From positions 91,520 to 155,519 of the forward strand of contig DATJKA010000047.1 of NCBI GenBank assembly GCA_035491815.1: a stretch of 64,000 bases of DNA, given 5' to 3'. The notes beneath the pieces were generated by a model, which saw only the letters and a list, made by a program, of their open reading frames with translations, had not been told where the DNA came from and did not search any database. The position numbers and the translations under genes were made by a program. This DNA is from Gemmatimonadales bacterium. GTDB lineage: Bacteria > Gemmatimonadota > Gemmatimonadetes > Gemmatimonadales > GWC2-71-9. Positions 1 through 64,000 of the stretch are shown piece after piece (positions within the stretch are counted from its first letter, which is position 1; every line of letters starts with the position of its first letter).

Positions 1-1
1 C

Positions 2-376
2 GTCATCCCCGGCATCGTCATCGTGTCGCTCGTAATCGGCGGCATCGTGATCATGAACATCATGCTCATGGCGGTGGCGGAGCGAACGCGAGAGATCGGC
101 CTGCGGAAATCCCTGGGAGCGCGACGGTCCGACGTGCTGCGTCAGTTCTTGGCCGAGTCCACCGCGATCGCGACCGTCGGCGCCACGTTCGGCATTTTGG
201 CTGGAATCGGTTTGACCTTTGTGATCAACGCGCTGTCGCCCTTACCCGCCAGTGTCTCCCCAGCGTCGGTGGTGCTCGGGGTCGTCATGGGCGGTGGCGT
301 GGGAGTCGTCGCCGGTGTCTATCCCGCGAGCCGGGCCGCGAAGCTCGATCCCATCACCGCGCTCAGGCAGGAGTAA
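2..376 (+). CDS. ABC-transporter permease, FtsX/MacB family, type A paralog (C-terminal fragment; 5' end outside window)
   Basis: The frame is open from the window edge to TAA 374-376. It carries the FtsX-domain signature IMNIMLMAVAERTREIGLRKSLGARR and ends YPASRAAKLDPITALRQE. It closely matches the C-terminus of 1612-2856. Confidence 0.85.
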   Translation, partial: VIPGIVIVSLVIGGIVIMNIMLMAVAERTREIGLRKSLGARRSDVLRQFLAESTAIATVGATFGILAGIGLTFVINALSPLPASVSPASVVLGVVMGGGVGVVAGVYPASRAAKLDPITALRQE

Positions 377-379
377 GCC

Positions 380-1609
380 ATGACCGGTTTGTTCGAAGGC
401 GTCGGCATCGCGCTCACGTCGCTGCGCGCACACAAGATGCGCGCCGCGCTGACGATCCTCGGCGTGGCCATCGGGGTCACGGTGGTGATGGTGATCGGCG
501 CGCTGATCAGCGGCTTCAACAAGGGCATCTCCGACATGCTCGCGTCGCTCGGCCCCAAGACGTTCTGGGTCGGACGCTACTGGGGCGGGCAGAACGACGA
601 GGATCCTGAAGATCCGAACCCGTGGCGTCGCCGGCCGCCCATCACGATCGAGGAAGCCAATCAGCTCGCGACACTCCCCAGCATCGCCTTTGTCGTCGTG
701 GACGAGGGGACGGCGGCGGACATCGACTTCGAGGGCCACCGTCTCTCGGCAGTTCGCATCCGCGGCCGCAATGCCGACTGGCCGAAGATCGAGGGCGGGC
801 AGATCGACCCGGGTCGCCCGTTCACGCACCTTGAGGACGCATCGAACGCGCACGTCGTGGTGGTCAACAGCAAGCTGGCGGAAAATCTGTTCGGGAATCG
901 CGATCCGATGGGCCGGCGCATCAAGATCGGCGGGTTGCCCTACGACGTCGTCGGGGTCTTCGATCCCCCGCCCCGCCTCTTCGGCGAAGCCGATCAACCC
1001 GAGGCGACGATTCCCCACGGCACCTTCGTGAAGGACATGCAGTACTGGCCCGGCTGGATGGACATGTTCGTCGTGCCGCAAGATTCCGTCACGCTCGAGC
1101 GTGCGATCGACGACGTTACGATGGCCATGCGAACGATGCGTGGCCTCAGGCCCGGCCAGAAGAACAACTTCGACGCCGTGACGCAGGAGGTCTACGTCCA
1201 GGCGGTCAACAGCTTCACCAAGGTCGCGCGCATGTTGATGTGGGCGCTCTCCATGGTCGGCCTCATGGTCGGCGGCATCGGCGTGGTCGCGATCATGATG
1301 ATCTCCGTGACCGAGCGAACGCGTGAAATCGGCGTTCGCAAGGCGCTCGGCGCCCTGCGCCGCGAGATCATGTGGCAATTCCTGGTCGAAGCCGCGACGC
1401 TCACGATGGTGGGCGGCCTCGTCGGCATGCTCATCGGCTGGGGCATCGCGATCTTGCTGCATTCGTTCACACCGGTCCCGGCGTACGTCCCGCTCGCGTC
1501 GATCGTCACGGCGCTCGTGGCGGCCGCGGTGACTGGACTGCTGTTCGGCATTTACCCGGCGAACAAAGCCGCTCGTCTCGATCCGGTCGAAGCGCTGCGT
1601 TACGAGTAG
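380..1609 (+). CDS. ABC-transporter permease, FtsX/MacB family, type B paralog
   Basis: ATG at 380 follows AGGAG at 368-372. The protein has an N-terminal TM helix, a large periplasmic (MacB_PCD-like) region and a C-terminal FtsX domain GGIGVVAIMMISVTERTREIGVRKALGALRREIMWQFLVEA. It ends LDPVEALRYE. Confidence 0.9.
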   Translation: MTGLFEGVGIALTSLRAHKMRAALTILGVAIGVTVVMVIGALISGFNKGISDMLASLGPKTFWVGRYWGGQNDEDPEDPNPWRRRPPITIEEANQLATLPSIAFVVVDEGTAADIDFEGHRLSAVRIRGRNADWPKIEGGQIDPGRPFTHLEDASNAHVVVVNSKLAENLFGNRDPMGRRIKIGGLPYDVVGVFDPPPRLFGEADQPEATIPHGTFVKDMQYWPGWMDMFVVPQDSVTLERAIDDVTMAMRTMRGLRPGQKNNFDAVTQEVYVQAVNSFTKVARMLMWALSMVGLMVGGIGVVAIMMISVTERTREIGVRKALGALRREIMWQFLVEAATLTMVGGLVGMLIGWGIAILLHSFTPVPAYVPLASIVTALVAAAVTGLLFGIYPANKAARLDPVEALRYE

Positions 1610-1611
1610 CG

Positions 1612-2856
1612 GTGTCCTTCCTCGACGCCGTCCGGCTCGCGTTTCAAACGATCAGGGCCCAAAAGCTCAAGAGCGGGTTCTCGATCATCGGCGTCTTCAT
1701 CGGCGTGATGTTCCTCATCGCCGTCGTGTCGGTCGTCGAAGGCATGAATCGCTACATGACCGACAAGTTCGCCGGCACGATCCTCGGCGTGAACACGTTC
1801 CGGCTACGGCAATTCCCCGACGTGCAGCTCGGCAACGTCACCGACTCGATGTGGCGCACGTGGATGCGCCGGCCGCGCGTCACGTATGAGGACGCGCAGG
1901 CCGTCGCCAGAGCGGTGACGGTGCCGGTGCTGGCGGCCTGGGAATCGAACACGCGCGCGCCCATCTTCGCCGGCAAGCGCCAGGTGAAGGACGTCCAGGT
2001 CACCGCCGCGACGGAGCTCTACTTCGATATCCGCTCGTTCAACATCGAGCAGGGACGCGCGTTTACCGCCCAGGAAGTGCAGATCGGTGTCCCCGTGCTC
2101 GTGCTCGGCCATGAGCTCGCCGACAAGTTGTTCGACGGCCAGGATCCGATCGGGCGCGAGGTGAAGGTGTTCGACATTCCCTACCGCGTCATCGGCGTCG
2201 TGGAGAAGCAAGGCACATTGCTGGGCCTGTCGCTCGACAAGTTCGCCGTCGCGCCCGCCACCGCGCCGCTCAAGCGATTCGTGAATCCGCCGCGCGTCGT
2301 GGACGCGGTCGCCATGAAGGCGAATTCGCAGTCCGAAATGCGCGAGGCCATGTCGCAGGCCGAAGCGGTGATGCGCAGCCGGCGCCACCTGCGGCCGCGC
2401 CAGGGCGACGACTTCGCGCTCGAGACCGCCGATGAAGTGCTCGACTTCTGGGCAAAGATCAGCGGCATTCTCCGCATCGCCCTTCCCTTCTTGCCCGGCA
2501 TCTCGCTCGTCGTGGGCGGCGTCGTGATCATGAACATCATGCTCATGGCCGTCGCCGAGCGGACGCGCGAAATCGGACTCCGGAAGTCGCTCGGCGCGCG
2601 GCGGGGAGACATTCTGCGGCAGTTCCTGGTCGAAACCGTCGCGCTCGCCACGGTCGGCGCGGCAGCCGGCGTCGGCACGGGGATCGCCATGGCGGCCGCC
2701 GTCGCAGCGTTCACGCCCCTTCCCGCCGCGGTGGCCCCCTGGTCGATCGTCGTCGGTGTCCTGCTCGGTGCTGGAGTCGGGATCGTGGCGGGCGTATATC
2801 CGGCGAGCCGAGCCGCGCGCCTCGATCCCATCGCCGCGCTGCGCGTCGAAACGTGA
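1612..2856 (+). CDS. ABC-transporter permease, FtsX/MacB family, type A paralog
   Basis: The track ORF 1372-2856 was trimmed to the in-frame GTG at 1612, 2 nt after the upstream TAG. This gives about 414 aa, like its paralogs. FtsX signature VIMNIMLMAVAERTREIGLRKSLGARRGD. Confidence 0.85.
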   Translation: MSFLDAVRLAFQTIRAQKLKSGFSIIGVFIGVMFLIAVVSVVEGMNRYMTDKFAGTILGVNTFRLRQFPDVQLGNVTDSMWRTWMRRPRVTYEDAQAVARAVTVPVLAAWESNTRAPIFAGKRQVKDVQVTAATELYFDIRSFNIEQGRAFTAQEVQIGVPVLVLGHELADKLFDGQDPIGREVKVFDIPYRVIGVVEKQGTLLGLSLDKFAVAPATAPLKRFVNPPRVVDAVAMKANSQSEMREAMSQAEAVMRSRRHLRPRQGDDFALETADEVLDFWAKISGILRIALPFLPGISLVVGGVVIMNIMLMAVAERTREIGLRKSLGARRGDILRQFLVETVALATVGAAAGVGTGIAMAAAVAAFTPLPAAVAPWSIVVGVLLGAGVGIVAGVYPASRAARLDPIAALRVET

Positions 2857-4088
2857 CCGGACTGTTCGAAGGCGTCGGGATCGCGCTCGAATCGCTGCGC
2901 ACCAGCAAGGCGCGCGCGGCGCTGACCATTCTCGGGATCGCGATCGGCGTCATGGTCGTGATGCTGATGGCCGCCATGATCAGCGGCATCAACAAGAGCG
3001 TCTCGAACGTGTTCGAGTCGATCGCCCCGCGGACGTTTCTGGTGTGGCGGTTCTTCCAGGCGGGCGTCAACGTGTCGGACGGCTCGGACGAGACCAGCCC
3101 CTGGCGCCGCAACCCGCCGATCAACGAACTGGAGGCCGACCGCATCCGCGCACTGCCCTCCGTCCGGTTCGTGACGCGCCGCGAGGAGAGCTCGGCGACC
3201 GTCGAGTTCGGCAGCCTGCGGCTAGAGTCAGTGAGCATCTCGGGATTGTCGGCGGAATGGGTCGAGGTCAACGGCGGCGATGTTTATCCCGGCCGCACGT
3301 TCACGAAGTTCGAGGACCTCTCCAACGCCTCCGTGGCGGTCATCAATCGCAAGCTCGAGGATCAGCTGTTCCGCGGCCGCGATCCGATCGGTCACACGAT
3401 CAAGGTCGCCGGTACGCCGTTTACGGTGATCGGTGTGTACACCCAGCCGCCCAGTCTCTTCAGCGGCGCGGCGCCGCCCTTCGTCGGCATTCCGCACGGC
3501 GCGTTCGTGAAAAGCGTGCCGTACTTCAAGGGGTGGATGCGCCTGGCCGTCGCGCCGGCGCCCGGCTATACGCAGCAGGAATCGATGGACGAGGTCGTCG
3601 CCACGCTCCGGGCGATGCGCAGCCTCAAGCCCGGGCAAGACAACAATTTCTCGCTCGTCACCCAGGACAAGCTGCTCGATTCGTGGAAGCAGGTGACGGG
3701 GATGTTCTTCTTCGTCATGCTCGTGCTGTCGTCGATCGGGTTGATGGTCGGCGGCGTGGGCGTCGTGGCCATCATGATGATTTCGGTCACCGAGCGCACC
3801 CGCGAGATCGGCGTGCGAAAAGCGCTCGGGGCAACGCGGCGCGCGATCCTCTGGCAATTCCTGGTTGAAGCATCGACCCTGACGCTCGTCGGCGGCGCCG
3901 TCGGCATGCTCGGCGGCGGCTTGCTCGCGCTGCTCGTGTCGCTCATCACGCCCATTCCCGCCAACGTGCCGCTCTGGTCGGTCGTGGCGGCGTTGCTGGC
4001 CTCCGCGCTCACCGGCGTCGGCTTCGGGCTCTATCCCGCGAGCCGCGCCGCGCGGCTCGATCCCATCGAGGCTCTGCGGTACGAATAG
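2853..4088 (+). CDS. ABC-transporter permease, FtsX/MacB family, type B paralog
   Basis: The GTG start overlaps the upstream TGA (GTGA). The N-terminus MTGLFEGVGIALESLRTSKARAALTILGIAIGV is nearly identical to that of 380-1609. FtsX signature GGVGVVAIMMISVTERTREIGVRKALGATRRAILWQFLVEA. Confidence 0.9.
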   Translation: MTGLFEGVGIALESLRTSKARAALTILGIAIGVMVVMLMAAMISGINKSVSNVFESIAPRTFLVWRFFQAGVNVSDGSDETSPWRRNPPINELEADRIRALPSVRFVTRREESSATVEFGSLRLESVSISGLSAEWVEVNGGDVYPGRTFTKFEDLSNASVAVINRKLEDQLFRGRDPIGHTIKVAGTPFTVIGVYTQPPSLFSGAAPPFVGIPHGAFVKSVPYFKGWMRLAVAPAPGYTQQESMDEVVATLRAMRSLKPGQDNNFSLVTQDKLLDSWKQVTGMFFFVMLVLSSIGLMVGGVGVVAIMMISVTERTREIGVRKALGATRRAILWQFLVEASTLTLVGGAVGMLGGGLLALLVSLITPIPANVPLWSVVAALLASALTGVGFGLYPASRAARLDPIEALRYE

Positions 4089-4108
4089 TTGCACGGTAGC
4101 TTTCCGCC

Positions 4109-5353
4109 GTGCCCCTCTACGAAGCCATTGCCCTCGCCGTCCAGACGATCTGGAGCCACCGGCTTCGCTCGTTCTTTACCCTGCTCGGCATCATCGTGTC
4201 GGTTGCGTTCCTCGTGGCCGTCGTCGCGGTCATTCAGGGGATGAACGCGTACGTCCGCGAGCGCCTCGCGGGCGCGATCGTGGGCGTCAACGCGTTCCAG
4301 ATCCGGCGCGACCCCATTCAGGTGGGCTTCATCGACGACGAGGCGTGGAAGCAGATCCAGCGGCGGCCGATCATCGCGCCCGAGGACGTCGGGTTCATCG
4401 CGCGCGCCGTGCCGGACGCGGAAGCGATCGCCCTGCAGTCCGGATGGCCGACGCCCATGGCCGACGTGCAGTGGCGCAATCGCACGACCGGCGACGTCTT
4501 CGTCTTCGGCGTCACGGCGCCGTACGTCGTGGTGCAGGACTACCAGTTCGCGGCGGGCGAGCCGCTGACCGACGTGGACGTCCAGCAGCGCCGCTACGTT
4601 GCGGTGCTCGGCTACGACGTCGCCGAAAAGCTCTTCGGGAACGCCGCGGAGGCCGTGGGCCGCGACATCCGGGTCCACGGCATGCAGCTCCTCGTGAAGG
4701 GCGTGATCGCGCGCAAGGGGACGGTGCTGGGACAATCGTGGGACGGATTCGTGATGCTGCCGCTCAGCACGTTCGAATCGATGTACGGGCGCCGCCAGAC
4801 GATGGTGATCTCCGTCAAGATGCCGACCGCCGAGGGCGTCGCGCCGGCGATGCTGCGCGCCGAAGAGGCGATGCGGATCGCGCACCGGCTGCGCCCCGGC
4901 GCGGACAACGATTTCACGATCGATACCGGCGAGGGGCTGATCGCGTTCTGGGCCAAGCTGACCAAGGTCATCTTCAACGTCGTCCCGATCGTCGCGGGGA
5001 TCGGCGTGATCGTCGGCGGCATCGTGATCATGAACATCATGCTGATGAGCGTGACCGAGCGAACGCGCGAGATCGGGATCCGGAAGGCGCTGGGCGCATC
5101 GCGCCGCGACATCCGGCGGCAATTCTTCGCGGAAGCCGTCACGCTGTCGCTCTCGGGCGGGGTCGCCGGACTGGTGGCCGGATTCGCGCTGGCGGGTCTG
5201 GTCGCCGCCATCTCGCCGCTGCCGGCGCGCGTCACCGGCTGGTCGATCGCCCTCGGATTGTTCGTGGGCATCGCGGTCGGCATCACGTTCGGCGTGTACC
5301 CCGCGCATCGCGCCTCCCGGCTCGACCCGATCGAAGCGTTACGACAGGAATGA
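4109..5353 (+). CDS. ABC-transporter permease, FtsX/MacB family, type A paralog
   Basis: GTG start at 4109. The N-terminus resembles 1612-2856 (QTI..H/QKL(R)S.F..LGI). FtsX signature GGIVIMNIMLMSVTERTREIGIRKALGASRRD. It ends LDPIEALRQE. Confidence 0.88.
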   Translation: MPLYEAIALAVQTIWSHRLRSFFTLLGIIVSVAFLVAVVAVIQGMNAYVRERLAGAIVGVNAFQIRRDPIQVGFIDDEAWKQIQRRPIIAPEDVGFIARAVPDAEAIALQSGWPTPMADVQWRNRTTGDVFVFGVTAPYVVVQDYQFAAGEPLTDVDVQQRRYVAVLGYDVAEKLFGNAAEAVGRDIRVHGMQLLVKGVIARKGTVLGQSWDGFVMLPLSTFESMYGRRQTMVISVKMPTAEGVAPAMLRAEEAMRIAHRLRPGADNDFTIDTGEGLIAFWAKLTKVIFNVVPIVAGIGVIVGGIVIMNIMLMSVTERTREIGIRKALGASRRDIRRQFFAEAVTLSLSGGVAGLVAGFALAGLVAAISPLPARVTGWSIALGLFVGIAVGITFGVYPAHRASRLDPIEALRQE

Positions 5354-5354
5354 C

Positions 5355-6599
5355 ATGAAGCTGCATTCGGTGCGAGAGGGATGGCGGATCGCGCTCGAGC
5401 AGCTTCAGGCGAACAAGCTGCGCTCGAGCCTGACGGTGCTCGGCGTTGTGATCGGCATCGCGACGGTGATGGCGATGGCCTCCATCGTGGCGGGATTCCG
5501 GGAGCAGATCGTCAACACGCTCGAGGTCGTCGGCCCCACGACGTTTCGCGTGCTGCGCTATTTCTCCACCACCGGCGTGAACCCCGACGCGGTGCCGCGC
5601 GAAGTTCGCATCCGGCCGAAGCTCGTGCCGCGGGATGCCGAGGCGCTCGCGCGGCTTCCCGAGATCCACTATGCGGCGATCTGGACGCAGCTGTTCGAGC
5701 GTTTCGAGTACGGCGGCAATCATACGCGGGTGCTGGGCGTGTTCGGCGCGGACGACCGGTTCATGGAGATTCTGGGCGGCGGCATCATCGCCGGCCGCTC
5801 GTTCACGCCCGCGGAGCTGCGGGGCGGCGATCCGGTCGTGATCGTGGAGCAGCGCACCGTGGACCGGCTATTCGGCGCCGTGAACCCACTGGGTCGCGTG
5901 GTCCGCATCGGCGGCCATCCATTCAAGATTCTCGGCGTGTGGCAGCGCCCGACCAACATCTTCGAGGTCCCCGGGACACCGGAAATCGCGGGGATCATGC
6001 CGTTCGAGTCGGCGCACCGGAGCTTTTTCATCGACGAGTGGAACAGCTTGATCATCCTGGTGAAGCCGAAGCCCGAGGTCTCGGTCAATCGCGCCATGGA
6101 TGCCGCCACCGTGACGCTCCGGCGAATGCGGGGGCTCAAGGTCGGTCAACCGAACACGTTCGACCTGCTCACCTCGGACCAGGTCTTGAGTATCTTCGAC
6201 TCGCTGACGTTCGCGTTCTTCTTCGTGATGCTCGTGCTGTCGAGTATCGCACTGATGGTCGGAGGCATCGGCGTGATGGCGATCATGATGGTGTCGGTGA
6301 CGAGCCGGACGCGCGAGATCGGTTTGCGAAAAGCGCTGGGCGCCACACGTCGCGCCATCCTCTGGCAGTTCCTGATCGAAGCCGCGACGCTCACACTGCT
6401 CGGCGGCATCATCGGCATCCTGCTCGGCGTCGGGCTGGGCGAGGTGCTCAAGTGGATGCTCGCGTTCAACACCACCATTCCCGTCATTCCCGCGGCGATC
6501 GCGACGCTCGCGTCCATTCTTGTTGGAGTGATCTTCGGGATCGCGCCGGCGGCGCGAGCGGCACGGCTGGATCCGGTCGAAGCGTTGAGGTACGAATGA
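5355..6599 (+). CDS. ABC-transporter permease, FtsX/MacB family, type B paralog
   Basis: ATG at 5355 lies 1 nt after the upstream TGA. FtsX signature GGIGVMAIMMVSVTSRTREIGLRKALGATRRAILWQFLIEAATLTL. It ends LDPVEALRYE. Confidence 0.9.
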   Translation: MKLHSVREGWRIALEQLQANKLRSSLTVLGVVIGIATVMAMASIVAGFREQIVNTLEVVGPTTFRVLRYFSTTGVNPDAVPREVRIRPKLVPRDAEALARLPEIHYAAIWTQLFERFEYGGNHTRVLGVFGADDRFMEILGGGIIAGRSFTPAELRGGDPVVIVEQRTVDRLFGAVNPLGRVVRIGGHPFKILGVWQRPTNIFEVPGTPEIAGIMPFESAHRSFFIDEWNSLIILVKPKPEVSVNRAMDAATVTLRRMRGLKVGQPNTFDLLTSDQVLSIFDSLTFAFFFVMLVLSSIALMVGGIGVMAIMMVSVTSRTREIGLRKALGATRRAILWQFLIEAATLTLLGGIIGILLGVGLGEVLKWMLAFNTTIPVIPAAIATLASILVGVIFGIAPAARAARLDPVEALRYE

Positions 6600-7363
6600 C
6601 GAAGGACGGTCGGACGGTCGGACGGCCGGACGGTCAGCCCGAGCCTGTAGATCTTCTCGCGATCGCGGCACATCGCGACGACGTCGAGCTCACCTGCGGC
6701 GGCACGCTCGCCAAAGCCGTGCAGGCGGGTCACCGCGTCGGCATCATCGATCTCACGCAGGGCGAGATGGGCACGCGCGGCGATGCGGCGACGCGCGCCG
6801 CCGAGGCCGCGAAGGCCGCCGCGACTCTCGGTGTGACGCTGCGGCTCAACGCCGGCATGCGAGACGCGCATTTGGAGAACAACGAGCCGTCGAGGAAGAA
6901 AATCGTCGAGTTAATACGTCAAGTGAAACCACGCGTCGTGATTCTGCCATTCCCGGTCGGACGGCATCCCGATCACCGCATCGCGTCCGAGCTCGGTCGC
7001 GACGCCTGTTACCTCGCCGGGCTCGCGAAGTACGAGCCGGGCAAAGGCGGCGAGGCGCATCGGCCGTTCAAGCTCCTGTATGCGCTCGCGTACCGTGAAG
7101 ATCCCGTCAAGCCGACGTTTGTCGTGGATATCTCGGAGGTGTTCGAAACCAAGATGCAGGCGATTCGCTGCTACGGGTCGCAATTCGACGGCGCGAAGGC
7201 GGCCGGGGAGATCCACCCGACCGGGCAGGACTTGTACGAGCTGATCCGGGTGCAGTCGGCGCATTACGGATCGCTGATCCGGCGCCGCTATGGCGAGCCC
7301 TTCTACACGGCGGAGACGCAGGAAGTCGACGACGTGCTCAAGCTTGGCGTGCAGTCCATCTAG
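6596..7363 (+). CDS. PIG-L/LmbE family N-acetylglucosaminyl deacetylase, BshB1-like
   Basis: The track ORF 5381-7363 was trimmed to ATG 6596, which overlaps the upstream TGA (ATGA). Motifs: AHRDDVELTCGGTLAK, IIDLTQGEMGTRG and GRHPDH, as in LmbE/BshB1-type zinc deacetylases. Confidence 0.7.
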   Translation: MTKDGRTVGRPDGQPEPVDLLAIAAHRDDVELTCGGTLAKAVQAGHRVGIIDLTQGEMGTRGDAATRAAEAAKAAATLGVTLRLNAGMRDAHLENNEPSRKKIVELIRQVKPRVVILPFPVGRHPDHRIASELGRDACYLAGLAKYEPGKGGEAHRPFKLLYALAYREDPVKPTFVVDISEVFETKMQAIRCYGSQFDGAKAAGEIHPTGQDLYELIRVQSAHYGSLIRRRYGEPFYTAETQEVDDVLKLGVQSI

Positions 7364-7382
7364 TTTGTAGATTGCGGCCTCG

Positions 7383-8561
7383 ATGACCAAGCGAATCACC
7401 TATCTGGATAACGCGGCCACGACGCCGGTGCGGCCGGAGGTGCTGGAGGCGATGCTCCCCTACCTGGGGAGTGAAGCCTTCGGCAATCCGTCGTCCGCGC
7501 ACCGGTTCGGTCGCGCGGCGCGTGCCGGCATCGAGGAAGCAAAGCGTGCAGTCGCCGAGGCGGTCGGTGCCGAGGCGAATCAGGTCGTGTTCACGTCGGG
7601 CGGGACGGAAGCCGACAATCTGGCGATCATCGGCGCGGCGCTTGCGTCGAAGGACCGAGGCGGCCCGTTCCGCGTCGCGGTCTCCGCAACGGAGCACAAG
7701 GCGGGTCTCGCCGCCGCCCACGCCGTCAAGCACCTCGGCGGGGACGAGGTCGTGCTCCCCGTCGGTGCATCCGGCCGGGTTGACCCAGCCGCGCTCGCGC
7801 AGGTCTTTGGCAGTCCCGGCGTAGCCGTCGTCAGCGTCATGTGGGTGAACAACGAAGTCGGCACGGTGCAGCCCGTCGCCGAGCTGGCCCAGCGATGTAG
7901 CGACGCGGGCGTCCTGTTTCACTCGGATGCGGTTCAGGCCTTCGGCAAGGTTCCGGTGTCCCTTCGCGACGTCAATTGCACGCTCCTCACCATCTCCGGC
8001 CACAAGATCGGCGCCCCCAAGGGCGTCGGCGCCTTGATCGTGCGCGACCGCAAAGCGGTCGAGGCGATCATCCACGGCGGCGGCCAGCAGTACGGCATCC
8101 GTCCCGGCACGGAGAACGTTCCCGGGATCGTCGGCCTCGGCACGGCGGCACGCCTCGCGGCGGCGGAGCAGCCGGCACTCGCGACGCGCCTGCGCGAGCT
8201 GCGCGACGAGCTGGAGCGGCGCTTGCTGGCGCTCATTCCCGATGCCGTGATCAACGGCTGGCAGGGCGAGCGCGCGCCGCACATCTCGAACGTCTCGATT
8301 CCGGGCACCGACAGTGAAGCGCTCCTCATGCATCTCGACCTCGCCGGGATCGCGTGCTCGTCGGGCTCGGCGTGCAGCACCGGCGCGGTCGAGCCCTCGC
8401 ACGTGCTCACGGCGATGGGCGTGCCGCGCGAGCTCGGCGTCGCCGCGCTGCGCTTCTCGTTCGGCAAGGACAGCACGATCGAGGACGTCGAGGCGGTGAC
8501 GACCGCGCTGCCGAAAGTGGTCGAGAAGGTCCGCTCGCTGTCGGCCGTGCTCCACCGATGA
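7383..8561 (+). CDS. Cysteine desulfurase (class V aminotransferase, NifS/IscS/YrvO-like)
   Basis: N-terminus YLDNAATTPVRPEV, PLP-lysine region SGHKIGAPKGVGAL, active-site loop SSGSACSTG. Confidence 0.88.
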   Translation: MTKRITYLDNAATTPVRPEVLEAMLPYLGSEAFGNPSSAHRFGRAARAGIEEAKRAVAEAVGAEANQVVFTSGGTEADNLAIIGAALASKDRGGPFRVAVSATEHKAGLAAAHAVKHLGGDEVVLPVGASGRVDPAALAQVFGSPGVAVVSVMWVNNEVGTVQPVAELAQRCSDAGVLFHSDAVQAFGKVPVSLRDVNCTLLTISGHKIGAPKGVGALIVRDRKAVEAIIHGGGQQYGIRPGTENVPGIVGLGTAARLAAAEQPALATRLRELRDELERRLLALIPDAVINGWQGERAPHISNVSIPGTDSEALLMHLDLAGIACSSGSACSTGAVEPSHVLTAMGVPRELGVAALRFSFGKDSTIEDVEAVTTALPKVVEKVRSLSAVLHR

Positions 8562-9610
8562 AAGTGCTGGTCGCGATGTCGGGCGGCGTCGATTCGTCCG
8601 TCGCCGCCGCGCTGCTCGTCGAGCAGGGGCACGAGGTCATCGGCGCGACGATGAAGCTGTTCTGCTACGGCGACAGTGTGCCCGATCGTCCGTGCTGCTC
8701 GCTCGATTCCATCACCGACGCGAAGCTGGTCGCACACAAGCTCGGCATCCCGCACTACGTCCTGAATCTCGAGGACCGCTTCGGGCACGACGTAATCGAC
8801 AATTTCGTGGCCGAGTACGCGCGTGGACGGACGCCGATCCCCTGCGTGCGCTGCAACTCATTCACCAAGTTCCGCGATTTCCTCTATCACGCCGACGCGC
8901 TCGAGTGCGATGCCATCGCCACGGGGCACTACGCGATCGCGCAGGGCGGCGCCTTGTACCGCGGCCACGACCGCCAGAAGGATCAGTCGTATTTCCTCTG
9001 GGGCATCGATCGCGCGGTTGTCGGCCGGATGCTGACGCCGGTCGGCGAGCTCGCGAAGGCGCACACTCGGGCCGTGGCGCGCCGGCTCGGACTCGTGACC
9101 GCCGAAAAGCAGGAGTCGGTCGAGATCTGCTTCGTGCCGGATGACGATTACGTCGCGGTACTGGAGCAGCGGCTCCCGCCCGACGCACCCGCACTCGTGC
9201 CCGGCCCGCTCGTGACGACGTCGGGCGACGTGATCGGCGAGCACGAGGGCTTCGCGCGCTACACGATCGGCCAGCGGCGCGGCTTGCCCGGCGGTTTCGG
9301 TGAGCCGCTCTACGTGGTCGCCATTCGCCCCGCGACCCGTGAGGTCGTGGTCGGCCGCGGCGCCGAGTTGTTTGGACACGAGGTGTCTCTCGAAGAGGTC
9401 AACTGGCTCACCGATGTGCCTTCTCCAGGGGACACTGTGTGGGTGCAATGCCGCTATCGCGCGCGTGCCGTCCCCGGCACGATTGCTGCGCAGGCGGACG
9501 ACCGCATCGCGCTTCGGCTTGCTGAGCCGGTTCGCGCGATCGCGCCAGGCCAATCGGGCGTGCTGTACGACGCCGGTGATCGCCTACTCGGCGGTGGCGT
9601 GATCGTCTAG
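8558..9610 (+). CDS. mnmA: tRNA 2-thiouridine(34) synthase MnmA
   Basis: The track ORF was trimmed to ATG 8558, which overlaps the upstream TGA (ATGA). PP-loop VAMSGGVDSSVAA, DQSYFLW motif, about 350 aa. Confidence 0.9.
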   Translation: MKVLVAMSGGVDSSVAAALLVEQGHEVIGATMKLFCYGDSVPDRPCCSLDSITDAKLVAHKLGIPHYVLNLEDRFGHDVIDNFVAEYARGRTPIPCVRCNSFTKFRDFLYHADALECDAIATGHYAIAQGGALYRGHDRQKDQSYFLWGIDRAVVGRMLTPVGELAKAHTRAVARRLGLVTAEKQESVEICFVPDDDYVAVLEQRLPPDAPALVPGPLVTTSGDVIGEHEGFARYTIGQRRGLPGGFGEPLYVVAIRPATREVVVGRGAELFGHEVSLEEVNWLTDVPSPGDTVWVQCRYRARAVPGTIAAQADDRIALRLAEPVRAIAPGQSGVLYDAGDRLLGGGVIV

Positions 9611-9624
9611 CCGGTTCAGGCGTG

Positions 9625-9645
9625 CGGAGGGTCACAGACCCTCCG
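9625..9645 (+). terminator. Stem-loop downstream of mnmA (9-bp perfect stem CGGAGGGTC/GACCCTCCG, 3-nt loop)
   Basis: The inverted repeat was read directly, 15 nt after the mnmA stop. There is no U-tract, so intrinsic termination is uncertain. Confidence 0.45.
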
Positions 9646-9698
9646 GCCGCAGCGCCTGCAGAATTCCTATTCGTCCCATTTTTCTGAGCGGAGGCTGT

Positions 9699-10823
9699 AT
9701 GCGACGGCTCCTGGGTTTCGGGCTCGTGCTCGGACTCGCGGCAACTGGCGGGGCGTGCAAAGATTCGCCGTCCCCGGTGGACTTCACCGATCCGGCGGCG
9801 ATTTCGGCGAACCTGTCCGCGGTCGACTCCACGTTCGACAACGACGTCTATCGCGGCTTCAACGTCGCGACTGCGCGGCTCAGCGCCGCGACGTCGGCAC
9901 CGGTCGGGGGGGGCTCGGCGGCGTTGCTGCAGATGGCACAACCGCAGCTCCGGCAGAACGGCGGTCGGATCTTCCTGCCGAACTTGCTGCAAGCAGCGAA
10001 GCTCCAGCAGGCGCTGCCCAACCTCAGCGTCGCCGCGGCCCAGGGGCGCATCATCCCCGATTCGATAATCGGCCGCGTGTTCCAGTGGGACACCACGCTC
10101 CATGAGTACACGTGGCAGGACAGCGTCGTCGCCGGCTTGAACGGCGTTCGCTTCATCCTGTACGCCACCGATGTCGAGGGCGCGGTCGTCGAGCCGGTCG
10201 TCGCAGTCGGGACGCTCGACATCATCGATCAGAGCACGACGAGCAAGCTACAGCTCGAAGTGCTGGTGCAGGGCCTCGGCGGCACGCCCAGCTACGTCGA
10301 CTACACGGCATCGCTGACGGTCGGCGCGACGACGGCCACGGCAACCGCGAACGGCTTCATCAGCAACGGTAAGAGCGGCGCGGACGGGAAGACGTTGACG
10401 TTCGATCAGACGTTCTCGGTCCGGCCGACCGGCGCCACCGTGAACGCGACCTTCGCGCTCAACAATCCGGCGATCACGCTGGCCATGTACGAGTCCGTGG
10501 CATTCTCCGACCCGAACATCGTCATCACGGCGGACTTCCGGTTGGTCCAGAACGGCTCGACGATTCGCACGGTCGGCCGAATCACGCTGAACACGGCGAC
10601 CGACAGCACCACCATGCATGTGGCAGTCTCGTTGGACGGCCATCCCGTCGCGTCGATCGACGGCGATCCGTCGAACCCGGGCACGCAATGGGTGGACGCG
10701 GGCGGCCAGCCGCTCTCAATAGATGATCTTGCGGCGCTCGATCACCTGTTCGCCGTCTGGGAGCACTTCCAGGAAGCGGTGACGGGGCTGTTCGCGCCGA
10801 TCAGCACGTTCGCGACGCTGTAG
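9699..10823 (+). CDS. Hypothetical lipoprotein
   Basis: GGAGG lies 4 nt upstream of the ATG. Signal peptide with lipobox LAATGGAC. I recognise no family. Confidence 0.6.
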   Translation: MRRLLGFGLVLGLAATGGACKDSPSPVDFTDPAAISANLSAVDSTFDNDVYRGFNVATARLSAATSAPVGGGSAALLQMAQPQLRQNGGRIFLPNLLQAAKLQQALPNLSVAAAQGRIIPDSIIGRVFQWDTTLHEYTWQDSVVAGLNGVRFILYATDVEGAVVEPVVAVGTLDIIDQSTTSKLQLEVLVQGLGGTPSYVDYTASLTVGATTATATANGFISNGKSGADGKTLTFDQTFSVRPTGATVNATFALNNPAITLAMYESVAFSDPNIVITADFRLVQNGSTIRTVGRITLNTATDSTTMHVAVSLDGHPVASIDGDPSNPGTQWVDAGGQPLSIDDLAALDHLFAVWEHFQEAVTGLFAPISTFATL

Positions 10824-10840
10824 CAGACGATCCACATAGC

Positions 10841-10881
10841 AACTCCCCGTCCGGCTCTGGCCGGGCGGGGAGTTTTGCTTT
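10841..10881 (+). terminator. Rho-independent terminator
   Basis: 15-bp stem AACTCCCCGTCCGGC / GCCGGGCGGGGAGTT (one G-U pair), loop TCTG, followed by TTTTGCTTTATT. Confidence 0.75.
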
Positions 10882-10892
10882 ATTACCTACAC

Positions 10893-11261
10893 GTGCTCTA
10901 CCGGCTGCTCGCCGACGGCGTCGTCCTGCTGCACGGGCTGTTCATCGTCTTCGTCGTGTTCGGCGGCTTGCTCGCGTGGCGCTGGAGGTGGGTCGCGGCG
11001 GTGCACATTCCCTGCGCCGTGTGGGGCACGCTGGTAGAATACCAGGGACGGCTGTGCCCGCTCACGCCGCTCGAAAACGCGTTGCGCACGCGCGCGGGCG
11101 AGCAAGGATACACCGGCGGCTTCATCGAGCATTACCTGCTGCCGACGATTTATCCGTCCGGTCTCACGCATCGCACGCAGATCGTGCTCGGTACCATCGT
11201 GCTCCTGATCAACGTCGTCACCTACGCCGTCTTCATCCGTCGTCTCACGCGAGGTTCCTGA
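10893..11261 (+). CDS. DUF2784 family membrane protein
   Basis: N-terminus VLYRLLADGVVLLHGLFIVFVVFGG and the CPLTPLEN motif are typical of DUF2784. I prefer GTG 10893 to the track's TTG 10875, which lies inside the terminator U-tract. Confidence 0.65.
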   Translation: MLYRLLADGVVLLHGLFIVFVVFGGLLAWRWRWVAAVHIPCAVWGTLVEYQGRLCPLTPLENALRTRAGEQGYTGGFIEHYLLPTIYPSGLTHRTQIVLGTIVLLINVVTYAVFIRRLTRGS

Positions 11262-12556
11262 TGTCCACTCGTCGCCATTTTCTCCGCACGCTGTTCGCCA
11301 CGACCGCCGCGCTCCCCGCCCTGCGCAGCGACGCGCTCGCGCGCATTCGACCCACGGTTCAGGGCGCGGGCGTCCGCAGCCCGGCCGAGCTCGCGCAGGA
11401 CGAGGACTTCTGGCGGGACATCCAGGCGGCGTTCGACATCGATCGTGGCATGATCAATCTGAACAACGGCGGCGTCGCCCCGTCCCCACGCGTCGTGAAT
11501 GCCGCGTTCCAGCGGTACCTCGCGGTCTCGAATCAGGCGCCCGCGATCACGATGTGGGGCTGGATCGAGCCGGAGATCGAGGCGGTGCGCCGGCGCCTCG
11601 CGGCGAATTTCGGCTGCGATCCCGAGGAAATGGCGATCACGCGCAACGCCAGCGAGGCGCTGGAGATCGTGCAGCTCGGCATGCCGCTCGAGCGCGGCGA
11701 CGAAGTGCTGACGACGACGCAGGATTATCCCCGCATGATCACGACCTGGCGGCAGCGGGAGCGCCGCGACGGGATCGTGCTCAAACAGATCACCTTCCCC
11801 GTCCCGCCGCCCTCGCAAGACGATCTCGCGCGGCGGATCGAAGACGCGATCACACCGCGCACCAAGGTGATCCACATCTGTCACATCACGAACCTCACGG
11901 GACAGATCTTCCCGGTGAAGCGGATCGCGCAGCTGGGGCGCGCGCGCGGCATCGAGGTGATCGTGGACGGCGCGCATGCGTACGCGCACTTCCCGTTCAC
12001 CCGCGACGACCTCGACTGCGACTACTACGGCACCAGCCTGCACAAGTGGCTGACCGCGCCGATCGGGACGGGTTTTCTCTACGTCCGGAAGTCGAAGATC
12101 GCGAAGATCTGGCCGATGATGGCCGCGCCGCCCGAGATGAACGAGAACATCCGCAAGTTCGAGGAGATCGGGACGCATCCGGCGGCGAATCACAACGCAA
12201 TCGTCGAGGCGCTCGATTTCCTGGATGGCATCGGCCCTGAGCGGAAGGCGGCCCGCCTCCGGTTCCTGCGCGACCGCTGGGCGAAACGGCTGGAGCGTGT
12301 GCCGGGCGTGAAGATCTTGACGCCGTACGATCCTGCGCAGTCGTGCGGGCTCGCCTCGTTCACGCCGGCCCAGCTCGACGTCGGCAAGGTGACCGGCTAC
12401 CTGTTCGACCGGCACCGCATCATCGTCACGCCGATCGCGCATCCCGAGTTCAACTGCCTGCGCATCACGCCGAACGTCTACACCACCCTGGCCGAGATCG
12501 ACCGGTTTGCCGACGTGATGGAAGACGTGCTGCGGAAAGGCTTGCCGACATCGTAG
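11261..12556 (+). CDS. Class V aminotransferase-fold PLP enzyme with a twin-arginine signal (isopenicillin-N-epimerase / cysteine-desulfurase-like)
   Basis: Trimmed to ATG 11261, which shares 1 nt with the upstream TGA. Tat motif TRRHFLRTLFATTAALPAL. SLHKW PLP-lysine region. About 431 aa. Confidence 0.75.
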   Translation: MSTRRHFLRTLFATTAALPALRSDALARIRPTVQGAGVRSPAELAQDEDFWRDIQAAFDIDRGMINLNNGGVAPSPRVVNAAFQRYLAVSNQAPAITMWGWIEPEIEAVRRRLAANFGCDPEEMAITRNASEALEIVQLGMPLERGDEVLTTTQDYPRMITTWRQRERRDGIVLKQITFPVPPPSQDDLARRIEDAITPRTKVIHICHITNLTGQIFPVKRIAQLGRARGIEVIVDGAHAYAHFPFTRDDLDCDYYGTSLHKWLTAPIGTGFLYVRKSKIAKIWPMMAAPPEMNENIRKFEEIGTHPAANHNAIVEALDFLDGIGPERKAARLRFLRDRWAKRLERVPGVKILTPYDPAQSCGLASFTPAQLDVGKVTGYLFDRHRIIVTPIAHPEFNCLRITPNVYTTLAEIDRFADVMEDVLRKGLPTS

Positions 12557-12577
12557 GGGGTGATAACGTTGCGAGCC

Positions 12578-12826
12578 ATGAAATCCATCCTGGTCGTGCT
12601 ATCGGCGTGCCTGCTGCTCGCCTGCGGGGGGTGCGGGGGGAGCTCGGACAAAGCGAGCCAGACCGTGAACCGCGATACCCTCACCGAGCGCCAGAAAGAC
12701 AGCATCCTGGCGCACTCGCAGATCCCCGGCGCGAGCGCGGTGGGTCGCGCGATGAATGCCGCCGATTCGATGAGCGCGAAGGTGCAGCGGTCCGATACCG
12801 TCGCGAGGGACACGACGGAGCGCTGA
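12578..12826 (+). CDS. Small hypothetical lipoprotein
   Basis: MKSILVVLSACLLLACGG signal with lipobox. The track start GTG 12560 is an alternative. Confidence 0.5.
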   Translation: MKSILVVLSACLLLACGGCGGSSDKASQTVNRDTLTERQKDSILAHSQIPGASAVGRAMNAADSMSAKVQRSDTVARDTTER

Positions 12827-13338
12827 TGCGCGCCCTGCTCGTCGCCGGTGGAGTTGCAGCAGTGGTGGCGGCTTGCGGCCCCGCGAATCCGTGCAAGGGC
12901 TATCAGTTCGACCGGCTGCGGCGGTTCTCGCTCCCCTACGCCGGTCGCTGGACCGTCGCGCGCGGCGACACGCTGACCTTCCCTGATGCTCCAGCGATGA
13001 GCGATCACTTCCGCCTGGCGGAGATCACGCTCGATACCGTGCCGGTCGCCGTCGGCCGGGACTGCGTGCTCCGCGGGCAGATCGTGTTCCGCGCGCCGCG
13101 CGCCGATACGATCGTGGCCACATGGTTCGGCCAACCGGAGCACGCGATCGTCACCGGCTGGCCGGCGGACCTCGGCCCGTTCGCGGGCCTGTCGCTCACC
13201 GCCTCCGGTGGGAACGCGGACTCGATGTCCGGCGCCATCCTGCTCGACTCGAAGCTCGGCGTGCAAGCCCGGCCAGGCATGACGGCGCGGTTCGTCGTCG
13301 GGCGGTGGCGCGCGCAGCGGTTATCTTCTCCCCAATGA
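12826..13338 (+). CDS. Hypothetical lipoprotein
   Basis: The ATG shares 1 nt with the upstream TGA. MRALLVAGGVAAVVAACG lipobox. The track ORF 12343-13338 was trimmed. Confidence 0.55.
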   Translation: MRALLVAGGVAAVVAACGPANPCKGYQFDRLRRFSLPYAGRWTVARGDTLTFPDAPAMSDHFRLAEITLDTVPVAVGRDCVLRGQIVFRAPRADTIVATWFGQPEHAIVTGWPADLGPFAGLSLTASGGNADSMSGAILLDSKLGVQARPGMTARFVVGRWRAQRLSSPQ

Positions 13339-13733
13339 AAGGCTTCCTCGTCAGGCTGCTCATCACCGCGCTGGGCCTTTGGATCGCCGACCGGCTGCTT
13401 CCCGGCATCCAGTTCGCCGGCACCGGGACGCTCGTCGTGTCGGCGCTGGTGCTGGGCATCGTCAATGCGCTCATCCGTCCGATCATTTTCATCCTGACCG
13501 TACCGCTGACCATCCTGACGCTCGGCCTCTTCATCTTGATCGTGAACGGGATCTCGTTCGCGCTCGCCGCCTGGCTCGTGCCCGGATTTCACGTCGCCGG
13601 GCTGTGGTCTGCGACGTGGGGCGCGATCATCGTCGGCGTAACGAGCTGGATCGCGTCACACTTCATCGGTGGATCGGGCAAGATCGAGCGCCTGCAGCGG
13701 GTGGAGGTCACCGGCCGCCGCATCGATGGATAG
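13335..13733 (+). CDS. Phage_holin_4_2 / YvlD (DUF360) family membrane protein
   Basis: ATGA overlap with the upstream gene. Family-typical LGLWIADRLLPGIQF...IVNALIRPIIFILTVPLTILTLGLFILIVNG...LVPGFHV. Confidence 0.78.
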   Translation: MKGFLVRLLITALGLWIADRLLPGIQFAGTGTLVVSALVLGIVNALIRPIIFILTVPLTILTLGLFILIVNGISFALAAWLVPGFHVAGLWSATWGAIIVGVTSWIASHFIGGSGKIERLQRVEVTGRRIDG

Positions 13734-14103
13734 GGCGCAGGGCTTCGCGCTCGCCGGCGCCGTCTCCGCATTCATCGCCGTCGGCGCCGGAGCATTCGGG
13801 GCGCACGCGCTGCGCACTCGGCTCTCCGCCGATCTCCTGAGCGTCTTCGAGACCGGCGTCCGCTATCAGATGTATCACGCACTCGGATTGCTGGGCGTCG
13901 CATGGGCCGCGACCCGCTGGCCGACGACGCCCACCCATGCCGCCGGCTGGTGTTTCATCGGCGGCACGATGCTTTTCTCCGGCAGCTTGTATGCCCTCGC
14001 GTTCACCGGCGTCCGCTGGCTTGGCGCGATCACGCCGTTTGGCGGTCTCCTGTTTCTTTGCGGATGGGCGGCGCTCGCCATCGGGATCGCGAGCGCAGGA
14101 TGA
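13726..14103 (+). CDS. DUF423 family membrane protein (YgdD-like)
   Basis: 8-nt overlap with the upstream gene. GAFGAHAL...FETGVRYQMYHAL motif. Confidence 0.72.
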   Translation: MDRAQGFALAGAVSAFIAVGAGAFGAHALRTRLSADLLSVFETGVRYQMYHALGLLGVAWAATRWPTTPTHAAGWCFIGGTMLFSGSLYALAFTGVRWLGAITPFGGLLFLCGWAALAIGIASAG

Positions 14104-15212
14104 AACGCTCGGCGCCGCTGTTCGACGTCGAAACGCCTGCGCTCCTGCTGTACCAGGACGTCATGGAGCGCAATCTCGCCCACATGGCCGACCGCGCGCG
14201 CCGGCTCGGCGTCGCGCTGCGACCTCACATCAAGACGCACAAGTGTCTCGAGCTCGGGCGCCGCCAGCTCGCGCACGGGGCCCAGGGCATTACGGTGTCG
14301 ACGCTCTTCGAGGCGGAGGCATTCGCGCGCGGCGGGTTCACCGACATCACCTGGGCGTTTCCGCTGGATCTCTCACACGTCGCGCACGTGCAGCGCATCG
14401 CCGCGAACGGCGTCACGGTGCGCGTCCTGCTCGACGATCTCGAGACGGCGAAGGGACTGGCGAAGAGCGGCTTGCACGTGTGGCTCAAGGTCGACAGCGG
14501 CTTGCACCGCGCCGGCGTCGACCCGTCGTCGCGCTATGCGCTGGAGGTCGGCCGCGAGCTCGGCGCCGAGCGCGGCTTGACGTTCGACGGCATTCTCACG
14601 CATTCCGGTCACGCGTATCGCACCCGGAATAAGGACGAAGCGGCGCAGGTCGCCGAGCAGGAGCGCCAGGTGATGACCTGGTTTGCCGACCTGCTACGGA
14701 AGGACGGCGTGGCCGTGCGGAGCGTGAGCGTGGGCTCGACGCCCGCGATGGCGGCCGCAAAAGACTTGACCGGCGTCACAGAAGCCCGGCCGGGGAACTA
14801 CATCTTCTATGACCGCACCATGGTACTGATCGGTTGTTGCGAGCCGCAGGACGTAGCGGTGTCGGTCCTGGCGACGGTCGTGTCGCACCAGCCCGGTGCG
14901 TCGCATTTCGTCGTGGACGCGGGCGCATTGTCGCTCTCCAAGGATCTTGGCCCGACGCACCTCGGGCTGGATGCCGTCTTCGGCGAGGTGAAGGGCCACC
15001 CCGAGCTGGCGGTCGCGTCGGTGTCGCAAGAGCACGGCGTCGTTCGTGCGCGCTCTGCCGCCGCGATCGAAGGAAAGTTCGCCGTCGGGCAGCAGCTCGA
15101 GATCATCCCCAACCACTCCTGCCTGACCGAGGCGCATTTCGACGAGTACGTGGTGATCGATGAGCAGGGAGGTCGTGTGGTGGATCGCTGGCGCATCGAG
15201 CGCGGCCGATGA
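14100..15212 (+). CDS. D-TA family PLP enzyme (D-threonine aldolase / D-serine dehydratase-like; alanine-racemase N-terminal fold)
   Basis: ATGA overlap with the upstream gene. LRPHIKTHKC PLP-lysine motif. About 370 aa, typical of the family. Confidence 0.75.
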   Translation: MKRSAPLFDVETPALLLYQDVMERNLAHMADRARRLGVALRPHIKTHKCLELGRRQLAHGAQGITVSTLFEAEAFARGGFTDITWAFPLDLSHVAHVQRIAANGVTVRVLLDDLETAKGLAKSGLHVWLKVDSGLHRAGVDPSSRYALEVGRELGAERGLTFDGILTHSGHAYRTRNKDEAAQVAEQERQVMTWFADLLRKDGVAVRSVSVGSTPAMAAAKDLTGVTEARPGNYIFYDRTMVLIGCCEPQDVAVSVLATVVSHQPGASHFVVDAGALSLSKDLGPTHLGLDAVFGEVKGHPELAVASVSQEHGVVRARSAAAIEGKFAVGQQLEIIPNHSCLTEAHFDEYVVIDEQGGRVVDRWRIERGR

Positions 15213-15487
15213 GAATCCTGCGCCGACATTTCTTTGTCGCGCTGCTGCCGCTGATCTTTGGGCTCGCGGCAAGCTGGGGATTCGCGTTCACGCAGGACAA
15301 GTGCGGTCACCTCGTCGGTCCGATTTTCGCTCCCAAGTGCCATTGGATTCAACTCTGGTACCAGCTGGGCTTTCAGATGGGCGGAACGCTGTTGGGCTGT
15401 TTGCTGGCCGTGATCGTCGGCACGTGGCTGGAACTGCGGAGCCGGCGCGCGGCCGAACGTGCTGTCAACCAGGGAGTGACTTCATGA
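15209..15487 (+). CDS. Small hypothetical membrane protein (two predicted TM helices)
   Basis: ATGA overlaps at both ends support that it is translated. Hydrophobic segments VALLPLIFGLAASWGFAF and LLGCLLAVIVGTWL. Confidence 0.55.
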   Translation: MRILRRHFFVALLPLIFGLAASWGFAFTQDKCGHLVGPIFAPKCHWIQLWYQLGFQMGGTLLGCLLAVIVGTWLELRSRRAAERAVNQGVTS

Positions 15488-15918
15488 AACTACTCGCATC
15501 GCTGTTCGTGCTGGTCGGCCTTGCCGGATCTCTCGCCGCACAGGATACGACCGCACATCCGGCCGCCGCCGCTCCAGCGGCTGCGGCGCCGGCCGCGAGC
15601 AACATCGCCGTCGACGCGGTGCTGGCGCGCTCGCTCGCCGACCGCGTGCCGCAGGATACGGGCAGCGCGTTTGCCGACTCCGTCGGCACCGTCGTGCTCT
15701 GGATGAAGGTCACCGGGGCCAACGGCCAGACGCTCCATCACGTCTGGTTCCACGGCGACGATCAGGTCGGTGATGTCTCGCTCGCCATCAACGGCTCGCC
15801 GTGGCGCACCTGGAGCCGCAAGACGATCCCCGCGGATGCGAAAGGCGCTTGGCACGTAGAAATCAGGGACGCGGCGGGGACGGTGCTGAAAAGAATCGAT
15901 TTCACGGTGGGACAATAG
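15484..15918 (+). CDS. Secreted hypothetical protein, possibly DUF2914-like
   Basis: ATGA overlap with the upstream gene. Signal peptide MKLLASLFVLVGLAGSLAAQ. The C-terminal pattern SPWRTWSRKTIPADAKGAWHVEIRDAAGTVL resembles DUF2914; this is from memory only. Confidence 0.5.
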   Translation: MKLLASLFVLVGLAGSLAAQDTTAHPAAAAPAAAAPAASNIAVDAVLARSLADRVPQDTGSAFADSVGTVVLWMKVTGANGQTLHHVWFHGDDQVGDVSLAINGSPWRTWSRKTIPADAKGAWHVEIRDAAGTVLKRIDFTVGQ

Positions 15919-15928
15919 ATACGAGGTA

Positions 15929-15975
15929 GACGCTGAGTGGCCGAGCGGCCCCTTAGCCTCTCGGCCGCTGAGCGT
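15929..15975 (+). terminator. 17-bp imperfect stem-loop at the end of the 12.6-15.9 kb gene chain
   Basis: GACGCTGAGTGGCCGAG / CTCGGCCGCTGAGCGTC (one mismatch, one G-U pair) with a 13-nt loop. No U-tract. Confidence 0.5.
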
Positions 15976-16014
15976 CTCCCCGAACACTGACTCCTGTATT
16001 ATTGTAGCGGTCGC

Positions 16015-16377
16015 ATGGATCTCGTGGACCAAATCGTCGCGAACTTGGAAGTCGAGCCCGGCCAGGCCGAAAAGGGCGTGGGCGCCATCTTGATGGCGAT
16101 GCGCATGGCCGTCGATAAGCCGACGTTCGACAAGATTCGCGCGGCCGTGCCCAACGGCGAGAGCTACATGGGCCGGGCGTTGATGAGCGGCGCCCGCACG
16201 GGCGAGATGATCGGCATCGCCGGCCCGAACGCGCTGATGGCGGGCCTATCGGCCGCCGGATTCAAGAAGGACGACGTGCCGCGGCTGGGCCGTCTCGTGC
16301 TGGAGCACATCCGGCCCGCGGTCGGCAACGACGTGATCGACAAGTTTCTCGCCGGCGCGCCGGCGCTCAAAGGCTAG
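16015..16377 (+). CDS. DUF2780-like protein
   Basis: 120-aa ORF. The N-terminal pattern LVDQIVANLEVEPGQAEKGVGAIL resembles DUF2780; this is from memory only. Confidence 0.5.
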   Translation: MDLVDQIVANLEVEPGQAEKGVGAILMAMRMAVDKPTFDKIRAAVPNGESYMGRALMSGARTGEMIGIAGPNALMAGLSAAGFKKDDVPRLGRLVLEHIRPAVGNDVIDKFLAGAPALKG

Positions 16378-16856
16378 CCGCCGGTACGCCAGCGCAAATT
16401 CCTGCCGCCGAGCGCCAACAGCAGTAGCAGCGCCCCTGTCGTGATCCCCATGTCCGCGACATTGAACGTCCAGAAGCGCACGCTGTGCACACCGATATCG
16501 ATGAAGTCCACCACGCCGGCGCTCGAACGGAGCCGATCGAGCAGATTGCCCAGCGCGCCGCCGGCGACGAGCGCGACGCCGATGACGCGGAGACGCTCGG
16601 AGGGCCGAGTGCGATGGTAGACAAGGCCCAGGACGATGAGCGCCCCGAGCGTGAGGGCCGATAGCATCAGACGGCCGCCCAGGTCCACTCCCATCGCGGC
16701 ATTCGTATTGTACTCGAGCGTGACCCGCACCACCTGCCCCACCACCGGCACAGGCTCACCGACGACCAAGCGACTCTCGACGACGCGCTTGCTGGCACAA
16801 TCGGCAACGAGCAGCGCGATCGCGAGCGGCCAGAACCAGCGCGCCTTGGACGTCAC
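16374..16856 (-). CDS. lspA: Lipoprotein signal peptidase (signal peptidase II)
   Basis: The track ORF 16374-17165 was trimmed to GTG 16856, which overlaps the upstream stop (GTGA). Motifs NTNAAMG, GGALGNLLDR and FNVADM. About 160 aa. Confidence 0.85.
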   Translation of the reverse strand: MTSKARWFWPLAIALLVADCASKRVVESRLVVGEPVPVVGQVVRVTLEYNTNAAMGVDLGGRLMLSALTLGALIVLGLVYHRTRPSERLRVIGVALVAGGALGNLLDRLRSSAGVVDFIDIGVHSVRFWTFNVADMGITTGALLLLLALGGRNLRWRTGG

Positions 16857-17353
16857 GCGCCGGCCAATGCGCCGAGCACCCAGCGCGTCAGCAGGATCCC
16901 CACCACGAGCAGCGCGAGCACCAACGCAAGCACGCCAAACGTCACGAGCCAGACGAACCAGCGGTCGGCCCGCTCGGCCCGGGCCGGCGCCGCCAGATGG
17001 CGCTCCAGCAGCGCGACGTTTCGAAGATTGGCTTTCCATGCGAAATCGAAGATATCCCCGAAGAGCGGCACGGCCCCCAGTCCCGCGTCGAGCGCCACAT
17101 TGGCCGCGATCCGAAGCAACGTGGCGCGCGATGCACCCAGCCGGATCGCTGTTACGAAGATCCAACCAGCAAGAACGGCGCCAGCGGCATCGCCGAATCC
17201 CGGGATGAGTCCGATGATCGGATCGAGACCAAACGAAAGGCTGGTGCCGGGAATCCGAATCCCGGCATCCAGCCAGTGTGCGAGCTGCCGCGCTGCCCGA
17301 AGACTAGGCGACGACGTCAGTCGCGCGTCGTCCCACGAACCGGCGGTGCTCAC
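16853..17353 (-). CDS. DUF4112 domain membrane protein
   Basis: IRIPGTSLSFGLDPIIGLIPGFGDAAGAVL ... VPLFGDIFDFAWKANLRNVALLERHL is characteristic of DUF4112. Confidence 0.75.
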   Translation of the reverse strand: MSTAGSWDDARLTSSPSLRAARQLAHWLDAGIRIPGTSLSFGLDPIIGLIPGFGDAAGAVLAGWIFVTAIRLGASRATLLRIAANVALDAGLGAVPLFGDIFDFAWKANLRNVALLERHLAAPARAERADRWFVWLVTFGVLALVLALLVVGILLTRWVLGALAGA

Positions 17354-17597
17354 GCGCGGGGGAGACGTCGATGATCAACGCAATCACGAGACCGGCGATC
17401 GTCCATACCGACCACACGCCTCCGAACCAGTGCACTACGACCGTATACCAGAGGAGGCTCGTTGGCAAGAAGACGAGACCCAGGATCGGCCACAGCGACC
17501 ACGTGAACAGCCCGTCGAACCAAGTCGTCAACGCCCACAATAAGACGATGGCGATGCGGGGCGTGAGCACCGCCAGCAGGCCGAGGAGCAGAGGCAT
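17304..17597 (-). CDS. Small hypothetical membrane protein
   Basis: Trimmed to ATG 17597 (MPLLLGLLAVL...). Three hydrophobic helices. It overlaps the next gene by 50 nt, so its end or the neighbour's start is uncertain. Confidence 0.45.
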   Translation of the reverse strand: MPLLLGLLAVLTPRIAIVLLWALTTWFDGLFTWSLWPILGLVFLPTSLLWYTVVVHWFGGVWSVWTIAGLVIALIIDVSPAREHRRFVGRRATDVVA

Positions 17598-17614
17598 CGG
17601 GGCGCTCGCCTGCG

Positions 17615-18259
17615 CTATTGCGACGTTCCGAACCGCGTCGCTTCGTCGGCGTAAATGGCGATTTCGATCCGCCGATTCCACTGCCGCCCCGCGTCCGTAT
17701 CATTGGTGGCGATCGGCTCGGCGTCGCCGCGGCCGATGGCGGTCATGCGCGCGCGATTGATACCGACCTGCTCGAGGAAATCTGTCAGCGCCTGCGCTCG
17801 GCGCTGCGAGAGATCGAGGTTGCGATCCGTGCCGCCCTGCGCGTCGGTATGGCCCACGATCATCACCCGGGTGTTGGGATACTTCTCGAAGCTGGTGGCG
17901 AGCCGGCGCAGGTTGTCGCGGCTGGCGGTGCTCAGCTCGTTCGATTCCTGGGCGAACAACATGCTCTCGGGCAGCGTGATCACGATGCCGCCGCCGAGCC
18001 GTTGGACCATGCCGCCGGGCAGCTCGAACGCGAGCTCCTGGGCCTGCTTGTCCATTTGCTTGGTGATCGCGGCGCCCGCTGGGCCGGACGCGCCGGCACC
18101 CAGAATCGCGCTCCGGACGGTCGCGCCGGTCTCCTTGCCTACCGGTGCGGCGTTGACGGGAATGACGGTTGGTTGGTTGCGCTCACTACGCTTGGTGCAG
18201 CCGCTGACGAGCGGCACGATCGACGCGCAGACGATGGCGCCTGCCACTAGGCGATGCAT
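17615..18259 (-). CDS. OmpA-family (peptidoglycan-binding) lipoprotein
   Basis: GGAGG lies 5 nt upstream of ATG 18259. Lipobox IVPLVSGC. C-terminal OmpA_C motifs VMIVGHTDAQGGTDRNLDLSQRRAQAL and NRRIEI. Confidence 0.85.
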   Translation of the reverse strand: MHRLVAGAIVCASIVPLVSGCTKRSERNQPTVIPVNAAPVGKETGATVRSAILGAGASGPAGAAITKQMDKQAQELAFELPGGMVQRLGGGIVITLPESMLFAQESNELSTASRDNLRRLATSFEKYPNTRVMIVGHTDAQGGTDRNLDLSQRRAQALTDFLEQVGINRARMTAIGRGDAEPIATNDTDAGRQWNRRIEIAIYADEATRFGTSQ

Positions 18260-18378
18260 AACGGCCTCCGACAAAACGGGGCATGAATCCTGGGATCTCT
18301 GAAGAATCATCTCGACGGCATCGAGCAGGAATCGGTCGAAGGAAGGAGGAGCTAATTCTCTGGTGCGATGAGCGAAAA

Positions 18379-18451
18379 CTGGGGCGGGAGGACTCGAACC
18401 TCCAACTTCCCGGTTAACAGCCGGGCGGTCTGCCAGTTGACCTACACCCCA
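18379..18451 (-). tRNA. tRNA-Asn (anticodon GTT), CCA not encoded
   Basis: Folded by hand. Acceptor TGGGGTG/CGCCCCA, D-arm GGTC-AACTGGCA-GACC, anticodon arm CCCGG-CTGTTAA-CCGGG, T-arm GGAGG-TTCGAGT-CCTCC, discriminator G, followed by TTTT. Confidence 0.9.
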
Positions 18452-18575
18452 TCACAGTTGCCGGACGGCAAGACGCCAAGTTGCAAGAAAGCACACGGCT
18501 CCAAGCGTAAGACACAAGCGCCTGGGAAGGCAAACAAAACACGCAGACTCACAGCACGCAAGCTAGTTTTGTCGC

Positions 18576-19586
18576 GTGCGACAAGTCGTCATCCCGCGTC
18601 GCGGGCCGCCCGAAGTCCTCGAGGTGCGTGAGGCACCCGATCCCGTCGTGAAACCCGGCACCGTCCGTGTGCGCGTGCATGCCGCGGGCATCAACTTCTC
18701 CGATCTGCTCGCACGCCAGGGACTCTACCCCGACGCGCCGAAACTGCCCTGCACGGTCGGCTATGAGGTCGCCGGCGTCGTCGATGCGGTTGGCACCGGT
18801 GTGACGACCGCGCGCGCGGGCGACCGTGTGATCGCGAACCCACGATTCGGCGGTCAGAGTGAGTTGGTGGTCGTGCCGGTAGGCTCGGTCTTTCCGTTAC
18901 CCACCCATTGGTCGTTCGAGCAGGGCGCCGCGTTTCCCGTCGTCTACCTAACGGCGCACCACATGCTCGTGCGCGTCGCGGGGGCGCGGCGCGGCGAGTC
19001 GGTACTCGTCCACGCGGCCGCCGGCGGCGTCGGCCTCGCCGTGGCGGAGCTGGGCCGCATTCTGGGGCTGCGGGTGATCGGGCTGGCATCGCCGAGCAAG
19101 CACGACGTCTTGCGCGAGTACGGCGTCGAACCGCTCGACAGCCGCGATCCTCGCTGGTACGAGGCCGCACGGCAGCTCGCACCGCACGGCATCGACATCG
19201 TGCTCGACGCCGTGGGCGGCGACTCCTGGCGCCACGGCTACCGGCTGCTGGCGCCCGCCGGACGGCTCGTCTGCTACGGCGCTTCTGGTTTGGCGGAAGG
19301 GAGAACGAGGAATCTCGTCAAAGCACTGTGGGGCCTGATTCGCTTCCCCAAGTTCGGTCCGCTCGCCCTCATGAACGACAACCGCGCCGTCGCCGGTGTG
19401 AACCTCGGCCATCTGTGGTCGGAGCAAGCGTTGCTGGCGCCGCAGATGGATGCATTGCTCGACTATGCGCGCGAGCGGAAAATCACGCCGCGCGTGGACC
19501 GGTCATTTTCGTTTGCAGAAGCGGCGGCCGCGCACCAGTACATCCACGACCGCCGTAATATCGGGAAGGTGCTGCTCAAGCCCTGA
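18576..19586 (+). CDS. Zinc-type alcohol dehydrogenase superfamily protein (NADPH:quinone oxidoreductase / VAT-1-like)
   Basis: GTG start. Family-typical AAGINFSDLLARQGLYP, GYEVAGVV and HAAAGGVGLA (nucleotide-binding). Confidence 0.85.
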   Translation: MRQVVIPRRGPPEVLEVREAPDPVVKPGTVRVRVHAAGINFSDLLARQGLYPDAPKLPCTVGYEVAGVVDAVGTGVTTARAGDRVIANPRFGGQSELVVVPVGSVFPLPTHWSFEQGAAFPVVYLTAHHMLVRVAGARRGESVLVHAAAGGVGLAVAELGRILGLRVIGLASPSKHDVLREYGVEPLDSRDPRWYEAARQLAPHGIDIVLDAVGGDSWRHGYRLLAPAGRLVCYGASGLAEGRTRNLVKALWGLIRFPKFGPLALMNDNRAVAGVNLGHLWSEQALLAPQMDALLDYARERKITPRVDRSFSFAEAAAAHQYIHDRRNIGKVLLKP

Positions 19587-19589
19587 GCC

Positions 19590-20678
19590 TCAGTACTTGA
19601 GGCCGGCCTTTTCCGCGAAGCTCTTCACCGCCTCCTGCTCTTCGGGGCTCAGCTTCTCCGGCAACGTCACGTGCGCCTCGACGTACATGTCGCCGCGGCG
19701 GCCGTTCTTCTCGATCCCGTGACCCGGAATCCGAAACTTCTGGCCGTGCTGCGTCCCGGCCGGGATCCGCAGCACGACGCGCTTGTCGTCGAGCGTCTTC
19801 ACCTTGATGCGCGAGCCAAGCAACGCTTGAGCCAGGTTGATCGGCACGACGCCGATGAGGTCGAGCCCTTCGCGACGGAAGAAGCGATCGGGAGCAATGC
19901 GAATCTGCACCATCAGATCGCCGCGACCTTTCGGGCCCTGGTTCTTGAGCCTGAGCCGCGCGCCGTCTTCCACGCCCGCCGGCACCTCGACGTTGATGCG
20001 CTTTTCGACGCGCAGCTCGCCGCTCCCCTGGCAGGTCGGGCAGCGCTGCGACGGGACGGTACCCTTCCCACGGCACACCGGGCACGGACGGTTGACGGCG
20101 AAGCCGCCCTGTCCAAAGGAGACGGTGCCTCGGCCCTTGCACTCGGGACACGTGCTGATCGTGGCACCCTTCGCGCCGCCGCTGCCGCCGCAGGTCGGAC
20201 AGACCTCGGGCATCGCCAGCGTGATCGGCACACTGCCACCGAGCGCGGCCGTGCGAAACGGAATCGTGACTTCGGTCTCGGTCTCCTCCATCTCCGCTTC
20301 TTTGCCGCCGCCGCGCCGGCCGAAGATCGACGAGAAGATGTCGCCCAGGCCGCCGAGGTCGGAGATATCGAAGTCGCCGCTGTCTGGAGGCGCGCTCCGT
20401 GTTCCGCCGCGGCGGCCAGTCGGTCCGGTACCGCCACCGAAGCCGCCGGCGAACGCGCCGTAGCGACGCAGTTGATCGTACTTCTTGCGCTTCTCGGCGT
20501 CGCTCAGCACGTCGTGCGCTTCGTTGATCTCCTTGAAGCGCTCCGCCGCCTGCGGATTATTGGGATTGCGATCGGGATGGTACTGCTTGGCCAGCCGCCG
20601 AAAGGCCTTCTTGATCTCGTCGGTTGTGGCGGTTTCAGCGACTCCCAGCACCTGATAGTAGTCGCGCTGAGCTGCCAT
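19590..20678 (-). CDS. dnaJ: Molecular chaperone DnaJ
   Basis: J-domain DYYQVLGV...HPDRN, G/F-rich linker, four CxxCxGxG zinc-finger motifs ([32 protein letters not shown]). Confidence 0.93.
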
Positions 20679-21271
20679 TACTGTCCCTGCCAGGTCAGCA
20701 CGATGACGCGTGCCGGCCGCAGCAATGTGTCGCGCATCTTATAGCCCGGTTGCACCACCTGGCCTACGGTGTGGTCCTGCTCCGGTTTCGCGGCCGGCTG
20801 CATAGTCACGGCCTCGTGCATGTTCGGATCGAAGGGGACGCCGGCTTGATCGATGCGCGTTACGCCCGCGGCCTCGAGCTCCTTCCACATTTTGCGCTCC
20901 ACCAAGTCCACGCCCTCGTGCAACGTCTTGGCGTCGGTCTGCGCGGGATCGATGTGCGCGAAGCGGGACAAGTCGTCGAGCGCGTCGGCGAGCCGCGCGA
21001 CCAGATCCGCCTGCGCCCTGGTCCACGCCTCGGCCCGCTCCTTGGTCGTGCGCTTGCGGAAGTTGTCGTACTCGGCTGCGAGACGCAGATGCCGGTCTTT
21101 CAGCGCCGCGAGCTCGCCGCGATCGGCGGTCTCGGCCGGCGCCGGTGACTCCGGAGCCGACTCGTCGACCGGTGCCGCCACGTGCTGAACCGGCTCTTTC
21201 GTGTCCGGGTCGAGCGAAGGGGCCTGTGGCTGGCGCGGCGGATGCGCGTGTGGATGTCGTTTGTTGGTCAT
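20678..21271 (-). CDS. grpE: Nucleotide exchange factor GrpE
   Basis: YDNFRKRT motif and C-terminal [14 protein letters not shown]. Its stop shares 1 nt with the dnaJ ATG (TAATG). Confidence 0.9.
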
Positions 21272-21299
21272 GATGGGAACTTTCGTTCTGGCAACAAGA

Positions 21300-21337
21300 T
21301 ACCCCGGGACACTTTGTCTGCAAAGCGCCCCGGGGTA
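21300..21337 (-). terminator. Nested stem-loop between the OM-barrel gene and grpE
   Basis: TACCCCGGG...CCCGGGGTA (9 bp) encloses CTTTG-TCTG-CAAAG. It lies 19 nt downstream of the 21356 stop. No U-tract. Confidence 0.45.
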
Positions 21338-21355
21338 GTGAATCGCGTGCGTACG

Positions 21356-21895
21356 TTAGTAGCCGAACATGAGCCCGACGGTCAGAGGAATGAACGTCGT
21401 GGACGATCCGCTCGTCTGAATGCTCGCATAGCGCGCCTCGGCGAATGCATTGAGTGCGCCCAGGTCGAACCTCACGCCACCGCCGAACGCATAGCCGATC
21501 TTTGTTTCCGAGCCGCCGCCGGGATCGACGTTGTAAATCCCGAGTCCGCCGAGCACGTACGGACGGGCTGTGGCGTTGGGTGCGCTGAAGTGATAGAGCA
21601 CGCTCGCGGTGCCGCCGAGAATCGACGTGCTCCCGCTGGCGCCCTTGTGCGAGGTGGTCGAGTACAAACCGTCCGCGCGCAGATACAGCGGGCTATTGGC
21701 GAGCGGCGTCTCGAACACGGCGAGAATGTTGATGCCCATCTTGTCGAGATCCCCGTAGTTCCCGGAGGGCAACGTCGCGCCCAAACCGAGACCAAACCGG
21801 AACCCTTCCCCGCGCTGGATGAGTTGCGCGCGCAGCGGCATCGCCACCAGCAGCGCTCCGGCGACAAATAACGCGCTCAAAGACATCCGTTTCAT
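21356..21895 (-). CDS. Small outer-membrane beta-barrel protein (OmpW/opacity-porin-like)
   Basis: The track ORF 21356-22669 was trimmed to ATG 21895. Signal peptide MKRMSLSALFVAGALLVAMPLRAQ, alternating beta-strand pattern, C-terminal GLMFGY. Confidence 0.7.
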   Translation of the reverse strand: MKRMSLSALFVAGALLVAMPLRAQLIQRGEGFRFGLGLGATLPSGNYGDLDKMGINILAVFETPLANSPLYLRADGLYSTTSHKGASGSTSILGGTASVLYHFSAPNATARPYVLGGLGIYNVDPGGGSETKIGYAFGGGVRFDLGALNAFAEARYASIQTSGSSTTFIPLTVGLMFGY

Positions 21896-22008
21896 GAAAG
21901 CTCCTTGGTGTGTTGGTGCAGGATTCTCTTCGGTGGGACTATATACGCGGGTACTGCAAAAACGCAGGTGCCGATGGTCCGATGTGCTTCGCTCCTTGGA
22001 TGGCGTTC

Positions 22009-22767
22009 CTAGGAGTGATGCTCGGAAAGAAACATGCGCAAGTCCGCGATGGCGCGCGGATGCTCCAACAGCTCGTGCCCCTGCTCGGCGTACCAGCAGA
22101 CTTGGGCCGGCGGTGCCAGCTTCGTCGCGAACTCCCGCGCTCGTGCTGCGTCCGACACGGTATCCTCGCCGCCCAACATGAACAGCAGTGGCCGCTCGAT
22201 GCGCGCGCAGTCGGCGAGCACCGCGCGCCGCGCCCACTGGAGCTCGGCGCGAGCACCGGCCGTCATGTACGCGTCGCCCCAGCCCGTGGGCAGCGTGGGC
22301 CAGAGGTCGGCGAGCTTCGCGGCAAGTCGCTTCCACAGCGCCGGCCGGGCGCGGAGCGCGAGCCAGGGATTCATGACGACCGCGGCCGCGGGCACCTCGC
22401 CCGGCTGCGTTTCGAGATACCGCAGCACGACGAGCCCGCCGAAGCCCTGCCCCACGAGAATCTGCGGTACGTCGAAACGGCGCCGCACCGCCCGCCGAAA
22501 CGCGTGCAGATCGCCGAGCAGCTGACTGAAACGTGAGAGGTGGCCGCGCCGTCCACTCGACCGACCATGACCACGCTGATCGAGGAAATACGCCGCGAAT
22601 CCCCCGTCCCGGAGCGCGGCGCCCGCGCCCGCCCAGCGACCTTCGCGTCCATCGGCTTGTGGATGCCAATCGTGCAGAAACAGCACCGCGGCCGTTGTGC
22701 GCCCGGCCGGCGGTTCATACATGTCGAACGCGAGCGGCGTGCCGTCGGGGGCGTTGACGCGATTCAC
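22009..22767 (-). CDS. Alpha/beta hydrolase (lysophospholipase / monoacylglycerol-lipase-like)
   Basis: Trimmed to GTG 22767, which overlaps the cinA TGA (GTGA). The HGRSSG region and a GQGFGG nucleophile-elbow variant are present. Confidence 0.7.
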   Translation of the reverse strand: MNRVNAPDGTPLAFDMYEPPAGRTTAAVLFLHDWHPQADGREGRWAGAGAALRDGGFAAYFLDQRGHGRSSGRRGHLSRFSQLLGDLHAFRRAVRRRFDVPQILVGQGFGGLVVLRYLETQPGEVPAAAVVMNPWLALRARPALWKRLAAKLADLWPTLPTGWGDAYMTAGARAELQWARRAVLADCARIERPLLFMLGGEDTVSDAARAREFATKLAPPAQVCWYAEQGHELLEHPRAIADLRMFLSEHHS

Positions 22768-24011
22768 GGCGAACCGGCCATGAGACGGCGCAACAGGTCG
22801 AGCGCCGCCTGCGCCGCGCGCGCGCGAATCTCGCCGCGATCGCCCGGAAAGATGCGTTTGAGCGCCCGTCCCTCTGTCCCGAAGCGCGCCGCGAGCCAAA
22901 CGGTCCCGACGGGCTTCTCCGGGGTCCCGCCGGAGGGCCCGGCGATCCCGGTGATTGCGAGTGCGGCATCAACCGCGAACTGGCGCTGGACGCCGGCTGC
23001 CATCGCACGCACGACTTCTTCGGACACCGCGCCGTGTTGTTCGAGCAGCTCCGGCGGGACATCGAGCGTTCCGCTCTTCACCACGTTGTCGTAGGCGACA
23101 ATGCCGCCGATGAACACGGCGGACGCTCCAGGCACCGTCGTGATGCGACCGCTCAGCACGCCTCCGGTGCACGACTCCGCAACGACGAGCCGCGCGTTGC
23201 GCGCGCGCAGCTGCTCCAGCACGACCGCCGCGAGGTCGTTCCCGTCCCCGCCGTATGCATGGTCACCGGCGCGCTCGCGCAGCGTGCGTGTGGCGCCCGC
23301 CAACCGTTGTTCGGCATCGCCCTCAGGCAGCCCCCACGCCGTGACACGGAGGTCGACCCCTTCGACCGACGGCAGATAGGCCAGCGTCAGCGGCGCAATG
23401 TCTTCCTCGATGGCGCCGACCCGTTCGGCGAGCGCCGACTCCGCGATGCCGGTCGTCCGCACGGTGCGCGAGCGCACGACGGCGCCGGTGCCGCGCGCGA
23501 CGAGGCGCGGCAGGACCTCCTCCGCCAGCAGGCCCCGCATCTCGGACGGCACACCGGGAAGCATGATGACGACGCGGCCCCCCCCCTCGTGCTCGATCCA
23601 CAGGCCGGGCGCCGTGCCGCGCGGGTTCGGCAACACCGTCGCGCCTTCGGGGACCTCGGCCTGCGTGCGGTTGATCGGCGGCATCGCGCGTCCGAGCCGC
23701 CGGAAGCGCTCCTCGAGCGAGCGCAACACGGTCTGATCGAGCACGAGCGGTTTTCCGAACAACTTGGCGACCTCCACCTTGGACATGTCGTCGCGTGTGG
23801 GGCCAAGCCCACCGGTCGTGAGAACGTAGCCGGTGCGCGCGAGTGCCTCGCTGACGGCAGACCGAATCGCCTCGGGACGATCGGCGACGGACGTGTGACG
23901 GACGACTTCAACGCCCGCAGCGGCGAGCGCGCGACCCAGCTCGGCGGCGTTCGTATCGACGATCTGACCCAGGAGCAGCTCGGTGCCGATGGTGACGACT
24001 TCGAGCTTCAC
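22764..24011 (-). CDS. cinA: CinA family protein (MoCF-binding domain plus nicotinamide-nucleotide amidohydrolase PncC domain)
   Basis: Trimmed to GTG 24011, which overlaps the pgsA TGA. VVTIGTELLLGQIVDTNA, TTGGLGPTRDD, C-terminal ESCTGG. Confidence 0.88.
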   Translation of the reverse strand: MKLEVVTIGTELLLGQIVDTNAAELGRALAAAGVEVVRHTSVADRPEAIRSAVSEALARTGYVLTTGGLGPTRDDMSKVEVAKLFGKPLVLDQTVLRSLEERFRRLGRAMPPINRTQAEVPEGATVLPNPRGTAPGLWIEHEGGGRVVIMLPGVPSEMRGLLAEEVLPRLVARGTGAVVRSRTVRTTGIAESALAERVGAIEEDIAPLTLAYLPSVEGVDLRVTAWGLPEGDAEQRLAGATRTLRERAGDHAYGGDGNDLAAVVLEQLRARNARLVVAESCTGGVLSGRITTVPGASAVFIGGIVAYDNVVKSGTLDVPPELLEQHGAVSEEVVRAMAAGVQRQFAVDAALAITGIAGPSGGTPEKPVGTVWLAARFGTEGRALKRIFPGDRGEIRARAAQAALDLLRRLMAGSP

Positions 24012-24661
24012 TTGCCGACTTTGAGGAGCGTCCGGTAGCGGTAGAGGTAGACGAGGAGCGAGTACACCGTCAGCACGATCGCGCCGGCGAGCGTGATCGC
24101 GACGAACCAGCCGTGGAACTGATCCCAGAAGTTGCGGAAGTCGCCGGCGAGGTGCATTTGCGCGATCGCGTCTTTCCACGCGAACCACGCGATCGTCGCG
24201 CCGATGAAGACGTTCTGCACGACCGCCTTGAGCTTGCCCGCGCCCATCGCCGGGATCACGATGCCGCGCCGCTTGGCGAAGAACCGGAAGGCCGTGATCA
24301 GCACTTCGCGACCGACCAGCAGGATCGCGGCCCAGACCGGCAGGCTGCCCCACCACGGGATCGCGTAATCCACTTGGTCGCGCGCGAGCAGCACGGGGTG
24401 CCGCGTCATCCAGAAGATCGGGATCAAGGTCGCGAACAACAGCAGCTTGTCGGCGATGGGGTCCAGCAGCATGCCGAGCTCGCTGATCGTGCCGTAGCGG
24501 CGCGCGAGATAGCCGTCAACGAGGTCGGAGAAGGCGGCGATCAGGAAGACGACGAACGCGATGACCTTGGGCCAGTAGCCCGAGATGAACGGCAGCAGCG
24601 CGATGACGGGCGTGAGACAGATGCGCGCCAGCGTGATGACGTTGGGGAGCGTCCACCGCAT
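24008..24661 (-). CDS. pgsA: CDP-diacylglycerol--glycerol-3-phosphate 3-phosphatidyltransferase
   Basis: CDP-alcohol phosphatidyltransferase motif DLVDGYLARRYG...LDPIADK. N-terminus NVITLARI. Confidence 0.88.
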   Translation of the reverse strand: MRWTLPNVITLARICLTPVIALLPFISGYWPKVIAFVVFLIAAFSDLVDGYLARRYGTISELGMLLDPIADKLLLFATLIPIFWMTRHPVLLARDQVDYAIPWWGSLPVWAAILLVGREVLITAFRFFAKRRGIVIPAMGAGKLKAVVQNVFIGATIAWFAWKDAIAQMHLAGDFRNFWDQFHGWFVAITLAGAIVLTVYSLLVYLYRYRTLLKVGK

Positions 24662-24672
24662 CGAACTGGGTT

Positions 24673-25347
24673 TCAGCTCAGCGTCTTGAGGACGAGCTTG
24701 CTGACCGCCTTCAGAGTATCGAATACGCCATCGCCGCGGACCGCCACGGCCTCATGATAGGGGGCTCTGCCGACCCATTCGTTGCCGACTTTCTCAATGA
24801 GGTTCTCGCCGGGATGGGACGAATCGGGCGTCTGCTTTTGCCGCGTCGCGTCCTCGATCGGCCAGCCCGGATTGAGCGAGGCCTGGAGATCCTTGATCGG
24901 CGCCGCGTTCGGCAGATCGCGCTTGTTGTACTGGATCACGAACGGGATCTTCGTCAGGTCGTAGCCGTACTCCGCCATGTTGTCGTACAGGTTCTGCATC
25001 GACTCGACGTTGGCTTCCATGCGCTCGATCTGGCTGTCGGCGACGAAGACGATCCCGTCCACGCCTTTCAGGATGAGCTTGCGGCTCGCGTTGTAATAGA
25101 CCTGACCGGGCACGGTGTAGAGATGGAAGCGCGTCTTGAACCCGCGGATCGTGCCGAGGTCGACGGGCAGGAAGTCGAAGAACAGCGTGCGCTCGGTTTC
25201 GGTTGCGAGCGAAATCATCTTGCCGCGGGTGTTGGGCGAGACCTTCCCGTAGATGTGCTCCAGGTTGGTCGTCTTGCCACCCAGACCGGGGCCGTAGTAG
25301 ACGAGCTTGCAGTTGATCTCGCGGGACGCGTAGTTGATCATCGACAT
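24673..25347 (-). CDS. mglA: MglA-family Ras-like small GTPase (with a C-terminal insertion)
   Basis: [26 protein letters not shown] (P-loop), [16 protein letters not shown] (the MglA-specific TVPGQ switch II), [32 protein letters not shown] (G4), [14 protein letters not shown]. From memory this is very close to Myxococcus MglA. Confidence 0.88.
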
Positions 25348-25359
25348 GGGCGCGTCCCT

Positions 25360-25851
25360 CTAACCGAAGAGTTTGTCAATTTCGTCCTCTGCGCCTTCGA
25401 GCAAGCCTTTCTGCTGCGCACCGGCTTGGCCCGTTCCCACGCGATTGAACATCTCCTCGAAGACCTTGTTCAGCTCCCCGACGACCGTCCGCGCTTTGAG
25501 CTTGACGAGTCCGAGCGTCGCGCGCTGATCGAACAGCACGACGAGAATCACGCGCTTCGCCACGTCGGCGAGGTACATCGATTCCTTTTCCCCCTGATGC
25601 ACCAGCGACGCGAATTCCGCCTCGCCGATCATTTTGGCGAGCTGGTCGTTGGCGCTGAAGTCGGCGGCCGTAAGCGAGGCGAACGCGGTGGGATCGAACT
25701 GCGGCGTCTCGCCCACGGTGGCAACGAGCTGGCCGTTACGGTCGACCAGCAGCGCGCACCGGGCGTTCGAGTCGCGCAGGAACGCCTGCAGATGCGTCTG
25801 GATTTGCTTGAAATCGTTCTCGTTGAAAGACCAGCTTGCAGCCCCGGCCAT
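25360..25851 (-). CDS. mglB: MglB-like Roadblock/LC7 domain protein (putative MglA GAP)
   Basis: Lies immediately upstream of mglA with a 12-nt gap. About 160 aa. Roadblock-like pattern ARCALLVDRNGQLVATVGE...SMYLADVAKRVILVVLFD. Confidence 0.75.
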   Translation of the reverse strand: MAGAASWSFNENDFKQIQTHLQAFLRDSNARCALLVDRNGQLVATVGETPQFDPTAFASLTAADFSANDQLAKMIGEAEFASLVHQGEKESMYLADVAKRVILVVLFDQRATLGLVKLKARTVVGELNKVFEEMFNRVGTGQAGAQQKGLLEGAEDEIDKLFG

Positions 25852-25873
25852 GCGCCTCCTTGGGGGTCGGGTG

Positions 25874-26476
25874 TCAGTCGGTCTCGGACATCTCGCGACG
25901 CGCCGCCAGGGCCTGCGCGATCGTCACCGCATCGGCGTATTCGAGGTCGCCACCCACCGGCAAGCCGCGCGCGATCCGCGTGATCCGAACCCCGCTGGGC
26001 TTCAGCACCTGCTGGAGGTACGTCGCGGTCGCTTCCCCCTCCATCGAGGGATTGGTCGCCACGATCACCTCACGAACCTCTGAGCCGTTGGCCAATCGCG
26101 CAAGCAGCCGGTCCACATGCAGATCGTCGGGTCCGACACCGTCGAGCGGTGAGATCCGACCGCCCAGCACGTGGTAGCGCCCCCGGTACCGCCCGGCCCG
26201 CTCGATCGCCCCCACATCGCCCGACTCTTCGACCACGCACAGGAGGGCCGCATCGCGCCGCGGGTCCGCGCAAATCGGGCATGGATCGTCGTCCGCGAGG
26301 TTGCCGCAGATCCCGCACGCCATGACCTTGCCCCGAACCCGCCGGATGGCCTCCGCCAACCGTTCCGCGGTTTCCGCGGGCTGCTTCAGCAAATGGAACG
26401 TGAGCCGTTGGGCCGTCTTCCGCCCGATGCCGGGGAGCTTGGCGAGCTCCGCCACGAGCTCCTCGATGGCGGACAT
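25874..26476 (-). CDS. recR: Recombination protein RecR
   Basis: LPGIGRKTAQRL helix-hairpin-helix, C4 zinc finger CGICGNL...CPIC, Toprim region. Confidence 0.93.
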   Translation of the reverse strand: MSAIEELVAELAKLPGIGRKTAQRLTFHLLKQPAETAERLAEAIRRVRGKVMACGICGNLADDDPCPICADPRRDAALLCVVEESGDVGAIERAGRYRGRYHVLGGRISPLDGVGPDDLHVDRLLARLANGSEVREVIVATNPSMEGEATATYLQQVLKPSGVRITRIARGLPVGGDLEYADAVTIAQALAARREMSETD

Positions 26477-26485
26477 GGGAGGGGC

Positions 26486-26803
26486 CTACAGCGGGAGCTG
26501 AAACGGGAACGGCAGCCCCGACGCCAGCTTCCGCACCTCGGCCTGATACAGCTCGGCCGCGCGCTTCTGCGCCTCCGCCACCGCCGCCAGCACGAGATCT
26601 TCGAGCATCTCGACGTCGCCCTGCTTGACGGCCTCAGGGTCGATCTTGATGCCGCGAATGTGGCCGCGGCCGTCGACCGTGGCCTGCACCATGCCGCCGC
26701 CGGCCGACACCGTCAACGTCTGCTGCGCTAGCTGCGTCTGGATCTCGGTAAGCCGCCCCTGCATCTGCTGGGAGAGCTGGAGCAGGCTAGATAAATCCGC
26801 CAT
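26486..26803 (-). CDS. ybaB: YbaB/EbfC family nucleoid-associated protein
   Basis: 105 aa. The pattern GGGMVQATVDGRGHIRGIKIDPEAV...DVEMLEDLVLAAV is typical. Located between dnaX and recR. Confidence 0.9.
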   Translation of the reverse strand: MADLSSLLQLSQQMQGRLTEIQTQLAQQTLTVSAGGGMVQATVDGRGHIRGIKIDPEAVKQGDVEMLEDLVLAAVAEAQKRAAELYQAEVRKLASGLPFPFQLPL

Positions 26804-26839
26804 GCGTCGAAAGTTACACGGCTGGCACTCGATAGCAAG

Positions 26840-28486
26840 CTACTCGAGAAGCTCCAAATCGAGCGCGTCTACCGCCGCGCTGAGCGTCGGATCTTTCGCC
26901 CGGAGGCTCTTCAATCGCTCCGCATTAGCTCCCTCGGCCGTGAGCCGTGCGGGTGGAGCGGCCGATGTGATTGCCTTGGCGTCCGACTCCACGACTTTGA
27001 TACGGGGGGCCTCGCTGACAAACCGGCCGAGACTCTGGGCAATCGTCTCGCGCTGTCGCTCGAGTCCCTCGGCATGCACCGCGTGCGCCGGACGGAGACT
27101 CACGATCCGGCCTTCGACGGCGACGACCTCCGCCTCGGCGAGCAGACTCCCGAGCATCGGTGTCTTGCCGCGCGCGTCGGCTACGACGTCGGCCCAAACG
27201 GAGCGGACGTTGTCGAGGGTGGGCTCGAGCTTTTGACCAGTCGTGCGGTCGGACGGGCGGACCGGCGGACGGGCAGCTTCGGCGGTTATCGGCACGGGTG
27301 TCGGCGGTGTTGACTGGCCGTCTGGCCGTCTGCCCGTCTGCCCGTCGCTCTTGAGCGCATCAATGACCTCCGACAATTCCACGGTCCTATCCAACATCAC
27401 CCACCTCAGGAGCAAGACCTCGACGAGCAACCGGGTCTGGGCGCTGCGGCTGAGCCGTTCCTCCGACTCGCTGAGGATCGTGAGCAGCCGAACGACGTCT
27501 CCCGGGCGAATTTGCGCCGCGTACTGCCGCACGACGGACAGCAATCCTTCAGTCAGCCCTTCCGGCTGGCCACCGACGCCCACCAGCATCAGGGCACGCA
27601 ACGCTTCGGCGGCGCCGTTGACGAATTCGCCGAGGTCGGCGCCCGCCTCGAGCACGCGCTCGATGAGCGGGAAGACCGCGGCGGCGTCGTGCGCTACGAT
27701 GGCACGCAGCATCTCGGCGTAGAGCTCGTCGGGGATCAGGCCAAGCACCTCGCGCACGCGCGCGGCGGTGACCGGTCCCTCGCCGAACGAGAGCACCTGG
27801 TCGAGCAGCGAGAGGGCGTCGCGCATCCCGCCGTTGGCGCTCCGCGCGATCAGATGAAGCGCGTCATCCTGCAGGTCGAGCCGCTCGGCTTCCGCGACTT
27901 CGCGCAGCCGGGCCACGATGGCATGCGGTCCGATGCGGCGGAAATCGAAGCGCTGCAGGCGCGAGAGAATCGGTGCCGCCGTGTTGGCGATTTTCTGCGG
28001 CTCAGTCGTTGCGAATACGAAGACGACGCGCGGCGGCGGCTCCTCGAGAATCTTGAGCAGCGCGTTCCAGGCCTCACGCGTCAGCATGTGCGCTTCGTCG
28101 ACGATGTAAACCTTGGAGCCCTGGTCCGTGCTCGCCGCGTACATCGCGCGCTCGCGGAGGTCGCGCGCGTCATCGACGCCGCGGTTCGATGCCGCGTCGA
28201 GCTCGACCACGTCGAGATTCGCGGCTCCCGTCCAGATGCGCTTGCAGGAGTCGCAATCGCCGCACGGCTCGCCGGTCGGGCCGCGCCGCTCGCAGTTCAA
28301 CGCCATCGCCAGGACGCGGGCGGCCGTCGTCTTCCCCACGCCTCTGGGCCCGGCGAACAGATAGCCGTGCGCGACCCGTCCTTGCGCGACGGCGCCGCGG
28401 AGCGCCGCAGCGACGTGGTCCTGCGCGATCAAGTCGGCGAATTGCTTCGGGCGATACTTGCGGGCGAGGGCGATCATGCGAATCAA
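26840..28486 (-). CDS. dnaX: DNA polymerase III subunit gamma/tau
   Basis: YRPKQFADLIAQDHV, Walker A GPRGVGKTT, zinc module CGDCDSC, Walker B IVDEAHML. 548 aa. Confidence 0.93.
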   Translation of the reverse strand: MIRMIALARKYRPKQFADLIAQDHVAAALRGAVAQGRVAHGYLFAGPRGVGKTTAARVLAMALNCERRGPTGEPCGDCDSCKRIWTGAANLDVVELDAASNRGVDDARDLRERAMYAASTDQGSKVYIVDEAHMLTREAWNALLKILEEPPPRVVFVFATTEPQKIANTAAPILSRLQRFDFRRIGPHAIVARLREVAEAERLDLQDDALHLIARSANGGMRDALSLLDQVLSFGEGPVTAARVREVLGLIPDELYAEMLRAIVAHDAAAVFPLIERVLEAGADLGEFVNGAAEALRALMLVGVGGQPEGLTEGLLSVVRQYAAQIRPGDVVRLLTILSESEERLSRSAQTRLLVEVLLLRWVMLDRTVELSEVIDALKSDGQTGRRPDGQSTPPTPVPITAEAARPPVRPSDRTTGQKLEPTLDNVRSVWADVVADARGKTPMLGSLLAEAEVVAVEGRIVSLRPAHAVHAEGLERQRETIAQSLGRFVSEAPRIKVVESDAKAITSAAPPARLTAEGANAERLKSLRAKDPTLSAAVDALDLELLE

Positions 28487-28492
28487 ATCTAG

Positions 28493-28522
28493 CCGTTTGG
28501 CGGTTTGGCGGTTCGGCGGTTT
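28493..28522. repeat. Tandem 8-bp repeat (GGCGGTTT-like, about 3.9 copies) in the dnaX leader
   Basis: Read directly: GCCGTTT GGCGGTTT GGCGGTTC GGCGGTTT. It starts 7 nt upstream of the dnaX ATG (minus sense AAACCGCC x3). Complementary GCGG-containing repeats lie at 28528-28558. Confidence 0.8.
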
Positions 28523-28567
28523 GAAGACGATTACCCGCCGCTTAACCGCTCAGCCGCTCGATGTGAG

Positions 28568-28667
28568 TTGCCCCAGGCACCCCGCAACGAATCCCGACAT
28601 CGTTTAGCGCTGCTCCCTGCGGGGGCCTGACGCGGTTCACGAGCGGAAAGCCTGCGGACCTGGGGCC
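28568..28667 (-). ncRNA. ffs: Signal recognition particle RNA (small/4.5S type), probable
   Basis: The minus strand reads GGCCCCAGG...GUGAACCGCGUCAGGCCCCCGCAGGGAGCAGCGCUAAACG...CCUGGGGC. The terminal 8-bp helix GCCCCAGG/CCUGGGGC and the domain IV core GUCAGG-stem-loop-AGCAGC match 4.5S RNA. The position upstream of dnaX-ybaB-recR is the conserved synteny. The ends are approximate. Confidence 0.72.
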
Positions 28668-28671
28668 TCGA

Positions 28672-28701
28672 AATGTAGAATGTCCTACGCCCAATAATCA
28701 A
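28672..28701 (-). promoter_or_regulatory. Candidate sigma70-type promoter for ffs
   Basis: Minus strand: TTGATT (28701-28696), 18-nt spacer, TACATT (28677-28672), about 5-6 nt before the first G of the predicted RNA. It sits in a locally AT-rich patch. Confidence 0.45.
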
Positions 28702-28735
28702 TGAGCATTGGTTATCGGAGATTGGACATTCCGCG

Positions 28736-29713
28736 TCAGCGGCAGTCCACTCGGCCTGGTGATGCGCGCGGGGGCACCGTCACCGTGAGATACTGCCGCA
28801 TGCCATTGGCGATGACGGCGAGGCTGGTCGTCCCTGCCTGATCAGGCTTAAGCTGCACGCTCCCCGCCACGCTGTCTTGTGTCACGCCGACCACGCGGAA
28901 GATGCGCGCGTCCGCCACGGCGGCGCGCAGGCCAAGGAGCGGGGTGGAATTCGCGAAGCCATCCTGCGCGGCGACGCGCAATACGACGATCGAATCGGGG
29001 CGAATCGCGAAGTGCCCGGCCACGCTCGCCTGCCCGCACATGACGACGAGCTGCGTGGCCGGGCCGGCCGCGACGTTGAACGCGACCTGCTTTTCGACGA
29101 CGCCGACGGACGCGATGACGGTGGCCGATCCCACCCGCTCGCCGAGCGTTACGCCGGCGCGGGCCTGGCCAAGCGCATCGGTCATCGCGCTGGTGGGAGT
29201 GACGCGCGCGTTGATGCCGGTGAACGCGACCGCCTGGCGCGGCAGCACCGCGCCGCTCGAGTCGCGCGCCTCGAAGAGCACCGGTCGCGGCAACTGGCTG
29301 CCCGCGGTGCCGCGCTGGCCGCCGCCGGAGATGAAGCCGGACCGCGCCGCGGAAGCCATGAGCGCTGGTGGAGGTGCCGGCGGTTGTGGAGACGGTCGAG
29401 GCGCCACGGGAGCGGGCGGCGGCGGCGCCGGCCGCACGGGCGCCGCACGTGTGACCGGCACCGCGCGCTTCCTGTTGCCTCTGCGAGCGCAGTCATCGAC
29501 GGCGGCCAGCATCGCGGGATCGGCGCCCATCAGCCGGAGATCGTTCTTGTCACGCGCCGTCGGCTCGAACGTCAGGCAGTTGCGCCGAACGAGCTGCGCC
29601 AGCTCACCCGACGATATGTCGCTGCCCGACAGCAGGCGCACGAGATCGCTCTTACGCAGCGGCGCGCTGCCGTTGCCTTGCAGCAAGAGCGCTGCGAGCA
29701 GCAGGAGGCTCAT
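28736..29713 (-). CDS. Secreted protein with a Pro-rich linker and two bacterial Ig-like (Big_1/invasin-like) domains
   Basis: ATG 29713 overlaps the upstream TGA (ATGA); ATG 29725 is an alternative. Signal peptide MSLLLLAALLLQGNGSA, then PAPPPPAPVAPRPSPQPPAPPP, then Ig-like repeats (AVAFTGINARVTPTSAMTDALGQARAGVTLGERVGSATVIASV). Confidence 0.6.
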   Translation of the reverse strand: MSLLLLAALLLQGNGSAPLRKSDLVRLLSGSDISSGELAQLVRRNCLTFEPTARDKNDLRLMGADPAMLAAVDDCARRGNRKRAVPVTRAAPVRPAPPPPAPVAPRPSPQPPAPPPALMASAARSGFISGGGQRGTAGSQLPRPVLFEARDSSGAVLPRQAVAFTGINARVTPTSAMTDALGQARAGVTLGERVGSATVIASVGVVEKQVAFNVAAGPATQLVVMCGQASVAGHFAIRPDSIVVLRVAAQDGFANSTPLLGLRAAVADARIFRVVGVTQDSVAGSVQLKPDQAGTTSLAVIANGMRQYLTVTVPPRASPGRVDCR

Positions 29714-31485
29714 GGCCGCTGGCATCTCGAATCGTCGAAGCGGCGGGAGACCGAATCGACGGAGGCCCACAGCGCCTGATCGCGCGCCACACGCGGCGGA
29801 TCGAACGACGCCATTCGCGCTTTCCGTTCCGTGTTGTAGCTGATCCAGAGATTCTCGATCGCGACCAGTCCGTTCGCCAGGCCGCCGCAATCCATCCGGC
29901 CGTTCGCGAACAGCGCTGCGCGGTCCTGGAAATTGCGGACCATGCGCGTGAGTGAATCGCTCAGGCGATCGAAGCGGTCGAACGGCGAGGCAACCGTGAT
30001 CGGCGGCGGCGGCGGGATCGGCTGCGTGATCTCGGACGGCGCGGCAACCGGTGACGGCCGCGGCGAGGTACGCCGCGTGGCGGGCGGCGGCGGCGCCGCC
30101 TTGCGTGACGTAATCTTCGAGACCAGCTGCTTCGCGCGGTCGAGCAGTCCCGCCCATGGCGGCGGCACCGCCGGATTGCGCAGCGCGAAATACCAGTACG
30201 CTCCCGCGCCGAGCCCGCCGATGATGAGCAGCAGCAGGATGCGCTTGCCCCACACGCCCCCACCCCCACCCCGCCGACGGCCGCGCCGGACGCCCCTGGA
30301 TGGCGTCTTCTTTTTCTCGACGTCCTGGTCGAGCAACCGAAACTTCGGGCTCGACGTCCGACGTGGCGCGGCGGGCGGCGCGGCCGGGGAAAGCGGCGCG
30401 ACTCCGCGCGATACTTCTTCGGGCGCGACTTCCCACGGGATGCCGTCCGATGTGCGCTGCATCCCGGCCGGCGGTGGTGGCGCGGGACGCGGCGGAGGAG
30501 GAGGCGGTGGCTGCGGTGGCGCCGGCTCTTCCGGCACGAACACCGGCGCCGCGGGCCGCGTCTTCGACGCCCTCGGCGGCGGTGGTGCGGGCGGGGGCAG
30601 GGGGGGCGGCGGAGCAATGGGAACGGGCGCCGGCGCAGGCTCGTCGTCGGCGCTCGACTTGATGACCGGAATGTCGTCGGCCGAGGAGCGCATGACGCGG
30701 AAGCCGCGATCCTTGGCGGCCGGGCGTTCCTCTGTCTTCCGCGGCGGCGGAGCTTCGACCTCTTCTGGTTCCTCGTCTTTGGGCAGCGGCGGCGGCGGCG
30801 GCGCGGGCGGCTCGGGCGGCTTGGGCTTCGGACCCGTCAGCGTCGGCCCGTACGGCTTGTAATTCCGCCACGTGATGAACGACCGCTTCTTGCCGTCCGG
30901 TTTGATCGATTCGGGCTGCAGCAGCTCGTAAAACGGCAGCGGCACCTTGTTCCAGTCGGCGGTCTTGTTCGAGCGGAAGAAGCGACCCGTCACGCCGCCC
31001 GCTTCGGCGGCGACCAGAACCGCCACATGCCAAGGATCGGTGAAGTACTTATCGTGTGTCTCGACGTCGTGCGCCGTGAGAAACCCGCCCTGCCCTGGAT
31101 GGCTGTGATACCAGCCGAGCAGGTTCGCATGCGCCTTCGTGAGCTGTTCCTGCATGCGATCCCACAACCGCCCCACGACCACTTCGGTTTTGTCGCCGTA
31201 GATCGGCTGGCTCAGCTTCAGCGTCTTGTCGATGACGACGTACAGCACACCGGTTTCCGGATCGCGATACACGTCGCCGATCAGAAAACCGAAGATCGCC
31301 TGCGTCGGCGAGCTCTTGAGGTGGTCCTGCAGCGCGATGACCGCTTCCTGCTGAAAGAAGATCGGATACGGAGAGCGGCTCGACGGGCGACCCGGGCTCG
31401 TGGTGCCGGGCGCGGCGGGCGGATTCCACAGGATCGCCCGCTCGAGCGGCATCGCTTGCGACGTCGGTTCGGGCCGTGGACTCAT
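29710..31485 (-). CDS. Membrane-anchored JAMM/MPN+ domain protein (cytoplasmic metalloprotease-like domain, Pro-rich linker, single TM, extracytoplasmic C-terminal domain)
   Basis: ATGA overlap with ltaE. JAMM motif E47 ... H127-S-H129-PGQGGFL-T-AH-D140 (HxHx7[S/T]xxD). Long PPPP-rich region. Basic stretch RRGRRRGGGGG followed by TM ILLLLIIGGLGAGAYWYFAL. About 155-aa C-terminal domain of unknown family. Confidence 0.75.
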   Translation of the reverse strand: MSPRPEPTSQAMPLERAILWNPPAAPGTTSPGRPSSRSPYPIFFQQEAVIALQDHLKSSPTQAIFGFLIGDVYRDPETGVLYVVIDKTLKLSQPIYGDKTEVVVGRLWDRMQEQLTKAHANLLGWYHSHPGQGGFLTAHDVETHDKYFTDPWHVAVLVAAEAGGVTGRFFRSNKTADWNKVPLPFYELLQPESIKPDGKKRSFITWRNYKPYGPTLTGPKPKPPEPPAPPPPPLPKDEEPEEVEAPPPRKTEERPAAKDRGFRVMRSSADDIPVIKSSADDEPAPAPVPIAPPPPLPPPAPPPPRASKTRPAAPVFVPEEPAPPQPPPPPPPRPAPPPPAGMQRTSDGIPWEVAPEEVSRGVAPLSPAAPPAAPRRTSSPKFRLLDQDVEKKKTPSRGVRRGRRRGGGGGVWGKRILLLLIIGGLGAGAYWYFALRNPAVPPPWAGLLDRAKQLVSKITSRKAAPPPPATRRTSPRPSPVAAPSEITQPIPPPPPITVASPFDRFDRLSDSLTRMVRNFQDRAALFANGRMDCGGLANGLVAIENLWISYNTERKARMASFDPPRVARDQALWASVDSVSRRFDDSRCQRP

Positions 31486-32510
31486 CGCAGCGTGTCCAGG
31501 ACGATGCGGGCCGCGCGTTCGACGTCGGCGCGCGTCACGTCGAGATGCATGACCGCCCGCAGCCGCTGCGGTCCGTAGGCCGACATCCGCACGCCCGCCT
31601 TCGCGAGCCGGGTCGAAGCCGCCTGCGCGTCGCTCGCGAGATCGACCATGACGATGTTGCTGTCGGGCTCGATTGGTCGGACCGTGGGACCGTCCGACAG
31701 GATTTCGGCGAATCGTTTCGCGTTCGCGTGGTCTTCGCTGATGCGGTCGAGATTATGGTCGAGCGCGTACAGTCCCGCCGCGGCGAGAATGCCCGATTGC
31801 CGCATGCCGCCGCCCAGTCGCTTGCGAATCTCCCACGCCCGCGCGCGTTGGGCCTTCCGAAATCCGAGGCACGAGCCGACCGGGCAGCCGAGGCCCTTGG
31901 AGATGCTGACCATGACGGTGTCGACACCCTGCGTGAGCCGCGCCGGCTTCACGCCGGCGGAGGCCGCGGCATTCCAGAGGCGCGCCCCGTCGAGATGCAC
32001 GCGCAGACCGGCGTCCCGCGCCGTGCGCACGAGCGCCTGCATTGCGTCCGGAGCGAGCACCCGCCCGCCCGCCAGGTTGTGCGTGTTCTCGAGTGCCAGC
32101 GCCGTGACGCGCGGAACGTGCGGCGACGACGGACGGAGCGCACCGCGCACCAGCTCGGCGGTGAGCAGCCCCCCCCCGTCCGGCGTCGCAATCGGGCGGA
32201 TTTGCGCACCCGACAGCGCCGCGACGCCGGCCATCTCATAATGGATGAGATGCGCGTTCGCTTCGATGAGCAGCTCGGTGCCCGGCTCCGTCACCAGCGC
32301 GATGCCCGTCTGATTCGCCTGGCTTCCGGAAGGAAAGAACAAGGCGTCCTCGGTACCGAGCAGCTCCGCGATACGTTCTTCGAGCTTGCGCGTCGTGGGG
32401 TCGCCGTCGAGGACGTCGTCACCGACTTCGGCCTCCGCCATCGCGCAGCGCATGCCGGGCGACGGCTTGGTGACGGTATCGGAGCGGAGATCGATCGGCG
32501 CGGTGGTCAT
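31482..32510 (-). CDS. ltaE: Low-specificity L-threonine aldolase
   Basis: DLRSDTVTKPSPGMRCAM, VGDDVLDGDPT, FFPSGSQANQ, SKGLGCPVGS (PLP lysine). Confidence 0.88.
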   Translation of the reverse strand: MTTAPIDLRSDTVTKPSPGMRCAMAEAEVGDDVLDGDPTTRKLEERIAELLGTEDALFFPSGSQANQTGIALVTEPGTELLIEANAHLIHYEMAGVAALSGAQIRPIATPDGGGLLTAELVRGALRPSSPHVPRVTALALENTHNLAGGRVLAPDAMQALVRTARDAGLRVHLDGARLWNAAASAGVKPARLTQGVDTVMVSISKGLGCPVGSCLGFRKAQRARAWEIRKRLGGGMRQSGILAAAGLYALDHNLDRISEDHANAKRFAEILSDGPTVRPIEPDSNIVMVDLASDAQAASTRLAKAGVRMSAYGPQRLRAVMHLDVTRADVERAARIVLDTLR

Positions 32511-33343
32511 CCGAGGCGCACGCGTTGCTGGCGGCGCATCCGCATCAAGTCGTACGTCTCCGCCACTTCGCCGCCCAGCAGAAACACGTAGGCCGTGTAG
32601 TAGATCCAGAGAATGAAGAGCAGCACGCCGATCAGATTGGCGTCGGTCGCGACGCGATCGAACGTGACGAAACGCGCGACATACAGCGCGTACAGGCGCT
32701 TGGCGATCTCGAACGCGACGGCGCAGAACAGCGACGCCACCACGCTCGTGCGCCAGTAGATCCGCCGGCTCGGCAAGAACTTGAAGATCACGAAGAAGAG
32801 CAGCGTGCTGAACACCAGGGAGCCGAGCTGCGCGGCAACGCCGCGGCCGCTGGACGCGAAGGCGTTCGCGAGGAACAGCGCCCCCGCGACGAAAACCATG
32901 GCGAGATCCGTGAGCTTGGCCAGCGGCCAGGATCGGTTCTCCTCCGTGTCAAAGACCTCGTTCAGGGCAGCCCGCAACCCCCCGAACATACGAGTCGAGA
33001 ACCAGAGAAACAGGGGCGCGGCGAGCAGCGTGAGGTGCCCCCGTCGCGCGACGAGGTTGCCGAGCGCCCGCTCGATGAAGCCGAAGGTGCCGTTTTCCCC
33101 GCCGCTCGCGTCCGGCAGAAAGCGCTGCAGCAGCTCGTGGACGCTGAGCTGGTGGATGGCGAGCTGATACTGGACGAGGTAGCCGACGACCGCGAGGACG
33201 AGGCCGACGAAGGGAATGGCGGTGAGGAGAATATCGAACGACAGCGCGCCGGCGAGAAAAGGAATGTTGTCTTCGTAGGCTGCTTCGAGGGTCCGCCGGA
33301 CGACGCCGGTGACCGTGCGATGCCAGCCGCCCTCACCGTTCAC
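32507..33343 (-). CDS. YihY/BrkB (virulence factor BrkB) family membrane protein
   Basis: Six predicted TM helices. N-terminal FLAGALSFDILLTAIPF is typical of YihY. 4-nt overlaps at both ends. Confidence 0.75.
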   Translation of the reverse strand: MNGEGGWHRTVTGVVRRTLEAAYEDNIPFLAGALSFDILLTAIPFVGLVLAVVGYLVQYQLAIHQLSVHELLQRFLPDASGGENGTFGFIERALGNLVARRGHLTLLAAPLFLWFSTRMFGGLRAALNEVFDTEENRSWPLAKLTDLAMVFVAGALFLANAFASSGRGVAAQLGSLVFSTLLFFVIFKFLPSRRIYWRTSVVASLFCAVAFEIAKRLYALYVARFVTFDRVATDANLIGVLLFILWIYYTAYVFLLGGEVAETYDLMRMRRQQRVRLG

Positions 33344-33708
33344 GCGAGGGGCTCGTCCTCCTCCTCCGATGCGGGCGGAGCAGCCGGCCGGGCGGTACGC
33401 GCGCGGCGCCGGCGCGCCGTGTCCAGCCGGCGGCGCAGTTGCTCACGCGTCGAAATCTCCGGCTCCTCGTCGGCGTCTTCCGCCTCCGCCGCTTCCTCGT
33501 CGGCTTCGTCCGCGGCTTCCTTCAGCAACCCGCGCACCTCGTCCACCTTGTCTTCGGCCAGCTCCTTCAGGTTGCGCAGGCCTTTCGAGACTTTGCGGCG
33601 CGTGCTTTCGCCGCCCTCGGTCGGCGCGAACACGAAGCCCGCCACGGCACCCAGCACGATCCCGAACAGGAACGCGCCGAACCCTCCCCCTCCACTGCGC
33701 TCGCTCAT
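33340..33708 (-). CDS. YtxH domain protein
   Basis: N-terminal GAFLFGIVLGAVAGFVFAPTEG followed by a charged helical tail. Confidence 0.6.
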   Translation of the reverse strand: MSERSGGGGFGAFLFGIVLGAVAGFVFAPTEGGESTRRKVSKGLRNLKELAEDKVDEVRGLLKEAADEADEEAAEAEDADEEPEISTREQLRRRLDTARRRRARTARPAAPPASEEEDEPLA

Positions 33709-35036
33709 TCGCCTGCCTCCGCGTCATCCGGCGCCGACACCAGGGCCGCGCGCGGCGCGGCGTGGGAGTCGAGCTTGGGCTTCACATACTTGTCCGTCGC
33801 GGCGCGCGTCCCCTTCACGCGCAGCTGCTCGAACAGGAACGCGAACGTCTTCTCGAGATCGGCGCCGATCCTCGCCCGCACGTCTTCCGGCAAGTCCCAG
33901 AACCGGCGCTTGAACGGGCCGATCGCCTTCTTGCGGCTCTTGTACAGGAACTGTTCCTCGCTGTCGCCCTTCTTCCACTCCTCTTTCGCCTCGGTCTTCA
34001 CCCACTCGTTCACTTCACGCTTCAGATCCTTGGGCAGCGCGGGGTGATCCATGACGATGGTCTGGAAGTTCGTCGCTAGGTGAATCTCGACCGCTTCGCA
34101 CTGCGGGAATTGCGAGAACGCTTCCTGGGGCAGCGTCGAGGCGCCGTGCTGCACCGCGCCACCAAGCCCGTACTTCGTGCGGGCATCGATCGACAGCGCC
34201 TTCAGCGCCTGGAGGTCGAGCTGCACCTTGGCGATCGAGCCGTCGGGCAGTACGACGCCGCCGTGACTCGTGCCCGTCTGGACCGAGATCTTCGAAATCC
34301 CGGGACCGGTGCCGAGCTGTTTGAGGGTCCGCACGTAGCCGTCCATGAACGCCTTCAGCTCGTGCACGTCGCTGTTCTTTCCACCCACCTCGCCGATCTC
34401 GGCGCCGACGGAGACGGTCACACCGTCGGGCTCGCGATCGCGGATGAACTTGGTCAGCTCCGCCGCGCGCTCGTAGTTGGTCCGCTGCTGCTCGTCGAGA
34501 TTCGGCTTGGAGAGATCGACCAGCGTCGACGTATCGACGTCGATGTTGTAGAAGCCGGCGTGGATCTCTTCTTCGATCAGCGCCCGCAGCGCCTTCAGCT
34601 CGGCGTCGGCGTCGGCCGCGTACTTCTTCGCGTTGACCTGAACGTGGTCGCCCTGAATGAACAACGGCCCGACGAATCCTTCGCGCAGCGCCGCCGCCGT
34701 CATCACCGCGACGTACTCGGCGGGCCGCTGGTCGGTATAGGCGATTTCGCTGCGGGCGATCTCGCAAATGATGGCGCCCGCATCGAGCCGCTTCGCGGCG
34801 CGGAAGATCGCGCGGCCGGTATCGTAGGACAGGATCCGGACGTTCATCGCGGGCGTCGTGAACGGCGGCACTTCGCCGCGGCCGCGGGCCATGTAGAGGT
34901 CGTGGATCGACGCGGGCCGCACACCGGCCTTTTGCCCCATCTCCCAGATCATCCACCGCGCGTGCGCTTTCTCGTCCTCGGCGCCGAAGACAGCCTTGCG
35001 GACGAGCGCGTCGATGTTGGCGTTTTCTTTGACCAT
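33705..35036 (-). CDS. Class II fructose/tagatose-bisphosphate aldolase family protein (long form)
   Basis: The track ORF was trimmed to ATG 35036. Motifs FIQGDHVQV, GEVGG, QTGTSHGG and VQHGAST fit the class II aldolase metal and substrate sites. Confidence 0.75.
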   Translation of the reverse strand: MVKENANIDALVRKAVFGAEDEKAHARWMIWEMGQKAGVRPASIHDLYMARGRGEVPPFTTPAMNVRILSYDTGRAIFRAAKRLDAGAIICEIARSEIAYTDQRPAEYVAVMTAAALREGFVGPLFIQGDHVQVNAKKYAADADAELKALRALIEEEIHAGFYNIDVDTSTLVDLSKPNLDEQQRTNYERAAELTKFIRDREPDGVTVSVGAEIGEVGGKNSDVHELKAFMDGYVRTLKQLGTGPGISKISVQTGTSHGGVVLPDGSIAKVQLDLQALKALSIDARTKYGLGGAVQHGASTLPQEAFSQFPQCEAVEIHLATNFQTIVMDHPALPKDLKREVNEWVKTEAKEEWKKGDSEEQFLYKSRKKAIGPFKRRFWDLPEDVRARIGADLEKTFAFLFEQLRVKGTRAATDKYVKPKLDSHAAPRAALVSAPDDAEAGE

Positions 35037-35046
35037 GCGGCGGAAT

Positions 35047-35829
35047 TTACGCCCCGGGTAGGTCGATAACCAGCCCGTCGTACGCCGGCGCGATGCCTGG
35101 CGGAAGCTGCGCCACGAGCGCGGCGTGCGTGTACTCGTGCGTGAGATGCGTGAAGAACGTCCGGCGCGGGCCGATCCGCTGCGCCGCGGCAATCGCTTCG
35201 GGAATGGAGAGGTGGAGCGGATGCGGCCGCGGCAACAGCGCGTTGAGCACGAGGACATCGAGGCCCGCGAGGGCCCTCGCCACGTCGTCGGGAATCGTCT
35301 TGACGTCGGTCAGATACGCGACGCCACCGACGCGATATCCCATCACCCGGTGCGCACCGTGCGGCAGCGCGAGCGGCAGGACGGGCACACCGGCGATCGT
35401 CACGGGGACGCCGGGCTCGAGCACGTGCGGCGCCAATTCCGGCTTGCTCGTCCCCGCCGGCACGACGATCGAGGGATCGAAGATGTAGGGGAACTTGGCC
35501 GCGAGCTCCGCCACGGTGGCGCGCGAGCCGTACGCGGGAAGCATCGCGGCCTGCCGCACGGAGAGGGCGCGGAGATCGTCAATGCCGTGGACGTGATCGG
35601 CGTGCGCATGCGTGAACAGAACCGCGTCGATGTGGTCCACGTCGGCCGCGACGAGCTGCAGGCGCAGCTCGGGCGGCGTGTCGATCAGGAAGCGTTTGCC
35701 CTGCGATTCGATCAGTGCCGCGGTGCGGGTGCGACGGTCGCGCGGGTCGGGGGACGTGCAGGTGGGGCAACGGCAACCGATCTGCGGCACGCCGAACGAC
35801 GTGCCGGTGCCGAGAAAGGTCAGCCGCAC
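35047..35829 (-). CDS. MBL-fold metallo-hydrolase (PhnP-like)
   Basis: FLGTGTSFGVPQIGCRCPTC and THAHADHVHGIDDLR. Confidence 0.82.
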   Translation of the reverse strand: MRLTFLGTGTSFGVPQIGCRCPTCTSPDPRDRRTRTAALIESQGKRFLIDTPPELRLQLVAADVDHIDAVLFTHAHADHVHGIDDLRALSVRQAAMLPAYGSRATVAELAAKFPYIFDPSIVVPAGTSKPELAPHVLEPGVPVTIAGVPVLPLALPHGAHRVMGYRVGGVAYLTDVKTIPDDVARALAGLDVLVLNALLPRPHPLHLSIPEAIAAAQRIGPRRTFFTHLTHEYTHAALVAQLPPGIAPAYDGLVIDLPGA

Positions 35830-35830
35830 G

Positions 35831-37255
35831 TCACACGACCTCGACCTTGATGAGGTTGGTGCTGCCCGAGACGTCCCACGGCACGCCCGCGGTCATGACG
35901 ATGCAGTCGCCCTGCGTCGCGTACTGCCGCTTGAGGATGAGGTCGCGCACGACGGTCAGCATCGCGTCGTAGCCGGGCACGCGATCGACGAGGACGGGGA
36001 TGACCCCCCAGACCAGCGCGAGCTGCCGATACGTCGCCGCCTCGGTCGTCACGGCGAGAATCGGTACCGGTGGCCTGAGCGCGGCAACTTTGCGAGCGGT
36101 GAAGCCGCCCTTGGTGAGCGTCACGATGAGCGGCGTCTTCAACATCCGCGCGACGGCGTGAGTGCCCCACGCAATCGCGTCCTCGGTGTGCACCGCCTCC
36201 CCCGCCATGCGGCGTTCTTCCCGCTGGCGCAGCGGGTGGCGCTCCATCTCACGAATGATGCGATCCATCGCGCGCACGGCCTCGACCGGGTATTGGCCGA
36301 CGGCCGTTTCCGCCGAGAGCATCACCGCGTCCGTGCCGTCGAGGATCGCGTTGGCGACGTCGGACGCCTCGGCACGCGTCGGTCGTGGGTTCTGTACCAT
36401 CGACTCGAGCATCTGCGTCGCCGTGATCACCGGCTTGCCCAGGTGGTTGGCTTCGCTGATGAGCCGTTTCTGCACGAGCGGCACCTGCTCGAACGGCAGC
36501 TCGACGCCGAGATCGCCCCGCGCCACCATGACGGCATCCGAGACTCCGACGATCCGGGTGAGCGATTCGAGTGCCGTCGCCTTTTCGATCTTGGCCACGA
36601 TCTTGATCGTGGCCGGCACCAGCTTGCGCAGCTCTTCGATGTCCTCCGCCCGGCGCACGAATGAGAGCGCCAGGTAGTCGACGCCGTGCTTCACCGCGTC
36701 GACAACGTCCTCCCGGTCCTTGTCCGTGAGCGCCGGCGCCGACACATGGACGTCGGGCAGGTTCATGCCTTTGTGCGCCGTGAGGATCCCGCCGTCCACC
36801 ACCCGGCCGCGCACGCGGGGCGGATCGATGCTCGTGACTTCGACCGATAGCAGCCCGTCGTTGAGCAGAATTCGCGAGCCGACCCGGGCGTCAGTAGCTA
36901 GCCCCTCGTAAGTCGTCGGCAGCTCATCGCCGCGGGCGACTCCCTCGGGGGCAAACACGATCTGCTGACCCGCGGTGAGCTCGCGCGGCTCGGGCAGGTC
37001 GCCGACACGGATGCGCGGACCCTGCAGATCGAGCAGCACGGCGATCGGCAAGTCGGCGTTGGCCGCGACACGCCGTGCAGCCGCAATCCACTGTCCGCGC
37101 AGCTCCGCGGAGCCGTGCGACGCGTTGACGCGCAGGACGTTGGCACCCGCCTGCAGCAGCGCGCCGATCGCGGCCTCATTGGCGGTCGCGGGACCCAAGG
37201 TTGCGACGATTTTGGTGCGACGGATCTGCGGGACTCCGTTCGAACGATTATCCAC
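35831..37255 (-). CDS. pyk: Pyruvate kinase
   Basis: RRTKIVATLGPA, VNASHGS, MVARGDLGVELP and ATQMLESM motifs. 474 aa. Confidence 0.93.
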   Translation of the reverse strand: MDNRSNGVPQIRRTKIVATLGPATANEAAIGALLQAGANVLRVNASHGSAELRGQWIAAARRVAANADLPIAVLLDLQGPRIRVGDLPEPRELTAGQQIVFAPEGVARGDELPTTYEGLATDARVGSRILLNDGLLSVEVTSIDPPRVRGRVVDGGILTAHKGMNLPDVHVSAPALTDKDREDVVDAVKHGVDYLALSFVRRAEDIEELRKLVPATIKIVAKIEKATALESLTRIVGVSDAVMVARGDLGVELPFEQVPLVQKRLISEANHLGKPVITATQMLESMVQNPRPTRAEASDVANAILDGTDAVMLSAETAVGQYPVEAVRAMDRIIREMERHPLRQREERRMAGEAVHTEDAIAWGTHAVARMLKTPLIVTLTKGGFTARKVAALRPPVPILAVTTEAATYRQLALVWGVIPVLVDRVPGYDAMLTVVRDLILKRQYATQGDCIVMTAGVPWDVSGSTNLIKVEVV

Positions 37256-37360
37256 AAATGCACGCGCTCTTTGAGATGTGGAAAACTAGGTAGAGTGAGA
37301 CGGTCTGTCCGGCACGCCTGCCGGGGGCAGGCCGAAAGATTCGCACATCCGTATACGCGC

Positions 37361-37822
37361 TCAGCGCACGACCTCGAGCGACTTCTGCTCCAATCTCGCC
37401 TTGAGCTCCTGGAGGGTGTGGACGGTGCGCGCCATTGCCGATGCGGGCATACCCTCGATCGTGCGGGCGGCCAGGCGCCGCTCCAGCTGTCCCACGCGCA
37501 GCAGCACTTCCAATCCGTGCCGGGTGAGGGTGACTCGTACCCCCCTGTCGTCGTCTGGGTCAGTGTTCGTCTCGAGCAGGCCTTTGGCCTCGAGCCGCTG
37601 CACGAACGTGGTGGCGGCCGCGCGTGAGACCCCGAGCTCGGTCGCCACGTCGCTCGGCCGCGCGCCGTCGGGCCCGCCCAGATCGACGGCGGCCATGACG
37701 GCATGCGCGCGCTTGGACAGGCCGAAGCTCTTGTAGGCGCGATTGCCGGCCCGCTCGATCGCGTGATAGGCCGCGACCACGGCGTCGGTCAGCTGCAGCG
37801 CCAACTCGGAGCGATCCGACAT
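37361..37822 (-). CDS. MarR family transcriptional regulator
   Basis: 153 aa. Winged-HTH region RPSDVATELGVSRAATTFVQRLEAKGLLE...DPDDDRGVRVTLTRHG. Confidence 0.85.
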   Translation of the reverse strand: MSDRSELALQLTDAVVAAYHAIERAGNRAYKSFGLSKRAHAVMAAVDLGGPDGARPSDVATELGVSRAAATTFVQRLEAKGLLETNTDPDDDRGVRVTLTRHGLEVLLRVGQLERRLAARTIEGMPASAMARTVHTLQELKARLEQKSLEVVR

Positions 37823-37871
37823 ATAGTTAACATGTTGATAGTTAACATACTAAATATTTTACCGCAGGCAA
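37823..37871 (-). promoter_or_regulatory. Candidate marR promoter with operator (two ATAGTTAACAT direct repeats, each holding a GTTAAC palindrome)
   Basis: The repeats at 37823-37833 and 37838-37848 are 15 bp apart, with the central palindrome AACATGTT between them. The first repeat abuts the marR ATG. Minus-sense candidate -35 TTGCCT (37871-37866), 16-nt spacer, -10 TATGTT (37849-37844). It is a strongly AT-rich island in GC-rich DNA. Confidence 0.5.
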
Positions 37872-37916
37872 GATCTGCTGTTTTTAGGGAGCGGGGGCGG
37901 GAGCGGGAGGGGAACC

Positions 37917-38294
37917 TCAGCAGGTTTCCGACCAGTCGACTCTCGACTCCTTCTTGCAACGGAGGCATTTGAGCGATTCCGGTTTGCCGCTGAAATCTTG
38001 CCGCTCCTGGCAATGGGGACAGACCGCGTACGTCGTGGTGACCTCCTCCCCTTCCCTGCCGCCGAGGGTGGGGCGGAGCAGGCCGGTTCGAACGACGATG
38101 CTCCAGTGGTCGGGCGGCGTCTCGCGCACGGCGACGTCGATGCGACTCACGCGCACGGGCTTCTTGCGAACCTCGAGGACGACTTTGCCGTCGGCCGTCT
38201 CGTCGACGATCGGATACCAGGCGCCGCGACGCAGCACATCGGCGACGTTGTCGAGGCAGCGGGCCCAGCCGCGAGGGGATTCAGAAGATGCCAT
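37917..38294 (-). CDS. Uncharacterised zinc-ribbon protein, paralog A
   Basis: 125 aa. GWAR...LRRGAWYPIV...PPDHWSIV...TYAVCPHCQERQ...CLRCKK...W.E. It is a clear paralog of 38976-39365. Confidence 0.65.
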   Translation of the reverse strand: MASSESPRGWARCLDNVADVLRRGAWYPIVDETADGKVVLEVRKKPVRVSRIDVAVRETPPDHWSIVVRTGLLRPTLGGREGEEVTTTYAVCPHCQERQDFSGKPESLKCLRCKKESRVDWSETC

Positions 38295-38331
38295 GGGAGC
38301 GCCAATCTAGCACATCCCGCTAAATTGCGTT

Positions 38332-38910
38332 ATGCGCACGATCGGTACGATCACTCGGCTCCAGATTCAGCGCGGCTCGCTGAAACGCGGCGAGAAGCCC
38401 ACACGCGTATACGATCCCAGTCCCCTGCTCTCCGTCCCGGCGCTAAACGTCACCCCTGACGGCGCATTGGGCGGCACGCCCGACGGCACGTGGATCGTGG
38501 ATGTGCACCACCGGGATCATCCCCTGACCAAGAACGAGGATGGTTTGCACGGCATCTCGCTCGGGTTCACGTCGCACTACAGCGCGATGCGGGCGCACTT
38601 CGGCGAAAAGCTCGAGGTGGGCTGCGCCGGAGAGAATATCATTGCCACCGCCGACCGCCGCTTCAGTTACGACGACCTTGCGGGCGGCGTCGCGATTCTC
38701 TCACCGGACGGCCAGGAGCGGGTGCGGCTCAAGGTTCTGCAGGTCGCACATCCATGCCGCCCGTTCACCGGCTGGGCGTTAGGGGAGACAGTAGAGCCCG
38801 AAGAGCTGAAAAAGCATCTGCAGTTTCTCGATAATGGCATGCGTGGGTTTTACTGCACTGGTGAAGGGACCGGGACCGTGAGCTTGGGCGATCAGGTCGC
38901 GCTGATCTAA
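38332..38910 (+). CDS. MOSC-like beta-barrel domain protein
   Basis: 192 aa. The pattern LQIQRG...GCAGENI...HPCRPF...GFYC...G.V..GD resembles MOSC domains, with the conserved Cys in HPCRPF. This is from memory only. Confidence 0.5.
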   Translation: MRTIGTITRLQIQRGSLKRGEKPTRVYDPSPLLSVPALNVTPDGALGGTPDGTWIVDVHHRDHPLTKNEDGLHGISLGFTSHYSAMRAHFGEKLEVGCAGENIIATADRRFSYDDLAGGVAILSPDGQERVRLKVLQVAHPCRPFTGWALGETVEPEELKKHLQFLDNGMRGFYCTGEGTGTVSLGDQVALI

Positions 38911-38914
38911 ACGA

Positions 38915-38946
38915 CGAGGGGTGAGCCGATGTTTGCTCACCCCTCG
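38915..38946. terminator. Bidirectional stem-loop between convergent genes (12-bp perfect stem)
   Basis: CGAGGGGTGAGC - CGATGTTT - GCTCACCCCTCG. It begins 5 nt after the MOSC stop and ends 30 nt before the paralog B stop. Confidence 0.7.
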
Positions 38947-38975
38947 CTCCTCATCGCCCCTCAGCCGCTCGGCGT

Positions 38976-39365
38976 CTAGGACAACTCGTCCCACGCCATC
39001 GCCGCCGTCTTCTTGCAGCGATCGCACGTCATCTCATTCGTCCGCGCTTCGATGCCCTGCCGGTGACGGCAGGCGGGGCAGACGGCGTATGTCAACGGGA
39101 AGATGCGGCCGAGGCGTTCGATCACCCGCGGCTCGCACCGCACGATCGTCCACCGCTCCGGTGGATGATAGCGGATCTCGAGGAACCGGCGATCGACCGG
39201 TACGTTGTGCCGGTTGACGTCGAGGACGACGATGTTGCTCGAAGAGATGCGGACGACGGGGTACCACGCACCGCGCCGCAAGGTATGCGCGCCGGCCGGG
39301 CCGACGCGCGCCCAGCCTTTCACCTGCAGCCGCGTGGGCGTGACCATCCGATTGCTGCTTTCCAT
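38976..39365 (-). CDS. Uncharacterised zinc-ribbon protein, paralog B
   Basis: 129 aa. GWARV...LRRGAWYPVV...PPERWTIV...TYAVCPACRHRQ...CDRCKK...W.E. It lies 71 nt downstream of nrdJ on the same strand. Confidence 0.65.
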   Translation of the reverse strand: MESSNRMVTPTRLQVKGWARVGPAGAHTLRRGAWYPVVRISSSNIVVLDVNRHNVPVDRRFLEIRYHPPERWTIVRCEPRVIERLGRIFPLTYAVCPACRHRQGIEARTNEMTCDRCKKTAAMAWDELS

Positions 39366-39436
39366 GGCCTCTAGACTACCCTCATAGTCAAGGGACCGTC
39401 GTGACTGGAGTCACAGCGAGCAGGGTCGTGCTTGGA

Positions 39437-41908
39437 TCATCCGCATTCTGAGAAGCCGCAGACGTGACATTTCGCACATCCCTCGATGAACGCCAGCTGC
39501 GAGCCACAATCGGGGCATGCACCGATGAAATCTTGCTCCGGACCCCGCGTCAAGCGCAAGGCGGCGTCGCCGACCGGCCCCCGAACGACCTCGGGCGTCG
39601 CCGGGGCGGCGGACCTGGGAGTCTCGAGCAGGTCCTGCTGCACGCCCTGCTTCTCCTGCATCCACTTTTCGATCGCAATGCCGATAGCGTCGGGCACGGA
39701 CATCACTTTGTTCGGCCCGAGGCCCACCGCGCGGTCGGACGAGATGCCGCGGAGCTGCCGGTAGATCTCCGGCAACGGCACACCGGACCGGAGCGCGAGG
39801 GAAATCAGCCGGCCAATCGCCTCGACGTCCGCCATCAACGCCCCGCCCGCCTTGCCGAGTGACATGAAGACCTCGAACGGCTGGCCCTTGTCGTCCTCGG
39901 TGATCGTCACGTACATCGTGCCGAGCGGCGACTCGATGCGGCGCGTCGACCCCTTGAGGAGATCCGGCCGCGAGCGCTTCGCGCGCCGCTGCAGATTCTC
40001 CGCCTCGACGTCGTGCAGCCGGTCGCGGGTGCGGCCCAGCTCGGTCTCCAGCTCCGCAATACGGCTGAGCGCCTCGGCGAGCGCGTCCTTCCCTGCCTCG
40101 GCGGTCGTGTCCTGCACCTTCTTGGCGGTGGCGCCCGTCGACAGCACCTGATTTTCGCGCGCGCCGTCGCGGTACACCGTCACGCCTTTGCAGCCCAGCT
40201 GGTAGGCGTAGCGGTAGATCCGCTCGACGTACTCCTCGGTCGCATCGTGTCCGAAGTTGCAGGTCTTCGAGATCGCCGAGTCGGTGAACGCCTGGAAGGC
40301 GGCCTGCATCTGGATGTGCCATTCCGGCGTCACGTCGTGTGCCGTCACGAACACCTTCTGCCACTTCTCCGGCACGGCATCGAAGTGAATGTGACCGGCT
40401 TCGGCGATCTGCTTCATCAGGTCGTCCGAGTACCAGCCTTCGCGCTGCGCGATGGCGACGAAGTCCTCATTCACGTCGGGCATCAGCACGCCGGCCTGAT
40501 TGCGCATGAACGCGACGGCGAAGAGCGGCTCGATTCCCGACGAGCAGCCGGCGATGATGGAGATCGTGCCCGTCGGCGCGACCGTCGTGAGATTACAATT
40601 GCGCAGCTTCCGCATCGGGCGGATGCGCTCGCCGCGCGCGTCCTTGGCGCACGTCGCATCGGGTCCCCAGATGGACCGCTCCCACTCGGCGAACGTCCCG
40701 CGCTGCTCCGCCAGCTTCTCGGAGGCAACCTTGGACTCCTCGTCGATGAACTGCATGAGCTTGCGGCCGAGCGCGACGCCGGCATCCGAGTTGTAGGGGA
40801 TGCCGAGCCGCACGAGCAGGTCTGCCCACCCCATGATGCCGAGGCCGACGCGGCGGATCCGCTTCGCCAGGTCGTCGATCTCCTCGAGCGGGTACTTGTT
40901 CGCGTCGATGACGTTGTCGAGGAAGTGCGTGCAGAGGTGCACCGCCGTGCGCAGGCGATCCCAGTCGACCTGGCCGTCCTGCACGAACAGCCCGACGTTG
41001 ATCGACCCGAGGTTGCAAACGTCGTACGGGAGGAGCGGCTGCTCGCCGCACGGGTTCGTGGCCTCGTAGCTGCCGAGCTGCGGCACCGGGTTGTAGTGGT
41101 TCGCGCGGTCGATGTAGAACACGCCGGGCTCACCCGTCTTCCAGGCACCGTGCACGATCTGCTTGAAGACTTCGCGCGCATCGAGCTGCCCGAGGACCTT
41201 GCCGGTCCGGGGGTGGATCAGGTCGTACGACTTTCCCGCCTCGAGGGCGAGCATGAATGCGTCGGTGACCGCGACCGAAATGTTGAAATTCGTGACCTGG
41301 GTCAGGTCGTCCTTGCAGTGGATAAAGTCCATGATGTCGGGGTGGTCGACGCGCAGGATGCCCATGTTGGCACCGCGGCGCGTGCCGCCCTGCTTCACGA
41401 CGTCGGTGGAGGCGTCGTACAGCTTCATGAACGAGACGGGACCTGACGCGACCCCCATGGTCGACCGCACCACGTCGTTCTTGGGGCGCAACCGCGAGAA
41501 GGAGAACCCGGTGCCGCCCCCCGACTGATGGACGAGCGCCATGGCGCGCAGCGTGTCGTAGATCCCGGAGCGGCCATTGGAGAGGGCGTCCTCGACCGGC
41601 AGCACGAAACAGGCGGACAACTGCCCCAGGGGCCGCCCCGCGTTCATCAGGGTGGGCGAGTTGGGCATCCACACCCGGGTCGCCATCAGCTCGAAGAACG
41701 TCTCCGCCAGGCTTCCCACCGCGCGGGCGGAAGCGCCATAGGCCCCGTCGGGTGCCGCGATGGTCCGGGCGACCCGCAGGAACAGGTCCTCCGGCTTCTC
41801 CACCGGCTTGCCCTGATCGTCCTTCACGAGGTAGCGGCGTTCCAATACCGTGAGCGCGTTGGCGTTCAGGTCGAGCGAATGAGACGGACGGGCGTCAGAT
41901 GCAGTCAT
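39437..41908 (-). CDS. nrdJ: Adenosylcobalamin-dependent (class II) ribonucleotide reductase
   Basis: 823 aa. Motifs PNSPTLMNAG, LSACFV, NPCGEQPL and TVAPTGTISI. C-terminal zinc module CPDCGS...CAKCHVCGFSEC. Confidence 0.9.
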   Translation of the reverse strand: MTASDARPSHSLDLNANALTVLERRYLVKDDQGKPVEKPEDLFLRVARTIAAPDGAYGASARAVGSLAETFFELMATRVWMPNSPTLMNAGRPLGQLSACFVLPVEDALSNGRSGIYDTLRAMALVHQSGGGTGFSFSRLRPKNDVVRSTMGVASGPVSFMKLYDASTDVVKQGGTRRGANMGILRVDHPDIMDFIHCKDDLTQVTNFNISVAVTDAFMLALEAGKSYDLIHPRTGKVLGQLDAREVFKQIVHGAWKTGEPGVFYIDRANHYNPVPQLGSYEATNPCGEQPLLPYDVCNLGSINVGLFVQDGQVDWDRLRTAVHLCTHFLDNVIDANKYPLEEIDDLAKRIRRVGLGIMGWADLLVRLGIPYNSDAGVALGRKLMQFIDEESKVASEKLAEQRGTFAEWERSIWGPDATCAKDARGERIRPMRKLRNCNLTTVAPTGTISIIAGCSSGIEPLFAVAFMRNQAGVLMPDVNEDFVAIAQREGWYSDDLMKQIAEAGHIHFDAVPEKWQKVFVTAHDVTPEWHIQMQAAFQAFTDSAISKTCNFGHDATEEYVERIYRYAYQLGCKGVTVYRDGARENQVLSTGATAKKVQDTTAEAGKDALAEALSRIAELETELGRTRDRLHDVEAENLQRRAKRSRPDLLKGSTRRIESPLGTMYVTITEDDKGQPFEVFMSLGKAGGALMADVEAIGRLISLALRSGVPLPEIYRQLRGISSDRAVGLGPNKVMSVPDAIGIAIEKWMQEKQGVQQDLLETPRSAAPATPEVVRGPVGDAALRLTRGPEQDFIGACPDCGSQLAFIEGCAKCHVCGFSECG

Positions 41909-42038
41909 GCGAATCTCACGGCGAGTCGAGGTGAATTTTGGAAGTTAACGGAACGTGAGGGCCCAAGGTAGACTTGCGTCTCGCTCGCATCAAGACTCGA
42001 AATGGGTCGCGTCACTCCCGCACTTCCGAGTATTAACA

Positions 42039-42590
42039 TCACAAACTTGTTCGCTCGACGGGATAGGCACCGCTCCGGTGTCGCGCGGCCTGCTCGACGT
42101 AGTGCTCCCACGTTCCGCGAATTCTGGCGCGCAGACCATCATCCACGTGACGCACGACACGCGCCGGCACGCCCATCACGAGCGAGCCCGGCGGGATCAC
42201 CATGCCTTCGCGCACGACGGCCCCCGCGGCGATCACGCTGCCCGTCCCCACGCGCACGTCGTTCAAGAGAATCGACCCCATGCCGATGAGGCACTCGTCC
42301 TCCACCACGCAGCCGTGGAGGATCGCGCGATGCCCCACGCCTACCCGCGCGCCGATCAGCGCCGGCTTGCCTTCGTCCACGTGCACGATGGTGGCGTCCT
42401 GGAGGTTGGTCGCCTCGCCGATCACGATCGGTGCCATGTCGCCGCGCAGCACGGCATGGTACCACACGCTGGACCGGGGTCCCAGCATCACGTCGCCGAG
42501 CACGACGGCGCCCGGTGCAATAAACGCGGAGGGATCGACGCGGGGCTTGGGGATTACTGGCGTACCGGCTGGAAGGGCCACTGCACCCAC
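42039..42590 (-). CDS. Gamma-carbonic-anhydrase-like / left-handed beta-helix (hexapeptide repeat) protein
   Basis: VWYHAVLRGD...IGEATNLQD..IVHV...IGARVGVGHRAILHGC is typical of the YrdA/PaaY family. GTG start at 42590 or 42581. It overlaps the kinase 3' end by about 28-37 nt. Confidence 0.82.
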   Translation of the reverse strand: MGAVALPAGTPVIPKPRVDPSAFIAPGAVVLGDVMLGPRSSVWYHAVLRGDMAPIVIGEATNLQDATIVHVDEGKPALIGARVGVGHRAILHGCVVEDECLIGMGSILLNDVRVGTGSVIAAGAVVREGMVIPPGSLVMGVPARVVRHVDDGLRARIRGTWEHYVEQAARHRSGAYPVERTSL

Positions 42591-44416
42591 GCTTCGGTCG
42601 GCTCACCGTTCTTCTGAGCCGGATTCCAGCGCAGGTTTCTCGCCATATCGAGGGCTTCGTTGTTGAACGTCTCCACGTTGGAAGGCACGAACACGCGCGC
42701 TTCCATCGTGGTCCCGTTTCTGGATACGCGGACCAGCAAGATCGCCTGGCGCGGGAAGACGGTCGCGTCCGGCGCCACCGGAATCAGCGTCGGCGACAGC
42801 GGCACGGGCCGCGTATCGAAGCAGATGTTGTCCTGGTTGTACGCGGGGCCGAACTGATCGCAGGGGCCGCCCGCGTCGTCGGAGGTTTGCATATCGAGCC
42901 GCACGTTGGACGTCTCGCCCGCCGTGATGATCACCTGGCGATCCAGCGTCTGATAGCCCGTCGCGCGCACGGTCAAGCGATGCAGGCCGGGCGGCAGGTC
43001 GATCTGGTTGCCGCGGACCGGTTGTCCTTCGATGCTGACGCGGGCGCCCTGCGGCACGTTCTGCAGCACGAGTTTCCCCGGTGTTCCGGGGGCCGGCGGC
43101 GGCGGCACCGCCGACGGCGCCGCGTGCGTCGTGTCGCCCGCCTGCTTCGTCGTATCGGCGGCGGCGAGCTTCGTGGTGTCGCGCCCCGCGGGAGTCGAGT
43201 CGGCAGGCGTGCCGCTGCCCTTCGCGAAAATCAGACCCTTCTTGTAGGCGTAGAAGCCGCCACCGCCGAAGACCGCGCCGACGATGATCAGCCACACCAG
43301 CACCGCGGCGAGCGCGGAGCGACGGGGCGCTTCGCCCGTCAGCGTGGGCGGCACACCGCCCGCCGCGCTGGGCCCCCGCGTCCCGGTCTGGCGCGGCAGC
43401 GGCGTGGTCGGCGCCTGCGACATGCGGACGCCCGCCATCGACGTCATCGCCTGCGTGGCATCGGTGGTGAACGAGACCGAGCGGCCGCCTTCGAGCACCG
43501 CGACCAGCTCCTCGGCGTTCTGGAAGCGCTGCGCCGGCGTCTTCGCCATCATTTTGCGGATGATCTCGAACAGCTGGCGCTTCTCGGCATTGTCGAGCGG
43601 CGGAGTGGGAATCTCCTCCATGATGTGCTTGTAGCCGATGGAGAAGGAATCCTCGCCGTCGAACGGCACGCCGCCGGTCAGGCACTGGTAGCCGACGACG
43701 CCGAGCGAGTAGATGTCGCTGCGGCCGTCGAGCGGCTGCGCTTTGGCCTGTTCGGGGCTCATGTAGTGCGGTGTGCCGATCGACATTCCGGTGCCGGTCA
43801 ACTTGCCGCCGGACGCCGCCTTCGCGATGCCGAAGTCGGTGACCACCGCGTGCCCGTGCTCGTCGAACATGATGTTGTCGGGCTTGATGTCGCGGTGGAC
43901 AATCTCCTTCTTATGCGCGTACGCCAGCGCGCGCCCGACGTCGGCGAGGATCCGCTTGATCTCGGCCGGCGGCAGGCTGCCGCGCGCGGCGAGAATGGTC
44001 GACAGCGGCTTGCCGCGCAGGAACTTCATCACGAAGTAAATCACGCGGCCGGATTTTCCGACGCGGTAGATCGGGATGATGTTCGGGTGTTCGAGCTTCG
44101 CGGAGGTACGGGCTTCGCGCTGGAAGCGCTCGACGAACTCCTTGTCGAACGCGAGGGAGAACGGCAGCACTTTGATGGCGACTTCCCGCTCCAGCTCCTT
44201 CTCTTTGGCCTTGAAGACGATCGCCATTCCGCCGCGGCCGAGCTCCTCGATGATCTCGTACTCCGCGTCGAGCTCCTTGCGGACCATGTCGATTTCGGTG
44301 ACTTCCTGCGGCTCGGCGACAGCGCCGACGGGCGTCGTCGCGGTCAGATCGAGGCCGCACGAGTCACAGAACTTCGCAGTGTCCTTGTTCTGGGTGCCAC
44401 AGCGAGAGCAGTACAT
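42554..44416 (-). CDS. Hanks-type Ser/Thr protein kinase with N-terminal zinc ribbon, TM, PEGA domain and TonB-C-like domain
   Basis: MYCSRCG...FCDSCG zinc ribbon. Kinase motifs GRGGMAIVFKA, VAIKV, HRDIKPDN, DFGIA and SPEQ. TM LAAVLVWLIIVGAVFGGGGFYAY. PEGA: LVLQNVPQGARVSIEG...GLHRLTVRATGY. C-terminal TonB_C-like: FNNEALDMARNLRWNPAQKNGEP. Confidence 0.85.
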   Translation of the reverse strand: MYCSRCGTQNKDTAKFCDSCGLDLTATTPVGAVAEPQEVTEIDMVRKELDAEYEIIEELGRGGMAIVFKAKEKELEREVAIKVLPFSLAFDKEFVERFQREARTSAKLEHPNIIPIYRVGKSGRVIYFVMKFLRGKPLSTILAARGSLPPAEIKRILADVGRALAYAHKKEIVHRDIKPDNIMFDEHGHAVVTDFGIAKAASGGKLTGTGMSIGTPHYMSPEQAKAQPLDGRSDIYSLGVVGYQCLTGGVPFDGEDSFSIGYKHIMEEIPTPPLDNAEKRQLFEIIRKMMAKTPAQRFQNAEELVAVLEGGRSVSFTTDATQAMTSMAGVRMSQAPTTPLPRQTGTRGPSAAGGVPPTLTGEAPRRSALAAVLVWLIIVGAVFGGGGFYAYKKGLIFAKGSGTPADSTPAGRDTTKLAAADTTKQAGDTTHAAPSAVPPPPAPGTPGKLVLQNVPQGARVSIEGQPVRGNQIDLPPGLHRLTVRATGYQTLDRQVIITAGETSNVRLDMQTSDDAGGPCDQFGPAYNQDNICFDTRPVPLSPTLIPVAPDATVFPRQAILLVRVSRNGTTMEARVFVPSNVETFNNEALDMARNLRWNPAQKNGEPTEAWVQWPFQPVRQ

Positions 44417-44443
44417 CCCGTCTCCGAGGGAGCCGGGCCTAAC

Positions 44444-46696
44444 TTAGGGTTCGTGGGTAGGCCGGTCAACAACTTGGAAGCGTTGTGAGCGCGTCACGCT
44501 CGCGCCGCGCGCGGGATCGGTGATCACGACCGAGAGCCGGTAGGTCCCTTTCGACACGTCGCGCAACGCGATGCCACGTTGCACGCGGCTGACGGTGCCC
44601 GCGGCCGGGGCATCGAACTCGAGCAAGACGGGCGCGCGACCGCCGCCGAACAGCCGGCCGAGCAATGAGCGGCCGCCTTCCTTCTCCAGTCGCACCACGG
44701 TGTGATATGTCGCGCCCGTTGGCAGTCCGTACACCTCGTAGTATAGGCTCACGGTGCTGCCTTCCGGAAAGCGCTGGAGGGGATTCAGCCGCACCGTGTC
44801 GCCGGCCGGCGACATCCAGACGAGTCCCGAGCCGTCGCGCCCGACCACGATGTCGCTCACCGAGAACTGGCCCGGCGCGAGCGCGTCCACCGCGACCGGA
44901 TTGATGATCAGGTCGCCGACGCCCATCGCCGGGCCGAGGCTCCGCACGAGCAAGCGGTAGGCGTAGTGGCCGGGCGGCACCGCGACGGCGAGACTGCCGG
45001 TGAGATACGCCGGACCGCGCAGCGCCTGCCGGGCGCCGAACACGCGCACCGTGTCGAGGCTCGCGACGACGTCGCCGGTCGAATCGGAGACGATCAGTCG
45101 GAACTCGAGCGGATAGCGTACGCCCGCGCCGCTGGGCACGGATTGCTCGGGCAGGCGCTCGCCGGGAATCGCGAAGACGACGTGCAGCGTCTGGCCGCCC
45201 CGCCCCGCGCTGTCGGCACCCACCACGAACTCGCTCGCGGCGACGTCGAGCAGCTGCTGGAATTCGCGCGTGTAGCTGTCGGTCGTCGTGCCGAGCTCGA
45301 TGTTGTGACGTCCCTGCCGCCGGTCTTGTGCCAGCTCGGGACCGGGTGCGTGCGCCACTCGCGCGACGCGCGAGTACAGTGGGCCGAAGTCGTCGCGCGT
45401 CTGGTAGAGCGCCGCGAGCTCGGGATCGATCGACGTGGTCGCGCGCACCGCGCGATTGAAGCCGAGGACGTCGGCGAGGCTCTCGATGAGCTTGAAGTCC
45501 TGGACGTCGTCGCGCGCGGCGAAGTGGAAGATCAAGTCGCCGTCACGGCGGTGATACAGCCAGCTCTCATTCGCCGCGCAGCCCTCGCCGTTCGGCTCGG
45601 CGCTGCTTTGACAGATGAACTGCGCGCGCTTGTCGGGCTCGCCGTGCCGCAGGTAGATCACGCCCCGGTCGTCGAACTCGGTTTGCGCCGTGCGGTAGAC
45701 CTCGGTCATGTCGTAGTGCCGGTGCCGGCTGACGAGCCGGAAATTGTGCCGCGCGTAGAACCAGCGGCGATAATGCTCCGCCAGCCTCTCCCCGACGTCG
45801 CGGGCCTCGACCGCGTCGCGCCGCGCCCAGAAGCGCTCCAGCCATTGCTGCCGGGCATCGGGGTTGGGCAGACCGTCGAACGCGGTGAGCTCGGACGAGT
45901 CGGCGATCCAGGAGAGATCGAGCCGGTAGAGCGTCAGCGCGGCCGCGGACGTCGCCGCATGCGCGCCGGCGAAGTACGCGACCCACCCCTGCCCCGGCTT
46001 GTGCGCCAGGTAATAGGAGCGCGCGAGCTCGAGCAATCCGACGCCCGAGTCCCCGCCGATCGCGAGATACGTCGTGAACGCAGCGATGGCGGAGTCGGCC
46101 TCACCGGCCTCGCGCTCCACACGCCCGCGCACGAGCTGCACGTCCGGGTGCCGGCCCGCCGGCCCGGCGGCCGCGAGTCGCACCGCATTCAGCGCGACCT
46201 CGAGCCGCGGATGGATGCGCTGCGTGAGTGCCGTCGTCGCGAGATCGACGACCGCGGACGCGAACGCGGGATCGGCCTCCGCCGCGCGAGCGAACGCGCG
46301 GGCGGCCTTCGACAAATAATCCTTGCCCAGCATCTGCCGGATGTTCTCGATGGCGATGGACGACGATTCGCCGACCGCCAGCTCCGCGAGACCCAGACCG
46401 TACCAGGGATAGGGCCAATCGTTCTGCAGCTCGGCGGCCCATTCGAACTCGCCGGCCGCGTCGTCGAAATGCTGCTTGGTCTTCGTGACCTCGCCCAGGT
46501 GGTAGCCGATGAAGCCGAGGCGCACATGAATGAGGGGATCGTTCCGGCGTTGTTTCGCGACTTCGATCGTCGCGGCTTCCAGGCGGCGGAGCGCGACGGT
46601 GTCGGTGACGGTGGCGAGCGAGTCGCGCAACAACTCGATCGAGGCACGGTCGGCCGGAGACTGGACCAGGGCGGTCAGAAGCAGGAGCACACCCAT
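44444..46696 (-). CDS. GWxTD-domain-like protein with N-terminal TPR-like region
   Basis: QQWLERFWARRD...HYRRWFYARHNF...FDDRGVIYLRHGEPDKR resembles the GWxTD domain core, but the GW.TD residues themselves are degenerate. 750 aa. Confidence 0.5.
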   Translation of the reverse strand: MGVLLLLTALVQSPADRASIELLRDSLATVTDTVALRRLEAATIEVAKQRRNDPLIHVRLGFIGYHLGEVTKTKQHFDDAAGEFEWAAELQNDWPYPWYGLGLAELAVGESSSIAIENIRQMLGKDYLSKAARAFARAAEADPAFASAVVDLATTALTQRIHPRLEVALNAVRLAAAGPAGRHPDVQLVRGRVEREAGEADSAIAAFTTYLAIGGDSGVGLLELARSYYLAHKPGQGWVAYFAGAHAATSAAALTLYRLDLSWIADSSELTAFDGLPNPDARQQWLERFWARRDAVEARDVGERLAEHYRRWFYARHNFRLVSRHRHYDMTEVYRTAQTEFDDRGVIYLRHGEPDKRAQFICQSSAEPNGEGCAANESWLYHRRDGDLIFHFAARDDVQDFKLIESLADVLGFNRAVRATTSIDPELAALYQTRDDFGPLYSRVARVAHAPGPELAQDRRQGRHNIELGTTTDSYTREFQQLLDVAASEFVVGADSAGRGGQTLHVVFAIPGERLPEQSVPSGAGVRYPLEFRLIVSDSTGDVVASLDTVRVFGARQALRGPAYLTGSLAVAVPPGHYAYRLLVRSLGPAMGVGDLIINPVAVDALAPGQFSVSDIVVGRDGSGLVWMSPAGDTVRLNPLQRFPEGSTVSLYYEVYGLPTGATYHTVVRLEKEGGRSLLGRLFGGGRAPVLLEFDAPAAGTVSRVQRGIALRDVSKGTYRLSVVITDPARGASVTRSQRFQVVDRPTHEP

Positions 46697-46744
46697 GCCC
46701 CTTCATTATACAGGCGGCCGCCAGGGCGGGACTTGCGAGCTACG

Positions 46745-49543
46745 TCAGAAGTCTGCCGCGAAGGCGGCGTAGAGCTGCGGGTGACCGGCCACGGGCTGCG
46801 CGAGCCCGACGCGCACCTGGAGCGGCAGGTCGTAGCTCACGGTCACATCGCCGACGAGCTCGGCACCCACCGAGCGGAGCCGCGTGAGCCGCGCGCGCTC
46901 GCCCACATCCCAGGCGTCGCCGGCGTCGCCGAATACGGCCAGCGACAGTTTGTCGGCGCCCAGCGGCAGGTGACCCAGGGCGTGGCCGATCAGCGCGAGC
47001 GGCACGCGATACTCGGCGGTGAGCGTCGCGGCGCGGCGGCCGCGCAGCACGCCGGCGCGGTAGCCGCGCACGGGGAAGCTGCGAAACGTGCCGATCGCCG
47101 GACCGTAGCCGAGCTGCAGGGCGCCGGACGACACGCCGCCGACCGAGAGGTGATCGGGAATCTGACCGTCGAGTGCGCCGAGCGCGCCGCGGATGGCGAG
47201 CACCGGATATGCGAAGTCGATGCGGGGGCCGAGCCGCAAGTACAAATTGGCGCGCGCGCGCACTTCATTGAGCGAGCGATTCGTCCCCTGCTCCGCCTTG
47301 TAGCGATAGAGGAACGATGCGCTGGCCCCGTCCTGCAGCGAGACCGCCAGCGGTGCGGCGACCACTGAGCCGAGCGACAGACTCGCCGACCCGCCGATCC
47401 GGTCGCGGTCGTCGCAGCCGATGCAGATGTCCGCGAGGCTCGTGTCGGGAGTCGAGACGAAGCGCCTTCCATCATATTCCGTCGCCAGTCTGAGCGACAC
47501 GAAGCTGCGCCAGCGGTGAGCGACGATGCTGGCGCCGAGCGCGGCCTCGATGTGATCCTCCGATACTTCATGGCCGGTCGAATCGACGCCGATCAGCGAC
47601 CAATCGTTGGTCGCGGAGAAATCGAACGTGGGGTCGCCGAGCGCCTGATCGATCAGCGCGAACGCTCCCTCTACGCGCGCCGGCGCGCCCGAGACGAGCC
47701 CTTCCGCGAAATAGCTGTAGCGCCCCACCGCGTCCGTGCCGGCGGTCGCCGCGCCGAAAAAGCGGCCGGCCGGCCCGGCATCGATGCCCAGGGGAATCCA
47801 GAAGTGCGGGCGGAGCGAGCCCCACGAGGCGTAGCCCGTCTCGCGGATGGCGACGCGTGGCGCGGAGTCGAACGGCGTCGCGGGTTTGGACAACGTCGCG
47901 GCAACGGCCTCCGCGCGGGGCGTGACGATACGCAGCTCCCAGCCGTCGTTGCCGGGCGTCGTAAAGAGGATGCGACCGTCCGGGAGAGGCGCGGGCGCGC
48001 GTGCCCCGCGCGGCTCCGCCGTGAGTTGCTCGATCCCGGCGCCTTCCCGCCACCGATTGACCTGTGGCAGCCCGCTCGCATCGCTGACGAACAGCACGTC
48101 GTCACCGGACCACACCGGATCCGAAATCGCACTGCCATCCGGAGCCTCGGCGAGGACCGTGATGGTCTGCGGTGACGCGAGCGGCCAACGCACCAACGCC
48201 CAACCGCCGTTCTGATGACGCGGAGCGACGATCCAGCGACCATCGGGCGATGGCGCGGCCGGTCCCCAGTTCGCCGCGGAATCCATCCGGAGCGCCGGAC
48301 CGAGCACCACGACGCTCTGACCCCGGCCCAGCTGGAGGATTGACGCAACGCCGCCTCCCGCACGCGGCTCCATGACGCGACCGTCGGTCGTCACGCGCTG
48401 CCACGCGTTCCGGGGCGGCGGCGTCCAGCGATAGAGATCGCTCCGCAGTTTCCAGCGGCTGGTGAAATCGAGCTGCGCCACGAGGAGCGTGTCGCCCGCC
48501 CAGTCGTAGCTCACCTGGCCGTTCACGGTGTGCGAGCGCAGCTCGCTGAACGTTTGCGGATCCACGACACGCAGCAGCCGCGCGCCGCGGCCATCGTCGT
48601 GCACGTAGGCGATCGCGCGACCGTCCGGCGACACGCGGGGCACGGGCTCGCTGCGCAGCTGGCCGACGAGCAATCGGCTGCGCGTGACGAGGGCGCCGGA
48701 ATCGGCCGCTCCGCTGATCGCGCGCGTCCACGATGCCGTCAGCGCGCGCGGCACGCCGGCATGTCGCAGCGGACGGCCGACGCGAAACGGAATCAGCTGC
48801 CCGGCCGATTGCTCCGCAAATCGCGGCACGACGGAGTCGCCTTCAGTCTGCGATAAGAACTCGAAAAACCGGCTGCCATAGGCGTACGGCGCGAGGCCGG
48901 AGGGCCAGCGCGTGAAGAGCGTCGCGTCCCACGACGAGCGTGCGTGGCCGTACACCGCGTCTGCCGCCACGAGCTGACGGTGAAACCCGCCCGCCGCGCG
49001 TCCTCCCGTCGTGAATCGTGACTCGTAGTACGTCGCGATCCCTTCGGTCACCCAGCTCGGCTGGTACTGATTGGGGAAGAGGCCGGGCGCGCGACCGAAC
49101 ACCGACTGCAGCGCGCCCCAGATCCCGCGCGAGCGATCGAGATGGAAGACGTGCGTCAGCTCGTGGACGATCACGAGCCGCTCCCAGCTGTCGTAGGTCT
49201 GCAGGCCGGGATCGGTCACCGGCGGGACGAGCAGAATCGTGAAGCGATTGGACGGGTACGTGCTGGTGAAGCCGTTCGGCGTGTCGTAGTCGTCCGACAG
49301 CGTGACGTCCACGATACCGCGCGGCGGATGGAGCTCGGTCGACAACAGTCGATAGGCACGCTCCGCCTCGTTCGCGGCCTCGATCGCCTTGGACCGATAG
49401 GCCGGATGAAAGTGGATGCGAAAATGTTCGGTGTGAATTGTTCGCCAAGATCCGGACGGATCAACCTGAGATGCGGCGGGCGTGGTGAGCAGCGCGAGCA
49501 AAAACAGCGTGCGCCGTGCGCCGTGCGCCGTGCGCCGGATCAA
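46745..49543 (-). CDS. Multidomain outer-membrane protein: HExxH peptidase-like domain, TolB/PD40-like beta-propeller and C-terminal OM beta-barrel
   Basis: The track ORF was trimmed to TTG 49543, which overlaps the upstream TGA (TTGA). Signal peptide RRTLFLLALLTTPAASQ. HELTH at 49151-49165. PD40-like SPDGRAIAYV and SPDGRWIVAP. C-terminal barrel ends YAAFAADF (terminal aromatic residue). Confidence 0.7.
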   Translation of the reverse strand: MIRRTAHGARRTLFLLALLTTPAASQVDPSGSWRTIHTEHFRIHFHPAYRSKAIEAANEAERAYRLLSTELHPPRGIVDVTLSDDYDTPNGFTSTYPSNRFTILLVPPVTDPGLQTYDSWERLVIVHELTHVFHLDRSRGIWGALQSVFGRAPGLFPNQYQPSWVTEGIATYYESRFTTGGRAAGGFHRQLVAADAVYGHARSSWDATLFTRWPSGLAPYAYGSRFFEFLSQTEGDSVVPRFAEQSAGQLIPFRVGRPLRHAGVPRALTASWTRAISGAADSGALVTRSRLLVGQLRSEPVPRVSPDGRAIAYVHDDGRGARLLRVVDPQTFSELRSHTVNGQVSYDWAGDTLLVAQLDFTSRWKLRSDLYRWTPPPRNAWQRVTTDGRVMEPRAGGGVASILQLGRGQSVVVLGPALRMDSAANWGPAAPSPDGRWIVAPRHQNGGWALVRWPLASPQTITVLAEAPDGSAISDPVWSGDDVLFVSDASGLPQVNRWREGAGIEQLTAEPRGARAPAPLPDGRILFTTPGNDGWELRIVTPRAEAVAATLSKPATPFDSAPRVAIRETGYASWGSLRPHFWIPLGIDAGPAGRFFGAATAGTDAVGRYSYFAEGLVSGAPARVEGAFALIDQALGDPTFDFSATNDWSLIGVDSTGHEVSEDHIEAALGASIVAHRWRSFVSLRLATEYDGRRFVSTPDTSLADICIGCDDRDRIGGSASLSLGSVVAAPLAVSLQDGASASFLYRYKAEQGTNRSLNEVRARANLYLRLGPRIDFAYPVLAIRGALGALDGQIPDHLSVGGVSSGALQLGYGPAIGTFRSFPVRGYRAGVLRGRRAATLTAEYRVPLALIGHALGHLPLGADKLSLAVFGDAGDAWDVGERARLTRLRSVGAELVGDVTVSYDLPLQVRVGLAQPVAGHPQLYAAFAADF
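49511..49538. repeat. Tandem heptanucleotide repeat (GCGCCGT x3 plus GCGCCGG)
   Basis: Read directly. It lies within the first 11 codons (signal-peptide n-region) of the 46745-49543 gene. Confidence 0.85.
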
Positions 49544-51396
49544 CGTGCCGCTTCCCGGAAGAAGTCTTCGATCCCCTTCGCGAGACCACGCGCATATCGC
49601 ATGCGCCCTTCCGGGCTCGCCAACATCGCCTCTTGATCGGGCAGCATCATGAACAAGCCTTCGGTCAGTGCGGACGGGAACCACGGGTCACGCACCAGCG
49701 CGTAGTCCCCACGCCCCATCCCCAGGTCCCGCACGCCGAGCTCGGCAACCAGCGCGCGGTCGAGCGCGCGGGCCAGGCCGGCACTCCGCGGATGGAAGTA
49801 ATACACGCTCGTGCCGTTGTTGGTGAACGGATTGATGCCGTCCGGCAATGCGTTCGCGTGAATCGACACGAGCACGTCGGCGTCGTGCAGCTCGGCGAAG
49901 TGCGTGCGTGGATAGAGATCCACCGGCAGCGAATCGACGCGCGTGAGCAGGACGGTCGCGCCGGCCTGCTCGAGCAGCGTCTTCGCCTGCTGCGCGACGG
50001 CGAGTGTAGCGACCGGCTCCCAGAGTCCCGTCGGTCCATGGGCGCCCACGGGCGGATGACCGGGGTCGAGCACGATTGTGCGACCGGCGAGCGGGCGGCG
50101 CGGATCGATGATCGGCGGCCGGCGCACCTCGAGAACGAGATCGCGGCCGCTCCAGCGCGTGCGATAACCCCACACCGGACCGGCCAGCGCGAGCGTGATC
50201 GTCACTTCATCAGCGGCCGGCTGGGCATAGCTCATCCGTGTGACATATGGATCGGTGCCGCCGTGCTGCATCCAGTTCACGTCCGAGGCGACTCCGTACA
50301 GTCGGAGTGTCAGGCTCTGCTCGCCTTCCTCCACCTGGAACGGCACGCGGCCCGGCAGCGGCACGCGCAGCTCGAGCGAGCGGGCACCAGCGCTGAGACG
50401 CACGGAGCCCACGGTGCCGCCCGGCGGCGGCGTTCCTGGCGCGAGCGGGATGACGTCGGCGCTGTTCACCCAGGCGACGGCACTGCGGGACAGCTGGAGG
50501 CGCGTCTGTCCGTTCCAGCGCGCGCTCGCGACAGCAGTTGTGCCAAGCGGAAAGAACCAGTTGTACGTCCCATACGGAACGGCTTTGCCTACGGTTAGGC
50601 TGTCGCTCGTGCCGGTGTGCGCCGTGTCGTCGTTGAGCACCACCACCAGCGGATGCGAGCGATCGAGCGTGTCGAGGACGAGCGGCCAGATCGCGCGCGC
50701 CGTGTCGTTCCCAACGATCGCTTCGACAATCGGCTCGCACAGCGGGCGCGCGGGCAGCCACGCGACGTAGCGATCGGCGGCGGCAGGCAGACGGTAGGCG
50801 GCCGTATCGGTGCCGAACGCGCGCACGCCCCACGCCGGCTCTTCCGGCAACGTGTCGGGCACGAACCACGTCACGTCGCGCTGCCCTTCCATCCGCAGGC
50901 GCACGCGCGCTCCCGGCGTCGCGCGCACCGACAAGCGAATGCCCTCTCCTGCCGGAAACGCGAGCGAGTCGCCGGGGGAGAAGCTCGTCGTGTCGATCCA
51001 GGCGACTGCGCCTGCGGGCGGACGAAATCCTTGCGCGATTCGCGCCACGAACGTCGTCTCCTGCCGTTCACCGCTGGCCTGCGCGACGATGTCGAAGCGC
51101 ACGATCGAGTCGGCGGGCAGTGGGACCCATGCGAGCCAGCCGCCGGTCGGCGCGACTCTCACGGGAATGCCGTTCACGGTGAGGGCCACGTCGCCCCGAC
51201 CAGGGCCTGCGCTGCCGAATAAGAAGGAAGAGTCCTGCGCCTGGATCGGCACGGCCGTATCGGGATACACGATGGTGATGTGCAGGGGAGCGACACGGGA
51301 CGCCGGACGAGGGACGGGAGACGAGGTGATCGACGACACGCGCGAGGCGCAGCCGAACGTCACGGCGACAAAAAGCAGAGGCCAAACGGGTCGCAT
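49540..51396 (-). CDS. N-acetylmuramoyl-L-alanine amidase (Amidase_3) lipoprotein with a large N-terminal domain
   Basis: Trimmed to ATG 51396. Lipobox LLFVAVTFGCA. C-terminal Amidase_3 motifs VLDPGHP..G, VSIHANA and ALTEGLFM. Confidence 0.82.
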   Translation of the reverse strand: MRPVWPLLFVAVTFGCASRVSSITSSPVPRPASRVAPLHITIVYPDTAVPIQAQDSSFLFGSAGPGRGDVALTVNGIPVRVAPTGGWLAWVPLPADSIVRFDIVAQASGERQETTFVARIAQGFRPPAGAVAWIDTTSFSPGDSLAFPAGEGIRLSVRATPGARVRLRMEGQRDVTWFVPDTLPEEPAWGVRAFGTDTAAYRLPAAADRYVAWLPARPLCEPIVEAIVGNDTARAIWPLVLDTLDRSHPLVVVLNDDTAHTGTSDSLTVGKAVPYGTYNWFFPLGTTAVASARWNGQTRLQLSRSAVAWVNSADVIPLAPGTPPPGGTVGSVRLSAGARSLELRVPLPGRVPFQVEEGEQSLTLRLYGVASDVNWMQHGGTDPYVTRMSYAQPAADEVTITLALAGPVWGYRTRWSGRDLVLEVRRPPIIDPRRPLAGRTIVLDPGHPPVGAHGPTGLWEPVATLAVAQQAKTLLEQAGATVLLTRVDSLPVDLYPRTHFAELHDADVLVSIHANALPDGINPFTNNGTSVYYFHPRSAGLARALDRALVAELGVRDLGMGRGDYALVRDPWFPSALTEGLFMMLPDQEAMLASPEGRMRYARGLAKGIEDFFREAAR

Positions 51397-51441
51397 GTGG
51401 CGCAAGCTACCAGAGAGCAATAGATTGGGCCACCTTACTTT

Positions 51442-52404
51442 ATGGCATCGAGCGCCTGCCACTACTGCGGTCGACAGAACGAGCCGACCGCACAATTCTG
51501 CTCAGACTGCGGCAAGCCATTGACGCAGGCGGCTGCCGCCCGGGCGGCAGCCATGGCCGGGGCAGGCATCGTGTCGCGGACGAGCGCGCCGCCGACGCCG
51601 GGCGGCGGTGGGCAGGCGGACGCTCCTGGAGCGGCGCCGTGTCCCCTCTGCGGATCGGTCGCTGCTGCCTCCACAGCTGCCTCGGCCGGCTACGACCGGC
51701 GCCTCACGCCAGACCGGCGCTCCGATCATTCCTTCACCCTGGTCCTGATCTCCGAGATGGCGACGGAGGTCGCGCGTTTCGATCGCAAACATGCCGCCAC
51801 GACGATCGGTCGTACCGAAGGCGACATCAAGTTCCCCGACGATCAATTCCTCTCCCCGCTGCACGCCAAGGTGTCCTGGGAAGAGGGCCGGCTCGAGGTC
51901 CGCGATCTCGGCAGCCGCAACGGCACGTGGGTGTTTCTCGAGGAGCCCTACCGGCTGAACGACGGCGACCTGTTGTTGATCGGCTCGCAGGTGCTGCGTT
52001 TCCGGCGGCTCGGCTACCCCGGGCCGCACGCCGCCGAAGCGGACGCGACAAAGCGCATGGGCAGCATGACGCCGAGCGCTGACATCGCGAGTCTGACGCA
52101 GCTGCGGAGCGACGGCAGCTCGCGCGACGTCATCCAGCTGTCGCCCGGCCGTGACGTGCACATCGGGCGCGAGCGCGGCGACTGGATCTTCCCCTACGAC
52201 CCCTCGATGAGCGCGCAGCATGCGACGGTGCGCTCCGAGGACGCGGACTTCGTGCTCGTGGACGACCACAGCCGCAACGGCGTGGCGATCGCCGCGCGCG
52301 GCGCGATGACATTGCGGCACGCGTCGCGAATCATGGTGGGCGACAAAGTCTTCCGGATCGACATCCCGGGCGCCGCGCTTCCGGACGGGATGGAGCCGGC
52401 ATGA
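51442..52404 (+). CDS. Zinc-ribbon protein with two FHA domains
   Basis: CHYCG...FCSDCG. FHA 1: TIGRTEGDIKFPDDQFLSPLHAKV...LGSRNGTWV. FHA 2: VHIGRERGDWIFPYDPSMSAQHATV...DHSRNGVAI. Confidence 0.85.
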   Translation: MASSACHYCGRQNEPTAQFCSDCGKPLTQAAAARAAAMAGAGIVSRTSAPPTPGGGGQADAPGAAPCPLCGSVAAASTAASAGYDRRLTPDRRSDHSFTLVLISEMATEVARFDRKHAATTIGRTEGDIKFPDDQFLSPLHAKVSWEEGRLEVRDLGSRNGTWVFLEEPYRLNDGDLLLIGSQVLRFRRLGYPGPHAAEADATKRMGSMTPSADIASLTQLRSDGSSRDVIQLSPGRDVHIGRERGDWIFPYDPSMSAQHATVRSEDADFVLVDDHSRNGVAIAARGAMTLRHASRIMVGDKVFRIDIPGAALPDGMEPA

Positions 52405-54008
52405 AGATCTGTCCCGTCTGCTCGACCGAGTATCCCGATGACGTGAAGTTCTGCCCCAACGACGGGCAGACACTCCGGGCCGCGGCACCGGCCAATAACC
52501 TCGTCGGTCAGGTCGTCGCGGATCGCTACCACGTCGTCAAGAAACTGGGTGAAGGCGGGATGGGTCAGGTCTATCTCGCCGAGCATGTGAAGATGGGACG
52601 GCGGAGCGCCATCAAGGTGATGAACCCTTCGATGGTGCACGATCCCGACGCGGTCGCGCGCTTCAATCGCGAAGCGTCGAACGCCAGTCGCATCACGCAC
52701 CCGAACGTCTGCGCCATTTACGATTTCGGCGAAACGCCTGACGGGCTCATCTACCTCGCGATGGAGTTCATCGAAGGCGAGCCGCTCACGGATCTGCTCG
52801 AGCGGGACGGCGCGCTGCCGGTCGCGCGCGCGACCGCAATCTTCCAGCAGACCGCCGACGCGCTCCAGGCCGCGCACGACCTCGGCATCGTGCACCGCGA
52901 CTTGAAGCCCGACAACATCATGCTGACCAAGGGCCGCGGTGGCACCGACATGGTGAAGGTCGTGGACTTCGGGATCGCGAAGGCGGTCGGCGGCGACGAA
53001 GCGGGTCAGAAGGTGACGAAGACCGGGCTGGTGGTCGGCACGCCCGAGTTCATGAGCCCCGAGCAGCTCTCTGGCGACAAGCTCGACGGCCGGAGCGATC
53101 TCTACTCGCTTGCCCTCGTCTATTACCGGATGCTCACCGGCAAGCTGCCGTTCGAGGCGACGACGGTGCAGGAAACGATGATCAAGCGGCTGACCGACGA
53201 GCCCACCAAGCTCGCCGACGCTCGGCCCGATCTCTCCTTCCCTGCCGGCCTGCAGGCGGTGCTCGACACCGCACTCACGCGCACGCCGGCCGAGCGCTAC
53301 CAGAGCGTGTCCAAGTTCGCTGCCGACGTTGCCACCGTCACCGGGAAAGGCGGATCGGCAACCGCGGCGATGCCGCGCACGCGCGCGGACACCGAGGGCA
53401 AGACCCAGCTGATCGACAGCTCGGCGCGCGCCGCGCCCACGACGCGGATTTCGGCCAAGTCGGCGCCGCCGCCAGGAGCGACGTCCAAGAAGCGCTCGCT
53501 CGTGTTTGCCGGCGTGGCGGTCGTCGTCGTGTTGGCAGGTGGGGGAGCGTGGGTCGCGCTGAACGGCGGCAGCAAGGCTAGTCCCCCGCCGCCACCCCCA
53601 CCCCCACCCGCGGACACGACCTCGCGTGTGGCGCGCGACACGGCGGTGAATTCGACAACTCGCCAGAATCGTTCCGTGCCACCCCCGGTTACACCGACCA
53701 ATCACAACGCGTCAAACGGCGGCAGCGCGAAGGCCCGGTTCAACCTCGCTGCCGCGGGTGACGCGCTGAACGACCTGCTCGATTCCATCGACGTCTACCC
53801 GACCTCCAAGGTGCGCGACTCGGCGCTGGCGCTCTTCAACGCGCCGGGCATCACCTCACGCGACAAAGCGATGGCCGCATTCGTCACGGGCAATACCTAC
53901 TTCAAGGGAGGCGATAGAACGCAGGGGTGCGATTGGGTGCGGCGTGCTTCGACGACTGATCCGACCACGCCCACGTATTCCCGCTTCGTCAACGAGCAGT
54001 GTAACTAG
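52401..54008 (+). CDS. Hanks-type Ser/Thr protein kinase (N-terminal zinc-ribbon-like motif, TM, extracytoplasmic C-terminal domain)
   Basis: ATGA overlap with the FHA gene. MKICPVCS...FCPNDG. Kinase motifs GEGGMGQVYLA, AIKVM, HRDLKPDN, DFGIA and SPEQ. TM FAGVAVVVVLAGGGAWVAL. Confidence 0.9.
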   Translation: MKICPVCSTEYPDDVKFCPNDGQTLRAAAPANNLVGQVVADRYHVVKKLGEGGMGQVYLAEHVKMGRRSAIKVMNPSMVHDPDAVARFNREASNASRITHPNVCAIYDFGETPDGLIYLAMEFIEGEPLTDLLERDGALPVARATAIFQQTADALQAAHDLGIVHRDLKPDNIMLTKGRGGTDMVKVVDFGIAKAVGGDEAGQKVTKTGLVVGTPEFMSPEQLSGDKLDGRSDLYSLALVYYRMLTGKLPFEATTVQETMIKRLTDEPTKLADARPDLSFPAGLQAVLDTALTRTPAERYQSVSKFAADVATVTGKGGSATAAMPRTRADTEGKTQLIDSSARAAPTTRISAKSAPPPGATSKKRSLVFAGVAVVVVLAGGGAWVALNGGSKASPPPPPPPPPADTTSRVARDTAVNSTTRQNRSVPPPVTPTNHNASNGGSAKARFNLAAAGDALNDLLDSIDVYPTSKVRDSALALFNAPGITSRDKAMAAFVTGNTYFKGGDRTQGCDWVRRASTTDPTTPTYSRFVNEQCN

Positions 54009-54009
54009 C

Positions 54010-55062
54010 ATGTTCGGACGCTCTTCCAAGTCGATCAAGATCGAGATCTTCGGCAAGACCGACCTGGGCCGCACGCGCGAGCACAACGAGGATCGCTTCC
54101 TCGTCGCCGATCTGACGCGCAAGGCGGCGTCGCTCCAGCCCGAGGTTCGCAAGCACGACATCGGGCCGCGCGGCACACTGCTCGTCGTGGCGGACGGCAT
54201 GGGCGGCGCCGCCGCGGGCGAGCTCGCGAGCGAGATGGCGACCGACACGATCTACGATCATCTCGTGAAGACGCTCGCCGAAGAAGGCGAGATCACGCCG
54301 CAGCGCTTCGCCTACCGCCTGAAGGAATCGGTCGAGGTCGCGAACTCGAGTATTCACGCGCACGCCAAGGCGCATCCCGAAGTGCGCGGCATGGGGACGA
54401 CGACGACCGCCGCGGGCGTGTTGAACGATCATCTCTATCTGACGCAGGTCGGGGACAGCCGCGCCTATCTCATCCGCGGCGGCCAGGCGTTCCAGATCAC
54501 GAAAGACCAGTCGCTGATGCAGCGGCTCGTGGAAGCCGGCGAGCTGACCGAAGAGGAAGCCGCGCAGAGCGAGCGCCGCAACATCATTCTCCAGGCGCTC
54601 GGCCCCGACCCCAAGGTGAAGGTCGACCTCACCCACCAGGAGGTGCGTCGCGGCGATGTGCTCGTACTCTGCTCCGACGGTCTCTCGGGTCAGGTGAAAA
54701 AGGACGAGATCGCGAAAGTCGTGTCCGAGGCGAGCGACCTGAGCGCCGCGTGCGACAAGCTCATCGCGCTGGCGAACGAGCGCGGGGGCCCCGACAACAT
54801 CACCGTCGTCATCGCGCGCTTCGACGGCGACGGGCTCCGGTTTTCCGGCAGCAGCAGCACCGAAGAAGACGGCGTCGGCCATCAGGTCTTCCCGCTGATC
54901 GACACGGAGACGAGCACCGAGCCGGTGCCGGTTTACAAAGGCAGCCGGCCGCCCAAGCCCGCGAAGGAAGTGCGCAAGCAAACGTACACGCGGGCGATCG
55001 TGCTGGGCCTGATTGCCGTCGCCGCGGCACTCGCCTGGTATCTGCTCTCGCGGAATCCGTGA
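54010..55062 (+). CDS. PP2C-family Ser/Thr phosphatase with C-terminal TM anchor
   Basis: Trimmed to ATG 54010, 1 nt after the kinase TAG. Motifs GRTREHNEDRF, VADGMGGAAAGE, LCSDGL and GGPDNITVV. TM VLGLIAVAAALAWYLL. Confidence 0.9.
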   Translation: MFGRSSKSIKIEIFGKTDLGRTREHNEDRFLVADLTRKAASLQPEVRKHDIGPRGTLLVVADGMGGAAAGELASEMATDTIYDHLVKTLAEEGEITPQRFAYRLKESVEVANSSIHAHAKAHPEVRGMGTTTTAAGVLNDHLYLTQVGDSRAYLIRGGQAFQITKDQSLMQRLVEAGELTEEEAAQSERRNIILQALGPDPKVKVDLTHQEVRRGDVLVLCSDGLSGQVKKDEIAKVVSEASDLSAACDKLIALANERGGPDNITVVIARFDGDGLRFSGSSSTEEDGVGHQVFPLIDTETSTEPVPVYKGSRPPKPAKEVRKQTYTRAIVLGLIAVAAALAWYLLSRNP

Positions 55063-56489
55063 AAGCGCAATTTCGGTTCCTCTCCGGGGCACGCGCCGGG
55101 CAGGTCGAAGCCTTCCGCAAGGGATACATCGGGCTGGGCCGCCATCCGCTCTCCGACGTCCGCTTCGACGCCGAGCGCGACCTCGACGTCTCGTCGCGCC
55201 ATGCCGCCATCGTCCGCAAGGCCGAAGGCTTCGTCGTGCAGGACCTGAGCAGCCGCAACGGCACGTTCGTGAACGGCAAGCGGATCACCGGCGACACGCC
55301 GCTCCAGGACGGCGACGTCATCGGCTTCGGCGCCAATGGACCCGCGGTCGAATTCCATGTGCTCGCGACGGACGACTTGCCGCCGACCGCGGCAGCCGAA
55401 GGGCTCGCGGAACGAATGTCGTCTCCGCGCGAGACCGTGCCGGCCGCGGACGCCCGACCGTCGGTGTCGCGTCAAAGCACCGGCGTCCGGATTCGCGCCG
55501 AGGTGCTGCGACAGACGGCGCAGCTGCGCCGGACGACGAAGATTCTGATCGTGCTGCTGCTGGTCGTGGGCACGGGATTCACGTGGATGCAGTGGGACGG
55601 CCGGCGGCGCGCGAGCGAGCTGCGCGCGCTCCAAGTGCGCGCCGACAGTCTGTTGAACGAATCGCGCACCCTGTCCACGCAATTTCAGTCGGAGCTCCAG
55701 GGCGTGCGAGACGCGCTCAAGACGTCGCAAGACGAGACCACACGGCTCCGCCGCGAGCTGGCGGCCTCCGGCGGCGACGCCACGTCGGTGTCGCGACTCC
55801 GCACGCAGCTCGACGACGCCGAGCGGCGCCAGCGCGCGCTGGCGGGCGCCGTGGGCGGCGTGGATTACCGCGCGCTCTCACATCAAAACCAGGACGCCGT
55901 GGCGATCGTGCTGGTCGAGTACACCGACGGCGAGCGGTTCAGCGGCACCGCGTTTTCGGTCGACTCGATGGGCACGATGGTCACGAACAAGCACATCCTC
56001 GCGGGCGAGGACGGCACGAAGACGCCGCGCCGCCTCGGCGTGATCTTCTCCGGGAGCACCCAGTTCTGGCGCGCCGAGATGATCGGCGTTTCGCCGGATG
56101 CGGACATCGGCGTGCTGCGCGTGTTGATCAAAGGCGGCACACCGCGCGTGCACGGCCTCGCGCGCTCGCGCGAAGGGCTGGAGCGCGGGGACCCGGTCGC
56201 GATCCTCGGCTATCCGTTGGGCTTCGATCTGCCGATGGAATCGCAGGGCGGCAATCCGATCGCCGAGCCGACGCTGACGGTGGGAACGGTGAGCAAGACG
56301 CTGACGTCGGTCGTGCAGGTCGACGCCTACGGCGCGCCCGGCTCGTCCGGCAGCCCGATCTTCGATCGCAACGGCAACGTGATCGCGGTGCTCTACGGCG
56401 GCGAGCGCGAGTCGAACGGGAAAATCATCTTTGCGGTCCCGGCGTACGTCGCGGCGGATTACTTGAAGAGCTTGAACCTGATGCACTGA
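55059..56489 (+). CDS. FHA domain - TM - coiled coil - trypsin-like (S1C/HtrA-like) serine protease fusion
   Basis: GTG 55059 overlaps the PP2C TGA (GTGA). FHA: GLGRHPLSDVRFD...VSSRHAAI...LSSRNGTFVNG. TM ILIVLLLVVGTGFTW. Catalytic triad contexts TNKHIL, DADIGVL and GSSGSP. Confidence 0.82.
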   Translation: MKAQFRFLSGARAGQVEAFRKGYIGLGRHPLSDVRFDAERDLDVSSRHAAIVRKAEGFVVQDLSSRNGTFVNGKRITGDTPLQDGDVIGFGANGPAVEFHVLATDDLPPTAAAEGLAERMSSPRETVPAADARPSVSRQSTGVRIRAEVLRQTAQLRRTTKILIVLLLVVGTGFTWMQWDGRRRASELRALQVRADSLLNESRTLSTQFQSELQGVRDALKTSQDETTRLRRELAASGGDATSVSRLRTQLDDAERRQRALAGAVGGVDYRALSHQNQDAVAIVLVEYTDGERFSGTAFSVDSMGTMVTNKHILAGEDGTKTPRRLGVIFSGSTQFWRAEMIGVSPDADIGVLRVLIKGGTPRVHGLARSREGLERGDPVAILGYPLGFDLPMESQGGNPIAEPTLTVGTVSKTLTSVVQVDAYGAPGSSGSPIFDRNGNVIAVLYGGERESNGKIIFAVPAYVAADYLKSLNLMH

Positions 56490-56562
56490 GCGCCGAGTTA
56501 TGACGTTTAGGGCGCGAAGGCTTGCGCCCGTCTCAAACTGCCAAATGTTGTCCTACAGCACC

Positions 56563-58743
56563 ATGCGCCATCTTCACAGCCCTGCCTTCGTTCTGCTCGC
56601 GATCACCCTCGGTGCCTGTGGTGAATCGACGGCGCCCGTCCGTCCGATCCATCCGACTATCACCGCCGGCGTGGCGCACAGCTGCATGCTCACGGAGACC
56701 GGCGCCGCCTCGTGCTGGGGCGAAAACTCGTATGGCGAGCTCGGCAACGGCACGAAGGTGAGCAGCGTCAACCCCGTTCCGGTCGCGGGCGGAATCGAGT
56801 TCACGACCATCAGCGCGGGCGGCGCCTTCACCTGCGGCCTGGATCGCGCCGGGGCCGCATACTGCTGGGGCACCAACTTCAACAGCCTGCTGGGCAACGG
56901 CACGGCGGTCCAAAGCGCGTCGATCCCGAGCCCCGTGTCCGGCGGTCTCAAATTCATCAGGCTGGCGACCGGCCAGACGCACGTCTGCGGAATCACCGAC
57001 ACGGGCGCCGCATACTGCTGGGGCCGCGACGACAACGGACAACTCGGGGACGGCGATACCGCGACCAAGAGCGTCCCGACGCTCGTCACCGGTGGGCTCT
57101 CGTTCAGCGCGATCGCGGCGGGCGACTACCACACCTGCGCGCTGACGACGAACGGCCAGGCTTATTGCTGGGGGATAAACGGCTCGGGACAGCTCGGCAA
57201 CAACGGCGCACCGACGCCGAGCAGGGTGCCGGTCCCGGTCTCGGGTAGCCTAACCTTCACCGACGTCGCCGCGGGAGCGTATCACAGCTGCGGGATCGGG
57301 TCCTCTGGAGCGGCCTACTGCTGGGGCGGGAACAGTTCCGGTGAGGCCGGCAATTTCGCCGTGCTGTACACCGCGCCGACGCAGATTCTCGGGACGCAAC
57401 TGTTCACACACATCACTGCCGCGGGCTTGCACACCTGTGCGCTCACGAGCGGCGGGACGGCGTACTGCTGGGGTTATGACCAGAACGGTGAAGTGGGCAA
57501 CGGACCAGCCGTGCAGCAGTTCGGACCGAGTGCCGTCTCGGGCGGTCTGAGCTTCAGCGTCATCGCGGCGGGCTACTCTCACACCTGCGCGCTCGCCAAC
57601 GTCGCATACTGCTGGGGCAGTAATCTGTACGGCCAGCTGGGCCACGCACGGCAACACGTCGCGACGCCGACGCTCGTGGCGGGATTGACCGGCGTCACAC
57701 AGTTGGCAGTCGGCGCAACCGGCTCGCACACCTGTGCGCTGGTCGCCTCGGGTGCCGCATACTGTTGGGGCCGCAACGCCGAGGGCCAGCTCGGTGCCGG
57801 CTCGCTCCAGCCGGCGAGCGGGACTCCGGATTCCGTGCACGGCGCGCAGTACGGCTCGATTGGCGCCGCCTTCCAGCATACGTGCGCGGTGACAACGGCG
57901 GGCGCCGGATATTGCTGGGGTGCCGGCAACCTCGGCCAGCTCGGCACCGGACAGAATGGAGCGCAGAACCAACCCGCACCGGTCGCCGGTGGTCTGACAT
58001 TCGCGGCGATCGCCGGCGGCCTGTGGCACAGTTGCGGACTCACGACCGCCGGCGCCGCCTATTGCTGGGGCTCGAATATCGCCGGTGAGCTTGGCGACAG
58101 CACGATCGCCTCTCATAACTCTCCGGGCGCGGTTCACGGAGGGCTCACGTTCGACTCGATCTATGTCGGCGTATTTATTTCGTGCGGTCTCACCAGCGCC
58201 GGTGCCGCGTATTGTTGGGGTGTGAATTCCGGCCAATTCGGCGATAGCTCGACGGCGAGCAGCATCGTTCCGGTCCACGCGGCGCCCACACTGACGCTCA
58301 CGACGCTGTCGATCGGAGACGCACACGTCTGCGGGCTGGTGAGCTCGGGCGCCGCGTATTGTTGGGGGCAAGGCATATCGGGTCAGCTGGGTAATGCGAC
58401 CTATGATACCACCAGCCGGGTTCCGGCGACCGTTTCGGGCGGACGAAGCTTCAGCACGATCTCGGCCGGCGGCCAACACACTTGCGCGCTGACTACGGCC
58501 GGCGCGGCGTACTGCTGGGGCACGAATCACAACGGTGAGCTCGGCAATGGCAGCGCGGACTCGACGAACGTGCCTGTCGCCGTGTCGGGCGGTCTGACCT
58601 TTGCCGCCATTCAATCGGGCGGGGGCTATACCTGCGCGCTGACCGGTGCTGGAACCGTCTACTGTTGGGGCGATGACTACTACGGTCAGCTCGGGCGTGG
58701 CGTGTACGGCTTCTCCGACGTGCCGGTCGCCGTGATTCCTTAG
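56563..58743 (+). CDS. RCC1-repeat lipoprotein (14 repeats)
   Basis: Lipobox LLAITLGAC. Upstream ATGs at 56500 and 56545 are alternatives. There are fourteen A-Y-C-W-G-x-N-x-x-G-Q/E-L-G repeats about 50 aa apart. Confidence 0.82.
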   Translation: MRHLHSPAFVLLAITLGACGESTAPVRPIHPTITAGVAHSCMLTETGAASCWGENSYGELGNGTKVSSVNPVPVAGGIEFTTISAGGAFTCGLDRAGAAYCWGTNFNSLLGNGTAVQSASIPSPVSGGLKFIRLATGQTHVCGITDTGAAYCWGRDDNGQLGDGDTATKSVPTLVTGGLSFSAIAAGDYHTCALTTNGQAYCWGINGSGQLGNNGAPTPSRVPVPVSGSLTFTDVAAGAYHSCGIGSSGAAYCWGGNSSGEAGNFAVLYTAPTQILGTQLFTHITAAGLHTCALTSGGTAYCWGYDQNGEVGNGPAVQQFGPSAVSGGLSFSVIAAGYSHTCALANVAYCWGSNLYGQLGHARQHVATPTLVAGLTGVTQLAVGATGSHTCALVASGAAYCWGRNAEGQLGAGSLQPASGTPDSVHGAQYGSIGAAFQHTCAVTTAGAGYCWGAGNLGQLGTGQNGAQNQPAPVAGGLTFAAIAGGLWHSCGLTTAGAAYCWGSNIAGELGDSTIASHNSPGAVHGGLTFDSIYVGVFISCGLTSAGAAYCWGVNSGQFGDSSTASSIVPVHAAPTLTLTTLSIGDAHVCGLVSSGAAYCWGQGISGQLGNATYDTTSRVPATVSGGRSFSTISAGGQHTCALTTAGAAYCWGTNHNGELGNGSADSTNVPVAVSGGLTFAAIQSGGGYTCALTGAGTVYCWGDDYYGQLGRGVYGFSDVPVAVIP

Positions 58744-59126
58744 TCAGACCGCGGGACGACTGATCCGGACGCGCGGGCGGCGAGAAACACCGTCGCCGCG
58801 ATGAGCACCCACGACAATAGCGGAACTAGCAGAAACCGCGACGCCGGCTGCGGCATCGGCGGTCCATAGGCGACGCGATAATAGACGAACAGCGAAACGA
58901 CGCTCACGACGAGCGCCGTGATGTACACCATGACCTGGCCCGCGGGCAGCCAACGCGGCGACACGATCGCCCACGCCAGCGCCGCGAATGGCGCGACGTC
59001 CCAGCCGAAGAAGAGCACGAGCAGCAGCATGGACTTCTGATTGTGGCCGACGTGGAGCATGAACACGACCGCGCCCACCGCGCCGGCGATCACGGCGAGC
59101 AAGGCGACGACGCGCAGGACCCGCAT
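58740..59126 (-). CDS. Hypothetical membrane protein (four predicted TM helices)
   Basis: Trimmed to ATG 59126 (MRVLRVVALLAVIAG...), 4 nt after the upstream stop. Confidence 0.5.
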   Translation of the reverse strand: MRVLRVVALLAVIAGAVGAVVFMLHVGHNQKSMLLLVLFFGWDVAPFAALAWAIVSPRWLPAGQVMVYITALVVSVVSLFVYYRVAYGPPMPQPASRFLLVPLLSWVLIAATVFLAARASGSVVPRSD

Positions 59127-59130
59127 GATC

Positions 59131-59781
59131 CTAAGGCTTGGCGGGCGCTCTGCCCGAGCACGAATTCGCCGCCCCAACGTTCTCGGCGCTGATGCCGCCC
59201 ATTTGCAGCCAGCCGGCCTGCCCCGACGCAGGGTCGGTCATGTGGACCCACCACCGTTGCACCGGTTCGTGGATCAGATGCAACGCGCCCCACCCGACGT
59301 CGGACTCCTGACCGCTCGACCGCACATGGGCGACCTTTGCGCCGGTATACGTGATGACCTCCACCGTGTCCCCCACCGGAAGCCCTGCGTGATTGGACGT
59401 GTCGGGAACCACCACGGCGATGCCGGGCGGGTGGAGCACCATCGCGCCTTCATCCGTTTCCACGGTGGCGCCGTCGGCCACGCTCGCGACGCTGTCGGCG
59501 TCCGCATTGGGCTCCGATCGCAACACGCCACCATGAAGGACTGTCCAGCCGGGGCCGTACTTGCAACACTCGAATGGACAGGCGCCGCGGACGATGTACT
59601 CGGCGGGTTCAGGCGCCGCCGGCGGCGGTGGCTCAGCCGCATCCGGCGCCGGTGGAGGCGCGGCCTCGGACGTGTCTGCAGTCGAGTCCACCGCAGCAGC
59701 CGCTCGCTGGTCCGGCCGCCCGCCGCAGCCGGCGACCACCAGGACCAGCGCCGTTACGCACCACCAACCGAATCCGCGCAT
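59131..59781 (-). CDS. Hypothetical lipoprotein (Pro/Ala-rich linker, possible SH3-like domains)
   Basis: Trimmed to ATG 59781. Lipobox LVLVVAGCGG. I recognise no confident family. Confidence 0.5.
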   Translation of the reverse strand: MRGFGWWCVTALVLVVAGCGGRPDQRAAAAVDSTADTSEAAPPPAPDAAEPPPPAAPEPAEYIVRGACPFECCKYGPGWTVLHGGVLRSEPNADADSVASVADGATVETDEGAMVLHPPGIAVVVPDTSNHAGLPVGDTVEVITYTGAKVAHVRSSGQESDVGWGALHLIHEPVQRWWVHMTDPASGQAGWLQMGGISAENVGAANSCSGRAPAKP

Positions 59782-59845
59782 CAGAGCTCCCCCTTGTGGG
59801 TGCGCTGCTTGACCGATCAGATGGGTAGCCGTACAATGCCCGCTC

Positions 59846-60505
59846 ATGGCGTGCAAATTAGCGCTCGGCGCGGCGATTGTGCTGGTCGCAGCGCCGGGCT
59901 GCGGCAAGACCGCAACGGGACTCGACGAGCTGCCGGTGACGCTGGAGACGGCGCAGGCGGCGGTGGACCTGTTCACGACCGGCTCGATCTACGTCCCCGC
60001 GAACTGCACCGCCACGCCGGCCCTCAATTGCCCCAACGGAGCGGCAGCCAATCCGGCGCCCATCAATCTGACCCGCGACAGCGTCAGGATCACTCCCGGG
60101 GGCACCGGCGTGTACGACTTCGGCGCCTGGGGCACGGCGGTGACGCCCAACGACATCCCGATCACGATCCTGGGATCGCAGTGCGGTCTCGCGATCAACA
60201 GTACGTCCGGCACCGCGACTGAAATCGGCATCTCGGGCACGCTGATCTTCACCAGCCAGACCGTCGACGGGCCGATCAACCGGATAGACATCACGAACGT
60301 GAACCTGACGGGTCTCGAGCCGGCGGATGTCGCCTTACACGGCAACGCGACCTGCCAGGGTACGAGCTTCGGTTTGAGTTACTATCTCTCGACGATCACC
60401 AACGCGCTCGATCAGTCCGCCGCGCTGTGCGGCGCGCCGGGTGCAGCGCTGTTCGAAGTCTGTCCTTCACAAGCGACGGCCTCCGCGAGACGGTCGGGCT
60501 CTTAG
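59846..60505 (+). CDS. Hypothetical lipoprotein
   Basis: Lipobox IVLVAAPGCG. Six further Cys residues suggest disulfides. I recognise no family. Confidence 0.55.
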   Translation: MACKLALGAAIVLVAAPGCGKTATGLDELPVTLETAQAAVDLFTTGSIYVPANCTATPALNCPNGAAANPAPINLTRDSVRITPGGTGVYDFGAWGTAVTPNDIPITILGSQCGLAINSTSGTATEIGISGTLIFTSQTVDGPINRIDITNVNLTGLEPADVALHGNATCQGTSFGLSYYLSTITNALDQSAALCGAPGAALFEVCPSQATASARRSGS

Positions 60506-61350
60506 CGGCTGGGGCCGGGAGCTCGCGCGGTGAGTCCCTGCGCGCCGAGCCAGTTGTAGAAGTCGTCGATCCAGTGATCGCTGCTCGTCCCCTGTTTGCG
60601 CAATCCGAAGCCGTGCCCGCCCGCGCTGTAGATGTGCACCTCCGGCTTCTGCCCGGCTTTGCTCAGCGCGTCGTTAAACCGCACCATGAAGCTCAGCACC
60701 TGCGGGTCGTCCTGCGCCCACACAAGAAATAGCGGTGGCAGTTTGGCGGGGATCGCCGGCATGCGACCGAGCGGCGCGCCATAGATCATTGCGGCGAAAT
60801 TCGGACGGGCCGCCGAGTCGGCCTGGAGCACTGTTCCGCTCGCCACCATGCCGCCGGCGGAGAAGCCCAGAAACCCGATCCGATCGGGGGCGACGCCCCA
60901 CTCCGCCGCGTGTTGACGTACGACCCTTAGCGCTTGAATGCCGTCGGCGATGCCGTAGCGGCCCGCCGTATCGAAATCCATCTGCGGAATGCCTTGGCTG
61001 CGCTTCTCGACGACCCGGTATTTCAGCAAGAACGCCGCGATGCCGTGTTGCTGCAGCCACTGCGCGACCGGAACGCCCTCGAGATCCCAGGCCAGCGCGA
61101 CGAACGCGCCGCCCGGGGCGACGATGACGCCCGTACCGGTCGCCTTGGCGCGGTCGGGGAGGTAGGCCGTGATCGTCGGCGTGACGACATCCATGAGCAC
61201 TGTGCCGAGCGGCGTGTTCTCAATCTTGAGCTCTTGCTGGGTCCAATGCTCCGAGCCGGGCGCGACACCAGGCCAGAGGTTCAGCGTTTGCGCCTGCACG
61301 ACGAACGGCAGGCACGCGAGCGCGAGGACAACGAGCGGTTTCGTAGCCAT
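60502..61350 (-). CDS. Secreted alpha/beta hydrolase (esterase/lipase-like)
   Basis: Trimmed to ATG 61350. Signal peptide MATKPLVVLALACLPFVVQAQ. Nucleophile elbow GFSAGG. C-terminal GGHGFG. Confidence 0.8.
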   Translation of the reverse strand: MATKPLVVLALACLPFVVQAQTLNLWPGVAPGSEHWTQQELKIENTPLGTVLMDVVTPTITAYLPDRAKATGTGVIVAPGGAFVALAWDLEGVPVAQWLQQHGIAAFLLKYRVVEKRSQGIPQMDFDTAGRYGIADGIQALRVVRQHAAEWGVAPDRIGFLGFSAGGMVASGTVLQADSAARPNFAAMIYGAPLGRMPAIPAKLPPLFLVWAQDDPQVLSFMVRFNDALSKAGQKPEVHIYSAGGHGFGLRKQGTSSDHWIDDFYNWLGAQGLTARAPGPSR

Positions 61351-61354
61351 TCTC

Positions 61355-63421
61355 TCAAGGTAGCGCATATGCGATATACGTATCGCTGGAAGCGGACCCC
61401 AATTTTCCACCGCCCGCCGCGATCACGACGTACTGCTTGCCGCCGACCGCATAGGTGCATGGCGTCGCGTAGCCGGGCGCGGGCAGCGTCGCCTCCCAGA
61501 GCAACCGGCCGGTGCGGTTGTCGAACGCGCGAAACTTGCCGTCCATCGTGGCCGCGATGAACACCAGCCCGCCGGCCGTGACGATCGGACCGCCGTACTG
61601 CTCGGTGCCGGTTGGCGATCCACGGCCGCCTTTCACCGCCGGATGCTGGCCGAGCGGGATGCGCCAGCGGTATTCACCGGTGTTCAAATCGATGGCGCTG
61701 AGCGTTCCCCACGGGGGCCGAATCGCCGGCAAGTCGCTGGAGTCACGCCAGCGCTCATAGCCGACGAATTCGTACGGCGACAGCGAAGGCGACGGCGGCG
61801 CTGGCGGCGGTGACGCCGTATCAGGCAACGGCGGCAACGAAAACCCCAGGAACTGAATCACCGCGCGCTTCTCGGCCTCGGGCAATCCCGCGAACGACGG
61901 CATGAAGCCGCGACCGCGCTCGATGATTTGCCGGACGTCGTCGGCGGACAGTCGCGCCGGCAGATCGATCAGCGGCAACGCGCGACCGTGGCCCTGGCGC
62001 TCGGCGCCGTGGCAACGCGCGCACACCGCGGCGTACACCGCCGGTCCTTTGCGCGGCAGACCGGTACGCGGTCCCAACTGCGCCGCTGCGCGCATCGCCG
62101 CGATCCAGGGCACGTCGCTCGCATTGACGTATAACACGCCCGCCGTGTCCACGGCCGCACCGCCCCATTCGCCGCCGCCGTCGAACCCCGGCAACACGAT
62201 GCTGCCTTCGGCACTCGGCGGCTGGAAGAACCCGCCGCGTCTGAGGGTCTGGAATCGCTTGCGATCGACCACGTCGGAATCGCTCATCACCTGCCGCGCG
62301 AACGGCGCCGGCTTGACCGGGAATGGCTGCGTGGCCCATGCCTGCTCGCCGCGTAGATCGGAGGCGGGCACGGCGCGCTCCTCGATGGGAAAGATCGGCG
62401 TGCCGCTCGCGCGGTCGAACACGAATACGAAACCACTCTTCGCGATCTGCGCCACGGCGTCGATGCGGCGGCCGCCCTGCGCGAGCGTCACGAGGTTCGG
62501 CGCCGCCGGGAGGTCGCGGTCCCAGAGATCGTGGTGAACGGTCTGGAAGTGCCAGAGGCGCTTCCCGGTCGCGGCGTCGAGCGCGAGCAACGAGTTCGCG
62601 AACAGGTTAGCGCCGATCCGGGCGCCGCCGTAGAAATCGGGGGTGGCCGAGCCGGTCGGGATGTAGACGATGCCGCGCGTGACGTCGACCGACATCCCCG
62701 GCCACGAGTTCGCGCCGCCGGCCGTCTGCCAGGCGTCCGCGGGCCAGCTGTCGTAGCCGAGCTCGCCTGGATGCGGAATCGTGTGGAACGTCCAGCGGAT
62801 AGCACCGGTGCGGACGTCATACGCCCGCACGTCGCCCGGCGCGGAGCCCTCTCCTTCTCCGACGCGCGTCCCCTGGATCAGCAAGTCCTTATAGATGATG
62901 CCTGGGCTGGTTGCGACGAGATACGCATCGCCGACGGCACGCGACAGTCCGTCGCCGAGATCCACGGAGCCGGAATCACCGAACGAGAGAATCGGCCGTC
63001 CGGTCGTCGCGGCGAGCGCGTAGAGCCGCCGGCCGGCGGTAAAGAAGATCCGCGCGCTCCGGCCACTGCCCCAATACACGACGCCCCGGTTGACGTGACG
63101 ATCCTGGAGGTGCGGATCGAAGCGCCAGAGCAGCGTCCCGCGGTCGGCGTGCAGCGCGACGACGGCCAGCGCCGGCGTCGTCGTGTAGAGCGTGCCGTTC
63201 ACGACGATCGGCGTGGCTTGGATTTCCCCGTGTCGGTCGGCCGGAAGATCGCCGCTGTGAAAGATCCAGGCGACCTGCAGCCGGGCGACGTTACTGGTGT
63301 CGATTTGCGTGAGCGCGGAGTAGCGGGAGTTGCCGGGATCGCCGCCGGTCACGCGCCAGTCGGCGGCGGGCGCCACGCCGCTGCTGCACGCGGCGAGGAG
63401 CAACAGCCAGGCGAATCTCAC
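61355..63421 (-). CDS. PQQ-dependent dehydrogenase-like beta-propeller lipoprotein with an inserted c-type cytochrome domain
   Basis: Trimmed to GTG 63421, which overlaps the upstream TGA (GTGA). Lipobox LLLLAACSS. PQQ-propeller pattern (WRVTGGDPGNSRYS..., repeated W-containing blades). Heme motif CARCHG within a cytochrome-c-like segment of about 80 aa. Confidence 0.72.
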   Translation of the reverse strand: MRFAWLLLLAACSSGVAPAADWRVTGGDPGNSRYSALTQIDTSNVARLQVAWIFHSGDLPADRHGEIQATPIVVNGTLYTTTPALAVVALHADRGTLLWRFDPHLQDRHVNRGVVYWGSGRSARIFFTAGRRLYALAATTGRPILSFGDSGSVDLGDGLSRAVGDAYLVATSPGIIYKDLLIQGTRVGEGEGSAPGDVRAYDVRTGAIRWTFHTIPHPGELGYDSWPADAWQTAGGANSWPGMSVDVTRGIVYIPTGSATPDFYGGARIGANLFANSLLALDAATGKRLWHFQTVHHDLWDRDLPAAPNLVTLAQGGRRIDAVAQIAKSGFVFVFDRASGTPIFPIEERAVPASDLRGEQAWATQPFPVKPAPFARQVMSDSDVVDRKRFQTLRRGGFFQPPSAEGSIVLPGFDGGGEWGGAAVDTAGVLYVNASDVPWIAAMRAAAQLGPRTGLPRKGPAVYAAVCARCHGAERQGHGRALPLIDLPARLSADDVRQIIERGRGFMPSFAGLPEAEKRAVIQFLGFSLPPLPDTASPPPAPPSPSLSPYEFVGYERWRDSSDLPAIRPPWGTLSAIDLNTGEYRWRIPLGQHPAVKGGRGSPTGTEQYGGPIVTAGGLVFIAATMDGKFRAFDNRTGRLLWEATLPAPGYATPCTYAVGGKQYVVIAAGGGKLGSASSDTYIAYALP

Positions 63422-64000
63422 CGCGCCGCTGGGGAAACGGCGACGGCGACGCGCGAATCCGCGGTGCCGTAGTAGAGGAACCATCGCCCCTGAAAATGCA
63501 CCAAGCCTTCGACGAACGTGGTTCCCTGGACGTACTGGCCGGTCCGCTCGTAGCGCTCCGTGGGACGCATGAACGGCGTCTTCGCGCGCGCGATCAGCCT
63601 CGTTGGATGCTCGGCATCGAACAGAGCTTGTCCGGCGCTGTAGACGTGCGCGCTGTCGCCGGCATTGTAGAGCACGAGGATACCGGCCGCGGTCAGTAGC
63701 GCAGGCGGACCGCCCTCGACCAGCCAGCCGTCGAAACGACCGGGACGCGGGGACAGCACCTTCACCGCTTCACCGGCGGAGTCCTCCACCGGCGTCCAGT
63801 CGATGAGATTGTCGGACGTCGCGATCCGGATGTCGGGGACGCCGTAATACATCCAGTACGTTCCATTGACGCGCGTCGCGATGAGGCGGTCGCCCTCGCG
63901 GCGCGTGAGAATCGCGCCCGATTTCGACTCATGGCGCAGGTACTTCCCTCCCGCGGCGTGCGCGAACGCCGGCCCATGCTTCACCCACGTAACGAGATCG
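63418..64000 (-). CDS. Glycoside hydrolase family 130-like (beta-mannoside phosphorylase/hydrolase fold), C-terminal part; 5' end outside window
   Basis: The frame stays open to the window edge. The C-terminal FLYYGTADSRVAVA and five-bladed-propeller-like pattern resemble GH130/DUF377; this is from memory only. Confidence 0.55.
   Translation of the reverse strand, partial: DLVTWVKHGPAFAHAAGGKYLRHESKSGAILTRREGDRLIATRVNGTYWMYYGVPDIRIATSDNLIDWTPVEDSAGEAVKVLSPRPGRFDGWLVEGGPPALLTAAGILVLYNAGDSAHVYSAGQALFDAEHPTRLIARAKTPFMRPTERYERTGQYVQGTTFVEGLVHFQGRWFLYYGTADSRVAVAVSPAAR

Follow-up and report, generated by a model that had tools for sequence, protein, structure and literature searches.

Layout of the locus

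Within the window, that is, the whole stretch of 64,000 nucleotides that was analysed, two small minus-strand genes, here called ZrA and ZrB, flank a MOSC-domain gene that is read in the opposite direction. The genes and features of the region are as follows:

37361–37822, minus strand: gene for a marR-family regulator, downstream of ZrA
37917–38294, minus strand: ZrA, 125 aa, predicted SH3-like barrel plus C4 zinc ribbon, A clade
38295–38331, no strand: divergent ZrA–MOSC spacer, 37 nt, with two back-to-back −10-like boxes
38304–38309, minus strand: −10-like TAGATT for ZrA, in the ZrA–MOSC spacer
38321–38326, plus strand: −10-like TAAATT for MOSC, in the ZrA–MOSC spacer
38332–38910, plus strand: MOSC-domain gene, 192 aa, between ZrA and ZrB and on the opposite strand to both
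38915–38946, no strand: perfect 12-bp inverted repeat, arms 38915–38926 and 38935–38946, 8-nt loop
38976–39365, minus strand: ZrB, 129 aa, predicted SH3-like barrel plus C4 zinc ribbon, nrdJ-downstream B clade
39373–39378, minus strand: −10-like TAGTCT, at 22 nt from the palindrome upstream of it and 7 nt from the ZrB start codon
39401–39414, no strand: palindrome (T)GTGAC-N4-GTCAC, in the nrdJ–ZrB spacer, 36–49 nt upstream of the ZrB ATG; the palindrome stretch upstream of ZrB reads TGTGACTCCAGTCAC
39437–41908, minus strand: nrdJ, class II ribonucleotide reductase (RNR), 823 aa, whose C-terminus bears a Cys-rich finger of its own, upstream of ZrB

The neighbouring genes were identified by their Pfam matches: Ribonuc_red_lgC (E 1e-126), together with lgN and TSCPD, for nrdJ; MarR_2 (E 3e-11) for the marR-family gene; and PF03473 (E 1.1e-8, 35.5 bits against a cut-off of 22.7, residues 80–189) for the MOSC gene, which had no NCBIfam or PDB sequence match. 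The nrdJ stop is separated from the ZrB start by 71 nt, the ZrA and MOSC starts by 37 nt, and the ZrA stop from the marR start by 94 nt. The inverted repeat folds at −26.2 and −28.8 kcal/mol on the two strands (z −5.9 and −5.0); standing where MOSC and ZrB converge, it resembles a bidirectional terminator. A preliminary description of this DNA had given the 71- and 37-nt distances, the place of ZrA upstream of marR and a perfect 12-bp hairpin; all of these are correct, and the repeat is stable on either strand.

ZrA and ZrB are members of one unnamed family

From the BLASTP alignment, it is clear that ZrA and ZrB are related far beyond chance (40% identity, 116 columns, E 5e-27). Both open reading frames are present and share the motifs GWAR, LRRGAWYP, PP..W.IV, TYAVCP.C..RQ, C.RCKK and W.E, in agreement with the earlier claim of two paralogs that align over their full length. 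The ribbon cysteines are C92, C95, C110 and C113 in ZrA and C96, C99, C114 and C117 in ZrB, and these four positions are invariant across 60–62 Zr sequences. The dN/dS ratio is about 0.16 for ZrB and about 0.26 for ZrA, with dS near saturation, and both genes evolve under purifying selection. Orthologs of ZrB are 72–86% identical between genera, which is similar to the 77–85% found for NrdJ. ZrA and ZrB are real, conserved and anciently diverged copies of one protein family.

That this family has no name, as had been stated from the sequence alone, is borne out by searches of Pfam, NCBIfam, PADLOC and PDB sequences, in which ZrA and ZrB gave sub-threshold ribbon matches at most; assignment to a known family was rejected, since neither these searches nor Foldseek against PDB and BFVD gave a significant match. 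Against the curated zinc-ribbon families of Pfam, the two proteins reach no more than 16.3 bits, compared with cut-offs of 21–31 bits. Many other members match generic ribbon models weakly over their C-terminal 30–40 residues; in a Pfam scan of 60 members the best zinc-ribbon match (IBR_1, E 3.4e-5), like the others, spans the ribbon only, KOW (PF00467) is not matched at E ≤ 1 among the listed families, and there is no NGN domain. NCBIfam returned 0 families for ZrA and ZrB, with the NrdR model TIGR00244 unmatched, and PADLOC gave ribbon-level noise only (HEC-08, E 0.004–0.05; the Cas12f TNB ribbon, 7e-5, in paralog D). A literature search on the fold and fusion architecture found nothing relevant.

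The family comprises 2,204 clusters at 90% identity and 557 at 50%, and all of its named matches come from Gemmatimonadales or Gemmatimonadota metagenome-assembled genomes (MAGs). Within the phylum, 55 of 201 genomes carry Zr genes, with 1–19 copies each, nearly all in one Gemmatimonadales family (f1), about half of whose genomes lack Zr; family f2 lacks it altogether. The family thus appears to be found almost only in Gemmatimonadales, which are soil bacteria; their phylum is abundant in soils and genetically almost unstudied. The median pI of Zr members is 10.1 (n = 267), a basic value of the kind often met with in genomes of high GC content.

Predicted fold and closest known systems

AlphaFold2 gave a model of ZrB with pLDDT 84 and pTM 0.73, and one of ZrA with pLDDT 76.5. 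Both consist of a five- or six-strand barrel followed by zinc-ribbon β-structure, matching the earlier description of a β-rich N-terminal domain that precedes a CxxC...CxxC ribbon. In Foldseek searches with either model, about 60 residues align as a five-strand SH3-like barrel with a local probability of 0.9–0.99, TM values against the targets of 0.55–0.68 and an rmsd of 2–5 Å, the matches to SH3, KOW and integrase-CTD-like folds all being non-significant (best E 0.06). As modelled, Zr is an SH3-like barrel packed against a C-terminal C4 zinc ribbon, with E-values that are not significant. The C4 zinc-ribbon class, with its putative metal site, is indicated by the invariant cysteines and the β-hairpins at the cysteine positions of the models.

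Nucleic-acid-binding SH3-fold modules, such as the retroviral integrase CTD, the KOW domains of NusG, Spt5 and RfaH, Hfq/Sm and OapB, share the five-strand barrel. In contrast to these, Zr joins its barrel to a C-terminal C4 ribbon and has motifs of its own (WAR, LRRGAWY and PPxRW), and no KOW, SH3 or Sm Pfam match was found in 60 members. With generic C4 ribbons (TiaS PF23783, IS1595, SprT, TFIIB/TFIIS and IBR-type), Zr shares the CPxC-x14-CxxC spacing and the β-hairpin knuckles; however, these belong to unrelated proteins, none of which has the N-terminal barrel of Zr, and Zr scores below their curated cut-offs. YjdM/PhnA-type proteins and RbpA, a lineage-specific transcription factor that binds sigma/RNA polymerase (RNAP), are likewise small proteins with a zinc site and a small β-barrel, although YjdM has the two in the opposite order to Zr, with an N-terminal ribbon and a C-terminal barrel. 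Neither RbpA (PF13397) nor PhnA/Zn_Ribbon_YjdM (PF03831/PF08274) is matched in 60 Zr members, and neither protein type is among the top 50 fold matches of the ZrA and ZrB models. NrdR resembles ZrB in being a small protein with a zinc ribbon and a genetic association with RNR genes, but its ribbon is N-terminal and followed by an ATP-cone, whereas Zr has a C-terminal ribbon, no ATP-cone and no TIGR00244 match; moreover, many genomes without NrdR are also without Zr.

Gene order is inherited within one subclade

The order nrdJ–ZrB–MOSC–ZrA(–marR) was found in 14 genomes of at least 8 genera, and in further species genomes of one subclade nrdJ lies upstream of ZrB at 71 of 75 loci, with MOSC and ZrA downstream at 71 of 71. 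The marR position is kept in most B-clade genomes, with other DNA between ZrA and marR in five loci (L027, L029, L030, L031 and L036). The neighbourhood therefore recurs, as the preliminary description had asked of homologs. Its suggestion of a duplication around MOSC did not hold, because in the Zr tree ZrA and ZrB fall into separate, well-supported old clades (A clade, 21 rows, SH-aLRT 95; B clade, SH-aLRT 98), and the A clade also holds single-copy genes in other contexts; a local tandem duplication was rejected on these grounds. A sister clade, B′, is likewise found directly downstream of nrdJ, so that a Zr gene lies directly 3′ of nrdJ in 23 genomes of at least 17 genera from the B and B′ clades.

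Eighteen genomes of other genera keep the order STK–gammaCA–nrdJ and have no Zr gene within 1.5 kb downstream, the NrdJ C-terminus being full-length in most of them; an obligate partnership of Zr with NrdJ was rejected as a general rule for this reason. Four further Zr paralogs in the genome of ZrA and ZrB, and the A-type single copies elsewhere, stand in unrelated gene contexts. The nrdJ/MOSC surroundings of ZrA and ZrB are, as judged from these comparisons, a gene order inherited within one subclade and not an RNR operon. The functional tie to NrdJ, MOSC or MarR that had been proposed for the two proteins is accordingly not supported: its basis is solely this inherited order, nrdJ occurs without a nearby Zr, other paralogs lie in unrelated contexts, ZrB has a promoter-like region of its own, and a strong hairpin stands between ZrB and MOSC.

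Promoter-like elements and the palindrome upstream of ZrB

The palindrome is the sole conserved element of the nrdJ–ZrB spacer, being present in 13 of 14 B-clade genera and in 76 of 78 further species; its spacer letters vary, and changes in its half-sites are uncompensated. The position of TAGTCT would place the palindrome centre near −41.5 and imply a near-leaderless ZrB mRNA. Paralog E (contig C102) is preceded by the same palindrome, the same 22-nt spacing and TAGTCT. ZrB therewith appears to have its own conserved promoter-like region, a palindrome followed by a −10-like box. In the ZrA–MOSC spacer, the alignment of 14 genera shows a conserved GCAT-AACGnAATCTAnCnAAAnGTGnTATCATGGGG, while a conserved box upstream of nrdJ (42031–42045) is present in Zr-bearing and Zr-less genomes alike.

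We have considered Zr itself as the binder of the palindrome. The motif is over-represented upstream of Zr units (3 of the 13 genome sites); it is equally frequent in genomes without Zr, and in one such genome (G057) 12–14 of 15 sites are in promoter positions, so that Zr was rejected as the binder and another factor must therefore bind the palindrome. It is a putative operator of a phylum-wide Crp-like factor, for which the single Crp/Fnr-family protein (contig C47, 35906–36112) is a candidate, and no operator attributable to Zr was found. An RNA hairpin is disfavoured by the uncompensated half-site changes and by the nrdJ–ZrB spacer, which folds no better than shuffled sequence (z −0.6), and an Rfam scan of the region gave no known RNA element near the Zr genes.

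Fusions and a proposed role in transcription

Two proteins, P0274 and P0335, carry a receiver domain (Response_reg, E 7e-21 and 3e-14) with the Zr module directly after it, and P0274 was called as a gene on an MAG contig at NCBI, beside a stand-alone Zr gene. In these rare fusions, the module stands C-terminal to the receiver in one polypeptide, the place of a response-regulator output domain. Three clusters are Sigma70_r2-like–Zr fusions, ECF-sigma-like proteins in which Zr takes the place of region 4; their region 2 match of 22.1 bits is below the Pfam cut-off of 24. At least 8 members have (D/E)RR-repeat tails.

Because of the receiver–Zr, sigma-region-2–Zr and Arg-rich-tail fusions, we read the family as a regulatory one that acts on nucleic acid, and both the binding and the regulatory role are probable. 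The more specific reading that we favour, and hold tentatively, is that Zr is a stand-alone regulatory binding module in transcription, probably DNA-binding. ZrA and ZrB would then be two members, long diverged and each transcribed separately, of a family of small basic proteins, whose module can form the C-terminal output part of response regulators with a receiver domain and can stand in for region 4 in ECF-sigma-like proteins. ZrB would have a promoter to itself, with a Crp-like palindrome that a different, phylum-wide factor reads, and ZrA and MOSC would share a compact back-to-back promoter. Against a DNA-binding regulator, domains that bind peptides have an SH3 fold just as typically, the fold matches are all non-significant, few fusions occur, sigma region 2 is matched below the cut-off, no Zr operator was found, and a basic pI is nothing unusual at high GC content. 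Since it is large, conserved, lineage-expanded and found in rare signalling and sigma fusions, this unannotated family with its thousands of members is a promising candidate for a regulatory domain of a new kind.

It is also conceivable, if rather unlikely, that Zr docks on RNA polymerase or sigma without reading DNA, as a functional analogue of RbpA, CarD or DksA; in the sigma fusions, the module would then replace region 4 as the β-flap anchor. The existence of these fusions and the lack of a Zr-specific operator are consistent with docking, and both Tudor/KOW/SH3-like folds and zinc ribbons are often found in modules that bind RNAP (CarD, NusG, Spt4/5, TFIIB). However, 60 members gave no match to an RbpA, CarD or KOW model, up to 19 copies per genome would be unusual for a general RNAP factor, and half of the genomes of the same family do without Zr.

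We consider it improbable that Zr binds RNA, as a post-transcriptional regulator or chaperone with a KOW/Sm/OapB-type barrel surface to which the Arg-rich tails add affinity. The family is basic, the (D/E)RR-repeat tails resemble RD/RE-rich RNA-binding tails, the ribbon weakly matches that of the tRNA-binding TiaS, and the fold matches of ZrB include Hfq, OapB–OLE RNA, Rpp29, ribosomal KOW proteins and an integrase–RNA complex, but all of these matches are non-significant. The receiver and sigma fusions suit transcription better, and neither the Rfam scan nor the unstructured nrdJ–ZrB spacer points to an RNA element.

About as improbable is that ZrB (and ZrA) is a dedicated accessory of its neighbours, be it a zinc/redox partner, a class II RNR/MOSC assembly factor or a replacement of NrdR. 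The adjacency of nrdJ and Zr, kept in two clades (the 23 genomes plus 71 of 75 species), leaves room for a link to RNR; ZrB is as strongly conserved as NrdJ, MOSC always lies between ZrB and ZrA in the B clade, and NrdR is missing from the whole order, the one that holds almost every Zr match. On the other side stand the 18 genomes of other genera in which nrdJ, mostly with its upstream neighbours unchanged, is followed by no Zr gene over 1.5 kb, the promoter-like region of ZrB itself, and the four other paralogs and A-type single copies elsewhere. Since NrdR loss is a single event, its co-distribution with Zr lacks statistical weight; neither NrdR nor Zr is present in family f2 or in about half of f1, and the box upstream of nrdJ is independent of Zr, so that ZrB as a replacement of NrdR was rejected.

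Least likely of all, in our judgement, is the full combination in which Zr is an unrecognised DNA-reading or RNAP-docking output domain that arose in Gemmatimonadales after NrdR loss, with ZrB controlling deoxynucleotide supply genes; if true, Zr would serve at once as stand-alone regulator (in up to 19 copies), response-regulator output and sigma region 4 substitute.

The order-wide absence of NrdR raises the separate question of how RNR is controlled in these bacteria; a literature search for NrdR in the phylum brought up no relevant work. Finally, the translation of Zr paralog F is coupled to that of a GroES-like gene, a hint of protein partners that counts against the DNA-binding reading.

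Layout of the ZrA/ZrB locus

The two small zinc-ribbon paralogs ZrA and ZrB, whose family is here called Zr, lie in the window as follows.

37361–37822, minus strand, marR (Pfam MarR)
37917–38294, minus strand, ZrA (125 aa ORF)
38295–38331, ZrA–MOSC spacer, a conserved pair of −10-like boxes set back to back, each a few nt from a start codon
38332–38910, plus strand, MOSC-domain gene (Pfam MOSC)
38915–38926 and 38935–38946, inverted repeat between the MOSC gene and ZrB, perfect 12-bp stem, 8-nt loop
38976–39365, minus strand, ZrB (129 aa ORF)
39401–39414, palindrome TGTGAC-N4-GTCAC, the sole conserved element of the nrdJ–ZrB spacer
39437–41908, minus strand, nrdJ (class II RNR; Pfam class II RNR including the TSCPD domain)
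41960–41971, conserved TACCTTG element upstream of nrdJ
42031–42045, conserved nrdJ upstream box, TTTGTGATGT(G/T)AA

The preliminary description of this locus is confirmed: ZrA and ZrB align along their full length (40% identity, E 5e-27) and contain every motif quoted, the gaps are exactly 71 nt between nrdJ and ZrB, 37 nt between ZrA and the MOSC gene and 94 nt between ZrA and marR, and the perfect hairpin folds stably on either strand (−26 to −29 kcal/mol, z about −5 to −6).

A lineage-restricted SH3-fold/zinc-ribbon family

For ZrA and ZrB, Pfam gave just sub-threshold zinc-ribbon matches in the last 30–40 residues, NCBIfam no match and PADLOC noise only. When 60 Zr members were compared with Pfam, sub-threshold ribbon matches were again obtained, with no KOW, SH3, PhnA, RbpA or CarD, and the sole match in profile searches of PDB sequences was a marginal one to the TiaS ribbon. 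No curated family in these collections claims the two proteins, in agreement with the preliminary description, which could assign them to no named domain.

AlphaFold2 models built from a 60–62-sequence alignment (ZrB, pLDDT 84 and pTM 0.73; ZrA, pLDDT 76.5), both called confident, predict a five/six-strand barrel, a short linker and a beta zinc ribbon, the linker being a helix in modelled ZrB and a beta-hairpin insert in modelled ZrA. Foldseek found no significant match to the whole protein in PDB (best E 0.06) or BFVD (best E 0.002); the barrel superimposes locally (probability 0.9–0.99) on SH3 domains, retroviral integrase C-terminal domains, KOW domains, Hfq and OapB. Residues W-A-R, L-R-R-G-A-W-Y, P..W..V, Y.VCP.C..R, C..C and W are invariant family-wide. 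The family is basic (median pI 10.1), ZrA and ZrB orthologs are under purifying selection, and cross-genus identity is about equal for ZrB (72–86%) and NrdJ (77–85%). Zr represents a new variant, confined to one lineage, of the small proteins that join an SH3 fold to a zinc ribbon.

Matches to the Zr profile form 2,204 clusters at the 90% identity level and are reduced to 557 representatives at 50%, and every named match is a Gemmatimonadales or Gemmatimonadota MAG. The best 80 species-level loci have the same origin except for one 2.5-kb contig (L147), binned as 'Candidatus Limnocylindria'; its ZrB ortholog (82% identical) most likely reflects a binning error, not a Zr member outside Gemmatimonadota. 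Of 201 genomes of the phylum, 55 have Zr, at 1 to 19 copies each; nearly all are from f1, the family to which the window belongs, and the others are three from f3, in the same order, and one from f4 with a weak match. The window's genome (G000) holds six: ZrA and ZrB, a tandem pair D and E (contig C102), C (C50) and F (C20).

Synteny and paralog ancestry

The block STK–gammaCA–nrdJ–ZrB–(MOSC, opposite strand)–ZrA–marR–pyk–MBL–FBA recurs in 14 genomes, which represent at least eight genera. Among another 80 species genomes, nrdJ is located 57–141 nt upstream of ZrB in 71/75 loci, and MOSC and ZrA come after ZrB in 71/71. A maximum-likelihood Zr tree resolved a B clade of ZrB orthologs (SH-aLRT 98), its sister B' (92) and an A clade holding ZrA (95). 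B' genes also directly follow nrdJ, with MOSC sometimes present and ZrA absent. The A clade includes the sole Zr gene of genera g6, g7, g26 and g37, which in at least g6 is first in an operon that also includes an acyl-CoA-synthetase-like gene, and is divergent from HEAT/HD genes. Since A and B form separate clades and lone A-clade genes occur in other genera, they are old paralogs; local duplication around MOSC is ruled out.

No Zr gene was found within 1.5 kb downstream of nrdJ in 18 genomes of other genera of the same order. Most of these keep STK–gammaCA upstream of nrdJ, and their intact NrdJ copies align to the last residue. The remaining Zr paralogs of G000 adjoin unrelated genes. Zr is genuinely linked to nrdJ and MOSC, yet this linkage is indistinguishable from vertical inheritance of gene order in one subclade. 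The preliminary interpretation is borne out in part: a conserved nrdJ–ZrB–MOSC–ZrA block does exist, but the suggested functional tie finds no support beyond inherited synteny.

In some related genomes nrdJ is matched discontinuously: at loci L060–L063 (G023, G053) by pieces that lie in different frames, and at L056–L059 (G191, G038, G078, G037) by two matches that meet near residues 605–611. Frameshifts, insertions or inteins may be the cause.

Promoter elements

The ZrB palindrome (at most one mismatch, fixed distance) is conserved in 13/14 genera and 76/78 further species. Its four central letters vary freely, half-site changes are uncompensated, and the spacer folds no better than shuffled sequence, a pattern that fits a protein-binding site and not an RNA stem. 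A −10-like TAGTCT lies 22 nt downstream of the palindrome and 7 nt before the ZrB ATG, placing the palindrome centre near −41.5, and paralog E is preceded by the same architecture. On sequence grounds, ZrB appears to be driven by a promoter of its own and to form part of a wider regulon.

The palindrome matches the Crp consensus TGTGA-N6-TCACA, and G000 encodes one clear Crp/Fnr-type HTH protein. There are 13 exact sites in this genome, at least eight intergenic and three before Zr units (B, E and the GroES-like–F operon). Over-representation is just as strong in genomes without any Zr gene, and in Zr-less G057 12–14 of 15 sites are at promoter positions. Zr is therefore ruled out as the reader of the GTGAC half-sites, and the binder must be another, phylum-wide factor.

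GTGAC-N4-GTCAC, over-represented against a reversed control throughout the phylum, marks a small promoter-associated putative regulon, with sites in G000 at C6:41195, C20:27131, C25:22165, C50:41216, C76:28292, C89:18743, C102:9818, C130:89100 and window 39401. Beyond the three Zr units, it would include a divergent hybrid histidine kinase pair, a DACNV/DAC-like (diadenylate-cyclase-type) gene and several secreted proteins.

Boxes of the −10 type stand just 5–9 nt before start codons in the ZrA–MOSC spacer and at ZrB and marR; many mRNAs of this lineage may be leaderless or nearly so. The two nrdJ upstream elements are common to Zr-bearing and Zr-less genomes (about 35 genomes), and TACCTTG is similar to TAnnTTTG, the −7 motif of the Bacteroidetes type.

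NrdR distribution

NrdR is the universal nrd repressor. It (TIGR00244) was not found in G000 or in any sampled genome of the window's order (f1–f3) among the 201 phylum genomes; the 62 genomes with a match all belong to f4–f12, the other families of the phylum. Zr hardly occurs outside this NrdR-less order. As a sign of a link this complementarity is suggestive but weak: NrdR was lost in a single event, both proteins are missing from f2 and from about half of f1, and the nrdJ upstream box is distributed independently of Zr.

Clues to function

Fusions, sought among the 50% representatives, are all rare. Two clusters join a receiver to Zr (Response_reg, E 7e-21 and 3e-14), one of which has been called as a gene on an NCBI MAG contig, where it directly follows a stand-alone Zr gene. 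In three clusters a sigma-70 region 2-like domain (22.1 bits, cut-off 24) is followed by Zr in place of region 4, and at least eight members carry (D/E)RR-repeat C-terminal tails. Taken together, the response-regulator output, sigma region replacement, Arg-rich tails, basicity and lineage-specific expansion make Zr look most like a transcription-linked nucleic-acid-binding domain, and the family is probably regulatory. An RNAP-docking adaptor, an RNA binder and a dedicated NrdJ/MOSC accessory are alternatives to such a putative transcription-linked module.

The tails of P0231, P0236, P0284, P0316, P0338, P0309, P0301 and P0210 consist of 70–100 residues of repeated (D/E)RR units, and this subfamily has LRLGAWY or LRWGAWY for LRRGAWY.

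A GroES-like gene (Cpn10, E 4e-11) and paralog F overlap at the stop codon of the former and the start of the latter (ATGGCTGA), which suggests translational coupling and hints that at least some Zr members have protein partners. The pair occupies L006 1492–2236 (genome C20:26400–27144), and their operon has the Crp-like palindrome at its 5' end.
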